In this document: in pieces, positions 1 through 64,000 of the stretch
How the letters are laid out: every line of letters starts with the position of its first letter
Numbering within the stretch: position 1 is the first letter of the stretch
Made by a program: the position numbers and the translations under genes
Assembly (NCBI GenBank): GCA_038087875.1
Contig: CM075989.1
Location: forward strand, 4,774,001-4,838,000
Direction of reading: 5' to 3'
DNA: 64,000 nt
DNA from: Malacoraja senta
Lineage: Eukaryota
Notes under the pieces: model-generated
The model's database searches: none
Told to the model about the DNA's origin: nothing
What the model saw: the letters and a program-made list of their open reading frames with translations, nothing else

Positions 1-11
1 ATAATAGGAGA

Positions 12-176
12 GCTCGTACATCAGTGGTGAGTCTATCGAACAAGTCGGGTGTATGGAAGGCCTTAACTGTATGCAGCAGGAAACACTTTGGGTTCTCTCA
101 GACCATTTAACACTGCGCACTGTTAGGGCCTTCAATAAACCAATTTGTTCAATAGACTCACCACTGGTCTATGAGC
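12..176. repeat. Old MITE-like inverted repeat (~32-bp arms)
   Basis: gctcgtacatcagtggtgagtctatcgaacaa (12-43) is the near reverse complement of ttgttcaatagactcaccactggtctatgagc (145-176). Confidence 0.55.
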
Positions 177-319
177 CGTTTAATTTTATGTCTGTGCCTA
201 TCTGAGTAAAGCCAGATACAGGGTAGGGTGGAGCACACAATTCTTGTCTTCATATTGATATTAATCATTTAAAAGAGAGATTTGTAAAAACAGACAGCAG
301 AACAGGTTACATGAAGCTG

Positions 320-745
320 TACCTAAACCTGGTGGGACGTGCTTTCAAGCTTGTGTATCTTCTGCCCGATGGGAGATAGAATAAGAGGGACTGACCAGGG
401 TGGAAAAGGTCCTTGATTGTGTCAATTGTATTTCCAAGGCATCGTGAAGTGTAGATAGATTTGATGGTGGGGAGTCTGGTCTATATGACGGTCTGGGCTA
501 CATCCACTAACTCTCTGAAATTTCTTGCAGACTTGGGCAGTGGTGTTGCCAAACCAAGCTGTGATTCATCCTGCTAGGATGCTTTCTACATTGCATCTGT
601 AGGAGTTGATGAGAGTAATTGGAGTGATACCAAACCAGCCTGTGATGCAGCCCGGCAGGATGCTTTGTGCGGTGCTTCTGCAAAAGCCGCTAAAGTCCAT
701 TAGAAATATGCTGAACTTCCTTAATCTTCTGAAGAAGAGGAGTTT
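320..745 (-). mobile_element. Degenerate Rex/Babar-type LINE 3' fragment
   Basis: Minus-strand translation LLFFRRLRKFS...SILPGCITGWFG resembles the Rex RT C-terminal region. Confidence 0.6.
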
Positions 746-954
746 TAGTGTCATCCGCAAATTTGTCAACCAATCTCAATCTAATGAAATCTGTTCAAAA
801 AGTCTGAGGCAAGCGAGTTTTAAGATGCAGTTCAAAGTTATACCTTCTTTACTTGCACCATTAATACACTCTGAATTTTCCCTATCATCCTATTTGTCAT
901 TTAACCTCCCCTTTCCAATGAAACATGATTATTATCGAGATGTCCACAGTGTAC

Positions 955-3440
955 ATAGATACATAGATACATAAAAAATAGGTGCAGGAGTAGGCCATTC
1001 GGCCCTTCGAGCCTGCACCGCCATTCAATATGATCATGGCTGATCATCCAACTCAGTATCCGTACCTGCCTTCTCTCCATACCCCCTGATCCCTTTAGCC
1101 ACAAGGGCCACATCTAACTCCCTCTTAAATATAGCCAATGAACTGGCCTCAACTACCCTCTGTGGCAGAGAGTTCCAGAGATTCACCACTCTCTGTGTGA
1201 AAACGTTTTTTCTCATCTCGGTCTTAAAGGATTTCCCCCTTATCCTTAAGCTGTGACCCCTTGTCCTGGACTTCCCCAACATCGGGAACAATCTTCCTGC
1301 ATCTAGCCTGTCCAACCCCATAAGAATTTTGTACGTTTCTATAAGATCCCCTCTCAATCTCCTAGATTCTAGCGAGTATAAGCCAAGTCTATCCAGTCTT
1401 TCTTCATATGAAAGTCCTGACATCCCAGGAATCAGTCTGGTGAACCTTCTCTGCACTCCCTCTATGGCTATAATGTCCTTCCTCAGATATGGACACCAAA
1501 ACTGTACGCAATACTCCAGGTGTGGTCTCACCAAGACCCTGTACAACTGCAGTAGAACCTCCCTGCTCCTATACTCAAATCCTTTTGCTATGAAAGCTAA
1601 CATACCATTCGCTTTCTTCACTGCCTGCTGCACCTGCATGCCTACTTTCAATGACTGGTGTACCACGACACCCAGGTCTCGCTGCATCTCCCCTTTTCCT
1701 AATCGGCCACCATATAGATAATCGTCTGCTTTCCTGTTTTTGCCACCAAAGTGGATAACCTCACATTTATCCACATTATACTGCATCTGCCAAACATTTG
1801 CCCACTCACCCAGCCTATCCAAGTCACCTTGCAGTCTCCTAGCATCCTCCTCACAGCTAACACTGCCCCTCAGCTTAGTGTCATCCGCAAACTTGGAGAT
1901 GTTGCCTTCAATTCCCTCATCCAGCTCATTAATATAAATTGTAAATAGCTGGGGTCCCAGCACTGAGCCTTGCGGTACCCCACTAGTCACTGCCTGCCAT
2001 TGTGAAAAGGATCCGTTTACTCCTACTCTTTGCTTCCTGTTTGCCAGCCAGTTCTCTATCCACATCAATACTGAACCCCCAATACCGTGTGCTTTAAGTT
2101 TGTATACTAATCTCTTATGTGGGACCTTGTCGAAAGCCTTCTGAAAGTCCAGATACAACACATCCACTGGTTCTCCCCTATCCACTCTACTAGTTACATC
2201 CTCGAAAAATTCTATAAGATTCGTCAGACATGATTTACCTTTCGTAAATCCATGCTGACTTTGTCCAATGATTTCACCACTTTTCAAATGTGCTGCTATC
2301 CCATCTTTAATAACTGACTCTAGCAGTTTCCCCACTACAGATGTTAGACTAACAGGTCTGTAATTCCCCGTTTTCTCTCTCCCTCCCTTCTTAAAAAGTG
2401 GGGTTACGTTTGCTACTCTCCAATCCTCAGGAACTACTCCAGAATCTAAAGAGTTTTGAAAAATTATCACTAATGCATCCACTATTTCTGGAGCTACTTC
2501 CTTAAGTACTCTGGGATGCAGCCTATCTGGCCCTGGTGATTTATCAGCCTTTAATCCATTCAATTTACCCAACACCACTTCCCGACTAACCTGGATTTCA
2601 CTCAGTTCCTCCATCTCCTTTGACCCGCGGTCCCCTGCTATTTCCGGCAGATTATTTATGTCTTCCTTAGTGAAGACAGAACCAAAGTAGTTATTCAATT
2701 GGTCGGCCATATCCTTGTTCCCCATGATCAATTCACCTGTTTCTGACTGCAAGGGACCTACATTTGTTTTAACTAATCTCTTTCTCTTCACATATCTATA
2801 AAAACATTTGCAGTCAGTTTTTATGTTCCCTGCCAGTTTTCTTTCATAATCTATGTTCCCTATCCTAATTAAGCCCTTTGTCCTCCTCTGCTGGTCTCTG
2901 AATTTCTCCCAGTCCTCTGGTATGCTGCTTTTTCTGGCTAATTTGTACGCATCATCTTTTGCTTTGATACTATCCCTGATTTCCCTTGTTATCCACGGAT
3001 GCACTACCTTCCCTGATTTATTCTTTTGCCAAACTGGGATGAACAATTTTTGTAGTTCATCCATGCAGTCTTTAAATGCCTTCCATTGCATATCCACCGT
3101 CAACCCTTTAAAACTAATTGCCAGTCAATCTTGGCCAATTCACGTCTCATACCCTCAAAGTTACCTTTCTTTAAGTTCAGAACCGTTGTTTCTGAATTAA
3201 CAATGTCACTCCCCATCCTAATGAAGAACTCAACCATATTATGGTCATTCTTGCCCAAGGGGGCACGCACAACAAGACTGCTAACTAACCCTTCCTCATT
3301 ACTCAATACCCAGTCTAGAATAGCCTGCTCTCTCGTTGGTTCCTCTACATGTTGGTATAGATAACTATCCCGCATACATTCCAAGAAATCCTCTTCCTCA
3401 GCACCCCTGCCAATTTGATTCACCCAATCTATATGTAGAT
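955..3440 (-). mobile_element. CR1 LINE, 5'-truncated, young; ORF2 endonuclease end plus reverse transcriptase
   Basis: ORF 1034-3103 (689 aa) with NYRPVSLTS, YLDFQKAFDKV, GVPQGSVLGP, KFADDTKL; frameshifted upstream ORF 3100-3423 (PTREQAILDWV, DHNMV); short-repeat 3' tail at ~955-975. Confidence 0.95.
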
Positions 3441-3579
3441 ACAGGGTAAAGGGAATAAAGCTTAGTCGAAGATAAAGTCCAATAAAGTCTGATTAAAGAT
3501 AGTCTGCGGGTCTCCAATGAGGTGGATGTTAGCTTAGGACCATTCTCTAGTTGTTCAGAGGATGGTCAGTTGCATAACT

Positions 3580-4040
3580 AGTCCATATTCCAGGCCTAAA
3601 CAGGCCCTATCCCCAAACTCTTTCTCACTACATCGACGACTGCATCGGGGCTGCCTCCTGCACCCATGCAGAACGCATGTATTTCATTAGCTCTACCACT
3701 AACTTGCACCCTGCCCTCAAATTCACCTGGACTATCTCTAACATCTCTCATCCCATTCTTGATATTTCTGTCTCTATCACAGGAGACAGGCTATTAACTG
3801 ATGTCTATTATAAACCTAACGACTCCAACACTTACCTGTATACACTTCTTGGAAGCACTATTCCTTACTTTCAATTCCTTCATCTCCACTCCATCTGCTT
3901 CTAAGATGGGACTTTTCATTCCAAGACATCCGAGATGTCCTCATCCTTTAGTAAACATGGTTATCCCCCTTTCTGTCATAGATGCATCCCTCCCCCACGT
4001 CTGTGTCCCATAGCTGTGCTCTTGCTCCCCCACCCCCCAG
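3580..4040 (+). mobile_element. Penelope-like element RT fragment (degenerate)
   Basis: Translates to YIDDCIGAASCTH...LHPALKFTWTIS...LDISVSITGDRLLTDVYYKPNDS, typical PLE RT motifs. Confidence 0.8.
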
Positions 4041-4042
4041 TA

Positions 4043-4795
4043 GTTATAGGGGTAATCTTAAGCAAAGATATTAGGGTTACTTCCATGTCTAGATTCTGTG
4101 TGTTTTGAAAAATGTCCACTATTCACTGCACATAACCAGACTTGGGCGATGACAGCTTTTGTAGTCGAGTGCCTCCTTTCATCAGCCTTTGAGTCAGGCC
4201 ATATTGGGCAATCCTTCTACTTGAGATCTTTAATAAAGCCTAACGCTGTCAAAGTTCTTGAGTGATTTGACAGCCTGGGTGAATTCAGTATGATAGTCCG
4301 AGGGTCCCCGATCAGGTAGATAGTAGTTTGGGACTGCTCTACCCTACTAGATAGGTGCAGGTGAAGACTGTAGACAGCTTGCTCACATACTTGTCTCACA
4401 GAAGTCCCACAGCCAAGACTTGAGCTCACAATTCACAAGCTTTTACTCCAGTGCAGTAGAGGTTCTGCCTTTGGATGAAGCATTAGAACATGACTCTCTC
4501 TACTGTCTCAAGTGGGTAGGAGAGATCCCTTGGCCCAATTTTGAAGAAGTTCACTGAAGTTATTCACAATATTCCAACAAAAATGTATCCTTCCATCTTT
4601 CTTACATTATTGATTTTTTTATTTATGATCTATTATCTATGTGTATTGTGCTAGAGGATGCTTATGCTGCCACAAGTAAGGATTTTGTTGTTCTGTTGTT
4701 GGTACATATGACAATTCAATACTCATGTATTTACTCAAAAACAGATCTAACACGTTGCTTACTATGCAAACTTGCCTACAAATTACCTGCCACGT
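4043..4795 (+). repeat. Local direct duplication, copy 1 (copy 2 at ~12652-13300)
   Basis: Long collinear matches, e.g. actattcactgcacataaccagacttgg, ttgagatctttaataaagcctaacgc and ctcacagaagtcccacagccaagac in both copies. Confidence 0.9.
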
Positions 4796-5078
4796 AGCGG
4801 ATAGCGCTGCTGCCTCACTGCACAAGACACTCGGGTTCAATCACAGCCATGGATGGAATATGTACTTTCTCCCCGTGACTGCATAGGTTTGCTGCTGGTG
4901 CTCCAGTTCCCTCCCACTCTCTGAAGACGTACAGGAATGTAGGCTAATTGTCTTTGTTAGCATAGTAAATTGTCCCCAGAGTGTGTTGGACAGTGCTAGT
5001 GTGCAGGGATCACTGGTCGGCCCGGACTCGGTGGGCCGATGGGCCTGTTTCTGCGCTGCATCTCTAAACTAAACAAAA
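4790..5078 (+). mobile_element. tRNA-derived V-SINE (HE1-like), degenerate
   Basis: tRNA-like head, V-domain-like core, CR1-like tail gggcctgtttctgcgctgcatctctaaactaaac. Confidence 0.75.
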
Positions 5079-5079
5079 C

Positions 5080-5580
5080 CTGCACACAATCAAAATGTGG
5101 ATTATAGAAATGACGGAGACATTAAATGTGGAAAGAATCAGATTTTCCCTGTTGGACAAACAGGAATTATTCGTTGGAACATGGTCTCCCTTTATTGATT
5201 ATTTAAAGGGTCAGAATGGTTTAGCACAAGAACCTGACTAACACTCGGGCTAAAGAATGGATGAAATGTTATACTCTGAAATGTACGAATATATCTCGAA
5301 CAAAGTTTTTAATCTTAATAAATGTTTCCATTCTTCTTTAACTATCTTTTTCTTTTCTGTTTTCTTTTTTTTTTTTTTTTTTTTTTTTTTTCTCTTTTCT
5401 TTCTTTACTTCATCTATCTTTTTAGTTCTATCTAGTTTAAAAAAAACAAAAAAAAAGGCAAAAGGTATTGGAGACAATGTAATAATAATTGACAATATTA
5501 TCAATTTAAAAATGTAAGACTGGTAATGATGATAATATGTTGTGTACTTATCTCCAATAAAAAAATATTTTCAAAAAAAG
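5080..5580 (+). mobile_element. L1 LINE 3' end (ORF2 C-terminus, 3'UTR, polyA signal)
   Basis: IKMWIIEMTETLNVERIRF...WSPFIDYLK resembles the L1 ORF2 end at 27210-27398; AATAAA near 5556 followed by an A-rich tail. Confidence 0.7.
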
Positions 5581-6957
5581 AATAATAAATATTTGATGTG
5601 GAATGTTTTATTTGACCTGCTGAGCATTTTTATTCTCATTCTGACTCCGTTGCCATGCTGTGAGAATGGAGAGGTTGAGAAGGAGTTTCTTCCCAGAGGC
5701 CATTAGGACTGTAAACTCCTATCCCTCCAGGGACTAACTTTACTGGAGCAAGTTACTGTTGCATGGTGTCTTTTTTAAATTGCTGTTTTTTGCCTTTTTC
5801 TTCCCTCCCACAAATATGTAATTTGTGAATATGTGATTCTGTTCCATTCTGTTTGTAGTTTGTATGTTTGTTTTTTGCACAATCCGCGAGCATTGCCACT
5901 TTTCATTTCACTGCACATCTCGTATGTGTATGTGACGAATAAACTTGACTTGACTTGACTTGAATTCTTCCATGTTTTGATTGCTGCGTTGAGATGTTTG
6001 GGATAAATGAGATGGAGCAAAATGGAGACTTGCTTTGTTCCACCAACAAATCACAAATCTGGAACAAATATGGAAAGCTTGAAACAAAGATGTTTTTTTT
6101 ATTATTCATGTATTGGCTGGAAAAGGTTTGCATCAAACAATAAATATAGCTTGCAAAAATCACAGGAAACATTGCCTTGATCACAGTGAGAAACCATAGG
6201 GGTGCCCACCCAACTTCGATCCAGCTTAAAGTATAACTCGCTAGTCCACATTTTTACCTAGCCAATTGCACAGAAGAATCGGGAGGACAATCAAAAGATA
6301 AAATCATTTTACGCTGATACGGGTCTCAGTAAGGGAAATATGAGACCAAGTGATTAGAGATGAATTCTACCTCGATCGTCTGGTAGGATTTATCACAATG
6401 CTCTTTCAGGCAATGAACCAAAGTCTTGATTCATTGCCAACGACTCCATTTTGTTCTGTAATATTCTGTAACGTCATATTTCAAGTTCAAGTTTAAATTC
6501 GCATTTATTGTTACTTAACCATTTAAGGTACAGTGAAATTTGAGTCGTTTTGCAAAGTTCTGCATCAATGCTCTGGCTTTTGCGTGAAGTGACAATGATT
6601 AAGAACTTTGCAGTTATATAGTCACAGAGTCTTACCGACTGGAAACAAGCCCTTTGCCCCAACATGCCCACACTGGCCAACATGTCCCATCTTCGCTAGT
6701 TGACAATAGAATTGGTAACGTGGGCAGCAGAGAGGAAGAAAATCGTACCCGGCAGAAGATTTTAATTAATTGGTCGAGTGGGCAAGTTAAATGAGATTTT
6801 TAAGAAGCAGACGAAATGGTGAATGCTTCGGGATGTGTACATTCACCATTTGACCGTCTTTGGTCGCACGGAAACAAGTTGTGCGACCAGCAATCACCCC
6901 GCACACTAACGCTATCTTACACACTAGGGTAATTTATAGTCTTATGAAAGCCAATTA

Positions 6958-8920
6958 AGTCAAGTCAAGTCAAGTCACATTTATTTATATAGCACATTAA
7001 AAAACAACTCTCGTTGGCCAAAGTGCTTTACATTTGTTATAAGAATAGCACAACAAAACAAACTACATTCATATATACATGTAGCCCTCACTCAGAGGAC
7101 GCCAGGAAAGGCTTGGGAGTATAGATAAGTGTTTAGTCTTGACTTAAAAGAGTCGATGGAGGGGGCAGTTCTGATGGGAAAGGGGATGCTGTTCCACAGT
7201 CTAGGGGCTGCAACCGCAAAGGCGCGGTCGCCCCTGAGCTTATGCCTAGACCGTGGGATATTCAGCAACCCCAAGTCGGCCGATCTGAGGGGCCTGGAGG
7301 TGGAGTGGTGGGTGAGAAGACTTTTTATGTAGGTGGGGGAAAACCCATTGAGGGCTTTGTAGACATGGAGGGGATCTTGAAGTTTATACGGAACCGCACA
7401 GGGAGCCAGTGGAGAGAGGCCAGGATCGGGGTGATGTGGTCCCTTTTTCGGGTGCCCGTCAGGAATCTCGCTGCGGCGTTTTGGACCAGTTGCAGGCGGG
7501 ACAGGGAAGATTGGCTGATGCCAGTGTAAAGGGAGTTGCATTAATCTAGGCGGGAGGAGATGAATGTGTGGATGATCTTTTCCAGGTCATCAAACTGGAG
7601 GAATTGTTTTATTTTAGCTATCGTCCGAAGCTGAAAGAAGCTAGCTTTTACCACGGCATTGACTTGTTTGTCAAATTTCAGTGCTGAGTCAAATATCACG
7701 CCAAGGTTTTTGACGTGAGGTTTGAGTAGTGGGGTAAGGCTTCCAAGGCTGCCTGCTATCATTTTGATTGAGTCCGAGGGGCCGAGAAGGATGACCTCAG
7801 ACTTACTCTTGTTTAGTTGGAGGAAGTTCTGGGCCATCCAACACTTTATATCCTCGAGGCAGTGGGTAAGGTTAAACAAATTTGATTGGTTTTTGGGCTT
7901 CAGGGGGAGATAGAGTTGTGTATCGTCTGCGTAGCAATGGAAGGAAATGCCGTGCCTTTCAATGACTTGGCCTAAGGGGAGCATATACAGGGAGAAGAGA
8001 ATGGGGCCAAGGATGGAACCTTGTGGAACCCCACAGCAGAGATTAGCTGGGGAGGAGAATGAGTTGCCTATGTTAGTCGAGAAACTCCTACCTTTGAGGT
8101 AGGAGATGAACCAGCTCAGGGCAGTGCCATCAATACCAACCCCGTACCGGAGACGGTCAATTAGGATGGTGTGGTCGACATTATCAAATGCTGCGCTGAG
8201 GTCAAGAAGGAGCAGAATTGCACAGTCGCCGGAGTCAACGGTGAGCAGAGGTCTTGGTGTACCTTCAACAAGGCAGACTCTGTGCTATGGTGAGCCCTGA
8301 AACCTGATTGGAAAGTTTCCAAGATAGTTGTTTTGGTGAAGGTAAGGTATAAGTTGACTTAAAATTACCTTTTCAAAGGCTTTTGAGAGGAAAGGCAGTT
8401 TAGAAATGGGTCTGTAGTTGCTTGGCAAGGTGGGGTCGAGGTTAGGTTTTTCAGGAGTGGTTGGACCACCGCATGCTTGAAGCAGGTAGGTACAGTGCCA
8501 ATGGCCAGAGAGCTGTTGAAGATGGCGAGGATGCTGGGACCGGCTGTTGTAATGACGTCCTTTAGGAGGGCAGAGGGGACAGTGTCGAGGGGGCAGGTAG
8601 TAGGTTTCATGGTGGTGATCAGTTTTACAAGGGAGGGTAGAGTAACGGGTTGGAACTGTCTAATTTTGAAGAGCAGACCAATGAGACAGCCAGGTCACGG
8701 GTGGGAGGGGAAATATTCGTTCTTATATTCTTTACCTTGCTGGTGAAAAATGTGGTAAATTCCTCGCACTTAGCAGGGGACCCAGTTAGGCTGGTGCTGG
8801 TGGCAGGACAGATGATGGAGGTGATGGTGCTAAATAGGACCTTGGAATTTTGCGTGTTTTTGGAGATACGAGTGGAAAAATATTTAGTTCTTGCAGATTT
8901 TACTGCTTCCTGGTATTTGT
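6958..8920 (-). mobile_element. L2 LINE, 5'-truncated, frameshifted RT
   Basis: FHCYADDTQLYL, LLDLSAAFD, AFAVAAPRLWNSIP motifs; (tcaag)n tail at 6958-6978. Confidence 0.9.
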
Positions 8921-9369
8921 CCTACAATTAACCTACAAACCTGTGCAGCTTTGGAGTGCGGGAGGAAACCGGAGCACCATGAGACAACCCAGGTGGTTTA
9001 CAGGGAGAAAATGCAAACTCCATACAGACAGCACCGATAGTCAGGATCGAACCCGGGTCTCTGACGCCGTGCCTCTGTGCCGCCCCCGCACCACTTTGTG
9101 GGCATCTAAAAGATCATAGAGCAAAGAGCAGTACAGGAACAAACCCTTTTGTTCACATTGTCTATGCCGAACCTGATGGCAAGATTAATAAAACTCATAT
9201 AAAACATAGAACAGTTGACTAAATATTTAAGCGGTAGTTAGGAGAATTGAGCAAAGATTGCCCTGCTTTCCAGCCATTCTAGCACCAGACTATGCAGTGT
9301 TTCCATCTGGCATCAGGTAGATAGAGCGGTGAAGAAGGCTTTTGGCACACTGACCTTCGGCAGTCAGTA

Positions 9370-9990
9370 TTATCCCACTACTAACCACATCTTTCCATCT
9401 CCACCCCTTTCTGCTTTCCGCAGAGAAAGTTACCCTCCGCAACTCCCTGGTCTTCTCGTCCCTTCCCACCCAAACCACCCCTTCCCCAGGTACTTTCTCC
9501 TGCAACCGCAGGAGATGCAACACCTGTCCCTATACCTTCCCCCTCGACCGTCCAAGGACCCCGACAGTCTTTTCTGGTGAGGCAGTGGTTCACTTGCACC
9601 TCCTCCAACCTCATCTGCTCTATCCGCTGTTCCAGGTGTGGACTCCAGTAAATCGGCGAGACCAAGCGCAGGCGATCGTTTCGCTGAACACCTCAGTCCG
9701 CTCGGTCTGCCTAAACCTACCTGAACTCCTGGTTGCTCAACACTTTAACTCCCCCTCCCATTCCCAAACTGACCTTTCTGTCCGGGGCCTCCTCCATTGT
9801 CAGAGTGAGGCCCCAGCACAAAATGGAGGAACAGCGACCTCATATTTCGCTTTGGAAGCTTACACCCGAGCGGTATGAACATTGACTTCTCTAACTTTAA
9901 GTAGCCCTTGCTTTCCCTCTCTCTCCATCCCCTCCCCCTTCCCAGTTCTCCCACCAGTCTTACTGTCTCCGACTACATTTTATCTCTGTA
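9370..9990 (+). mobile_element. Penelope-like element GIY-YIG endonuclease / 3' fragment
   Basis: Diverged homolog of 52872-53600 (FTCTSSNLI...GETKRR...VAQHFNSPSH). Confidence 0.85.
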
Positions 9991-11165
9991 CCTCCCACTC
10001 CCCTGACATTAGTCTTTGTAATGTGGGAGGAAGCCGGAGCACCCAGGGAAAACCCATGCAGCAACAGGGAGAACGTGCAAACTCCACACAGACAGCACCC
10101 GAGGACAGGATCAAACCCGGGTATCTACCGCTGCGTCACCGTGCTGCCCGCTTCTTAATCATCTTTCCCCTCTCACCTTATGTTCTTTGCTCAACGTAGT
10201 TTAACACCTGAGTTTTCACAAGAATGCAAGGTCGTCCTTAATGATTATGAAGTTACAGCATTATATGACACAGAATGGTACAGCACGGGAACAGGCCCTT
10301 CGGCCCACAATTTCCATGCCAAACATGATGTCAATTTAAACTAACATCTTCTGCCTGCACGTGATCCGTATCCCTCCATTTCCTGCATATCCATGTGCCC
10401 ATCCAAAAGCCTCTTAAACACATCATTGTGGTAACTGCCTCCACCACCATCCCTGGCAGTGCGTTCTAGGCACCCACTACCCTTTGTGTAAAAAGAACTT
10501 GCCCTGCTCATCTCCTTTAACTTATAGTCCTTTCTTCCTCTGGTCAATCTGATATGAATATCTCGCATTGCGTGTTGCCACCCTGTTTGGTTGTCTTGCT
10601 TTGTTTCCATATCAGCATATCATTATCAGAGCAAAGAACCCTGCAGAATGATCAGTCTCTGGTTGACTGCAGCAATCTCTGGAATTTAACTGTTTTATTT
10701 TGACTGTTTTAGAATCTGCTACGTTTACTGATAATGATATATCCCGGCAGAATTGAGATAATTGCAAAATTCACCTTCTCTTAATAGAAGGTAGACAAAA
10801 ATGCTGGAGAAACTCAGCGGGTGAGGCAGCATCTATGGAAATCTCCTCAAGGTATGCCTACTTTGACGAAGTTCTCCTGCAAAATCTTCTCTTAATAGAG
10901 GTGACTTTCCTGTTGGAATTGAATAGGGATTGATTTTTCATGTATAAATTGGTGGGTTAATTGGCTGCTGTGAATATTGTGGTGGTGAGTGGTAGAATCC
11001 AGGGAAAGTTGCTGGGAACGTGGAGAAAATCAAATGGGATGAAGGAAAGAATAGTATATGTGGCCGGGATGGATTCAGTGGGCCGACGGGCCTGTTTCCG
11101 TGCTATATCTCTCTATGACTTGATGTAACTATTCTCCACTCACTGCAATTTAATCTCGGGTATTA

Positions 11166-11480
11166 AGGGCCTGTCCCACTGTACGAGCTAATTCAAGAGT
11201 TCTTCTGAGTTTCCCCTGATTCGAACTCGGAGAATTACGGTAATAGCCGCTCGGGGTACTCGGGGCTCTCGTGGACATTTTTCAACATGTTGAAAAATCT
11301 TCACGAGTCTTCATGAGCTTACCGCGTTTCCCGAGTACCTACCGTTAGCGTTACGAGCCGCTAAGAGACGTCCCGAGCTCTGACGTACCCGCTATGTACA
11401 TTCTACATGCTTGCCACGAGTTTGATATTTTTTAAAACTCGGGAGAGCTCTTGAATTACCTCGTACAGTGGACAGGCCCA
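11166..11480. mobile_element. Non-autonomous PIF/Harbinger MITE
   Basis: TIR AGGGCCTGTCCCACTGTACGAG...CTCGTACAGTGGACAGGCCCA; TTA on both flanks. Confidence 0.8.
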
Positions 11481-12324
11481 TTAACTCTGCCTCCATCGTA
11501 AAATATTGCAGCAGTTTTTGAAAAGCAAAAACCTGCAGATTCTGGATATCTTAAAGTAAACAGAAAATGTTGGAAATACCCATATCTGATAGGGCCACAC
11601 TTTATTACTGTTGTCCTGAATTTTTATTCCTGAATTGGGATCTGAAACAAAGATGGCATGCTCCGGCTAACATCTATTGCAGTTGGTTAATCATCAACAC
11701 CTTTTGATCGATTGATTAATTGAATGATACCGCATGGAAACAGGCCCTTTGACCCATTGAGTCCATGCTGACCATTGATCACCTGTTCACACTAGTTCCA
11801 TGTTATCCCATCTTCTCATCCACTCCCTACACACTAGTCACAATTTACTTTAAATTGAGGGCCAATTGACCTTAAAACCCATCACCTTTTGGGATGTGGG
11901 AGGAAACCCATGCAGTCACAGGGAGAACATGTAAATTCTTCGCAGAAAGATCATAGGATCATAATAGATAGGAGCGGAATTAGGCCATTCGGCCCATCAA
12001 GTCCAATCTGCCATTCAATCGGCTGATCTATCTCTCCCTCCTAACCCCATTCTCCTGCTTTCTCCCCGTAACCTCTAACACCCGTACAATGTAGCAAATG
12101 TAGCAAAGCAGCTGAGATTAGGATCAAGCCGGGGTCTTGCATTGTGAGGCAGCAGCTCTATCAGCTGTGCCTTTCTGCCATCCTAAAGGCAATGAGGGAC
12201 AGTAATATTTGTTGACTTTGAAGTTACTTTTAGATGCATGAACTAAGATTGCAGAACGACCTTCCTATTGCATAGAATTGTTATATTCTTTGTGGAGAGC
12301 TCTGCATCTGACCGGATCAGCGCT

Positions 12325-12635
12325 ATTTAGTTTAATTTTAGAGATACAGCGCGGAAACAGGCCCTTCGGCCCACAGAGTCCATGCCGCCCAGTGATTCCC
12401 CCCACACTCGCACTATCCTACACAGCAGGTACAATTTACAATTTTACTGAAACCAATTAACCTACAATAACCTGCACGTCTTTGGAATGTGGGAGAAAAC
12501 CGTAGCACCTGGAGGAAACCCACGCAGGTCACTGGGAGAACGTACAAACTCCGTACAAACAGCTCCCATAGCCAGGATTGAACCGGGGTTTCTGGCGACG
12601 TAAGGCAGTAACTCTACACTGTGCCACCATGCCGC
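12325..12635 (-). mobile_element. HE1-like V-SINE
   Basis: Complete reverse-complement SINE (tail, V-domain, tRNA head). Similar copies or fragments at ~8925-9095, 10015-10150, 11720-12180, 13300-13600, 22322-22670, 35910-36210, 40175-40370, 46505-46790. Confidence 0.8.
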
Positions 12636-12651
12636 TATTCTAACTTTAAAC

Positions 12652-13300
12652 GTTATAGGGGGGATCTTAAGCAAAGATTACTTCCAATATTTATTTTCTG
12701 TGCATTTTGAAATATGTTCACTATTCACTGCACATAACCAGACTTGGACACTGACAGATTTTGTAGTCGAGTGCCTCCTTTCATCAGTCTTTGAGTCGGG
12801 CCATATTGGATAATCCTTTTACTTGAGATCTTTAATAAAGCCTAACGCAGTCAAAGTTCTTGAGTTCTAGATAGGTGCAGGTGAAGACTGTAGACAGCTT
12901 GCTCACATACTTGTCTCACAGAAGTCCCACAGCCAAGACGTGAGCTCACAATTCACAAGCATTTGCTCCAGTGCAGTAGAGGTTCTGTCTTTGGATGAAG
13001 CATTAGTACTTGGCTCTGTCTACCGTCTCAAGTGGATAGGAGAGATCCCGTGGCCCAATTTTGAAGAAGTTCACTGAAGTTATTCACAACATTCCAAAAT
13101 GTATCCTTCCATCTTTCTTAAATTATTGATTTTTTGTTCATGATCTATTATCTATGTGTATTGTGCTAGAGGATGATTATGCTGCCACAAGTAAGGATTT
13201 TGTTGTTCTGTTGTTGGTACATATGACAATTCAATACTCTGAGTAAAACAGATCTAACACGTTGCTTATTATGCAAACTAGCCTACAAATTACCTGCCAC
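12652..13300 (+). repeat. Local direct duplication, copy 2
   Basis: Matches 4043-4795 but lacks the ~84-bp segment at ~4263-4346. Confidence 0.9.
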
Positions 13301-13679
13301 ATTGGGTGTAGCGGGTAGAGCTGATGCTTCGATGTACAAGAGACTCGGAATGTGCACGTTCTCCCCGTGACTGTGTGGGTTTCCTCTGGGTGCTCCGGTT
13401 TCCTCCCACATTCCAACGACATGCAGCTTTGTAGGTGAATTGGTCTGGAATTTGCCCCAAGTGTGTACAGAGTGGGGTAAAATCTGGGGGTGGTTGATGA
13501 GATTAACGTTGTGTTAATGTGAACAGGTGATTATTGGTCAGCATGGCCTCGATGGGTCGAAGGGCTTGATTCCATGCCGTATGTCTCTATGACTCTCTAT
13601 TCCAGCTGTGCCTACAATTCTGAAACACACTATGGGCTGCAAACCACTTTGAGATATCCTGAGAGGGTCATGAAAGTTA

Positions 13680-13944
13680 AGGGCCTGTCCCACTTAGGCG
13701 ATTTTTAGGCAACTGCCGGCGACAGTCGTAGCGGGATGCCTAAAAACCGGCTTCTCCGGACCCACCATACAACAATGTCTACGACTTGCTACCACCTAGT
13801 CGACGTCAAGCTATGATAAGCTACGTCAACCGACGACACAATTCCTCGTGACTTGGGACGTCCACCTACGACCACACCTACGACAACCTATGACCATACA
13901 GGCGACAGGCTGTCGCTGAGAAAATCATCTGTGGGACAGGCCCT
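13680..13944. mobile_element. Non-autonomous PIF/Harbinger MITE
   Basis: TIR AGGGCCTGTCCCAC...GTGGGACAGGCCCT; TTA at 13677-79 and 13945-47. Confidence 0.85.
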
Positions 13945-14037
13945 TTACTGAGAAACATAGAAACATACAAACACAGAAAATAGATGCAGGGGTAGGTCAT
14001 TTGATCGATTGAGCCAGAATCACCATTCAATATGATC

Positions 14038-14960
14038 ATTATCAAATTTGCAGATGACACAAAGCTGGATGGCAGTGTGAACTGTGAGGATGCTATGAAA
14101 ATGCAGGGTGACTTGGACAGGTTGGATGAGTGGGCAGATGCATGGCAGATGCAGTTTAAAGTGGATCAATGTGAGGTTGTCCACTTTGATAGCAAAAACA
14201 GGAAGACAGATTATTATCTAAATGGTGTCAAGTTGGGAAAAGGGGAAGTACAACAGGATTGGGGGGTCCTTGTTCATCAGTCAATGAAAGTAAGCATGCA
14301 GGTACAGCAGGCAGTAAAGAAAGCAAATGGCATGTTGGCCTTCATAACAAGAGGAGTTGAGTATAGGAACAAAGAGGTTGTTGTGCAGTTGTACAGGGCC
14401 CTAGTGAGACCACACCTGGAGTATTGTGTGCAGTTTTCGTCTGCTAATTTGAGGAAGGACATTCTTGCTATTGAAGGAGTGCAGCATAGGTTTACAAAGT
14501 TAATTCCCAGGATGGCATGATTGTCATATGCTGAGAGAATGGAGCGGCTGGACTTGTATACACTGGAGTTTAGAAGGATGAGAGGATATCTTATTGAAAC
14601 ACATGATTATTAAGGGTTTGGACACGCTAGAAGCAGGAAACATGTTCCCGATGGTGGGGGAGTCCAGAACCAGGGGCCACAGTTTAATAATAAGGGGTAA
14701 GAGATGAGGAAACACTTTTTCACACAGAGAGTTGTGAGTCTGTAGAATTCTCTGCCTCAGAGGGCGGTGGAGGCCGGTTCTTTGGATACTTTCAAGAGAG
14801 AGCTAGATCGGTCTCTTAAAGAAAGCAGAATCAGGGGATATGGGGAGAAGGCAGGAACGGGGTACTGATTGGGGATGATCTGCCATGATCACATTGAATG
14901 GCGGAGCTGGCTCGAAGGGCCGAATGGCCTGCTCCTGCACCTATTGTCTATTGTCTATTG
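14038..14960 (+). mobile_element. CR1 LINE 3' fragment nested in an antisense CR1 3' end (13953-15050)
   Basis: KFADDTKL...RPHLEYCVQF ORF 14032-14520; (ctattgt)n tail; the flanks rejoin as a minus-strand CR1 3'UTR (gatcat|ggctgatcatcc). Confidence 0.9.
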
Positions 14961-16084
14961 GCTGATCATCCAAAATCAGTACCCCATTCCTGCTTTCTCC
15001 CCATATCCCTTGATTCCGTTAGCCCGAAGAGCCATATCTAACTCTCTCATAAATACACACTGTAACACTTCCTTCTTTTAACTCAACGCAAACTGAGAAC
15101 TCAATGTCGGTAACAAGAGTCAATGGAGTCAAGAGAGTTTACATTGTTGCATGTACTGACAACAGAACAATTACCGTACATTCTTATGTGTGGCAGCATA
15201 ACAGCCGTAAACAGCATGCACACAGAGTATATATTACTAATTAAAATGACATAAATTAATCTCCAATACGAGTGCAACCCCCCCCCCCCCCCCAGTCTTC
15301 AGTGCAACCAAAGACAGTCCATGGTTGAGATGCTTCTTCTTGCATATGGCGTACACACCCTAAAGTTGTAGGTCAACTTGTTCTATTTTTGTTTGTGCAC
15401 ATCGGGTTGATTGCAGAACAAAAAGGTTGCAATCTCCCACCCCATAGTTGAGATTAGTGTTGTGTAACGATCAAGAGCCTGATGGTTGTTGGGAAGAAGC
15501 TCTTCCTGAACATAGTGGGCAAGGTTTTCTGACTCTTATGCCTTTTTCCCGATGGCAGGAGTGAAATGAAAGCGTGGCCAGGGTGGTGTGGGTCCTTGAT
15601 AATATAGGTGCCATTTTGAGGCAGTGCCTCCTGTAGATCCCTTCAGGGTTGCGGTGGTCGGTACCTGAGGCGTTGAAGATTTGAGCGACTGAGGGAAATG
15701 CTAATCTTTAATCTGTTTGCTAAATATGGATTTTACATGTGAAACAGGAACAATGCCTGGGCGGTTTTGACTGGTTAGAATCAGTTATCAGCAATTGACA
15801 AGTGATACCAGCATTTACCTCACACCAGCCCCTACATAGCATGTTATTTATAAAGTTACACTGAAATGAAGGAATTTCCTTCAGATAAGGCATGTGACAG
15901 ATGTCAGCTATGGATGCACAAGGTTGGAGATTAAGTTTGTGATGTTATGTGAGCATGAGGGGAATGTTGGAAACAGGATAAACCGCATGGTTCTGTACCA
16001 TTACATAACCATGCCAGAACGATTACATTTTTGGAAAGCCATATCTAATAAGTGAGTTTGGTATTCCGAAAAACGCAAGGATTG

Positions 16085-17235
16085 ATTGAATACCTTTAAT
16101 AATCCTTTACAGGAAATTACAGTGCCACGACAGTTTCAAGACAGACATAACACCACACATTTCCTCAAATAGCTTCCATACTTAACAAGTTAAAATACAA
16201 GTTAAAATACAAGTTAAAATACAAGTTAAAATACAATTAATGGAAAAAAAAAGAAGAAAAAAAAAGAAGAAAAAAAAGCAGTTATTTATGCGCATTATAT
16301 AACCTTATAGCAGCTGGTAAACAGGACTTCCTATGTCTCTCAGTTTTGCACATTGGTGCAATCAGTCTCTGACTGAAGATGCTGCTCTTGATCACCTTCA
16401 GGGCATGGAGTGGGTGAGTGGGGTTGGTCATTATAGAACCCAGTTTGTTCAGAGTTCTGGCCTCTGCCACCTGCTGGACCGGTCGTTACTCAGCCCCGAC
16501 CACTGAGCCGGCCTTCCTGATCAGCTTGTCCAGTCTGTTTTTGCGGGCGCCATCTCCCCAACAGGCCACAGCGAAAAACAGAGCACTGGCCACCACTGAA
16601 TGGTAGACACTGCACAGTAGGGGTTGGCAGATATTAAATGACCTCAGCTTCCTTAAAAAATACAGTCGGCTTTGTCCCTTCCTGTACACCGCCTCCATAT
16701 GACACTTCCAGTCCAGCTCACTGTCAAGCTGCACACCAAGGTACCTGTGGTTAGCGACCACCTCCACCTCAGTGCCCTTAATGGTGATTGGTGTTGCTTG
16801 AGTCCTCCTCCTCCCCCTCCTGAAGTCCACAACTATCTCCTTGGTTTTTGTGGTGTTAAGATGGAGGTTATTGTGTGCACTCCACTCCACAAAGTTACTT
16901 ATTATGTCTCTATACTCCTCCTCATTGCCCCCTTTAATGAGGCCGACAACAGCTGTGTCATCCAAAAATTTCTGCAAAAAGCAGCTGTTGGTGTTATATT
17001 GGAGATCCGCTGTGTAGATGGTAAACAGGAATGGAGCCAGCACAGTTCCTTGTGGAGCCCCTGTGCTGCTCAAGATGGTGCTTGAGACATTGTTCTGTAG
17101 GCGCACGTACTGTGGTCTGAGGGAAAGGTAATCCAAACACCACAGTACCAGTGATGGATCCACTTTCATCTTCTCCATCTTCTCCCCTAGCAGTCGGGGC
17201 TGAAATGTGTTGAAGGCGCTTGAGAAGTCTTTGTG
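16085..17235 (-). mobile_element. Rex/Babar LINE, 5'-truncated RT
   Basis: ORF 16486-17244: DFSSAFNT, TGAPQGTVLAPFLF, QKFLDDTAVVG, RLYFLRKLRSF. Confidence 0.9.
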
Positions 17236-17344
17236 ATTTGTCAAAGGTCAAACACTGTAAATAAAAATCACACAAAGCGCTGTAGATTCAGTGAGTATCG
17301 TTTGGGTCCGATTTTTTGTCTTTTTTTAAGTTTGTATTTGTCGG

Positions 17345-17747
17345 GGCAGATAGAGTGGGCAGATACGGGGGGGGGGGGAGATTGGACCGGCTCTCAGCAG
17401 CTGCACGCACATAGAACCGCGCCTCATCCGCAGCCAGGAACGAACCCGTGTTCCTGGCGCCGCAAGCGCTGCCGAACAGCCACTGGACCATTCCTGGTTC
17501 CCCGCCCCCCGCTCGAGTGTCCCATCCCCGCCCCGGCCCACAGCCAGCGCGGAGAACCCACAGGCCCACAGGCCCACAGCCAGCGCGGAGAAGCGGCAAC
17601 TCCAGCCCAACTCTGCTCCAACTGCAGAGGAACACGCTCCCCGATGGGCTGCTACGGCGACAAGTGCCAGTTCGCCCACGGCCTGGCCGAGCAGCGCTCC
17701 CTCAGCAGCCAACCCAAGTACAAGCCACTTGCATACCACCGGCCTCT
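17345..17747 (+). pseudogene. ZFP36/TIS11-family (tandem CCCH zinc finger) pseudogene, 5' half
   Basis: GCYGDKCQFAHGLAEQRSLSSQPKYK then LHTTGL: finger 1 end, linker and finger 2 start, with deletions and frameshifts. Confidence 0.85.
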
Positions 17748-20700
17748 AATAATAATAATAATGCATTTTATTTGCTGGCGCCTTTCTGGACACCCAAGGA
17801 CACCTTACAGGGCATAAAATCACAATATATTTATCAATATTAAATCTAGTTGATTAAAAACAAAAACAAAAAAAACAGAAAATACACAAAATATTTTAAG
17901 TCATTAAAATCAGGGTGAATATGGTGAAAGTTATGTCGGGTATGCTAATCTAAACAGGTGTGTTTTGAGTTGTGATTTGAATTGATCGATAGTGTCCAGG
18001 TGACGGATGGGAGGTGGGAGAGTGTTCCAGAGACGTGGGGCAGAGCAGCTGAAGGCTCTGGCACCCATGGTGCTGAGTCTAAATGTGGGGACAGTTAAAA
18101 TTGAGGAGGAACGAAGTGACTGGGAAGGAGTGTATGGTAGCAGCAGGTCAGAGAGGTATTGGGGAGCAAGGTGGTGTAGGGCTTTGAAGGTCAGCAGTAA
18201 AATCTTGTAGTTAATCCGGTGGTGCACAGGGAACCAGTGGAGCTGAGTGAGGATGGGTGTGATGTGGTCCGATGATCTGGTGCGGGTGATGATCCGGGCT
18301 GCAGAGTTCTGAATGCATTGGAGGTGATGAAGAAGTTTATTGGTGGTGCAAGTGAGGAGGGCGTTGCAGTAATCGATGCGGGATGTGACCAGAGCGTGGA
18401 TGAGGACTTTTGTATTGTCTTTGGAGAGGGAGGGGGCGGAGTCTGGAGATGTTGCGGAGATGAAAGTATGCAGAGCGTGTGATATTGCTGATGTGGGGGC
18501 CAAAGGAAAGTGTACTGTCCAGAATGACGCCGAGACTTTTGACATGGGAGGAGGTGGGTGTGGGTGAGCCATCAACTGAAATGGTGAACGGGTGGGTTTT
18601 GGAGAGTGTGGACTTTGAGCCAATTAGCATGATTTCTGTTTTATTTCCATTGAGTTTTAGAAGGTTGAGTGACATCCAGTTGCTGATAGCTTGAAGACAG
18701 GTGGTGAGGGCAGTTGGGGGAAGGGAGGTGTTTGGTTTTGTGGAGAGGTAAAGTTGTGTATCATCGGCGTAGCAGTGAAAATTGATTCCAAAATGACGGA
18801 GAATATTGCCAAGAGGTTGAATATAGATGATAAAAAGCAGTGGCCCCAGCACCGATCCCTGAGGAACACCATGGGTGACTGTGGCAGTTGTGGATGTGAC
18901 TTTATTTCCCTGGATGAACTGTTTTCTGTCGTGTAGATAGGACCTGAACCAAAGTAGTGCATTGTTGTTGATGCCGGTGGCAGATAGACGTTCCAGAAGA
19001 ATTGGATGGGAGATGGTGTCAAAGGCTGCTGTGAGGTCGAGGAGGATTAGGATGGATAAGTGGCCGGTGTCAGCTGCGAGAAGGAGATCATTTGTAATTT
19101 TTACCAAGGCTGTTTCAGTGCTGTGATTGTGGCGAAAACCGGACTGAAATGGTTCATAGAGGTTATTGTTTTGAAGGTGGACTTGAAGTTGTGTCGCTAC
19201 TGTCCTTTCCATAAGTTTAGTGATGAATGGGAGGTTGGAGATGGGGCGGTAGTTGTTTGGATTGTTTGGATCAGAACCTGTTTTTTTTAGAATCGGGGTG
19301 ACAGAAGCTGTTTTGAGAGATGTAGGGACAGTAGCAGTTAATAGGGAGGAGTTAATTATGGACGTTATGATGGGTGAGATAGAGGGCAGACAGGATTTAA
19401 CCAGGACAGTAGGGATGGGATCAAGCAAGCAGGAGGAGTTCTTGGACTTGGTGATGAGTTTAGTTATTTCTTCGACTGTTGGAAGCTGGAAAGTAGATAG
19501 GGTGGAGAGTGGGGAGTCCAGTGTGGAAGTCCAGGGTGGGCTGTTGTGAGCAGAAGCTGAGAAAGAGTTCAATTGGTGATGAATGCTGGTGATTTTGGTA
19601 CTGAAGTAGTCCAAAAACGTATTACACTGAGCAGTGGAGGTGAGGTGATTCGAGGTTTCAGGAGGCTTAAGTAGTTTGTTGACAGTGGAGAATAAAGTCC
19701 GTGTGTTATTTTCACTGTTGTTGATGATGTTGGAGTAGTAGGAGGATTTACCAGCAGTCAGGGGCATTTTTATATGAGAGAAGATGATCTGTATGCATTT
19801 GGTGGTGAATAGTTAGTCCAGTTTTCTTTGTAAGTGTCTCCAGATGCCGGCCCACCATTTTCATATGGCGGACTTCAGGAGTGTACCACGGAGATGATCT
19901 GCTAAAAGAGACTGTACGGGTTTTCAGAGGAGCCAAGGAGTTTAATGAGTGGGATAAACAGTCATTGTAGTGATCAACCAGGTTAGCAATGCAGAGTGGG
20001 GGGGAAGTAGGATGAAGAGAGTTACTGATTAGTCTGTTGAGCTCCACTTGATTCATGTTTTTCAGATTACGGAAGGATATGGTGTGCTTCAGATTGCGTT
20101 TAGGGAGTGGCAGATTAATATCAAAAAGAACAGTTTTATGGTCTGAAATGGGAAGCTCTGTAAATTTAAGATTGTATGGTGTCACTCCAGAGCAACAGAC
20201 TCAATCTAAAATATGGCCTTTATTATGGGTTGGGAAATCGATGTACTGAGTGAGGCCAAAACTATCCAGAACAGAAATAAAATCTTTAGTAAAGGTGTCA
20301 GTATGTTTATCTAAATGAATATTGAAATCACCCATTAAAATGACATTGGGGGACATGGCACATAGGTCAGATAAAATAGCAGTGAGTTCACTAATAAAAA
20401 CTTTAGAAGGCTTTGGAGGACGATAGATAGACACTATGAGGGTGGGTGTACACCCATGTAGTTGAGCAGTCAGGATTTCAAACGAGGATGGCTCTGTGAC
20501 TGAGACTGACGAGATCTTAAGATTCTCGCGATAGAGCAGTGCAAGACCCCCTCCTCTCCCGGAAGCGCGGGGTTTGCAGATGTAAACAAACTCAGGAGGT
20601 ATGGCTTGGTTGAGGCGGAGGTAATCATCAGGCTGTTGCCAAGTCTCAGTAAGACACAGAAAGTCAAGTTTTGAATCCGAAATGAAGTCCGAGATGAGAG

Positions 20701-21118
20701 GGGCTTTATTGGAGAGAGATCTGACGTTGAAGAGTGCAAATTTGGATCCATTTGAGGGAACGGCGGGGTCAGCTAGCAGAGGAGCTAACACACTGTGGTC
20801 AGCATCTCGACCCGTGTTGTATGGTTTCCGAGGACCTGTGGACCAAAAGGAGCTGATGGAGTTGGAGTTATTGTTGGAGAAGTTCCTGCGGGATCCACGG
20901 TGAATGTATCTTGGTCGACGGAGAATGTCTCGATGGCTGAGGAGGCAGGAAGGAAGCCCGGAGTGGAATCGACGCTGATGGAGTTTGGTCGAACAGTAAT
21001 AGTGCACACAGTTAGTAAGCTGTGTAAAATTAGCTAACAGACAAAACAAAACAAAACAAACAAAAAGTCCGGTGAGCAGCGGCAGCCAGCTGCGCCAGCG
21101 TTCACTCGACCGGAACCG
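17748..21118 (-). mobile_element. Apparently full-length single-ORF L2 LINE (APE endonuclease + RT), few frameshifts
   Basis: ORFs 20201-21049 (NVRSL, LTETW, IYRPP, GDFNIH), 19748-20185 (SDH), 18337-19767 (RT, YADD), 17931-18623; (att)n 3' tail near 17748-17762. Confidence 0.93.
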
Positions 21119-21514
21119 GCCCCTACGGTACCCGCTGCCACTTCATCCACAACCCCGAGGAGGAGCAATGACCCCAGACTCACCTGCGCCAGAGCGCCAG
21201 CCTGGGCTCAACCTCTTCCGGCCCGGCGCTCAACTGTGCCGCGCTGCGGGCGGCCTTCAGCCCCGACCTGGAGTTGGAGCTGGCCCGGACTCTGGGCTTG
21301 GGGCTGGGCAAGGGAGGGGGGAGGAGGTTGCTGCTTCCGCCAGCACCACCAACAGCACCAGCAGCTCCAGCGGGCGCCCAGCCTGCCCATGGCCAGCAGG
21401 AGCCCGTCCGCAGACACCGACCAGGACGACTCCAGCAGCAGCGGCTCCGAGTCGCCCGTCTTCGAGCAGGGCCGGCGGCTGCCCATCTTCAGCAGGATCT
21501 CGGTGTCGGACTGA
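21119..21514 (+). pseudogene. ZFP36/TIS11-family pseudogene, 3' half
   Basis: CCC TAC GGT ACC CGC TGC CAC TTC ATC CAC AAC = PYGTRCHFIHN (finger 2 end); C-terminal SESPVFEQGRRLPIFSRISVSD* matches the family CNOT1-binding motif. Confidence 0.88.
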
Positions 21515-21924
21515 GGGGACGGGGTGGAGGTGGAGGGCTGCCGGGACCAACCCGGCGCGACAGGCAGAGCCGAGCAGGAGCCAGCGGCTGCAAGTCCGGG
21601 GCCGCCCCGCCAGCCCAAGGCCACCCCGGACAGGGACGGGAAACCGGGGAGGGGACGGGGTGGGCCCACAGCAACTCAACAGCACCCGCAGCGACGGAGA
21701 GCCGGGCCCGACCCCGACCCCGGACGAAATGCAAGCCTGCACACAATGCAGCACCACTGTTGCCGAGACTGTTTTTCGCTAGTGACCTATGACCTGGGCA
21801 TGCGCAGTCGGAATACCGAACTCGCTTATTCACCCAGGGATTTAAAGAGAACAACGTTTTTTATTGTTAGATGATCCATTCTCTTTGGGAGAAATTAGTC
21901 TAGATGCTCACAATGCTCCTGAGT

Positions 21925-22240
21925 ACTTTAGTTTAGTTTAGTTTAGGGATAGAGCGCAGAAACAGGCCATTCGTCCCACCGACTCCGGGCCAAACAGCGA
22001 TCCCCGCACATTAACACTACCCTACACACACTTGGAACAGTTTACACTTACACCAAGCCAATCAACCTACAAACCTGTACATCTTTGGAGAGTGGGAGGA
22101 AATCGAAAACCCAAGGGGAGAACATATAAACTCCGCACGGACAGCACCCGTAGTCGGGATCGAACCCGCGACTCTGGCGCTGCAAGCACTGTAAAGCAGC
22201 AACACTACAGCTGTGCCACTGTGCAATTGTGCCACCATGA
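21925..22240 (-). mobile_element. HE1-like V-SINE
   Basis: (tttag)n tail, CR1-like tail segment, tRNA-like head on the minus strand. Confidence 0.8.
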
Positions 22241-22672
22241 CATTTTTCTGAACATAATGCTTGGGAACTTCAAGAAGGCACCCACCCTTCTGAAGGGCGA
22301 GGAAGAAATATTTGGGAAGACATTGGTGGCGCAGTGATGTAGTGGGTAGAGCTACTGCCTCACAGAGCCCCAGGCTCAATCCTGACCTCAGGTGCTAGTC
22401 TGTGTGGAGCTTATACGTTCTCCCTGTGACTGCTCCGGTTTCCACCCACATCACAAAGACGTGCAGGGTTATAGGTCGTAGAAGGGTTTCGACCCGAAAC
22501 GTCGCCTATTCCTCTTCTCCAGAGATGCTGCCTGACCCACTGGGTTACTCCAGCTTTCTGTGTCTGCAGTTCCTCCCTTCACAGGGCTTATAGGTTAATG
22601 GGTCTCTTAAATTGCCCCTAGTGTGCAGGGAGTGGGTGAGAAAGTGGGTTAATGTAGAGCTAAAGTGAACGG

Positions 22673-23905
22673 GCATTCTGTGCTCGCTTTGAGCTGAAGG
22701 GCCACCGAGTGCTGACATCCGTCCCGACACACTGAGGGCTCACCCTCAGTGTGCCTGTTCCCAGGGTCACTGTTGCAGAAGTAGGATCGGCCTTCCTGAT
22801 GGTGAGCCCACAGAAAGCAGTAGGCCCAGACGGGGTCTCTGACCAACCAACGGGAGCATTCACGGACATCTTTGACCTGCATTCTGAGGTACCTTTCAAT
22901 TTCGGCTTCAGGAAGAGCACTGTCATCCCGGTGCTAAAGAAATGCAAGATTCATGCCATAATGACCACCATCCAGTGGCCTTGACATCCACCATCATGAA
23001 CTGCTTCAAGAGGCTGGTCATGGCACACATTAACTCCAGCCTACCAAGCAGCCTTGATCCAATGCAGTTCACCTACCACCACAGTAGGCCCATGGCCAAT
23101 GGTTCTCAATCTCCTTTCTGTACTCCTTCTCATCATTATTTGACATCTGGCCCACTGTGGTGGTGTCACTTGCAAACTTGCAGACTGAGTTGGATTGGTA
23201 TTGGGGGCATGATCATGAGTACATAAGGAATATAGAAGGGGGCTGAGATTGCATCCTTGCAAGCACCAGTGTTTTGCATTATCATGGAGGATGCTTTGTC
23301 ACCTATCATCACTAATTGTAGTCTGTGGGTCAGGAAGTCAAGGATCCAGCTGCAATACTGACTGCAAGTTCCACAAATTTGGGGATGAGCTTGGTTGGGA
23401 TAATGGTATTGAAAGCAGAGCAAAAGTTGATGAATATGAGTCTAACGTAGATGTCCTTCTTATCCAGGTGTTCCAGGGAAGAGTGCAGGGCCCGGGAGAT
23501 GGCATTGGTCATGGACCTACTGTGGTGGTAGGTGAATTGCATTGGAACAAGGCTGCTTGGTAGGCTGGAGTTAATGTGTGCCATGACCAGCCTCTTGAAG
23601 CAGTTCATGATGGTGGATGTCAAGGCCACTGGATGGTGGTCATTATGGCATGAATCTTGCATTTCTTTGGCATGATAGTGGTCTTCCTGAAGCAGAAAAG
23701 GGTACCTCAGAATGCAGGTCAAAGATGTCCGTGAATGCTCCCGTTAGTTGGTCAGAGACCCCGTCTGGGCCTACTGCTTTCTGTGGGCTCACCCTCAGGA
23801 AGGCCGATCTTACTTCTGTAAGTGACCCTGGGAACAGGCACACTCGAGTGTGTCGGGATGGATGTCATCACTCAGTTGGCCTGCTCAATGCGAGCATAGA
23901 ATGCA
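22673..23905. mobile_element. Rex/Babar RT fragment arranged as a fold-back (arms ~22673-23100 and ~23503-23905)
   Basis: [28 protein letters not shown] is encoded on both strands (ORFs 22942+ and 23330-). Confidence 0.85.
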
Positions 23906-24279
23906 TTAAGTTCATCAAGCAGGGTCGCACTGTGACCAGTGATGCTGCCTTACTTCACTTTGTAGCCCGTTGTAGTATTCAGGCCTTACCACAGTTGATG
24001 GGTGTCTGAGTGGTTACTTTGAGACTCACGTTTGTCCCGTTATTGTCTTTTTTTGTTCTACAGAAAGTTAGGTTTCCGTTTATTTACAATAAAGCCATCT
24101 TCTATTGACAAAGACTCTACACGGGATATCTCTGCGATGTGTCCAATGACACATTAGGAAACTTAAAGGATCTATATATAATTTCTTGGCCGCTCTTCAA
24201 GACCTGAAGGGCAAAGACAATGTATCTTTGCACACATCTAGGCTCTGTGGCAGTGGAATGTGACCAGACCTGTTTCCTC

Positions 24280-24718
24280 TTAGACAATAGACAATAGGTG
24301 CAGGAGTAGGCCATTCGGCCCTTCGAACCAGCACCATCATTCAATGTGATCATGGATGATCATCCACAATCAGTACCCCGTTCCTGCCTTCTCTCCATAT
24401 CCCTTGACTCCGCTATCTTTAAGTGCTCTGTCTAGCTCACTTTTGAAAGCATCCAGAGAACCAGCCTCCACCGTCCTCTGACAGAGAATTCCACAGACTC
24501 ACAAATGTCTGTGTGAAAAAGTTTTTCCTCATCTCCGTTCTAAATGGCTTACTCCTTATTCTTAAACGGTGGCCCCTGGTTCTGGACTCCCCCAACATCG
24601 GGAACATGTTTCCTGCCTCTAGCGTGTCCAAACCCTTATATGTCTCAATGAGATACCCTCTCATCCTTCTAAACTCCAGGGTACACAAGCCCAGCCGCTC
24701 CATTCTATCAACATATGA
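24280..24718 (-). mobile_element. CR1 LINE 3' fragment
   Basis: RRMRGYLIETYK...RTRGH motif; (acaatag)n tail. Confidence 0.88.
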
Positions 24719-24876
24719 TGCCGCTTTGCCCGTAGAATGTTGCTTTGCCCAGAGCGACGACGGCCCTGCTCGCCCCGTGTCCTCGCAGTATCTTCGTCCA
24801 ACCTGTCCGCGGACACCCCTCTGCTCACCAACCCGTGCCGCAGGGCATCCTGGGCAGAGAAAGGCTCCCCTGTAAA
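24719..24876 (-). pseudogene. ECHDC3: Short inverted ECHDC3-like fragment
   Basis: Reverse complement encodes FTGEPFSAQDALRHGLVSRGVSADRLDED...GASRAVVALGKATFY, paralogous to 26480-26640. Confidence 0.8.
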
Positions 24877-25998
24877 CTCACGCAGTCACAGGGAGAACGT
24901 ACAAACACTGTACAGACAGCACCCATAGTCTGGATCGAACCCAGGTCTCTGGCGCTTTAAGGCAGTAACTTTACAGTTGTTCTACTGTGCCACCCCAGTA
25001 CCTTTGTGCTAAATGTTGTACACTTTAGCCTTTATCTTTGAATTGTGGACAGCTTGATTGTATTCATGTCTAGTCTTTTTCTTGACTTGTTTGCACGCAA
25101 ACAAAAGCTTTCCACTGTATCTTGGTGGACGTAACAATATTAAACTAAACTAAACTAAAGCTTCATGGGGAACTGCAGATGCTGGAAAATCGAAGGTAGA
25201 CAAAATCTGCAGTTCCTTCTTAAACACTTTGTCTACTCCACTGCGAAATCTCCTCAAGGTATGCCTACTTTGAAGAAGTTCTCCTCCCTCCGGAGACAGT
25301 TTCACAACCTCCTCCATGGCCAGAGTGAGCACCACCGGAAATTGGAGGAACAGCACCTCATATTCCGCTTGCGCAGTCTGCACCCTAGTGGCATAAACAT
25401 TGAATTCTCCCATTACCGGCAGCTTTCCCTCAGCCCTTGGGCTCCTCCTCTTCCTTTTTTCTTTCTTCTCCCCCCCCCCTCCGCCCCCCCACCCCTTTGG
25501 GAACAAAGCGCTATCAGCCGCAGACTGCCGAGTAAAGCAATTCACAGTGCTACAGACTTGGTGCACAAATCAATACACACAGCGCTACAGACTTGGCGCA
25601 TAAATGTAATATACACGGCGCTGCCTGTTTGGCACGCAAAGGTTTAAACAGAGCGCTGTCGGCTTAACGCATGGGAATTTAAACAAAGAGCTGTCGGCTG
25701 CAGCGCTATGCGGTTTAAATATAGCGCTATGGCCACAGCGCTCTGGGTCACAGACTCTTCGGGTAATTTCTCGTATATACACAAGGCCCTGTCTTACAGC
25801 CTCTCAAATGTGGGTATTTGGTTTAAGGGGAAAACATGTGCCATTGATTCAATGTAAGGGAAAGTATAAATATAAAATTTTCTGAATGTATAGAATTTAA
25901 AGAAAGGGAGATATAAGTCTTTATGAACCGGCATCACATATTGCACCAGTTTAGCTAATTAAGTAAATCTTGCTACAATCTACACAAAGCCATCCGCA

Positions 25999-26740
25999 AT
26001 GTCAAGAGACAATAACGGGCTGACCGTCCGCAGCCAGCGGGCCGGCCTCAGGAATATTGTGCTGAATAACCCGAGGAAGCGGAATGCCTTGTCACTGGCG
26101 ATGCTGGAATCACTGCGCACAGACCTTCTCCACAAAGCAGAAAGCCATGAACTCCAAGTTAGAGTGATACCAGCTGAAGGACCTGTGTTCTGCTCTGAAA
26201 GGGCCAACGTCAATAAACGGAGGTGACCACCATGCCTGCGTGTTCACAGTCTGCTCTGAAGTGATGAGGTTGCTTCAGGACATCACGGTGCCGGTCATTG
26301 CCAAAGTGAACGGGCTGGCGACACCAGCAGGCTGCCAGCTGGTGGCCAGCTGTGACATGGCCGTGGTGTCGGACACGTCGCGGTTCGCCACGCCCGGCGT
26401 CACCGTCGGCCTCTTCTGCTCCACCCCAACCGTGGCCCTGGGCCAAGCCGTCCCTCGCAAGTTTGCCCATGAGATGCTGTTTACAGGGGAGCCTATCTCT
26501 GCCCAGGATGCCCTGCGGCACGCGCTGGTGAGCAGAGTGATCAAGGACAGGTTGGAAGAAGAGATGGTGAGGATTGCCGGCCAGATCTGTGGGGCGAGCA
26601 GGGCTGTCGTCACTCTGGGCAAAGTGACATTCTACAAGCAAATGGCCCAGGACCACAACCAGGCCTATCAGACCACCTCGGAGGTCATGGTGGACAAACT
26701 AGCGATGGCCAGAAGAGTTAAACGGTCTGGTCATATTCCA
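25999..26740 (+). pseudogene. ECHDC3: Processed pseudogene of enoyl-CoA hydratase domain-containing protein 3
   Basis: Intronless RNIVLNNPRKRNALSLAML...VPVIAKVNGLATPAGCQLVASCDMAV...GLFCSTP...EMLFTGEPISAQDALRH; frameshift near 26200 and disrupted C-terminus. Confidence 0.9.
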
Positions 26741-26868
26741 CCACCACAGAGCAACGTGACCAATAATCTGCTCTGGTATTTAGGTGCGTGCAAAGATCCA
26801 TTAAGTCCTTGCCCTGCAGATCTTGAAGAACGGCCAAGAAATTATATATAGATCTCTCTAACTTTCCT

Positions 26869-29800
26869 TTTTTTTTTTTTAATTTTATTTTATTTATTAG
26901 AAGTTATGTACATTACAGTGATATAAGCCAAAAATAACATAAGACATTTCCTGTACCACATCTTGTTTTAAACTTTAAAAAGGAGAAGAATAGAGAGAGT
27001 TAGATAAGATAGTAAGTGCGTGAAAGAGTGATCAGGAGAAACCCGTAGAAACGTAAAACACGAGAAAGAGTTAAAAAGAAAACCAAAGGAAAAGAAAGAG
27101 AAAAATAGAGAACAGAAGATATAAGAAAGTAAATTAAGATAAAAGGGATGTACCTACTTCGTATCTTTACACACCCCTCACCAGGTCCTGAAACCATTTA
27201 TTTTCAAAGTTATGTTGCACCATATGCTTGTAATAAGTCGATAAATGGAGCCCAAATCTTTTGGAAATGGTCTGATTTGCCTGCTAGGAGGAATCTCATG
27301 TATTCGAGGTGTAACATTTCAGACATATTTGAAATCCACATTTTTATCGTTGGTGTGGGAGTGTTTTTCCAGAATTTAAGTATAAGTTTTTTTGCCATTA
27401 TTAAGCCGTAATTAAGGAAGCTCTTTTGGAATTAAGTCAGCTCAAAGCTGGCTTCCATTGTTCCAAAAATAATCAATTCTGCGTTCGGTTTCAGTTTTGT
27501 TTTAAATAATTTTGTACAAAAAACAAAGGAATGTGCTATAGTTGCTTCTTGGGATAGACATTTATCACAGATGGGGGAGACATTTGGAAAAAATTTACTT
27601 ATTTTAGTTTTTAAGTAATATAGTCTATATAAGGTTTTGAACTGGATTAGAATATGTCTTACATTGATCAAGCATTTGTGCACATATAGCAAGTGTTTAT
27701 CCCAACTTTCTTTCGAGATTTTTATAGCTAGTTCTTGTTCCCAATCTCTTCTAATTCTATCGGATGATGGTATTTCTATATTTAGGATGATATTATACAA
27801 GTATGATATTAAATTAGTTGATTCTGCCTTTATATTCATTGCTTCGTCTAATAGGTCTGGAGACAAATTTTGATATTCTTGTGTATATTTTTTCAAATAA
27901 TCACGGATTTGAAAATATTAAAAATATTGATTACTTCTCAGATTGTATTTAAGTTGTAGTTGTTGGAATGATAAAAAAAATTCCATTTTCATACATGTCT
28001 CCAAACGTTTTAATTCCTATTCTTTCCCAATGTGTGAATGATTTATCTATAATGGATGGTTTAAACGACGGATTATTAACTATGGGAGAGAGAAGCGATA
28101 GGTTTCTTAATTTTAGGGTTAATTTTATTTGTTTCCAAATTCTAATTGTACTATGAATAATTGGATTTGTACTGTATATTGTATTATTCAGTTTTATTGG
28201 TGAGAGAAGGATTGCTCCTATATTAAAAGGGGAGCAATCCTCTCTCTCCATTACCATCCAATCCACCCGTTGGGCAGAGTTGTCCAACAGGTGAATCACA
28301 TTTTTGACATTTGCTACCCAATAATAATACAAAAAATTAGGGAGTGTTAATCCACCAAATTCTTTAGGTTTGTACAAATGTCTTCTTTGAATTCTATGGG
28401 ATTTATAGTCCCATATAAAATTTGTGATATCAGAAACCAGTTTTTTAAAAAACTTTTAAAGTATATTGGTATTGATTGGAATAGATATAAAATTTGTGGT
28501 AGAAAGATCATTTTTACAGCATTTATTCTGCCTATTAAAGACATCGGAAGAGTTTTCCATAATTTAATCAGGGCGTTTAATTTATTAAGTAGGGGCATAT
28601 AGTTTGCATTAAATAAAGATTTATATTTTCTGTTAATTTCAATTCCCAAATATTTAAATTTTTCTGTAGCAATTTTAAAAGGGAATTTTAACAGGTGTGT
28701 TGAGTCTTGAGGTTTTATCGTCATTATTTCACTTTTATTCCAATTTATTCTATATCCTGAAAAGGATTCAAATTCCTCTATTAGATTTAATATATTTGGT
28801 ATACTGATTTGTGATTTTGTGATGTACAGTAGTACATCATCTGTGTATATTGATATTTTATTATTTGAGCATTTTGCATTATAACCATGGATATTCGGAT
28901 GTATTCTAATACTTTCAGCTAGAGGTTCTTTTATAAGAGCAAATAGCAGAGGTGATAGTGAGCATCCCTGTCTATTGCCCCTTGATAATTGAAATTTTGG
29001 GGACAACATGTTATTAGTTAATATTCTAGCAGTGGGCCTGTCATATAATAGTTTTACCCATGAGATAAAATTCTCTCCCATTTGAAATTTTTGCAATACT
29101 TTAACGAGGTAGTCCCATTCCACTTGATCGAATGCTTTTTCTGCGTCCAATGAAATAATTGATAAGTCTTGTTCTTCAGTTTTATATGAGTGCATTATAT
29201 TAAACAGACGTCTCAGATTATTGCATGAATATCTCTTGGGTATAAACCCCGTTTGATCCGCATTTATTAATTTACTAACATATTTACTTAATCTTCTAGC
29301 TAATGTTTTCGCTAGTATTTTTTAATCTGTATTTAACAGCGCAATGGCTCTGTATGAACCAGGATCTTCTAAATCTTTATCTTTTTTAGGTATAAGTGTA
29401 ATCATTGATTCCACTAATGTTTCTGGTAATGTTTGTTCTTTGAAAGCATATGTATACATTTTATGTAAACGTGGTGAAATTATCTCATAAAATCTTTTAT
29501 AAAATTCATTACTAAATCCATCTGGTCCTGGTGTTTATCCATTCTTTAGTGAGTTTATTGTTTCTTCTATTTCCTTAATTGAGATTTGTGCTTCTAATTC
29601 CTCTTGTTCGATCAGGTTAAGTTTTGGGAGATTACAGTTATCCAAGAACTCTATAACTTTAGTACTATCTGCTGACGTTTTAGATGTATATAAATTTTGA
29701 TAAAATTGAGCAAATCTTTTATTAATATCATTAGGTAATGTTAACAATTCACCTTTATCTGATTTAATCTTTAAAATCGTATGATCTTTTTCCCGTTTTT

Positions 29801-31586
29801 TCAGTTGACGTGCCAAAAGTTTATGTGGCTTATCAGCTAATTCAAAATTTTCCTGTTTTGTAATTTGAAATAATCTTATAACTTTTGCTGATAATATTTT
29901 ATTTTATTTAAATTTCAATATTGTTATTTTATTATGTTTATCTATAGTTGGCTCTTTAGCGTTATCTAGATCCAATTGTCTAATTCGTTCTTCTAACTGC
30001 CTTTTTTTCATTCTTATTCTTTTTATTTTGAAAAGCTTGATATGAAATAATAGATCCTCTGATAAATGCTTTAAAAGATTCCCATAGTAAAGCGGGTGAA
30101 ATATCTGGAATATCTGGTCTCGAAAAAAAATTCCATCTGTTGTTTTAAATATATACCACCTTGTGGATCCTTTAGAATTTGAGGATTAAACCTCCAAAAC
30201 GATTTTTTTTCAGGCATTCCTTCAAGTTAAAAAAAAAAAGTTAACGGGGAGTGGTCAGAAATAATGCTGTTGTGATATTTTGGGTTCATTGTGTAGGGAA
30301 TTAATTTTGTGTCCACTAAAAAATAGTCAATACGTGAATAAGTTTTGTGTACCGTTGAATAAAACGGGTATTCCCTTCCAGCTGGGTTAGCGATCCTCCA
30401 AACATCTGTTGTATTTGTATTTTTTGTATTTTTTATGTATGTATTTAGGAGTTCACTAGTTTTAGATTTTGTGTTACCCCTCTTTTGTTGTGTAGATTTA
30501 TCCAGGTACGGATCTAAAACGCAATTAAAGTCTCCCCCAATAATCACGTTTTGATAATTAAACTCTGAGATTATATTCAGGATTTTATTTTAAAATTGGG
30601 GATTATCAAAATTAGGTGCATAAATATTTACCATGGTGATTGGAGTAGCATGAATCTCTCTGGTAACTATGAGATATCTCCATTCCTTATCTATTATGAT
30701 ATTCTTTGATTTAAATGGTATACCTTTACGAATAATAATTGCCGTACCTCTAGATTTAGAGATATATGAAGATTGATATGTTTAGCCTATCCAATTTGCC
30801 TTCAATCTAGTCTGAGCTTGCAATTCCAGATATGTCTGAATTGAGCGATTTCAATTGTGCGAGAATCTTACCCCTTTTAATAGGTACGTTAGCACCCCTT
30901 ATGTTTCAACTGCAAAATGTGATTACTCCAAGTTTCTTTTGTTTATCGTCTTGCAATTTTAATCATTTTAATACCTTTGAGTCATACGGTGCAACCAATA
31001 CCTCAGGTCTCTGGGTGTTGGGGAAACATTTGCGGCTATTAAATTCTGTTGGTACATCCCTTTTAAAATTGTCCTTAAACAAAAAGACAAAAAAGTGTGA
31101 AATATTGTGACAAAATAAAATAATTTAAAAAGTGATATTACAGTCTAAAAATAACGACACTGTAACAAATTATCCACCTAATGGTGGTAGTTACAAGTTT
31201 GTTGACTTCCGTTGTTGTTAATATACATTTAGCTCCGCTCCCTTGAAAAATCTTGCAAAAGGGTGGGGCCAATTCAAAACCGAATTATATATATCACAAT
31301 TACAATATATATATATATATCTAATTAAGTCTTATCTAATTAAGTCTTCAAATTATCTATCATTTACTTATGCTAACAGTTTTTACATTTGCTTCACATT
31401 CAGTAATAATCAACTGCTGGTTGGAAGGGGTTAACCAGAGTCAGACTACTGGCTATTTGCCAAGCGCCTGAATCTTCTCACCTCCTCCCAAGCATAACTG
31501 GAACTGAAGCCTAGTATATTATATAAGTTCATTTTTTTAGTCTGTTATTAATCTATTTCCTTATATTTAGCCCCCCTTCCCCTCCC
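26869..31586 (-). mobile_element. L1 LINE, 4.7 kb, 5'-truncated before ORF1, fragmented ORF2
   Basis: PolyT at 26868-26880; 15-bp TSD ctctctaactttcct (26854-68, 31587-601); GGDFNCVLD, YSRIDYF, SDHSP, SLDAEKAFD, GNRQGCSLSPLLF, YTDD motifs. Confidence 0.95.
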
Positions 31587-31603
31587 CTCTCTAACTTTCC
31601 TAA

Positions 31604-31859
31604 TGGGCCTGTCCCACTTACACACGTTGAAAATCCAGCAGCGACCAGAAAGACGCTACGACTCTTTGTGTGACTAGGAGACTACTCATGACCATGTCGC
31701 GGGCTGAAGCCTGTATGGTCGTGAGTAGTCGCCCAAAGAGTTGTACCTTGTTCTGGTCGCCGCTGGATTTTCAACATGTTGAAAATTTTCGCTGACCTGC
31801 ATCGAGCTATGATGGGTGCCGGCAGTCGCCGAAAGAGTCGCGTAAGTGTGAGAGGCCCA
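31604..31859. mobile_element. Non-autonomous PIF/Harbinger MITE
   Basis: TAA|TGGGCCTGTCCCACTTAC...GTAAGTGTGAGAGGCCCA|TAA. Confidence 0.8.
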
Positions 31860-32074
31860 TAAGTTTCTATAGAGAAAAAAAAGGTTGGTAACGCCAGGGC
31901 CGGCTTTAAGCCAATAGGACCAATTGTTCCCTATTGGGGCCCCTGCGAAATATGCGGTGAGCTTCCTGCAGGAAACCCACAATACCCCAGGAGACGAGTC
32001 CACCTGGCTCCTGGAGTGGGGTGGTGAGGTCTTCATGAGCCACCTCAGCTCCATTTCCAGTGGGGCGGCCATTT

Positions 32075-32307
32075 CACACCTTTAGTGTTCCCGCCTGCGT
32101 TTAGGAGTATAAAAGTGTTCGTTTGGGCGTGCCGGTTGTCTCTTTCTTCTGCTCTGTTTACACAAGGCTGGTGAGGGCTCGAGTGAGTGGATCCGAGTCC
32201 AGCCCCGTGGTACCGTTTACAAATAACACAGAGTTTGGACTCCAGTGTTCGTTTCAGTGATTGACTGAACCAGACTAAGGGGATAGTATTAGATCCGGAA
32301 TCAACAG
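32075..32307 (+). mobile_element. LTR-like fragment inside Tx1
   Basis: TATAAAA box near 32108; ends in ...CAACA exactly where the Tx1 RT (VLLPKKG) resumes. Confidence 0.4.
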
Positions 32308-33670
32308 TCCTTCTGCCCAAGAAGGGCAATCTCCATCTTCTAACAAAAACTGCCGGTCTCCCGCCTCTGTACCGACTACAAGGTCTTTGCCAAGGCATTG
32401 GCCAATCGTCTGGGCTCAGTGCTGGCCCAAGTGATCCACACTGACCAGTCTTACACGGTCCTGAGCCGGTCCATCCATGACAATATCCATCTGATCCGGG
32501 ACCTGGTCGACCTAGCTCAGGAGTCCAGTGTACCCACTGCCGTTCTCTCCCTCGACCAGGAGAAGGCTTTCAACAGGGTGGATCACGAGTATCTGTTGAG
32601 GATTCTGCGGGCGTTTGGGTTCAGACCGTAATTTGTGGCCTGGATCCGGCTTTTATATGCCACCGCAGGGTGCCTTGTGAATGTCAACGGATCCTTGACG
32701 GCCCCCATTCCCTTCCACAGAGGAGTCCGTCAGGGCTGCCCCATGTCAGGCCAACTGTACGCCATCTGCGTGGAGCCATTCCTTAATCTGCTTCAGAGGA
32801 GGTTGACGGGCATGGTTCTACGCGAGCCGGACATGGAGGTGGTCCTCTCGGTCTGCGCCGATGACGTGCTCCTCATGGTCACCGGCCCCATCGACCTGCA
32901 GAGGATGCGTGAGTGTCAACGAGTCTTCTCGGCCGCCTCCTCTGCCAGGATCAACTGGGGGAAATGTTCTGGACTCTTGGTGGGTCCCTGGCAGGTGGAC
33001 TCCCTCCCGGAGGAGATGAGGTCTTTCGCGTGGAGTACCACGCACCTCCTCTACCTGGGAGTCTACCTGAGTCCCGGTGCGGAGACCTGGCTGGCGAACT
33101 GGCAGGAGCTGGAGATGAAAGTCGTCACCCGGCTGGGGAACTGGGCGGGTCTCCTCAGAGTGCTTTCCTACCAGGGCAGGGTGTTGGTCATTAACCAACT
33201 GGTGCCCTCCATGCTCTGGTACAGATTGACTACATTGGTCCCATCAGCCACCTTTGCTGGGATCATCCAGAAGAAGTTGGTGAACTTCTTCTGGGGCAAC
33301 GGAAAGCACTGGGTCTCTGCAGCAGTCCTGAGTCTCCCGATCGAGGAGGGGGGTCAGTCGCTGGTGTGCATTCGCACCAAGTTGGCGGCGCTCCGCCTCA
33401 GGACCTTGCAGAGATACCTGTACTCAGGGCATCCTCCCAGGTGGCACGTGCTGGCGACGCACTTTTTCCAACGGGGCCGCTGCCTTCAAGGCGGTACGCG
33501 GATCCCGATGGTCGGCGTCAGCTGTGCGGTCCTGATGGGGATGCCCGGCTTCTACAGGGACTTGTTGAGAGTCTGGAACCTGGTTGCTGTCGACCGGGCG
33601 TGATAGCAGCCAGTCCTTGTCCCGCCCCACCGGGCGTTGGGGGGGCTCAAACGTGTGGAGTACCTGTGGT

Positions 33671-34352
33671 AGCAATTACAAAATTCAATTACTAGATCTA
33701 AACATCTATCAATTTCTTAAGAATAGATTAACATTTTTAAATAGCCTAAGTGTCCAAATAACATTCACACAAGAATTCACAATATAACATAATTTTAAAA
33801 TCTCAATGTCATGGATTTACAGGCCAAATGGAAGGAATTGAATGTTTAATCTCTGTAAATTAATGGCCATTTAAATCATTTTGCGAGTGAGGTTTACTGG
33901 AACGCGATCATTTGGAACGTTGATTTGCGGTGAATTTAACCCCGTATCGGCATGAAAAATTCTGCCGTTAGTTTGGGGAAAAGAATCACCGTTTCGCATA
34001 AAAAAAATATGAATTAAAGGCTTCTTAAGAAGCACTTTTATACATTAAAATAAACTACTTTCGTTTACCTGTCCCGTGTGTGAAATCCGTCCCCGTTGTC
34101 GGCATTGATGGCTTTCGAAGCTGATTTAAAAATGACTCCAGCGCTGACATTGTCGATTAAATAAAAATTAAAAATACACAAAACGCCCGAAAACGATTTT
34201 TCAGCAAACGCTTGCACTCCAACGAAATATAATACAGGACAAGGTAGGAGAAACCCGCGTTTTAACCCCGCCCCCCCTCAAAGGCTCCAAAATCGCGCAC
34301 ACGGCCAGTGGCAGAATTGCAGCGCCGCTGAAGGTAAGTATTGTAACATACC
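33671..34352. mobile_element. AT-rich non-coding insertion (probable DNA transposon fragment) in Tx1
   Basis: Abrupt composition change; flanked by direct repeat TACCTGTGGT (33661-70, 34353-62). Confidence 0.55.
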
Positions 34353-34907
34353 TACCTGTGGTTGAGCAAACCCCCGCTCAGCCGGAAGTATTCATTGGAC
34401 CCAGGCGCCGTAATCCTTCCCGGAAGCCGGTCCCACACAACTTGAGCCACCTTTCCTCAACACCTTTCATCTCCCTCCGAGATGCAGAGAAGCGTGTCCT
34501 GTACAGGCTCCTCCTCCACACCCTGCACTTCCTCGCCCTGGTCCACCGTCCGGACACCAAGTGGCGGTCGGTGTTGCCTTCCGGTCGCGAGGGGGGCCCC
34601 TGGTGGGGGTCCATCTACGCAGGGATTCTCCCCCTCTACATCAGGGACCTGGGATGGAGGGTATTGCACCGAGGTGTTCCCTGCAACCTGTTTCTCTCGC
34701 GGTTCACAGACTCGCCAGCCGCCTGCCACTTTCGCGGGCTGGAAGAGTCTGTGTACCACGTGTATATGGAGTGCGTGAGGCTGCAGCCCCTGTTCCAATA
34801 CCTAAAGGGGCTGCTCCTTGCCTTCTGGCTGCACTTCTCACCCACCATCTCATCTTTGGACACCCTGAGCGTAGGGGAGAGGGTAGGGCCGAGGATGTTC
34901 TGGTTGG

Positions 34908-35900
34908 GTTTGCAAGTGACGACACCACCACAGTGGGCCAGATGTCAAATAATGATGAGACGGACTACAGAAAGGAGATTGAGAACCTTGCACCTTGGTG
35001 TCAAGATAACAACCTCTCCCTCAATATCAGCATGACAATGGAGATAGTGATTGTCTTCAGGAAGTGAAGCAGTACACACACCTCAGTCTACACTGATGCG
35101 CTGAAGTAGAGAGCTTCGAGCTCTTAGGTGTAAATATCACCCACAATTTGTCCAACACCAACTGCATCAAAGCTATGGCCACGAAAGCACACCAATACTT
35201 TTACTTCCTTAAAAGGCTTAGAAGGTCCAGCATGTCTTCAACAACCCTCACCAACTCCTACAGATGCGCCGCAGAAAGCATCTTATTAGGACACATCACA
35301 GCAAGGATTAGGAACAGCTCTATCCAAGACCAAAAGAAATTACAGAGTGGTGGATCACTCCAAACCATCACTCAAACCAACCTCCCTTTCATCGACACCA
35401 TCTACACTTCGCTCTGCCTCGGCAAGGACCCTAGCATAATCACGAACCAGTCTCACCCCGGTCATGCCCTCTTCCCTTCTTTCCCATCAAGCAGGAGATA
35501 CATGAGATTGAGAACGCACACCTCCACACTCAGGAACAGTTTCTTCCCAGCTGTTATCAGGCAACTGAATCATCCTACCTCATCCAGAGAGCAGTGCTGA
35601 ATTACTATGTACCTATTTGATGACCCTCGGACTATCCTTGATTGGACTTTGCTGCCGTTACCATGCACTAACCGTTATTCCCTTAACATGGTTAATCCCA
35701 TATATATGAACTGTAAATGGATCGATTGTAATCATGTATTGTCTTTCTGCTGACTGGTTAGCACGCAACAAAAAGCATTTCACTGTACCTCGGTACACAT
35801 GGCAATAAACTGAACTGAATTCTCATCAGCTAGAGTACATTCCTGACCTCCCATCTACCGCATTGGAGACCATTGAACTTTCTTTAATCGGACTTTATCT
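34908..35900 (+). mobile_element. Rex/Babar LINE 3' part with 3'UTR
   Basis: [57 protein letters not shown]. Confidence 0.85.
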
Positions 35901-36289
35901 GACTTCACTGTTATGTTTAGATATACAGCGTGGAAACAAGCCTTGGCCACTAAGCCCACGCTGACCAGCGATCACCCCGTACACTAGCACTATCCGACAC
36001 ACTAGGGACAATTTACAATTTACAAAAGCCAATCACGCTACAAACCTGTACGTCTTTGGAGTGTGGGAGGAAACCGGAGCACCCGGAGAAAACTCACCTA
36101 GTCACAGGGAGAACGTACAAACTCTCTATAGACATCGCCCATAGTCAGGATCAAACCCAGGTCTCTGGCGCTGTAAGGCAGCAACTCTATAGTTGTTCTA
36201 CTGTGCCACCCCAGTACCTTTATACTAAATGTTGTACACTTTAGCCTTTATCTTTGAACTGTGGACAGCTTGATTGTATTCATGTATAG

Positions 36290-36968
36290 TATAAGCATGC
36301 AGGTACAGCTGGCAGTGAAGAAAGCTAATGACATGTTGGCCTTTATAACAAGAGGAGTTGAGTATAGGACCAAATAGATCCTACTGCAGTTGTACAGGGC
36401 CCTAGTGAGACCACACCTGGAGTATTGTGTGCAGTTTTGGTCCCCTAATTTGAGGAAGGACATTCTTGCTATTGAGGGAGTGCAGCGTAGGTTTACAAGG
36501 TTAATTCCCAGGATGGCGGGACTGTCATATGCTGAGAGAATGGAGCGGCTGGGCTTGTACACTCTGGAGTTTAGAAGCATGAGAGGTGATCTTATTAAAA
36601 CATATAAGATTGTTAAGGGTTTGGACACGCTAGAGGCAGGAAACATGTTCCCGATGTTGGGGGAGTCCAGAACCAGGGGCCACAGTTTAGGAATAAGGGG
36701 TAAGCCATTTAGAACGGAGACAAGGAAACACTTTTTCTCACAGAGAGTTGTGAGTCGGTGGAATTCTCTGCCTCAGAGGGTGGTGGAGGCCGGTTCTCTG
36801 GATACTATCAAGAGAGAGCTAGTTAGTGCTCTTAAAGATAGCAGAGTCAGGGGATTTGGGGAGAAGGCAGGAACGGGGTACTGATTGGGGATGATCAGAC
36901 ATGATCACGTTGAATGGTGGTGCTGGCTCGGGGCCAAATGGCCTACTCCTGAACCTATTGCCTATTGT
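36290..36968 (+). mobile_element. CR1 LINE 3' fragment
   Basis: ORF 36390-36884 RPHLEYCVQFWSP...; (ctattg)n tail. Confidence 0.9.
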
Positions 36969-37069
36969 CTTTCCACTGTATCTCGGTAGGCGTAACAATA
37001 TTAAACTAAACTAAACTAAAGCTTCATGAGGAAGGTGTAATATAAATGCCATTCAGCACCAGGCCCTGA

Positions 37070-37650
37070 AGTCAAGGTGTTGCAAGGGAACAGGTTGAAC
37101 AGGGAGAGGATCATTGGCATCTCCCTACCCTCGGTACAAGAACTGTTCCAGAGCCGCTGTCTGAAAAAAGCTCAGAGAATTGCTAAGGACAAACTGCACC
37201 CCCTCCACATACACCTGGATCTCCTGCCATCAGGCAAGAGATATCGCAGCATCAAAGCCCGGACTACAAGACTGCTAAACAGCTTCCTGCCATATGCTGT
37301 GAGGCTGCTAAACAGCCACTCTGTACTCAGTCACCCGATTCTGCGGCTTGGCACGGACACTTTAATAACTGGCACTGGCCACTTCAATAACTGGCACTGG
37401 CCACTCAAATCAGCTGCCCCGGACATGTTTATGATTGGTTTTACTGTATTTTAACGTTGTTTTTACCTACTTTTCAACTATTTATACTGTTCCATCAGGG
37501 ACTGGATTGTTTTTAGTGTTATTATGTGTGAAATGTTTTAAATTTCATGTGCGATGCTCCGGTATTCCCTGGGAAACGTCTTTTCATTTTGCACTGTACA
37601 ACTGTTGCTTGCAAGATGACAATAAAGGTTGATTTGATTTGATTTGATTT
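37070..37650 (+). mobile_element. Rex-like LINE 3' end
   Basis: ERIIGISLPS...HPLH...LLPSGKRYRSIKARTTRLLNSF; AATAAA followed by a (gattt)n tail. Confidence 0.8.
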
Positions 37651-38859
37651 GAAGGATCTGACCAGCAGAACATAAGGTTGGCTGGCATCTCTGAACTGGC
37701 GCGGTGCTGGCAGCGGGCAGCGGCAGCCCCGGGCTTGAGCCGGCGAGTCAAGAGTGTTTTATTGTCATATGTCCTGGATGGGACAATTAAATTCTTACTT
37801 GCTGCAGCACAACAGAATATGTGAATATGTAAACATTGTACATAACGGGGGAAGAGATTTTAAAAAAGTTCAATAAATAACAAATATAGTGCAATAATAA
37901 TATAGTCTTTTGCAGTTCAGAGCTCAGAGCTTATTCGTTGTTGTGTTTCAAAGCCTGGAGGGGGAGGCGCTGGCTCGGCTCGGCTCTGCTCCGGCTCCCG
38001 GAGGGGGGGGGGGCGTTCCACGGTGGGCCGGGGACCGTCGTCCGCGCCTCTCGCCTTGCCCTTGGCCTCCTCGTCATTGGCGGGGATGCACACGGGCTGC
38101 TGCGGTGGCTCGACGGGACAGGCAATATCTCAGGAGAAGGGTGTCGACCCGAAGCGTCACCCGTTCCTTTTCTCCGGGGATGCATCCTGTCCCGCTGAGT
38201 TGCTGCAGCGTTTTGTGTGTTGTCCGTTGATGGCTGGTGCTCGGCTTTCGCCGGTGTGCGTGCAGCGGCCAAGAATGTCTCTCCGCCTGTCCAGTCTCTC
38301 CCCCCTGTCTCCCACTCGCATCTGCCCCCTCTCTCTCGCTGTTACTCCCTGCTCTCCCGCAACCTGGCACCCCCGTTCCTCAGATTAAATATATTTTTAC
38401 ACATAAATTATGAATTATGAATAAAGATGAGAACCTGGACATTTCAGATTCTTGAACTCTGCTGAAGAGAGGACCATTTTGATTTATGTGTTGGGAAACA
38501 TGAAGGAAATGGATGATGTGTTTGTTACCCGGAGTGTAGTTAGTCAGGATTTTCCTGGGCCGGTCTCACTCTGGGTCAAACATAGAAGCAGTGTCTATCT
38601 ACCTCCATCTGGTGGCTGCTTTGTTGTGTTAACTCCCTTCAGTCGTTGGGGGAACAGAGCCACGATGTAAGCTACAATACATAAGAGACTGCAGATGCAG
38701 GAATCCTGAGTCAAAAACAAACTGCTTGAATTACTCTCGGGGTCAGGCAGCATCTGTAAAGGGAAATGGACAGAGAAGGGAAACGGACAGAAGATAACCA
38801 GTAAAGAGAGGGCAGGGGAACAAGGGGAAGGGAGGGCAAAACTAGCAAGTAATATGTGT

Positions 38860-39070
38860 AAGATAGACACAAAATGCTGGAGTAACTCAGCGGGACATTG
38901 ACGTTTCGGGTCGAGGCTCTTCTTCAGACAGAATAGATACAGTCTGAAGAAAGGTCTCAACCCGAAACGTCACCCATTCCAATCCAGAGATGCTGTCTGC
39001 CCCGCTGAGTTACTCCAGCATTTGTATCTATCTTTGGTGTAAACCAGCATCTACAGTTCCTTCCCACAGA
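38860..39070. mobile_element. Penelope-terminus fold-back element with two opposed hammerhead-like cores
   Basis: Inverted arms aaatgctggagtaactcagcggg / cccgctgagttactccagcattt; cores at 38900-38927 (-) and 38944-38971 (+). Confidence 0.7.
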
Positions 39071-39134
39071 AGTAAAGTGTGGATTTCAGGGAGAGGGGTT
39101 GATTGGCACTTAAACTGAAAACAATTGCACTTAA

Positions 39135-39455
39135 TTTAGTTTAGTTTAGTTTAAAGATACAGTGCGGAAACAGGCCCTTCAGCCCACCGAGTCACCGCCG
39201 ACCAGCATCCCTGCACATTAACACAATTCCACGCACACTAGGGACAATTTACATATACACCAAGCCAATTAACCTACATTCCTGTATGTCTTTGGAGTGT
39301 GGGAGGAAACCGAAGATCGTGGAGAAAACCCACGCGATCACGGGGAGAACGTACAAACTACGTACGGACATCGATGATTAGTCAAGATCAAACCCGGTCT
39401 CTGGCGCTGCAAGCGCTGTAAGGCAGCAACTGTACCGCTGCGCCACCGTGGCTGC
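39135..39455 (-). mobile_element. HE1-like V-SINE
   Basis: (tttag)n tail, V-domain, tRNA head. Confidence 0.8.
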
Positions 39456-39943
39456 CCAATGTAAGGAACAATTTAAGAAGCAGTTGACCACCTCACAATC
39501 CATCTGCGTATATGTTTGTTCAGGTACCTCTCGCCATTTACCAACAGGTCAGAGGCCCCCAAATTTCCATAGGTGCCTGATAGATTGCGAGTTCATATGA
39601 AAGGTCATTGATATGAAAAAGTAGCAATCTCCACAGACATTGCCTGAGCTTCCGAAATGTTATAGTTTGGTGCTCATTATATATTTTTTTAGGTTCTCTG
39701 TTCCGGTTCAACAATATTACAGATATTTGGATATAAAAGAAAAAGAAAATTTATTTTCAATCTCTACAAAACACATATAAATTAAAATTGATAATTGGTC
39801 GATTGAAATATACAGCATGGAAGCAGGCCCTTCGGCCCACTGATGCCATGCTGACCATCGATCACTGGTTCACTCCAGTTTTATGTTATCTCACTTTTGC
39901 ACCCACTACTGACACATTCGGAGGTAGACATTGACAGAACTGA

Positions 39944-40166
39944 TGTTTAAGAAGGAACTGCAGATGCTGGAAAATCGAAGGTAGACGAAAGTGCTGGAGA
40001 AACTCAGCGGGTGCAGCAGCATCTTTGGAGCGAAGGAAATAGGCAACGTTTCGGCCCAAAACTTTGCCTATTCCCTTCGCTCCATAGATGCTGCTGCACC
40101 CGCTGAGTTTCTCCAGCACTTTTGTCTACCTTCGATTTTCCAGCATCTGCAGTTCCTTCTTAAACA
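39944..40166. mobile_element. Penelope-terminus near-perfect hairpin (~100-bp arms)
   Basis: tgtttaagaaggaactgcagatgctggaaaatcgaaggtagac... mirrored by ...gtctaccttcgattttccagcatctgcagttccttcttaaaca. Confidence 0.8.
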
Positions 40167-41019
40167 CTGACACAAGTTGGGCTAATTTACAGAGACCAAC
40201 TAACCTGCACGTCTTTGGGATTTGGGAGGAAACCGGAGCACCTGGAGGAAACCCACACGGTCCCAGGCCAACATGCAAACTCGACACAGGCAGCACCCAA
40301 GGTCAGGATTGAATACGGGTCTCTAGTGCTGTAAGGCAGCAGCTCTACCAGCTGTGCTACTGTGCCACCCATTATTAGAATATTCATGCATACCATATGC
40401 ACATTCCAAGTTGTAATTGTTTATTAAAAATCCCCTCTCTTCTTAGGTGGTCCCTCAGGGTCAAGGGCGATGAGTTTTCATTACAGCTCTGGTTCCGACA
40501 TGTCTGAGGAGCGTTAATTGGGAGCCTTTGACTTCATAGGTTCATAACTTTTAGGAGAAGAATTGGGCCATTCGGTCCATCTAGTTTACTCCTTCATTCA
40601 ATCATGGCTGATCTACCTTTCCCTCTCACCCCCATTTTCCTGCCTTCTCCCCTAACACCTGTACTCATCAAGAAACTGTCAGTCTCAGCCTTAAAAATAT
40701 CCATGAACTTGGTCTGCGGCAATGAATTCCACAGATTCACCACCCTCTGACTAAAGAAATTCCTTCACATCTCCTTTTGTTTTGAGGCTATGGCCTCTAA
40801 TCCAGAACTCTCCCACTGGTGGAAACATCCTCTCCACATCCACTCTATCCAGGCCTTTCACTGTTCGGTAAGTTTCAATGAGGTCCACCCTCATCTTTCT
40901 AAACTCCAGCGAGTCGATGATAGATGTTGGGAAGTGCCTGATCACAGCGGCAAGTGATAGGTTGTGAGGTGCTGCACTGGCTCTGACATTCACATAGAGC
41001 CAACACATGATGTCACAAA

Positions 41020-41209
41020 GGTAGACAAAAATTCTGGAGAAACTCAGCGGGTGAGGCAGCATCTATGGAGCGAAGGAATAGGTGACATTTCGGGTCTCGA
41101 CCCGAAACGTCACCTACTCGTTCGCTCCATAGATGCTGCCTCACCCACCGAGTTTCTCCAGAATTTTTGTCCGCCTTTGATTTTTCCAGCATCTGCAGTT
41201 CTTTCTTAA
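41020..41209. mobile_element. Penelope-terminus fold-back mini-element with TSD
   Basis: Long inverted arms; flanked by acatgatgt(c/a)acaaa at 41005-19 and 41210-24. Confidence 0.8.
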
Positions 41210-41658
41210 ACATGATGTAACAAACCTCAGTCCCTTCTGCTTCTGCATTTTGAATGGGCATGGGGCCAGGAAGTCCGTTTTTCCATGGAGGTTTCATCTT
41301 TTCTTCTGGGCACCTCTGAAAGGCATGGCCCACCCAGCAGAAGTGAATGAGTGTAGGTAAGGCCTCATCGCTGAAGATGTTAGTTTGGTAGTGGACAGGG
41401 CATTTGTTTTTCTTAGCCTACTCAATGGATTTATCGTACAGTTAATCCTCTTTAATGGACCATAGCAAGGGGGTTGGTGTCCATTATTGCAGATTATCCG
41501 CTATAAGGTATTGTCATTATATAATTAGTTGAAACAAACAACTGCAGTTACTGCAATGCACAAAAGGATACAAAGTGCTGGAGTAACTCCTCATAACAGC
41601 TGATATCTCTGAAGAACATGGATAGGTTCTGTGTTCCATTTTCAGTGACAATGGCTAA

Positions 41659-42063
41659 AGGGCCTGTCCCACTTAGGTGATTTTTTAGGCGACTACAGGC
41701 AACTAGGCTGTTGCAACTTGGTCGCCGGGTGTCGCCTGTATGGTCGTGAGTAGTCTCCTCAGTTACCCAAAGACTCGTAGCGTCTTTCTGGTCGCCGCTG
41801 GATTTTCACGTGTTGAACATTTTTCGGAGACAGTCGGCGACAGTGGGTTGATGCAATGAGCGTAGCTTGACTTCTCCTGACATAGGTGCTGTCGTAGTTG
41901 TCGCCAGGTTAACGTAGGTTGTCGCCGGTGCTGACCGTTTTTTTGTTGTTGTTAAAGTAATTATTCTATTTCTAATTTTATGTCGAAGGGGGGTCCAGTC
42001 GCCGTTTTTCGGCGGCCTGCTACGACTGTGACAGTCGCCGGCATTCTAAGTGGGACAGGCTCT
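41659..42063. mobile_element. Non-autonomous PIF/Harbinger MITE
   Basis: TAA|AGGGCCTGTCCCACTTAG...CTAAGTGGGACAGGCTCT|TAA; internal gtcgcc/cgtag repeats shared with the other copies. Confidence 0.85.
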
Positions 42064-43499
42064 TAAAGCTTTTCACCGAATCTTCGGTATACCTGAAGGT
42101 ATACGTGACAATTGGTAAACCAATACCAATACAATTGTGATTAGCTCAACAACATTTTGATTTATTGAAGTTCTCCCTTGCTTTCAAATCCTTTCAAGTG
42201 CCCAACCTTCACTATCTCCTTCCTACCAATCATCCTCCATGACGTCTGTGCTCCTCCAATTCATTCTATTTGTGCACCTGATATTATTCACACCAGCATC
42301 AGTGCCCTGGCCTTCAGCTACAACTGCTTTATGTCTCGAAGTCACTCACTAAAACTTCCCTGCATTCTCTACCTCTCTTTTCTCCTTTAAAAGATGCTTC
42401 ATAAAAGCTACATCTTTCACTAAACATTTAGTCACAGGCGTAATGTCTCCTTGAGACTCAATGTCAAATATTCTTTGATAACTCTCGTTAAAATGGCTAC
42501 ATCCATACACGTTTCCATTGTTAAAGAATAAATTCTCTAGTGAGTTAAACGCTACCCTTTCACGTCCCGCAAATGCATTTAAACCAAGAGCAAAAAAGAA
42601 AATACTGGAGGAACTCAGTAGGCCTGGCAGCACCTGTGGAGGGAAGTGGACAAACAACGACTCGAGTCAGGAGCCTACATCAGACTGAGAACATGGCCAA
42701 ACAGCAGCAACGATGTAGGAATCACAGGGAGAGAGGACCTTAATACAATCAGTGAGAGAGAAGCCAGCATCATCAATCTCTTGCGTCTAACATAGAAACA
42801 TAGAAAATAGGTGCAGGAGTAGGCCATTTGGCCCTTTGAGCCAGCATTGCCATTCAATATTATCATGACTGATCATCCAAAATCAGTACCCCGTTCCTGC
42901 TTTCTCCCCATATCCCTTGATTCCATTGGCCCTAGGAGCAATATCTAACTCTCTCTTGAATACCTCTAAGTTTTAATCTATTCCGTTCTGACGGACTGAA
43001 GGTTTTCTTTGTTTAAAGATGATAAAAAATCCAATATGAGATGTGGTTCAGCAATCTCAAAGCATTTTACATGATAACTCTTATCCAAACATCATGGCTA
43101 CATCCATACACACTTCCGTTGTTAAAGAATACATTCCCCAGCGAGTTAAACACTGCCCTTTAACGTCTGGCAAATGCATTTAAATCAAGAGCAAAAAAGA
43201 AAAATGCTGGAGCACAAATGTGTAGGAAGGAACTGCAGATGCTGATTTACACCGAAGATAGACACATAAAGCTGGAGTAACTCAGCCGGTCAGACTGAAG
43301 AAAAGGAATATGGGTCTTCAGACGGATTGTACTCTGGTTTCAACCGAAATATAGACAGAAAATGCTGGAGTGACTCAGTGAGACAGGCAGCATCTGAAGA
43401 AGGGTCTCGACCCAAAACGCCACCCATTCCTTCTATCCAGAGATGCTGCCTGTCCCGCTGAGTTACTCCAGCAGTTTGTGTCTATCTTTATGCCGGAGC

Positions 43500-43860
43500 A
43501 CAATCTCTTGTGAGGTTGAGACCAGCAAAGATGCTGGCCCCATTCAACGGCAACATGGCATCCATCAACAGGAGGCATCCCAAGAACAAATGTAGGTCGC
43601 ATTTCTCATGCCAGTCCTATCCGAGTATGAATCCACTTCAAAGAATGGATCTGGGGTCTGGACCTAGCAAACGTGAGTCCTGCTTTACTATTGTTTTGAG
43701 ATGCATCTTTATCAGATGCCAGCTGTTCCTCCACTTTGCTCCATTGTTGCGTCGTCCAATGTAGGACAGCAACCCAGACATCAACAGAAAGCTGCGGAAC
43801 AGATGGCACCCTGCGGCCAACCGAGCGTTTTATACACATTCTCTGAGCCACAGAATGCAA
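43500..43860 (-). mobile_element. Possible ancient Harbinger-type DDE transposase relic
   Basis: Minus-strand LGMPPVDGCHVAVE resembles the first catalytic G.P....DG.H motif of PIF/Harbinger (HARBI1-like) nucleases; heavily degenerate. Confidence 0.35.
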
Positions 43861-44970
43861 ATCGGACTAAAATATTAATAGAAACTTTTGTTTGTTCCCC
43901 GGTACGAAAGGCGGCGCCATTAGCGGACGGTTTGAATTTTTCATGCTTTTCAATTAGCCGAGCCGCAAAGTTTACAGTTCTGAAGTGTTCAAGTCAAAAA
44001 TTAATGAAATCAAAATAATCACAGTAGGTTTGTGTAATACAAGGTTCCTTTCGAATGCAGCAATTAATATAACAAAGTGCCCTTATTTACATCATCTGTG
44101 CCCACTGCTAATTGTGCCTGATGGGTATCTGCTACTCAAGCAGATGCATTATCTTCTAGAGGCAGCCCTTCATCACTAATTACTTCCAGCATATCAGCAC
44201 CAGGCCATTTCCTCAAACAACGACATCAATATTAAAGAGACCCCTTTCCCGAAATTGTGATTTATTTGACTTGTTTTGTGACTTGCGTATTGCAGCAAGG
44301 TGCATAATGTTAGGCTGAAGAATGGACCTCATCTTATTTTGGGCATCTAATGCCAATCTCAAGTGCCGGCCAGACCAGTCATTGAACTGACCACACACAT
44401 GTACTAAATCTCATCGTGTAGGAAGGAACTGCGGATGCAGGTTTAAACCAAAGATAGACACAAAACGCTGGAGTAACTCAGCGGGACAGACTGGAGGAAA
44501 GGAATGGGTGACGTTTCGGGTCGAGATACTTCTTCAGACGGATTGTACTCTGACTAAGCAACACCGAAGTCAGGTATGGTCGGAGCGAGATTCAGATTAA
44601 AACTCCTTCTACACTGTCCACCAAGCACCCTACTCTAAGGTAATAATGCAAGTCATTTGGCAATGAGAAATATCATTTTTCCATTGCAGGGTTAAAAACA
44701 AACAAGGCCGTGGCTGACCTGGGCCCGGTCTGAAAACAGCGTTGTGAGCCAAAACGTCACCCATTCCTTCTCTCCACAGATGCTGCCTGTCCCACTGAGT
44801 TACTCCAGCTTTTTGTGTCTATCATTTTGCCATACTCCATCCAGCAAGCAATCCCAACTCGTGCACAAGGCAAAATCATCCCTGATTTTCAATTCTGAAT
44901 AAAGATGAGATAATAAATAATGTTCATACGCTGAATAAACCTTGCTGTATAATAACTCTATAACACTGTA

Positions 44971-45270
44971 AGGGCGGCACAGTGGCGTAGCGGTAGAGTT
45001 GCTGCCTTACAGCGCCAGAGAATCCGGGTTCGATCCCGACCACTGTAGAGAATTTGTACGTTCTTCCCGTGACCTATATGGGTTTTCTCCGAGATCTTCG
45101 GTTTCCTCCCACACTCCAAAGACGTACAGGTTTGTAGGTAAATTGCCTTGGTATAAGTGTAAATTTTTCCCTGGTGTTAGTGTGCGTGGATCGCTGGTCG
45201 GTGCGGACTCGGTGGGCTGAAGGGCCTGTTTCCACGCTGTATCTATAAACTAGACTAAACCAAACTAGAC
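44971..45270 (+). mobile_element. HE1-like V-SINE (well preserved)
   Basis: A-box tggcgtagcgg, B-box ggttcgatccc, V-domain ggtttcctcccacactccaaagacgt, CR1-like tail. Further + copies at ~47110-47410 and ~47805-48100. Confidence 0.85.
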
Positions 45271-48241
45271 TCATCAACAACATGTGGTCGGGTGCTGCCC
45301 AGGTTAGGTAGACGGAGAAGGGAACTACGACAGTGACCCACACGCACATATTAACAACACAGCACAGGGTGGTCACTGATTAAAACTCCCTCTACATTGG
45401 TCCATCAAGTCCACTATGGTCAGTGCAGTTCCGGTTAGTTACTGAATTGCCCTGTTGCCCTGTTACATTAAAGATTCCTTTGCACGTTCCCATTTTCCAC
45501 ATCTTGTAACCTTTCGTAGTGAAATAACAGGCTTGAGCACAGCAGGAAACTGACATGAGACCATGAAGGAACCATGAAGAGGTTCATTAACAAGCAGTGA
45601 TTAAATAATGCCTAGGCTAGCTGTTAATTTGTGAGAGATGTCTGAGTGACCCGAGAAGGTCCAGAATCTTAAGACTTGGGGTGGGAGTTGGAAGGAAAAG
45701 AGAGTTCAGGGCATGCAGCTAAAAAAAATAATCAATTATTATTAATATAAGGGTTGATCCAGCTTGATTACCTTGCTTGGACTGATTAAGGATGGGGCAA
45801 ATGGTAGAGAATTTCTGGCATAAGTTCCAGTTAAAGACCGTGCACGGAGATATATGGTTATTGTTGCCGCTCCTTAATCTTAACGCAAATTAACTATGTT
45901 CATCAATTTAGAAAAAAATAATCCCAGTCTATTTAATTGCGGGAGGAAAATGCACATGATTTCATACAGAAATCTGTCTGATATTTAATAGAAACCTGAC
46001 AGCCATGTGTCGACCCAGCAGATAGTGCACTTGTCAAGTCCTATTGCTCCAAGGGCTGAGATGAACTCGGGCCTAATTATCAAAGGGTTTTTATTCCAGT
46101 GAGCATTTCCCTTCCTGTCCAGGTAAGATCTCTCCTTGGGGGCACCGACATATGGGATTGCCTCATTCCCATCCGAGCTGTCATTCTATGCATGTCAAGT
46201 AGGGGCTGTAATCCAATTATCCATTAATGAGGCAAATGCCCTGTAGCACCAGACCAATTTACCACTGTTTCATTCAGATTAAATTAATGGAGATTCTAAA
46301 CACCTTTGTGGCAGGTACAGCACAGAAAGGTTTAACCGAACTGTGGCTTTCAAGAAGCAAGAACATCTTTTTTTTGTATTGCTTTTCAACTGGAAGCTGA
46401 AATGTTGAATTCACTGAAAGTATATATTCCTGTCATTTGTGGTTCTATGGTACTTTATTGTCATGTGTACCTCAGTACAGTGAAATCCTGTTTTTGCATT
46501 ACTTTAGAGAGACAGTGCGGAAAAAGGCCCTTCGGCCCACCAGGTCCTTGCCGACCAGCGATCTCCCTACGCCAGCACTATCCTACATGTACATGGGACA
46601 ATTTACAATTTTACCAAAGCCAATTAACCTACATAAATGTACGTCTCTGGAGTGTGGGAGGAAACCGGGGAAACCCACGCAGGTTATGGGGAGAACGTAC
46701 AAACTCCGTACAGACAGCACCTGTACGCAGGATCGAACCCAAGTTTCTAGCGCTGTGAGGCAGCAACTCTACCGCTGTGCCACCATGATGCCCTGGCTCA
46801 GTGACAATCCCACAATTTAACCTCTGGAGCTACAAACGTCTTGGTTGCACTTGGAACTTCAGACTTTTATTTTGCATTAATATTGTTATTTTTAATTTAT
46901 TGAACTTTCTTTGGTTTATTGCGTTATCTGTGAGAAATGTGTTTACAGACCTGTTATGTTGCTGCGAGTAAGAGTTTCATTGTTTCCTTATTGGTCCATA
47001 TGACAATTAAACACTCTTGCCTCTCAGTAGTGATAGGAAAGAGATTTAAAGGGGCAGCGTCCCCACAGTAAAATGCACTGGCAGATCACCTTGTGATGTT
47101 CAGCATACAGGGTGGCACGGTGGCATAGCGGTAGAACTACTACCTCACAGCGCCAGAGGCCTGGGTTCGATCCTGACTTTGGGTGCGGAGTTTGTACGTT
47201 CTCTCCGAGACCTGCGTGGATTTTCTCCGAGATCTTCGGTTTCCTCCCCGCACTCCAAAGGCGTACAGGTTTGTAGGTTAATTGGCTTGGTATAAATGTA
47301 TAAATGTAAAATTGTCCCTAGTGTGTGTAGGGCAGTGTTAATATGCGGGGATCGCTGGTCGGCGCCGAAGGGCCTGTTTCCGCGCTGTATCGCGAAACAA
47401 AACAAAACTAAAAGAGAAACATGTCTGATGATGGCATGTCACATGTGCTATCACGGAGACATAAAGGAGAGTGAACAGAACTTAGCATGAGAGTAGCCAG
47501 GAAGCCAGCAGGCCATTACAATTTTTCCATGGGTTACTTACAAACACTTCCCATGTCTGGCTCCTGCCTCTTAATGGGCTGAATGATCATTCAGCCTGAG
47601 GATAAATAGAATCATCTGGATCGCTAAATTACTGTGACAGCCAGAACAGGACTTAATACCAGAGTGCTCTTGGGTGCTGGTGAGGAGTAATTATTAGATC
47701 AGAAGCAATGTTAAGAATTTGGGATAAAGATCGCAGTAGAATTGTTGTAGGAAATTTGCATGTCAAATATCAAATGCTATACATATAAACAAAGAAAAAA
47801 TTTGGGCGACACTGTGGCGCAGTGATAGAGTTGCTGCCTTTCAGCACCAGAGAACTGGGTTCGATCCTGCTAGGGGTGCTGTCTATACGGAGTTTGTACG
47901 TTCTCCCTGTGACTGCGTGTGTTTTTTGCCAGTTGCTCCGGTTTCCTCCCACACTCCAAAGACCTACAGGTTTGTAAGTTAATTTGCTTCGGTAAAGATT
48001 GTAAATTATCCCCAGTGTGTAGGATAGTATTAGTGTATGGGGATCGCTGGTCGGCGCAAACTCGGTGGGCCGAAAGGCCTTTTTCCTAAATTAAACCAAA
48101 CAGATTTCTGAAAATTGTGCACATTTTAAATATTTTTGCTGGATCAATTAGAAAACTATTACTAAAATCCAATATCGATTTTATTATTTACTTAGAGAAT
48201 TCTTATGGTTTAAACCAGCATCTGCCATTTTTAATTTTGAC

Positions 48242-48635
48242 CAAAGATCCTATAGCAAGCAAGATAGACCACTCCTTCTAAATGCAATGGGCTGCTGTGT
48301 AGTATGCAACGGAGCGGAACGAGGGCCTTTTTCTCATCCATTTCCGTAACCCGACCTGACCCGACTCACAGTGTAATCAGCATTGCGGGGGAACAGTTTG
48401 TGTTAATAAATTATAATTCTGAAAATGAGGAGAAGATTTTTCCCAAATAACTTTGATTTTTACGGGGATGTTTCCGTAACTGGCTTCCGTCTCCGCACTA
48501 GTATCCTATGGGATCTTTGGTGCGGAGACGGAAGCTGGTTACGGAAATGGGGCAGAAAATTACCCATGAATCCGTCCATGACTGTACTACGTCTTTTTCT
48601 TCGAGTGATCTATCTTGCTTACTATAGGATCTTTG
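48242..48635. mobile_element. Non-autonomous DNA transposon (P- or hAT-type MITE)
   Basis: ~33-bp TIRs CAAAGATCCTATAGCAAGCAAGATAGACCACTC / GAGTGATCTATCTTGCTTACTATAGGATCTTTG; perfect 8-bp TSD ATTTTGAC (48234-41, 48636-43). Confidence 0.9.
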
Positions 48636-49519
48636 ATTTTGACTGTTCCACTGTGAAATCTCAAGGTATGCCTACTTTGAAGAAGTTCTCCTCCTCTCTC
48701 CGATGGGTTCTGTGAGACACTCTCTCACTGCTCCCCCTTTGTGATTTCTGCTGCTCTCTTCTCCAGAGATGCTGCCTGGCCTGTTGAGTTACGCCAGCAA
48801 TTTGTGTCCATAATTTTAAAACTTTGGGTCTATATGATGAAGATTCCCTGCACTGGTCTCAGCAAGGGGCATCCAGTATTTTGTGTTAGTGACGACAAAA
48901 GGGAAGGAATATTTGTCCAAGCCAAGACAGCGTGTGATCAGCCATGATCACATTGAATGGCGGTGCTGGCTCGAAGGGCCGAATGGCCTACTCCTGCACC
49001 TATTGTCCATTGTCTATTTAGCAGAGTCAGGGGATATGGGGAGAAGGCAGGAACGGGGTACTGATTGGGGATGATCAGCCATGATGACATTGATCAGCCA
49101 TGATCACAAAAAAGGGCAGAATGGCCTACTCCTGCACCTATTGCCTATTGACTTGGAGGGGACGTTGGCAGTGATGGTAACCGTTGGTTAGCGAAAATAA
49201 CCCATGAACCTGCTGCCATTCCTTCCGGCATAATGTGAAGGATGCAATACTGGGTATCAGAGGCCGCGGAGTGTTTTTGAAAGTGGAGGGGGGGGGGGGG
49301 GGGGGGGCTGAGCGATCACTGATCACCGGCCTCGTGTATGTATGTATTCTGCCAATCAATTTGCTGGAGGAATTTAGTGGGTCAGGCAACATCTGTGGAG
49401 GCAAAGAAAAGGTCGATGTTTCAGATGGAGTCGCTGCATTAGAACTGCTCCCAAAATACAACTGTCCTTTTGCCTCCACAGACACTGCCTTGCCCGCCAG
49501 ATTTAAGCATCTGCAGTCT

Positions 49520-49882
49520 TGCGTCTACTCACCACTCCACCTCCAGGTCCCTCAGATCGGCCGACTTGGGGTTACTGAATATCCCGCGGTCTAGGCATAA
49601 GCTCAGGGGCGACTGCGCCTTTGCGGTTGCAGCTCCTAGACTGTGGAACAGCATCCCCCTTCCCATCAGAACTGCCCCCTCCATCGACTCCTTTAAGTCA
49701 AGACTAAAAACTTATCTATACTCCCAAGCCTTTCTTGACATCCTCTGAGCGAGGGCTATATGTATATATGTATGTAGTTTGTTTGTTTATATTATTCTTA
49801 TAACAAATGTAAAGCACTTTGGCCAAAGAGAGTTGTTTTTTAAATGTGCTATATAAATAAATGTGACTTGACATGACTTGAC
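49520..49882 (+). mobile_element. L2 LINE 3' end, same family as 6958-8920
   Basis: RSLRSADLGLLNIPRSRHKLRG...; (gactt)n tail. Confidence 0.9.
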
Positions 49883-50094
49883 TCTTAAGCCTGACCACTT
49901 AAATTGGAGCACTTGTGATTGCACATTATATGTGCAATCACAAATCTTTAAAAATAAGAATCATTAGCTAGATTTTGACGTGATATATAATAATGTTTTA
50001 TTATGTTATGGTTAGTGCAGTAACCACTACACAAAACTAGCTGCAGCTTAAGACTTGCCTGACATAAATAAAGTCAAACACCACCAGGTTTAGG

Positions 50095-50275
50095 TACACA
50101 AAAATGCTGGAGAAACTCAGCGGGTGCAGCAGCATCTATGGAGCGAAGGAAATAGGTAACGTTTCGGGCCGAAACCCTTCTTCAGACTGCAGCTCCATAG
50201 ATGCTGCTGCACCCGCTGAGTTTCTCCAGCATTTTTGTGTACCTTCGATTTTCCAGCATCTGCAGTTCCTTCTTT
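50095..50275. mobile_element. Penelope-terminus fold-back mini-element with TSD and intact minus-strand hammerhead core
   Basis: Direct repeat aacaccaccaggtttagg (50077-94, 50276-93); core at 50158-50185 (-). Confidence 0.8.
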
Positions 50276-51119
50276 AACACCACCAGGTTTAGGACAGGTA
50301 CTTTTCTACAACTACAACTCTGGGCTCTTGAACTGACCTACACAACCCCAAACCTATTTTGGCAATGGACTTGTTTTCTAATTATATTTTGCATTAATGT
50401 ATTGTTTTCTGCACAGTCCTTTTTTTTTGTCGAATTTAGGTCTAATTTATGTTTTATCATTTTTAGTAGAATTTACGTCTAATTTATGTTTATGTGTTTA
50501 GGAAGGAACTGCAGATGCTGGTTTAACACTGAAGATAGACACAAAATGCTAGAATGATTCAGCGGGTCAGGCAGCATTTCTGGAGAGAAGGAATGGGTGG
50601 CGTTTCGGGCGAGAGAAGAGCCTATCTTATGTTTTTGTGTGTTGCCTGAGGCCATGTGCCTGTGAAGTTGCTGTAAACAAGATATTCATTGTTACTGTAC
50701 CTCTTGCAAATGACAATAAACTTATTTACTTGAAGATCCACGTGTGAGTGAATCTGAAATTCATCTCTCAAGGCCAATTTAGAACCTACCCCCCCCCCCC
50801 TCCTCTCTGCTGAAAATGGTGCAAACCCTTTAAAATGTTGCAGAGATTTTGTTTTAAAAAGGATAAAGTGGAGGATTTTAAAGTTGGTTACACCATTGGT
50901 TGTACCTAGGGTGACTATTAAATGTTCCAATCAGAAGTTAAAACTAGTAACAAAGAACCGCAGATGCTGGTTTAAGTGCTGGCGTAACTCAGCGGGTCAG
51001 ACAGCATCTTGGGAGAACATGGACTAAAGAAAGGTCCCAACCCGAAATGTCACCCATCCTTTTGCTCCAGAGATGCTGCCTGACCTGCTGAGTTACTCCA
51101 CCACTTTATACCTATCATA

Positions 51120-52145
51120 CCTGGCAGACAGGAAACAAAGAGTAGGGATTAACGGGTCCCTTTCCGAATGGCAGGCAGTGACTAGTGGGGTACCACAAGG
51201 CTCGGTGTTGGGACCGCAGCTATTTACAATATACATCAATGATTTAGATGAAAGTATTCAAAGTAACATTAGCAAATTTGCAGATGACACAAAGCTGGGT
51301 GGCAGTGTGAACTGTGAGGAGGATGCTATGAGAATGCAGGGTGACTTGGACAGGTTGGGTGAGTGGGCAGATGCATGTGAGGTTATCCACTTTGGTAGCA
51401 AAAACACAAAGGCAGATTATTATCTAAATGGTGTCAAGCTGGGAAAAGGGAAAGTACAATGGGATCTGAGGGTCCTTGCTCATCAGTCAAAGGAAGTAAG
51501 CATGCAGGTACAGCAGGCAGTGAAGAAAGCGAATGGAATGTTGGCCTTCATAGCAAGAGTAGTTGAGTATAGGAGCAAAGAGGTCCTTCTGCAGTTGTAT
51601 AGGGCCCTAGTGAGACCACATCTGGAGTATTGTGTGCAGTTTTGGTCCCCTAATTTGAGGAAGGATATTCTTGCTATTGAGGGAGTGCAAGCGTAGGTTT
51701 ACAAGGTTAATTCCCGGGATGGCGGGACTGTCATATGCTGAGAGAATGAAGCAGCTGGGCTTGTAAACTCTGGAGTTTAGAAGGATGAGAGGTGACTTAT
51801 TGAAACATATGAGATTATTAAGGGTTTAGACACGCTAGAGGCAGGAACATGTTCCCGATGTTGGGGGAGTCCAGAAGCAGGGGCCACTGTTTAAGTATAA
51901 GGGGTAAGCCATTTAGAACAGAGATGAGGAAACAATTTTTCACACAGAGAGTTGTGAGTCTGTGGAATTCTCTGCCTTAGTGGAGGCCGGTTCTCTGGAT
52001 ACTTTCTAGAGAGAGCTAGATAGGGCTCTTAAAGATAGCAGTCAGGGGATATGGGGAGAAGGCAGGAACGGTCATGATCACATTGACAAACTGCTGGCTC
52101 GAAGGGCCAAATGGCCTACTCCTGCACCTATTGTCTATTGTCTAT
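51120..52145 (+). mobile_element. CR1 LINE 3' fragment
   Basis: ORF 51073-51696 with GVPQGSVLGP and KFADDTKL; (ctattgt)n tail. Confidence 0.92.
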
Positions 52146-52519
52146 CATCAGAAATTAAAACTGTTCTCTTGAACACAGTTGGCTGCCTTTCAAAGTACGT
52201 GATTCAAGTCCGATGAAGGGTCTCGACCCTAAAAAAACATATATTCCTATTATCCAGATATGCCGCTTGACCCACTTAGGTACTCCAGCATTTTGTTTTT
52301 ATCTTGCATGATCCAATTCACTATTTGAGCATGCCTCAATGCTACAAAAAGACCAATCGTTGATTGAGACACAAGATGCCGGCATCTTGAGCAAAACACA
52401 AAGTGCTGTCGGAACTCAGAGTGTCGGGCAGCACCTGCGGTGGGATGAATGTGCACACGGGTTTTTGCCTGTCCAGACGCTGCCCGACCCGCTGAGACCC
52501 TCCTGCACTTGGGGTTGTG

Positions 52520-52870
52520 CAACCAATGATGGACCCATCCTTGGCCAATCTGATGCATCAATCAGCCAATCGCGGCTCTGGACCAATGGGATGGATTGGA
52601 TGTCCCGTACCATCCAATCAGCGCACGGTGCGCCTCGACATGGACCAATGAACGCCCAGCTTTCCATTGATTTTACCAATGAGCGCCCGGTGTACCGCAG
52701 CATTGACCAATGGGCAGTTAGCATGCTGCTGATTTGACCAATGAACGCACTGTGTACCTCGGCCTGGCCCAATCAGTCCATCAGCATGGCATTGATTTAA
52801 CCAATGAGCACACGGCAAGCTTGACCCTCGACCAACCAGCGCCTGGTAAGTCAGCGTTGCACCAGTGTCC
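52520..52870 (+). promoter_or_regulatory. Distal part of a 31-bp-phased CCAAT (NF-Y-type) box array upstream of TICRR
   Basis: CCAAT at 52583, 52614, 52645, 52676, 52707, 52738, 52769, 52801; CCAAC at 52832; extra unphased CCAAT at 52523, 52545, 52566. Confidence 0.75.
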
Positions 52871-52871
52871 C

Positions 52872-53723
52872 CATCCCCCCACTCACAACAAAGGCAGAGT
52901 CCCCCTAGTCCTCACCTTTCACCCCACCAGCCGTCACATACAACAAGTGATCCTCCGTCAGTTCCGCCACCTCCAACGTGACCCCACCACTCGCCACATC
53001 TTCCCATCTCCCCCTATGTCTGCCTGCCGCAAAGACCGCTCCCTCCGTAACTCCCTTGTCAATTCTTCCCTTCCCTCCCATACCACCCCCTCCCCTGGTA
53101 CTTTCCCTTGCAACCGCAAGAGATGCAACACTTGTCCCTTCACTTCCCCCCTCCACTCCATTCCAGGACCCAAGCAGTCGTTCCAGGTGCGACAGAGGTT
53201 CACCTGCATCTCCTCCAACCTCATCTATTGCATTCGCTGCTCTAGATGCCAGCTGATCTACATCGGTGAGACCAAGCGGAGGCTTGGCGATCGTTTCGCC
53301 GAACACCTCCGGTCGGTCCGCAATAACCAACCTGAACTCCCGGTGGCTCAGCACTTCAACTCCCCCTCCCATTCCGTATCTGACCTCTCTGTCCTGGGTC
53401 TCCTCCATGGCCACAGCGAGCAACACCGTAAATTGGAGGAAATGCACCTCATATTCCGCTTGGGCAGTCTACATCCTGGGGGCCTGAACATTGAATTCTC
53501 CCAATTCTGCTAGCCCTTGCTGTCCCCTCCCCTTCATCAGCCCTCTGGTTGTCTCCTCCCCTCCCCCAGCCCTCGGGCTCCTCCTCCGCCTTTTTCCTTT
53601 TTTCCTTTCTTCTCCCCACCCCCTATCAGTCTGAAGAAGGGTTTCGGCCCGAAACGTTACCTATTTCCTTCGCTCCATAGATGCTGCTGCACCCGCTGAG
53701 TTTCTCCAGCATTTTTGTGTACC
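52872..53723 (+). mobile_element. Young 5'-truncated Penelope-like element (GIY-YIG endonuclease plus terminal repeat)
   Basis: Open frame RVPLVLTFHP...CNRKRCNTC...FTCISSNLIYCIRCSRCQLIYIGETKRRLGDRFAEH...GLNIEF; perfect 15-bp TSD ttgcaccagtgtccc (52857-71, 53724-38). Confidence 0.95.
53626..53665 (+). ncRNA. Minimal type I hammerhead ribozyme-like core in the Penelope terminus
   Basis: CTGAAGA (53631-37), stem II GGG-tttcgg-CCC, then GAAACGTT (53651-58) with a palindromic AACGTT helix III. Confidence 0.6.
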
Positions 53724-53738
53724 TTGCACCAGTGTCCC

Positions 53739-53994
53739 TCGGTATCGACCAATCACCGCGCTGGGAGTCTGGGCCTGGACCTATGGGCGCTCGGTGTCCC
53801 TCGGACTGGGCCAATCAGCGCTGGGCAGGCATGAGCCGCGACCAATGGGCGATCGGTGTCTGCCAGCATCGACCAATGGGCACGGAGGAAGGGAAAAGGC
53901 GCCAAGAGCGGTTTTGAGGGAGACGCTGACGGCGACGATGATAATGGCGGCGACGACGAGCGAGTGAAGCGTCCAGCGCCGCACCGGCCGCGCC
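53739..53994 (+). promoter_or_regulatory. Proximal TICRR promoter / CpG island: phased CCAAT boxes and E2F-like site
   Basis: CCAAT 53749, CCTAT 53780, CCAAT 53811, 53842, 53873 (all 31 bp apart); GGCGCCAA at 53898-905; CpG-rich through exon 1; gccATGG Kozak context. Confidence 0.8.
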
Positions 53995-54594
53995 ATGGGC
54001 TGGCACAACGTGGCGCTGCTTGTGGACGTGGCGGGCGGGGATGGTGCCGGTGTCGGGGCGCGGCGGGCGGCGCTGCGGCTGCTGCTCCACTCGGCCCGCG
54101 GCGCCGGCTTCCCCGCGCTGCGCTGGGCCTTTAAACCCTTCAACACGGCGGCGATGAGGGGCTGCTCGTTCCGGGGCCGCGCGTTCCGGGAGCTGCGGCT
54201 GGAGCAGCTGCGGGAGCTGGAGGATGCGCTGGAGCCGGAGATGGAGCCGGGCCGGGGGTCGAGCACCTCCACCGCCACCGCCGCCGCCACCCACACGGCG
54301 CTGGTCGAGGCCCTGTCCGACCTGCCCTGGGACCGGCCCGACATCACGTCCCCGGCCAAGGCCGCCCGCGGAGCCGCCGCCCACGCCCCGCTACCCCGGG
54401 CCCGCAACACCCTCTACCTCCTCGCCCCCTGCCCCATGTCCCGGGCCCAGCTCCGCGCCTTCCTACAGCTCCCCCCTTCCGCCGCCGACACCTGTCACCA
54501 AGTGGCCGAGAGGATCGTCCCGCCGCCTGTCCGCACCCTGCTGACAGCCCACAACATCGCCCTGCACTGGGTGGACACCCAGCCCCTACAGCAG
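53995..54594 (+). CDS. TICRR: Treslin (TOPBP1-interacting checkpoint and replication regulator), coding exon 1
   Basis: MGWHNVALLVDVA...RRAALRLL...WAFKPF...FREL...WDRPDITSPAK...LYLLAPCP...WVDT matches my recollection of the Treslin N-terminus; donor CAG|GTAAAC, phase 0. Confidence 0.93.
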
Positions 54595-56989
54595 GTAAAC
54601 CGCACACGCCCGTCTCTCAGCCCCCTCAATCTCTGCGACTATCCCAACGTTGGAGAAACAGTTAGACAGGTACATGGATAGTGTAGGAAGGAACTGCAGA
54701 TGCTGGTTTAAACCGTAGATAGACACAAAGTGCTGAAGTAACTCAGCGGGACAGGCAGCATCTCTGGGGAGAAGGAATGGGTGACGTTTCGTGGTCGAGA
54801 CCCTTCTTCAGACTGGCGTTTGTCCCATCAGGTACATGGATATAGGACAGGTTTGGAGGGATATGGACCAAACGAGGGCAGGTGGGACTAGTGTAGCTGG
54901 GACATGTTGGCCGGTGTTGGCAAGTTGGGCCGAAGGGCCTGTTTCCACACTTATCACTATGACTAACACATTTGTATACAAACTCATGAGAGGAATAGAT
55001 CGGATGGGCGCACAGAGTAGGGGTATCGAGGACCGGAGGTTTAAGATGAGGGGGGAAAGATTTAATGGTAACTTGAGGGGTTACTATTACACAAAGGGCG
55101 GTGGGTGAATGGAACGAGCTGCCATAGGAACTAGTTGAGGCAGGGGCTATTGCAACGGTTAAGAAACATTACAACTGGTGCATGGATAGGACAGGTTTGG
55201 CGGGATATGGGCCGAACGCAGGCAGGTGGGACAAGTGTAGCTGGGACATGTTGGTCGGTGTCGGCAAATTGGGTCGAAGGGCCTGTTTCCACTCTGTTTG
55301 ATACTGCTGCAGCAATTCAGCGGGTCAGGCAGCATCTGGAAATCATGGACAGGTGACAATTTGGGTCGGGAACCTTCTTCAGGCTGATTCTATCCATATT
55401 CTCCAGATATGCTGCGTGACCTGTTCAGGAACCGCAACACTTTGTCTCCATTTAAAAAAAAATCATCATCTGCAGTTACTTGTAAAAACAAAGATCTGCA
55501 GATGCTGATTTATACCGAAGATAGACACAAAGCGCTGGAGTAACTCAGCGGGTCAGTCAGCATCTCTGGAGAAAAGTAACAGGTGATGTTTTCAGTCGAG
55601 ATCCATCTAAACTCAACATCAACCTGTCAGGCTTTATGCGGCAATACCGTTAATCTTACTTTCAGCTGTACAAACGGTCTAATTGTTATAAAAACAGTGC
55701 TGTCGGAGCTCAAATAGTTCATTCACTTCACAGGTTTGGAGTACAGGTCCACCACCGGTCTTCTGGCAACTGGTGGTCCAGCACCTCCTTTAATCCAAAT
55801 ACAATTGCAATGTGGCGCATAGGCCGATCTTGACCTCATCAGGACTTCCACACTAATCGGCAGGTTGAACATTCCCCCTGCTGCCAGGGCCAGCAGATCC
55901 GTTCTCATAGCTGACTTACAGAGACCTGTATCTTAGTCCATAGACGGACTGTTCCAGAACCATTGGACTACTCTCAAAGGCTGTGACCTATGTCAGCCTG
56001 GCAAAATGCATAATTGAGAAAGGCTCTGGATGCCAAAAAATCGGTGGTGGACGTGATCATGTTCAGTTTTGGACACCCTGCTGTAGAAAGAATGCCCAAA
56101 AGATTTATGAGGATAGAGTCATAGAGTGATACAGTGTGGTAAAAGCATGCCCTTCAACCCAACATGTCCCAGCTACACTAGTCCCACCTGCCTGCGCTTG
56201 GTCCATATCCCTCCACCTTGTCCTATCCATTTACCTGTCTACCTGTTTCTTAAATGTTGGTACAGTCCCGGCCTCAACTACCTCCTCTGGCAGCTTGTTC
56301 CATGCACCCATCACCCTTTGTGTGAAAAAGTTACCCCTCAGATTCCTATCAAATCTTTTCCCATCCACCTTGGACCTATGTTCTCTTCTCCTTGATTCCC
56401 CTACTCTGGGCAAGGGATGTTGCCAGGACTTGAAAGTCTGAGCTATAGGAAAAGGTTGGGCAGGCTAGGACATTATTGCTTGGCTTCCAGGAGGATAATG
56501 AGTGATCTTATAGAGGTGTATAGGATCACGAGGGGGAAGAGTGGGTGAATGCAGTCTTTTACTCAGAGTAAACAAATCCAGGGGACATAGATTCAAGGTG
56601 AAATAGGAAAGATTGAGTAGGAAGCTGAGGGGCAACTTTGTCACACTGAGGGTGGTAGGTTTATGCCAGTATAGTTGAGGCAACTACTACAAATATACTT
56701 GAAAGACATTAGGTTAGGTGCATGGATAGCAAGGTTTTAGAGGGCCAAGTGCAGGTGGGCATGTGCAAGAAAGAACTGCAGGTGCTGGTTTGAACCGAAG
56801 ATAGACACAAAAGGCGTGGGAAACAGAAGAGCTGTGGGTTCTAAATATAGCTCTACCGGCTAGAGCGCTAAGGGCTTTAAACATAGAGCTATGGGCTTTA
56901 CACCTAGCTCTATGGCCACAGTGCTGTGGGTCACAGACTGTTCAGGAAAATTCTCGTATAACAATGTGTCTTTGGAATTCTCTTTCTCC

Positions 56990-57416
56990 TTTTGAGCCTT
57001 TGATTATTTTTCAGGCAGTGGTAGAATCCACTTTCCCGACTCTCCGCCGCCACTTTCCCGACTCCCTGCCGCCACTTTCCCGGCTCCCCGCCACCACTTT
57101 CCCGACTCCATTCTTGAGGACTCAATCAACACTTGTGGACTCTGCCTCTGGGGATTTATTCTCCAGTGGGTGCCAGAAGGGGCGTTACCTTCATGGTGAC
57201 TGACAGGCGAGAAGACCAATCTGCTGATCTCACGATTTTTTAAATCTTCATAACTGCTGTATAATTTCACCAATCGGAACAAAACTTGGTGGGTTGGAGT
57301 AGATGAGAACAGTGAGTAAGGTGGCAAAAAAAATCCTATTGAAAAAGGGTGCCATTTTCGTACAAATTAAAAAAATGCAAACCGGATGTGGTCAAGATGA
57401 GAGTTTTAGTTATAGT
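56990..57416 (-). mobile_element. Probable non-autonomous Helitron 5' part with ~22-bp minisatellite
   Basis: AT-rich start TACTATAACTAAAA on the minus strand; (ccactttcccgactc...)x4 at ~57028-57110. Confidence 0.4.
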
Positions 57417-57417
57417 A

Positions 57418-58135
57418 CTAGACTAAGTGGGACACGTTGGTTCCCATGTTCACACGGGAGGGCTGGTCCCCGAACGCAATATTCCACCTCTCCACCAATT
57501 CCAATATTGGGGGGTGTGGGGGCTTTCTAGAGGGCTGGTATGGGTGTTGTAGGCCGAAGGGACTGGTTTCCAGAGGCTAGTATGGACATTGTGGGCCGAA
57601 TGGATTCTTGGGCTGGCAGCTCAGGCTTGGTAGGCTGGCAGCTCAGTCACTCAGACCTGGTGGGCTGGCAGCTCAGTCACAGGCCTGGTGGGCTGGCAGC
57701 TCAGTCACTCAGACCTGGTGGGCTGGCAGCTTAGTCACTCAGACCTGGTGGGCTGGTAGCTCAGGCACTCGGGGCTGGTGGGTTGGCAGCTCGATTACTC
57801 AGGGCTGGTGGGCTGGCAGATCAGTCACTCAGGGCTGATGAGCTGGCAGTTCACTCACGGCTATTCCTTGAAATTCCATTTCAAGCAGAGTGCAGGCCAC
57901 CAAATTCAATTTCATAGCATTTCAAGCAGAGTGCAGGCCACCAAATTGCCAAACAACTCATTACATTGTCATTAAGGGCTAACAAATCATTTATTGCAAG
58001 TACTTTGCAGACTCGCAGTTCAGTTTATTCACAGCTTAGAATCACATTGTGGCCTCTCCATCGTGATCTTCCAGAGTGACTGACTCGCGTCCAGGCATCC
58101 GGGGTTTTATAATCCTGCCTTGCAGGATTATAAAA
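57418..58135 (-). mobile_element. Probable Helitron 3' end with internal minisatellite
   Basis: Minus strand reads imperfect hairpin GGGAACCAACGTGTCCC, 7 nt, then CTAG|T; ~30-bp repeats ggtgggctggcagctcagtcactcagacct at 57610-57860. Confidence 0.55.
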
Positions 58136-58139
58136 ATTC

Positions 58140-59265
58140 CAGAAGATTAGTCAAGCCTGATTTCCCCTTCATAAATTCGTGCTGACTTTGACTGATCCTG
58201 TCACTGCTTTACAAATGCGCTGCTATAACATCTTTAACAATTAACCTGAGCGTCTTCCCCACTACCGTTGTAAGGTTAACTGGTCTATAATTCCCCGTTT
58301 TCTCTCTACCTCCTTTCTTAAAATGTGGTGTTACATTGGCTATCCTCCAGTCCACAGGAACTGATCCAGAGTCAAGAGAACATTGGAAAATGATCACCAA
58401 TGCATCCATGATGTCTAGGGCCACCTCCTTGAGTACTCTGGGATGCAGACCATCAGGCCCTGGGGATTTATCTGCCTTCAGTCCCACAGTTTACCTAACA
58501 CCATTTCCTGACTATTGTGGACTTCCTTCAGTTCCTCCCTCCCACTAGATCCTCGGTCCCCTTGTATTTCTGAGAGATTGTTTGTGTCTTCCTTGGTGAA
58601 GACAGAACAAAAGTACATGTTTAACTGTTTTACCATTTCTTTATTTACCATTATAATTTCACCTGTCTCTGATTGCAAGGGACCTACATTTGTCTTCACT
58701 AATCTTTTCCTTTTTACATATCTAAAGAAGTTTTTGGTCAGCTTTTATATTACCCACAAGCTTTCATGCTCTTTTTCCCCCCCTCTTGATTCCCCCCTTT
58801 GTCCACCTCTGTTGTCCACCTCTACCAGTCCTCCTGTTTGCTGCTTCCTCTGGCCAATTTATATGCCTTTTCCTTGGATTTAACAGTATCCTTGATTTCC
58901 CTCGTTAGCCACAGTTGAGGCACCTTTCCTGTTTTATTTTTTAGCCAGCCAGGGATGAACAATTTTTGGAGTACATCCATGCAGTCATAACATTTTTGCC
59001 ATTGCATCTCTACTGTCAACACTTTAAGTATAACTTGCCAGTCTCTCCTAGCCAATTCCCATCTCAAAATCTCTTTTCTTTAAGTTCAGGATCCTGAATT
59101 AACTGTCACTTTCCATCCTAATGCAGAATTTCACCATATTGAGGTCACTGTTGCCCATGGGGCATTGCACAACAAGATCGCTAACTAATCCTTCCTCATT
59201 GTCATTACACAATACCCAGTCTGGGATGGCCTGTCCTCTAGTCGGTTCTTCTACATATTGGTTTA
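58140..59265 (-). mobile_element. CR1 LINE internal fragment in TICRR intron 1
   Basis: KSPGPDGLHPRVLKE, NYRPVNLT; homologous to 2200-3360. Confidence 0.88.
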
Positions 59266-60427
59266 AGCCATATTGTGGAAGCCATATGAAACTGGTGGAT
59301 GTGTAGAATCACCCAAACAATCCACTAACTTGTGTTACTAAACCCCACCATGATGAACTTCTTCTACGTTTCATTGATCACCTTCGGATCTCCAGAACTG
59401 GAGTGGCAGAAAGTCGTACTTGATCCATAGGGACCATCCAAGAAGATGAAACTACCTTAGCTCCTGACTGACTTCATCATTTTTGAAGTAATACTCATTC
59501 GCTCTCTGATCTTGTGCTTTCTTTGTGAAGCTTCCAATAATGCACTGAAAGAATGGTTAAGGTAGAATCCTCATTACATGTAAAAAAAAAAAAAATCCTT
59601 CATATTAGTTTTGTCCAACTCATCCCAAACCTCAGGAATGCATTAAATTATAGATTTGAATGAAGTAATTGTGTAAGGGGCTGTTAAATCCAGCCTTCCT
59701 AACTTGCCAGGCTTCGTCCCGAGCCTACCTTTTTTCAACTTTCTCTCCCCTACTACGATCAATCTGAAGAAGGGTCCTGACCCAAAACATCACCTATCCA
59801 TGTCAACCAGAGGTACTGTGTGACGTGCTGAGTTACTCTATTTTTTTGTAAACCAACATCTATAGTTTATTTTGTGCAATACTATCTTTTACTTTGAGTG
59901 AAAGACACAAGTGCTGTTTTAAAATAAAATTCTAGCACAGTTATATATGGCTATGCATTGAATGGAGAAGATCTAATGGCACTATTCCAAAGATAATTTG
60001 AGGCGGAGGGTGGAAGTATAGCTGGTATTCCGGGGGACAAATTTTTATCTATGCTTCGTTGTCACCTTCTAGCTAGCAATGATCTATTCTAAATTTTCCT
60101 GTGGCTGCATCACTTTTGATGCCTTGTTTTCACACCTTGCCCTGTCTTATCTCTGTCTCCCTCTCCCCTGACTAATTCTGAAGAAGGGTCTTGACCATAA
60201 ATGTCAGGCATTCCTTCTGACCAGACTGCCTGTCCCACTGAGTTACTCCAGCATTTTGTGTTTATGGTGTAAACCAGCATCTGCAGTTCCTTCCCACACA
60301 ATGCAAATAGATTATCTGATGGGTATTTTATTATTTTTGGAACTTGCTGTGCGCATTTGAATGTTTGTTGAAAGCTTGGTTTTATACAGATATTCTCAGC
60401 TGTTATTTTTGTTTACTCTCCATCTAG

Positions 60428-60740
60428 TTCAATGGAACTCATGATCATATTGGCTATCAGTTCATTTCGGAGGTGATGCGAATGGTTGGTGGAAGCTTAA
60501 TTCCGTTTGCTGCTTTAATGGAACTTTCACTTAAAGATTGTCATTTACCTCTGGAGAAAACTTCACTGGATTCCCAAGTTGACCAGAAGACTGAAATGAA
60601 AGCAAAGGGATGTGTAAAGAAATTGAAAACAGTGGATGCTTTATTTCCATTTGATTGCAACATGAATTACCTTGTAAGTGTGGACAGTTTCTATCGAAAT
60701 ACATTTCCGCTTCAGCATGGATTACTGACGATCCCACATG
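60428..60740 (+). CDS. TICRR: Treslin coding exon 2
   Basis: Acceptor ctctccatctAG|; FNGTHDHIGYQFISEVMRMVGGSLIPF...; donor CATG|GTAATT; phases 0/1. Confidence 0.85.
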
Positions 60741-62172
60741 GTAATTATGACCATTTTGTGGATTTGAGTGTGTGTATTCTTACGTTGTTGTTTTACGTTG
60801 GCATTTTAAAAGAAGATTTTGCTTGTTAATTCTGTCCTTTCTTTCTTGCAGTCTTATATTATTAAGCCATTTAATTGTTTGGTTGCAATCAAAGCTAAAC
60901 AATTCCTTGTTAGACCATACATGCAGTAAAAATCCAGTAGGCAATCAGCCTGATTATGGTTAATAACTGAAAGTGTAAGGAGGGTGGAATCAATAGTTGT
61001 TGTCATAGAGTCATACAGCGTCCTCGCAGCCCAACTTGCCCACACCAACCAATCTACACCAGTCCTACCTGCCATCGTTTGGCCCATATCCCTCCAAACC
61101 TGTCCTGGACATGTACCTGTCTAATGTATTCTTAAACATTGCAATAGTCCCAGCCTCAACTACCTCCTCTAGCAGCTCGTTCCATACACCCACCACCCTT
61201 TGTGTGGAAAAAGTTACCCCTCAGATTCCTATTAAATCTTTTCCCTTCACCTCAAATCTATGGTTCTCGATTTCCCCTACTCTGGGCAAGAGACTCTGTG
61301 TCTACCCAATCTATTCCCCTCATGATTTTATACACCTCCATAAGATCACCAGCAGACACAAAATGCTGGAGTAACTCAGCGGGTCAGACAGCATCTCTGG
61401 AGAGAAGGAATGGGTGACGTTTTGGGTCGAGACCCTTCTTCAGACCTATGAGATCACCCCTCATTCTCCTGCATTCCAAGGAATAGAGTCCTAGTCTGCT
61501 TAACCTCTCCCTATAACTTGGACCCTCAGGTCCTGCAGCATCCTCGTAAATCTTCTCTGTACCCTTTCAAACTTGACAACATCTTTCCTGTAACATGGTG
61601 CCCAGAACTGAACATAATACGGCCTCGCCAATATCTTATTAGTTCGTACAAGTTAGTAGTGTTTAGTAGTAGCAGCATGTAATTTTCAAGGGTGCTTGAT
61701 AAGGTACCATGTGTCCTATTTTTTTCTAATGTTACTTGGGCCATTTGACCTATTGTCCATTCAGGTGAAAAGAATGACCCGTCTGTTTTCATCTTCCAGC
61801 ATTGCTCTGCAAATCATGCCCATTACAGTATAAAAACAGCCTCCACTTTCCATACCACCTCTCCCACCATCAAAAGCAGCACTGAAAACCTGGATGAAAA
61901 ATATCTTCATCAAACTCAATTCTCTCTGCCATTCTCTCTCCCAAATGCATGCTCTGGTTCCAGCCCCTTTTGCTTCCAGAGCAGATCAATAGATTTAGTC
62001 TCATTGCAGTCCGTATCGCGCCTTGTATCTATAATGCTGAGCTCATCTATGGAAATTACTTCCAAATAATTTGTTGGATCTGTTTTTAAATAGATGTTAA
62101 GTTCTTCCAGTGGAGATTTCACTTTATTTTATTGAATGGTGATTAGATATGAACTTGTCTGTTTGTGAACAG

Positions 62173-62408
62173 GAGAACAAAAGGTTTGCTGTCCTATCAT
62201 CCTGGAACCAATTTCTTGTACTCAGAAATACCTGACCGATTCAATCAACATTATTGTAAAAGGCGTTATGTCGAACTGGGATCCAAAAAGGAGAGACCTA
62301 TTGCCTACATGTTCTTGGGTCTTGCAGCCAGCTGAACAGAAGGACACTAAAGATAACTGTTTCCTTCAACGACTTTTGCTAGAAATGGCATGCAATGAGT
62401 TGCATCTG
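62173..62408 (+). CDS. TICRR: Treslin coding exon 3
   Basis: Acceptor aacAG|; EQKVCCPIILEPI...IIVKGVMSNW...SWVLQ...ELHL; donor CTG|GTGTGT; phases 1/0. Confidence 0.85.
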
Positions 62409-62637
62409 GTGTGTACTATTAATAAACATTAATTTGAAGGCTGTTTATAACTTTTTCCGATTAATAACATAATTCCCATATGCTGAACTGATGTCATGGG
62501 AGATAAAATATATTTGCAACTCTTTTGATCTTCAACTCTTTTGGATAACATTAGTTAAATCAAAGATTAATTCTTGGAAAAATTGATTGGAAAAAATATT
62601 TAAGAACAAATGATGAGATTAATTTTTTTTTTTTCAG

Positions 62638-62875
62638 GTTGCTGATGTAGGGATGAATGATTGCCTGCCACCGTGTACAGGAGTACTGTCTCCCTTGCTT
62701 TGTAATACTGCCATGTTCACAGTAATTTGGCAACAAACACAAGAATTTGAGGAGCTTCTCTTTCAGGCAGGGATTGCAGAAAAGATAGATGGTGTATCCT
62801 CTGAAGTCTCTGATATTGTGGACAAAGCACTGAGCGTCATCTCCGACATCCCTGAAGAATGTCTAACCTGTTCAG
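62638..62875 (+). CDS. TICRR: Treslin coding exon 4
   Basis: PolyT-CAG acceptor; VADVGMNDCLPPCTGVLSPLLCNTAMFTV...; donor CAG|GTAACT; phases 0/1. Confidence 0.88.
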
Positions 62876-63936
62876 GTAACTAAAATGAGCAGTAATTTTA
62901 TAAATTTGGTGACCATTAAGATCCCTTTGATCTGTCTGACCATATAATTCCTGAGTTTGAACATTCCTTTTGAATACAGAATAAAGTTTTATTAAATAGC
63001 CTGAGCGAAGATAAGGTTTTGATTTTGTGGATGAAAATTATCTGTAAAGTTAATTTACCTAATGAGACTACTGTTGAAAAAATTACTATAGGGAGAAAAC
63101 ACAACTTTCTTGATGTTAAGAAGTGGGGAGTTCTTGCAATGGATTGCTGAATTACTGTTATCTTGCAATAGAGATCTTGGAAATGAAGGAAATCGATTTT
63201 GAACAAATATTTAATTCCCATTTCAGTTGCCTATTTCATTTTGTGAAATCAGCTTTGAAATCAAGAGTTGACGGTGCTGCATGAATTTTTGATACAAATT
63301 TGACTAAAAGCGTAACAATTTGGCACGCCTATATGCTGCTGCGTTTCTCTAGAATGTGCTCCAGTAGAGGTGAAAACACTCAGTAAACTATTTGAAAATA
63401 AAAACTCCAAGAAATGCAGTCATTGAAATAAAAATTATTAATTCATCAATTGATAAACCAACCAAAAACAGGTTGGTGTATGATGTATTGTGATGTAGAT
63501 AATTTTTCTCGTGTCTCAAATTTTAGCAAATTAAATCTGTATAAACTAGGATCAAACATACAAATTGAACACACGATGGCTCTCGAAGCATCTGTGACTA
63601 ATTAAGCATGATATACTTTAACATTTGAATGTAGGAAAGAATATTATTGCAGTCCATTTAGCTGGTTCCAAAAAAATTACCCAGCTTCTCATTAATGCTC
63701 GGCACTCATTTGAACTTTTCAGCACCATTTATGTATGCTATCCCACTTGAATAATTCATCATGTATTTACTGCCCACTTGAATCATGTTATTTGGAGTGT
63801 GATTTATCTACTGTTTTAATTTTTTAATATTTAAATATTACCATCTCTTCAACGGGGTGCTTGGTTTTCAGCACTCTAGCTTTGTCTTAAAATATAAACC
63901 AAAAAAATTAAATGTGATTTTCTTTTCGTCTGGAAG

Positions 63937-64000
63937 ATGTTACTGTTCCAGATTGGGTCGACTTGGAGCTGTCTGAAACCTCGCAGCAAAATGTTTCCTT
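63937..64000 (+). CDS. TICRR: Treslin coding exon 5 (runs off window end)
   Basis: Acceptor ttttcttttcgtctggaAG|; (D)VTVPDWVDLELSETSQ, phase-compatible with exon 4. Confidence 0.75.
   Translation, partial: MLLFQIGSTWSCLKPRSKMFP

Follow-up and report, generated by a model that had tools for sequence, protein, structure and literature searches.

The array of CCAAT boxes that lies directly upstream of TICRR is probably an old, single-copy minisatellite grown from a 31-bp CCAAT unit, in which selection for NF-Y binding is likely to have kept the boxes and an approximate three-turn spacing while the spacers decayed. This reading is drawn from the DNA sequence of this species, of its close relatives and of other arrays in the same genome, and on that basis we regard the array as real and likely functional. 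Dozens of other promoters in this genome have probably undergone the same process, with units near 25–26 and 30–32 bp.

Layout of the array upstream of TICRR

In the window (the whole 64,000-nucleotide stretch of DNA that was analyzed), the array consists of 14 boxes in direct orientation on the + strand, with a perfect CCAAT in 12 of them, CCAAC in one and CCTAT in one. They fall into two blocks. The distal block (52578..52856), which is single copy in the genome, has nine 31-bp units with CCAAT cores at 52583, 52614, 52645, 52676, 52707, 52738, 52769 and 52801 and a CCAAC core at 52832. The proximal block (53744..53881) has five 31-bp units with cores at 53749, 53780 (CCTAT), 53811, 53842 and 53873, the last unit being amplified in relatives. 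Within the blocks every step but one is 31 bp (11 of 12), the exception being 32 bp, and with 94 CCAAT on the + strand only about 3e-15 runs of eight boxes at 31±1 bp are expected by chance in the window. Three extra CCAAT boxes on the + strand, at 52523, 52545 and 52566 (52523..52570), are out of phase, with steps of 22, 21 and 17 bp. TRF detected the proximal block only, with a period of 62, and missed the distal block. Every core was found where the preliminary description of this DNA had placed it, as were the 31-bp steps with their single exception, and its claim that the series resumes beyond an insertion in another register was borne out, since the blocks lie 50 bp apart once the insertion is taken out.

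The open reading frame 3' of the array matches Treslin_N (PF21854, E 1.7e-29), in agreement with the earlier assignment of the downstream gene as TICRR. Its first coding exon (TICRR/Treslin, 53995..54594, + strand, by profile match) lies in a CpG island (GC 0.73, CpG o/e 0.92) and has a GT donor at its end. The array adjoins this island, and its last box is situated 122 bp 5' of the TICRR ATG, a distance measured to the ATG and not to a mapped transcription start. A regular-expression scan, using the general consensus motifs for E2F, CHR, TATA and GC boxes, identified a putative E2F-like site, GGCGCCAA, at 53898..53905 (no strand assigned), 25 bp past the first base of the last box. The same scan found no CHR, TATA or GC box in the stretch from the last box to the ATG; the CHR element that a G2/M CDE/CHR promoter has near its start was not found there in any of the variants searched. 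A putative upstream open reading frame of nine codons (53938..53967, + strand) precedes the TICRR start. The presumed first intron of TICRR holds a 30-bp tandem repeat of eight copies with 84% matches (window 57620–57858). Elsewhere in the window, an unbroken frame at 26168–26848 (+ strand) matches enoyl-CoA hydratase (ECH_1, E 8.7e-26); the frame, which we take to be ECHDC3-like, is possibly a retrocopy or a single large exon.

The two blocks are separated by a truncated Penelope-like retroelement (52872..53723, + strand) flanked by a 15-bp target-site duplication (left copy 52857..52871, right copy 53724..53738, both + strand), the insertion being 867 bp long including one copy of the duplication. 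The Penelope label given to it in the preliminary description fits the GIY-YIG match of its frame, though that match narrowly misses the curated threshold (E 2.2e-4, 21.9 versus 22.6 bits). The insertion is absent in all four informative relatives (B, C, D, and F), because the loose ends of their contigs pass directly between the blocks, and it is recent, having occurred in the lineage of this species.

The insertion itself was ruled out as the source of the register break, since relatives without it also have an irregular gap between the blocks; read from the loose ends, this gap measures 48 bp in B, C, and D, and F has the same 50 bp that separate the blocks of the window once the insertion is taken out. 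Inside the left copy of the target-site duplication is a junction (52862–52866) at which the sequence matches a unit, in comparison with the 53780 unit, minus 11 bases that include the end of the core. Based on this junction, we infer that an older 11-bp deletion, or about one helical turn, removed the end of one box and broke the register.

Core retention and change among close relatives

To compare cores with spacers, we used 12 of the 14 units in a nearly gap-free alignment from which both end units were excluded. Mismatches to the majority base were present at 2 of 60 core positions versus 102 of 276 spacer positions (binomial P 6e-10, or 2e-8 allowing for 27 windows). This P value states the case at its strongest, because the cores themselves served to find and align the array and the units depend on one another. 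Columns +8 (C) and +14 (G) are likewise invariant in the 12 units. The NF-Y flank consensus has purines at -2, -1 and +6 and either C or G at +5. The boxes of the array have a purine at -2 in 13 of 14 and at -1 in 12 of 14; in all 14 the letter at +5 is C or G and that at +6 is A or G, never another. Thus the preliminary description was right that most cores sit in an NF-Y-like context, the flanks fitting in 12–14 of the 14 boxes at each position, and that within the array the cores have been kept far better than the spacers.

The spacers are diverged and still recognizably homologous. Over columns +8 to +23 their mean pairwise identity is 47% versus 27% for shuffled sequence, and none of 5000 shuffles exceeded 33%, so that the units descend from a common ancestor by tandem duplication. 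The faint 62-bp alternation that had been noticed earlier is real but only partial, with identities of 69% within the A type of unit, 48% within the B type and 40% between types, the two classes having been picked by eye. Since the two types partly alternate, both 31-bp and 62-bp duplications probably took place.

Sequencing contigs of close relatives were aligned to the window, those of B, C, D, and E on the proximal block and exon 1, and those of B, D, and F on the distal block. These species are about 96% identical in exon 1, and for B 29 differences were counted over about 770 bases of exon 1 and part of the upstream sequence. An extra 31-bp unit is present at 52617–52647 in B and D, and the proximal end is 62 bp longer in B, C, and D. 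In E there are many short contigs at the proximal end, with a summed depth of 554 versus 39, this depth not being a copy number. Whole-unit changes in copy number are therefore found between species, and because relatives have gained whole units we consider the TICRR array to be a living minisatellite. The homologous spacers and these gains together sustain the minisatellite origin that had been proposed for it.

The phase of the array also varies. Starting at 52738, B, D, and F have a step of 33 bp followed by one of 31 bp, versus 31 and then 32 bp in the window; the step from 53749 is 29 bp in D and E; D has one base missing at 53828; and F has a 6-bp deletion and a 25-bp step. A 12-bp stretch at 52530 is missing from B and D. 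The box at 53780, CCTAT in the window species, is CCAAT in all four relatives compared there, and three distal boxes are damaged in F by an altered core at 52583, deletions through the 52801 box and an insertion at the 52707 box. Because relatives show steps of 25, 29, and 33 bp as well as damaged boxes, the spacing is best described as hovering around 31 bp, and the near-perfect series of the window seems to be partly particular to this species.

By our count there are about eight length changes in the array between species versus 34 substitutions. Three of these 34 variable sites fall in cores, which make up 70 of the 409 bp, where 5.8 would be expected, so that the sparing of cores is not significant among these close relatives (p 0.13); the count omits indels, nine rows upstream of 52583 and 11 further rows for the proximal region, and the deletions and insertion outside it destroy two more boxes in F. 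The insertion in F, at window 52708–52723, is independent of the Penelope-like element, and insertions are thus present within these 400 bp in two of the six species, which may reflect open germ-line chromatin.

CCAAT arrays elsewhere in the genome

Four exact CCAAT at 31 bp have 44 matches in the genome, and triples in NF-Y context have 131 matches at 30–32 bp, 124 at 25–27 bp and 33 at 35–37 bp. The low number of triples at 35–37 bp agrees with the human spacing peaks of 24, 31, and 41 bp; in the available text of the same source, CCAAT pairs have a main distance of 31 bp, further maxima at about 41, 52, and 63 bp and a minimum of 24 bp (PMC4982600), and the step of the TICRR array, which had been described as a known NF-Y architecture, is indeed this main published spacing. 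Raw match counts show nothing alone because the controls equal or exceed the CCAAT patterns: reversed patterns gave 1838 matches versus 1035, and 400 versus 131 for the 30–32-bp triples, and loci of a control motif (RCCATASR, 61 matches at 30–32 bp) are as numerous as CCAAT loci at that spacing.

We examined 78 genomic stretches. The CCAAT set consists of 35 distinct loci on contigs C1–C20, obtained from 21 at 25–27 bp and 16 at 30–32 bp, the latter counted after a 16-bp satellite and the seven copies of a single LINE had been excluded; these numbers of loci are lower bounds, being taken from 100 of the 131 and 100 of the 124 triples. The control set consists of 16 RCCATASR loci at 30–32 bp, with one 8-bp satellite and three near-duplicates set aside. 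Median spacer identity is below 70% in 12 of the 35 CCAAT arrays versus none of the 16 control arrays (p 0.01), and CpG-island-like sequence is present within 1 kb of 18 of the 35 versus 3 of the 16 (p 0.035; background in the window 17%). If the seven LINE loci are added as undiverged and not linked to islands, the difference in island proximity disappears (18 of 42 versus 3 of 16, p 0.13) and that in divergence persists (p 0.025). None of the four true 35–37-bp loci is diverged, and none is near a CpG island.

These controls bear on the possibility that the array is a neutral promoter VNTR, in which GC-rich gene starts breed minisatellites, the CCAAT is incidental and the retention of cores is an artefact of discovery. 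Such a VNTR would account for the free change of copy number among close relatives, for the cross-species core test (3 of 34, p 0.13), for the loss of one core (CCTAT) in the window species and for the fact that young arrays of the control motif are equally numerous, but the retention of core and flanks inside the array is far beyond drift, and a motif kept among diverged spacers was seen in none of the 16 control arrays. We therefore consider neutrality unlikely and favor a minisatellite whose boxes were kept by selection.

A genome scan for runs of six or more exact boxes, a check named in advance, found at least 14 other places besides TICRR at 30–32 bp, and many at 25–27 bp. TICRR is the most diverged of the 15 such runs found, with an ungapped median spacer identity of 28% versus 56–100% for the others. 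Of 373 candidate frames at 31 loci, 145 were scanned against Pfam, and six of them matched (HEXIM, MAP10_N, Ints3_N, HMG_box, GIY-YIG, and a weak Spt5 CTD), and four loci with seven to nine boxes at 30–32 bp (L045, L050, L051, and L065) are near HEXIM, MAP10, INTS3 and HMG-box coding sequence.

The preliminary description had gone further and taken all 14 boxes together as a single NF-Y scaffold, aligned on the helix and serving a role peculiar to a replication-initiation gene. Strict alignment would fit the 31-bp length that 11 of 12 within-block steps keep to the base although spacer identity is low, the exceptional divergence of TICRR among the long runs, a register break of 11 bp, about one helical turn, and an array that is uninterrupted in B, C, and D. 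Neither part of that reading held up, however: relatives have steps of 33 bp (B, D, and F), 29 bp (D and E) and 25 bp (F) and junctions of 48 bp (B, C, and D) or 50 bp (F and the window), two independent insertions have occurred, one of 867 bp in the window and another in F, and three distal boxes are lost in F, while a special role at a replication gene is unsupported in view of the long arrays near HEXIM, MAP10, INTS3 and HMG-box sequence and of those at 25–27 bp. We consider a strict scaffold of this kind quite improbable.

Other arrays in the genome differ in unit and in age. Four loci (L101, L106, L055, and L094) are young arrays of 18–21 or more NF-Y-type boxes at 25–26 bp, a unit near the minimal spacing for two trimers. 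One CCAAT array beside a CpG island (L031:2462–2772, - strand) alternates strictly between steps of 31 and 41 bp, or three and four turns. An identical 30-bp CCAAT triple recurs every 3.4–3.5 kb or so on the small contigs C526, C711, C1163, C2041, and C3325, which suggests a tandemly repeated unit. The genome also contains a LINE family with 32-bp CCAAT tandem repeats at its 5' end (L054:4419–8761, C1 around 186269730, with ten or more further places), whose copies are about 96% alike and carry an esterase-like ORF1, an endonuclease and a reverse transcriptase; the 5' repeats resemble a monomer-type internal promoter.

That LINE family, together with the 5–17 CCAAT repeats described for LTR12 in the available text of PMC11853044, lends some credit to the idea that the array is the relic of a mobile-element promoter (an LTR12 U3-like sequence or a LINE 5' end) captured by TICRR. 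The dispersed copies expected of such an element were not seen, as a genome search with the distal block (52570–52860) returned one match, the block itself, and the earlier view that the unit is not a dispersed repeat agrees with this single match, the absence of further matches being no proof of rarity. Moreover, the TICRR unit is by eye unlike the LINE repeat and the other arrays have unrelated unit sequences, and we regard capture as very unlikely. Hardly credible is a model in which each box arose separately by selected point mutations and no tandem duplication took place; it would suit the two end units at 52583 and 53873 (42% and 52% identical to the consensus, cores included) but is largely refuted for the inner 12 by their homologous spacers and by the unit duplications directly visible in relatives.

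Proposed function and relation to known systems

For the selected minisatellite that we favor, we propose that duplications placing boxes at a distance that allows two NF-Y trimers to bind together would have been retained, and that NF-Y would occupy several boxes together on one face of the helix. NF-Y would thereby keep the region free of nucleosomes and help to set the start site and the basal level of TICRR transcription; the extracts available of two papers describe NF-Y as maintaining a nucleosome-depleted region 5' of start sites (PMC6624317) and as a partner of E2F at growth genes (PMC3730095). At TICRR, E2F may perhaps cooperate through the putative site just 3' of the last box. The boxes would be additive and redundant in holding the TICRR promoter open, the proximal ones being the most important and the distal ones partly redundant, so that changes in copy number, shifts of 1–2 bp and insertions would be tolerated.

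A bolder and doubtful extension, which we put forward as speculation, is that cartilaginous fish routinely amplify an NF-Y site into promoter minisatellites with units of one footprint (25–26 bp) or three turns (30–32 bp), TICRR representing the aged end at which cores and phase are frozen. Each NF-Y trimer bends DNA by about 80 degrees, according to the accessible part of PMC4982600, and a row of trimers all bending it the same way could coil some 400 bp into a nucleosome-excluding promoter whose length tunes a factor limiting for replication firing.

The value of this locus is that it shows a homotypic cluster of transcription factor sites that would have been born as a minisatellite and aged into an array that looks designed, and every stage, from young and uniform through mixed to old and diverged, is present at other sites of the same genome. 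The differences between close species in box number, in phase by 1–2 bp and in insertions into spacers amount to natural alleles, which could serve to test if a promoter gains anything from more than two or three NF-Y boxes and if phase has an effect over long rows.

A literature search, for which most subscription journals lie outside coverage, brought up no description of a long CCAAT array at TICRR, nor of such arrays recurring among shark or ray promoters. TICRR, NF-Y, and CCAAT occur together in one paper on alligator oogenesis (PMC13274144, as far as its text was available). Neither the 31-bp spacing nor NF-Y minisatellites are new, since arrays at cell-cycle genes, ABO and LTR12 are already in print; precisely spaced arrays of boxes at cell-cycle genes, for example, are cited in the extract of PMC1802594.

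The known promoters with several CCAAT boxes bound by NF-Y (cyclin B2, CDC25C, and thymidine kinase, and the CCAAT dimers targeted by c-Fos), as far as the partial sources describe them, resemble the TICRR array in having boxes in direct repeat at 31 bp just 5' of a growth gene. They have two to four boxes, whereas TICRR has at least 14, which are tandem-duplicated and vary in number between close species. The minisatellite upstream of human ABO, a CBF/NF-Y enhancer, is likewise a repeat of the host, with NF-Y-bound CCAAT in its units and variation in copy number (PMC7187371, available text). In the same text it has four copies of a 43-bp unit, lies about 3.8 kb upstream and has a disputed effect, whereas TICRR has 14 units of 31 bp, strongly diverged and next to its first exon. 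The U3 enhancer of ERV9/LTR12 has 5–17 tandem units in which the CCAAT is conserved, with 14 in the globin-locus copy, where mutation of the CCAAT abolished NF-Y binding and closed downstream chromatin (available text of PMC11853044 and PMC3730095). As described there, LTR12 is retroviral, has thousands of dispersed copies and is built from a unit of about 41 bp, whereas the TICRR array is single-copy and built from a unit of 31 bp.
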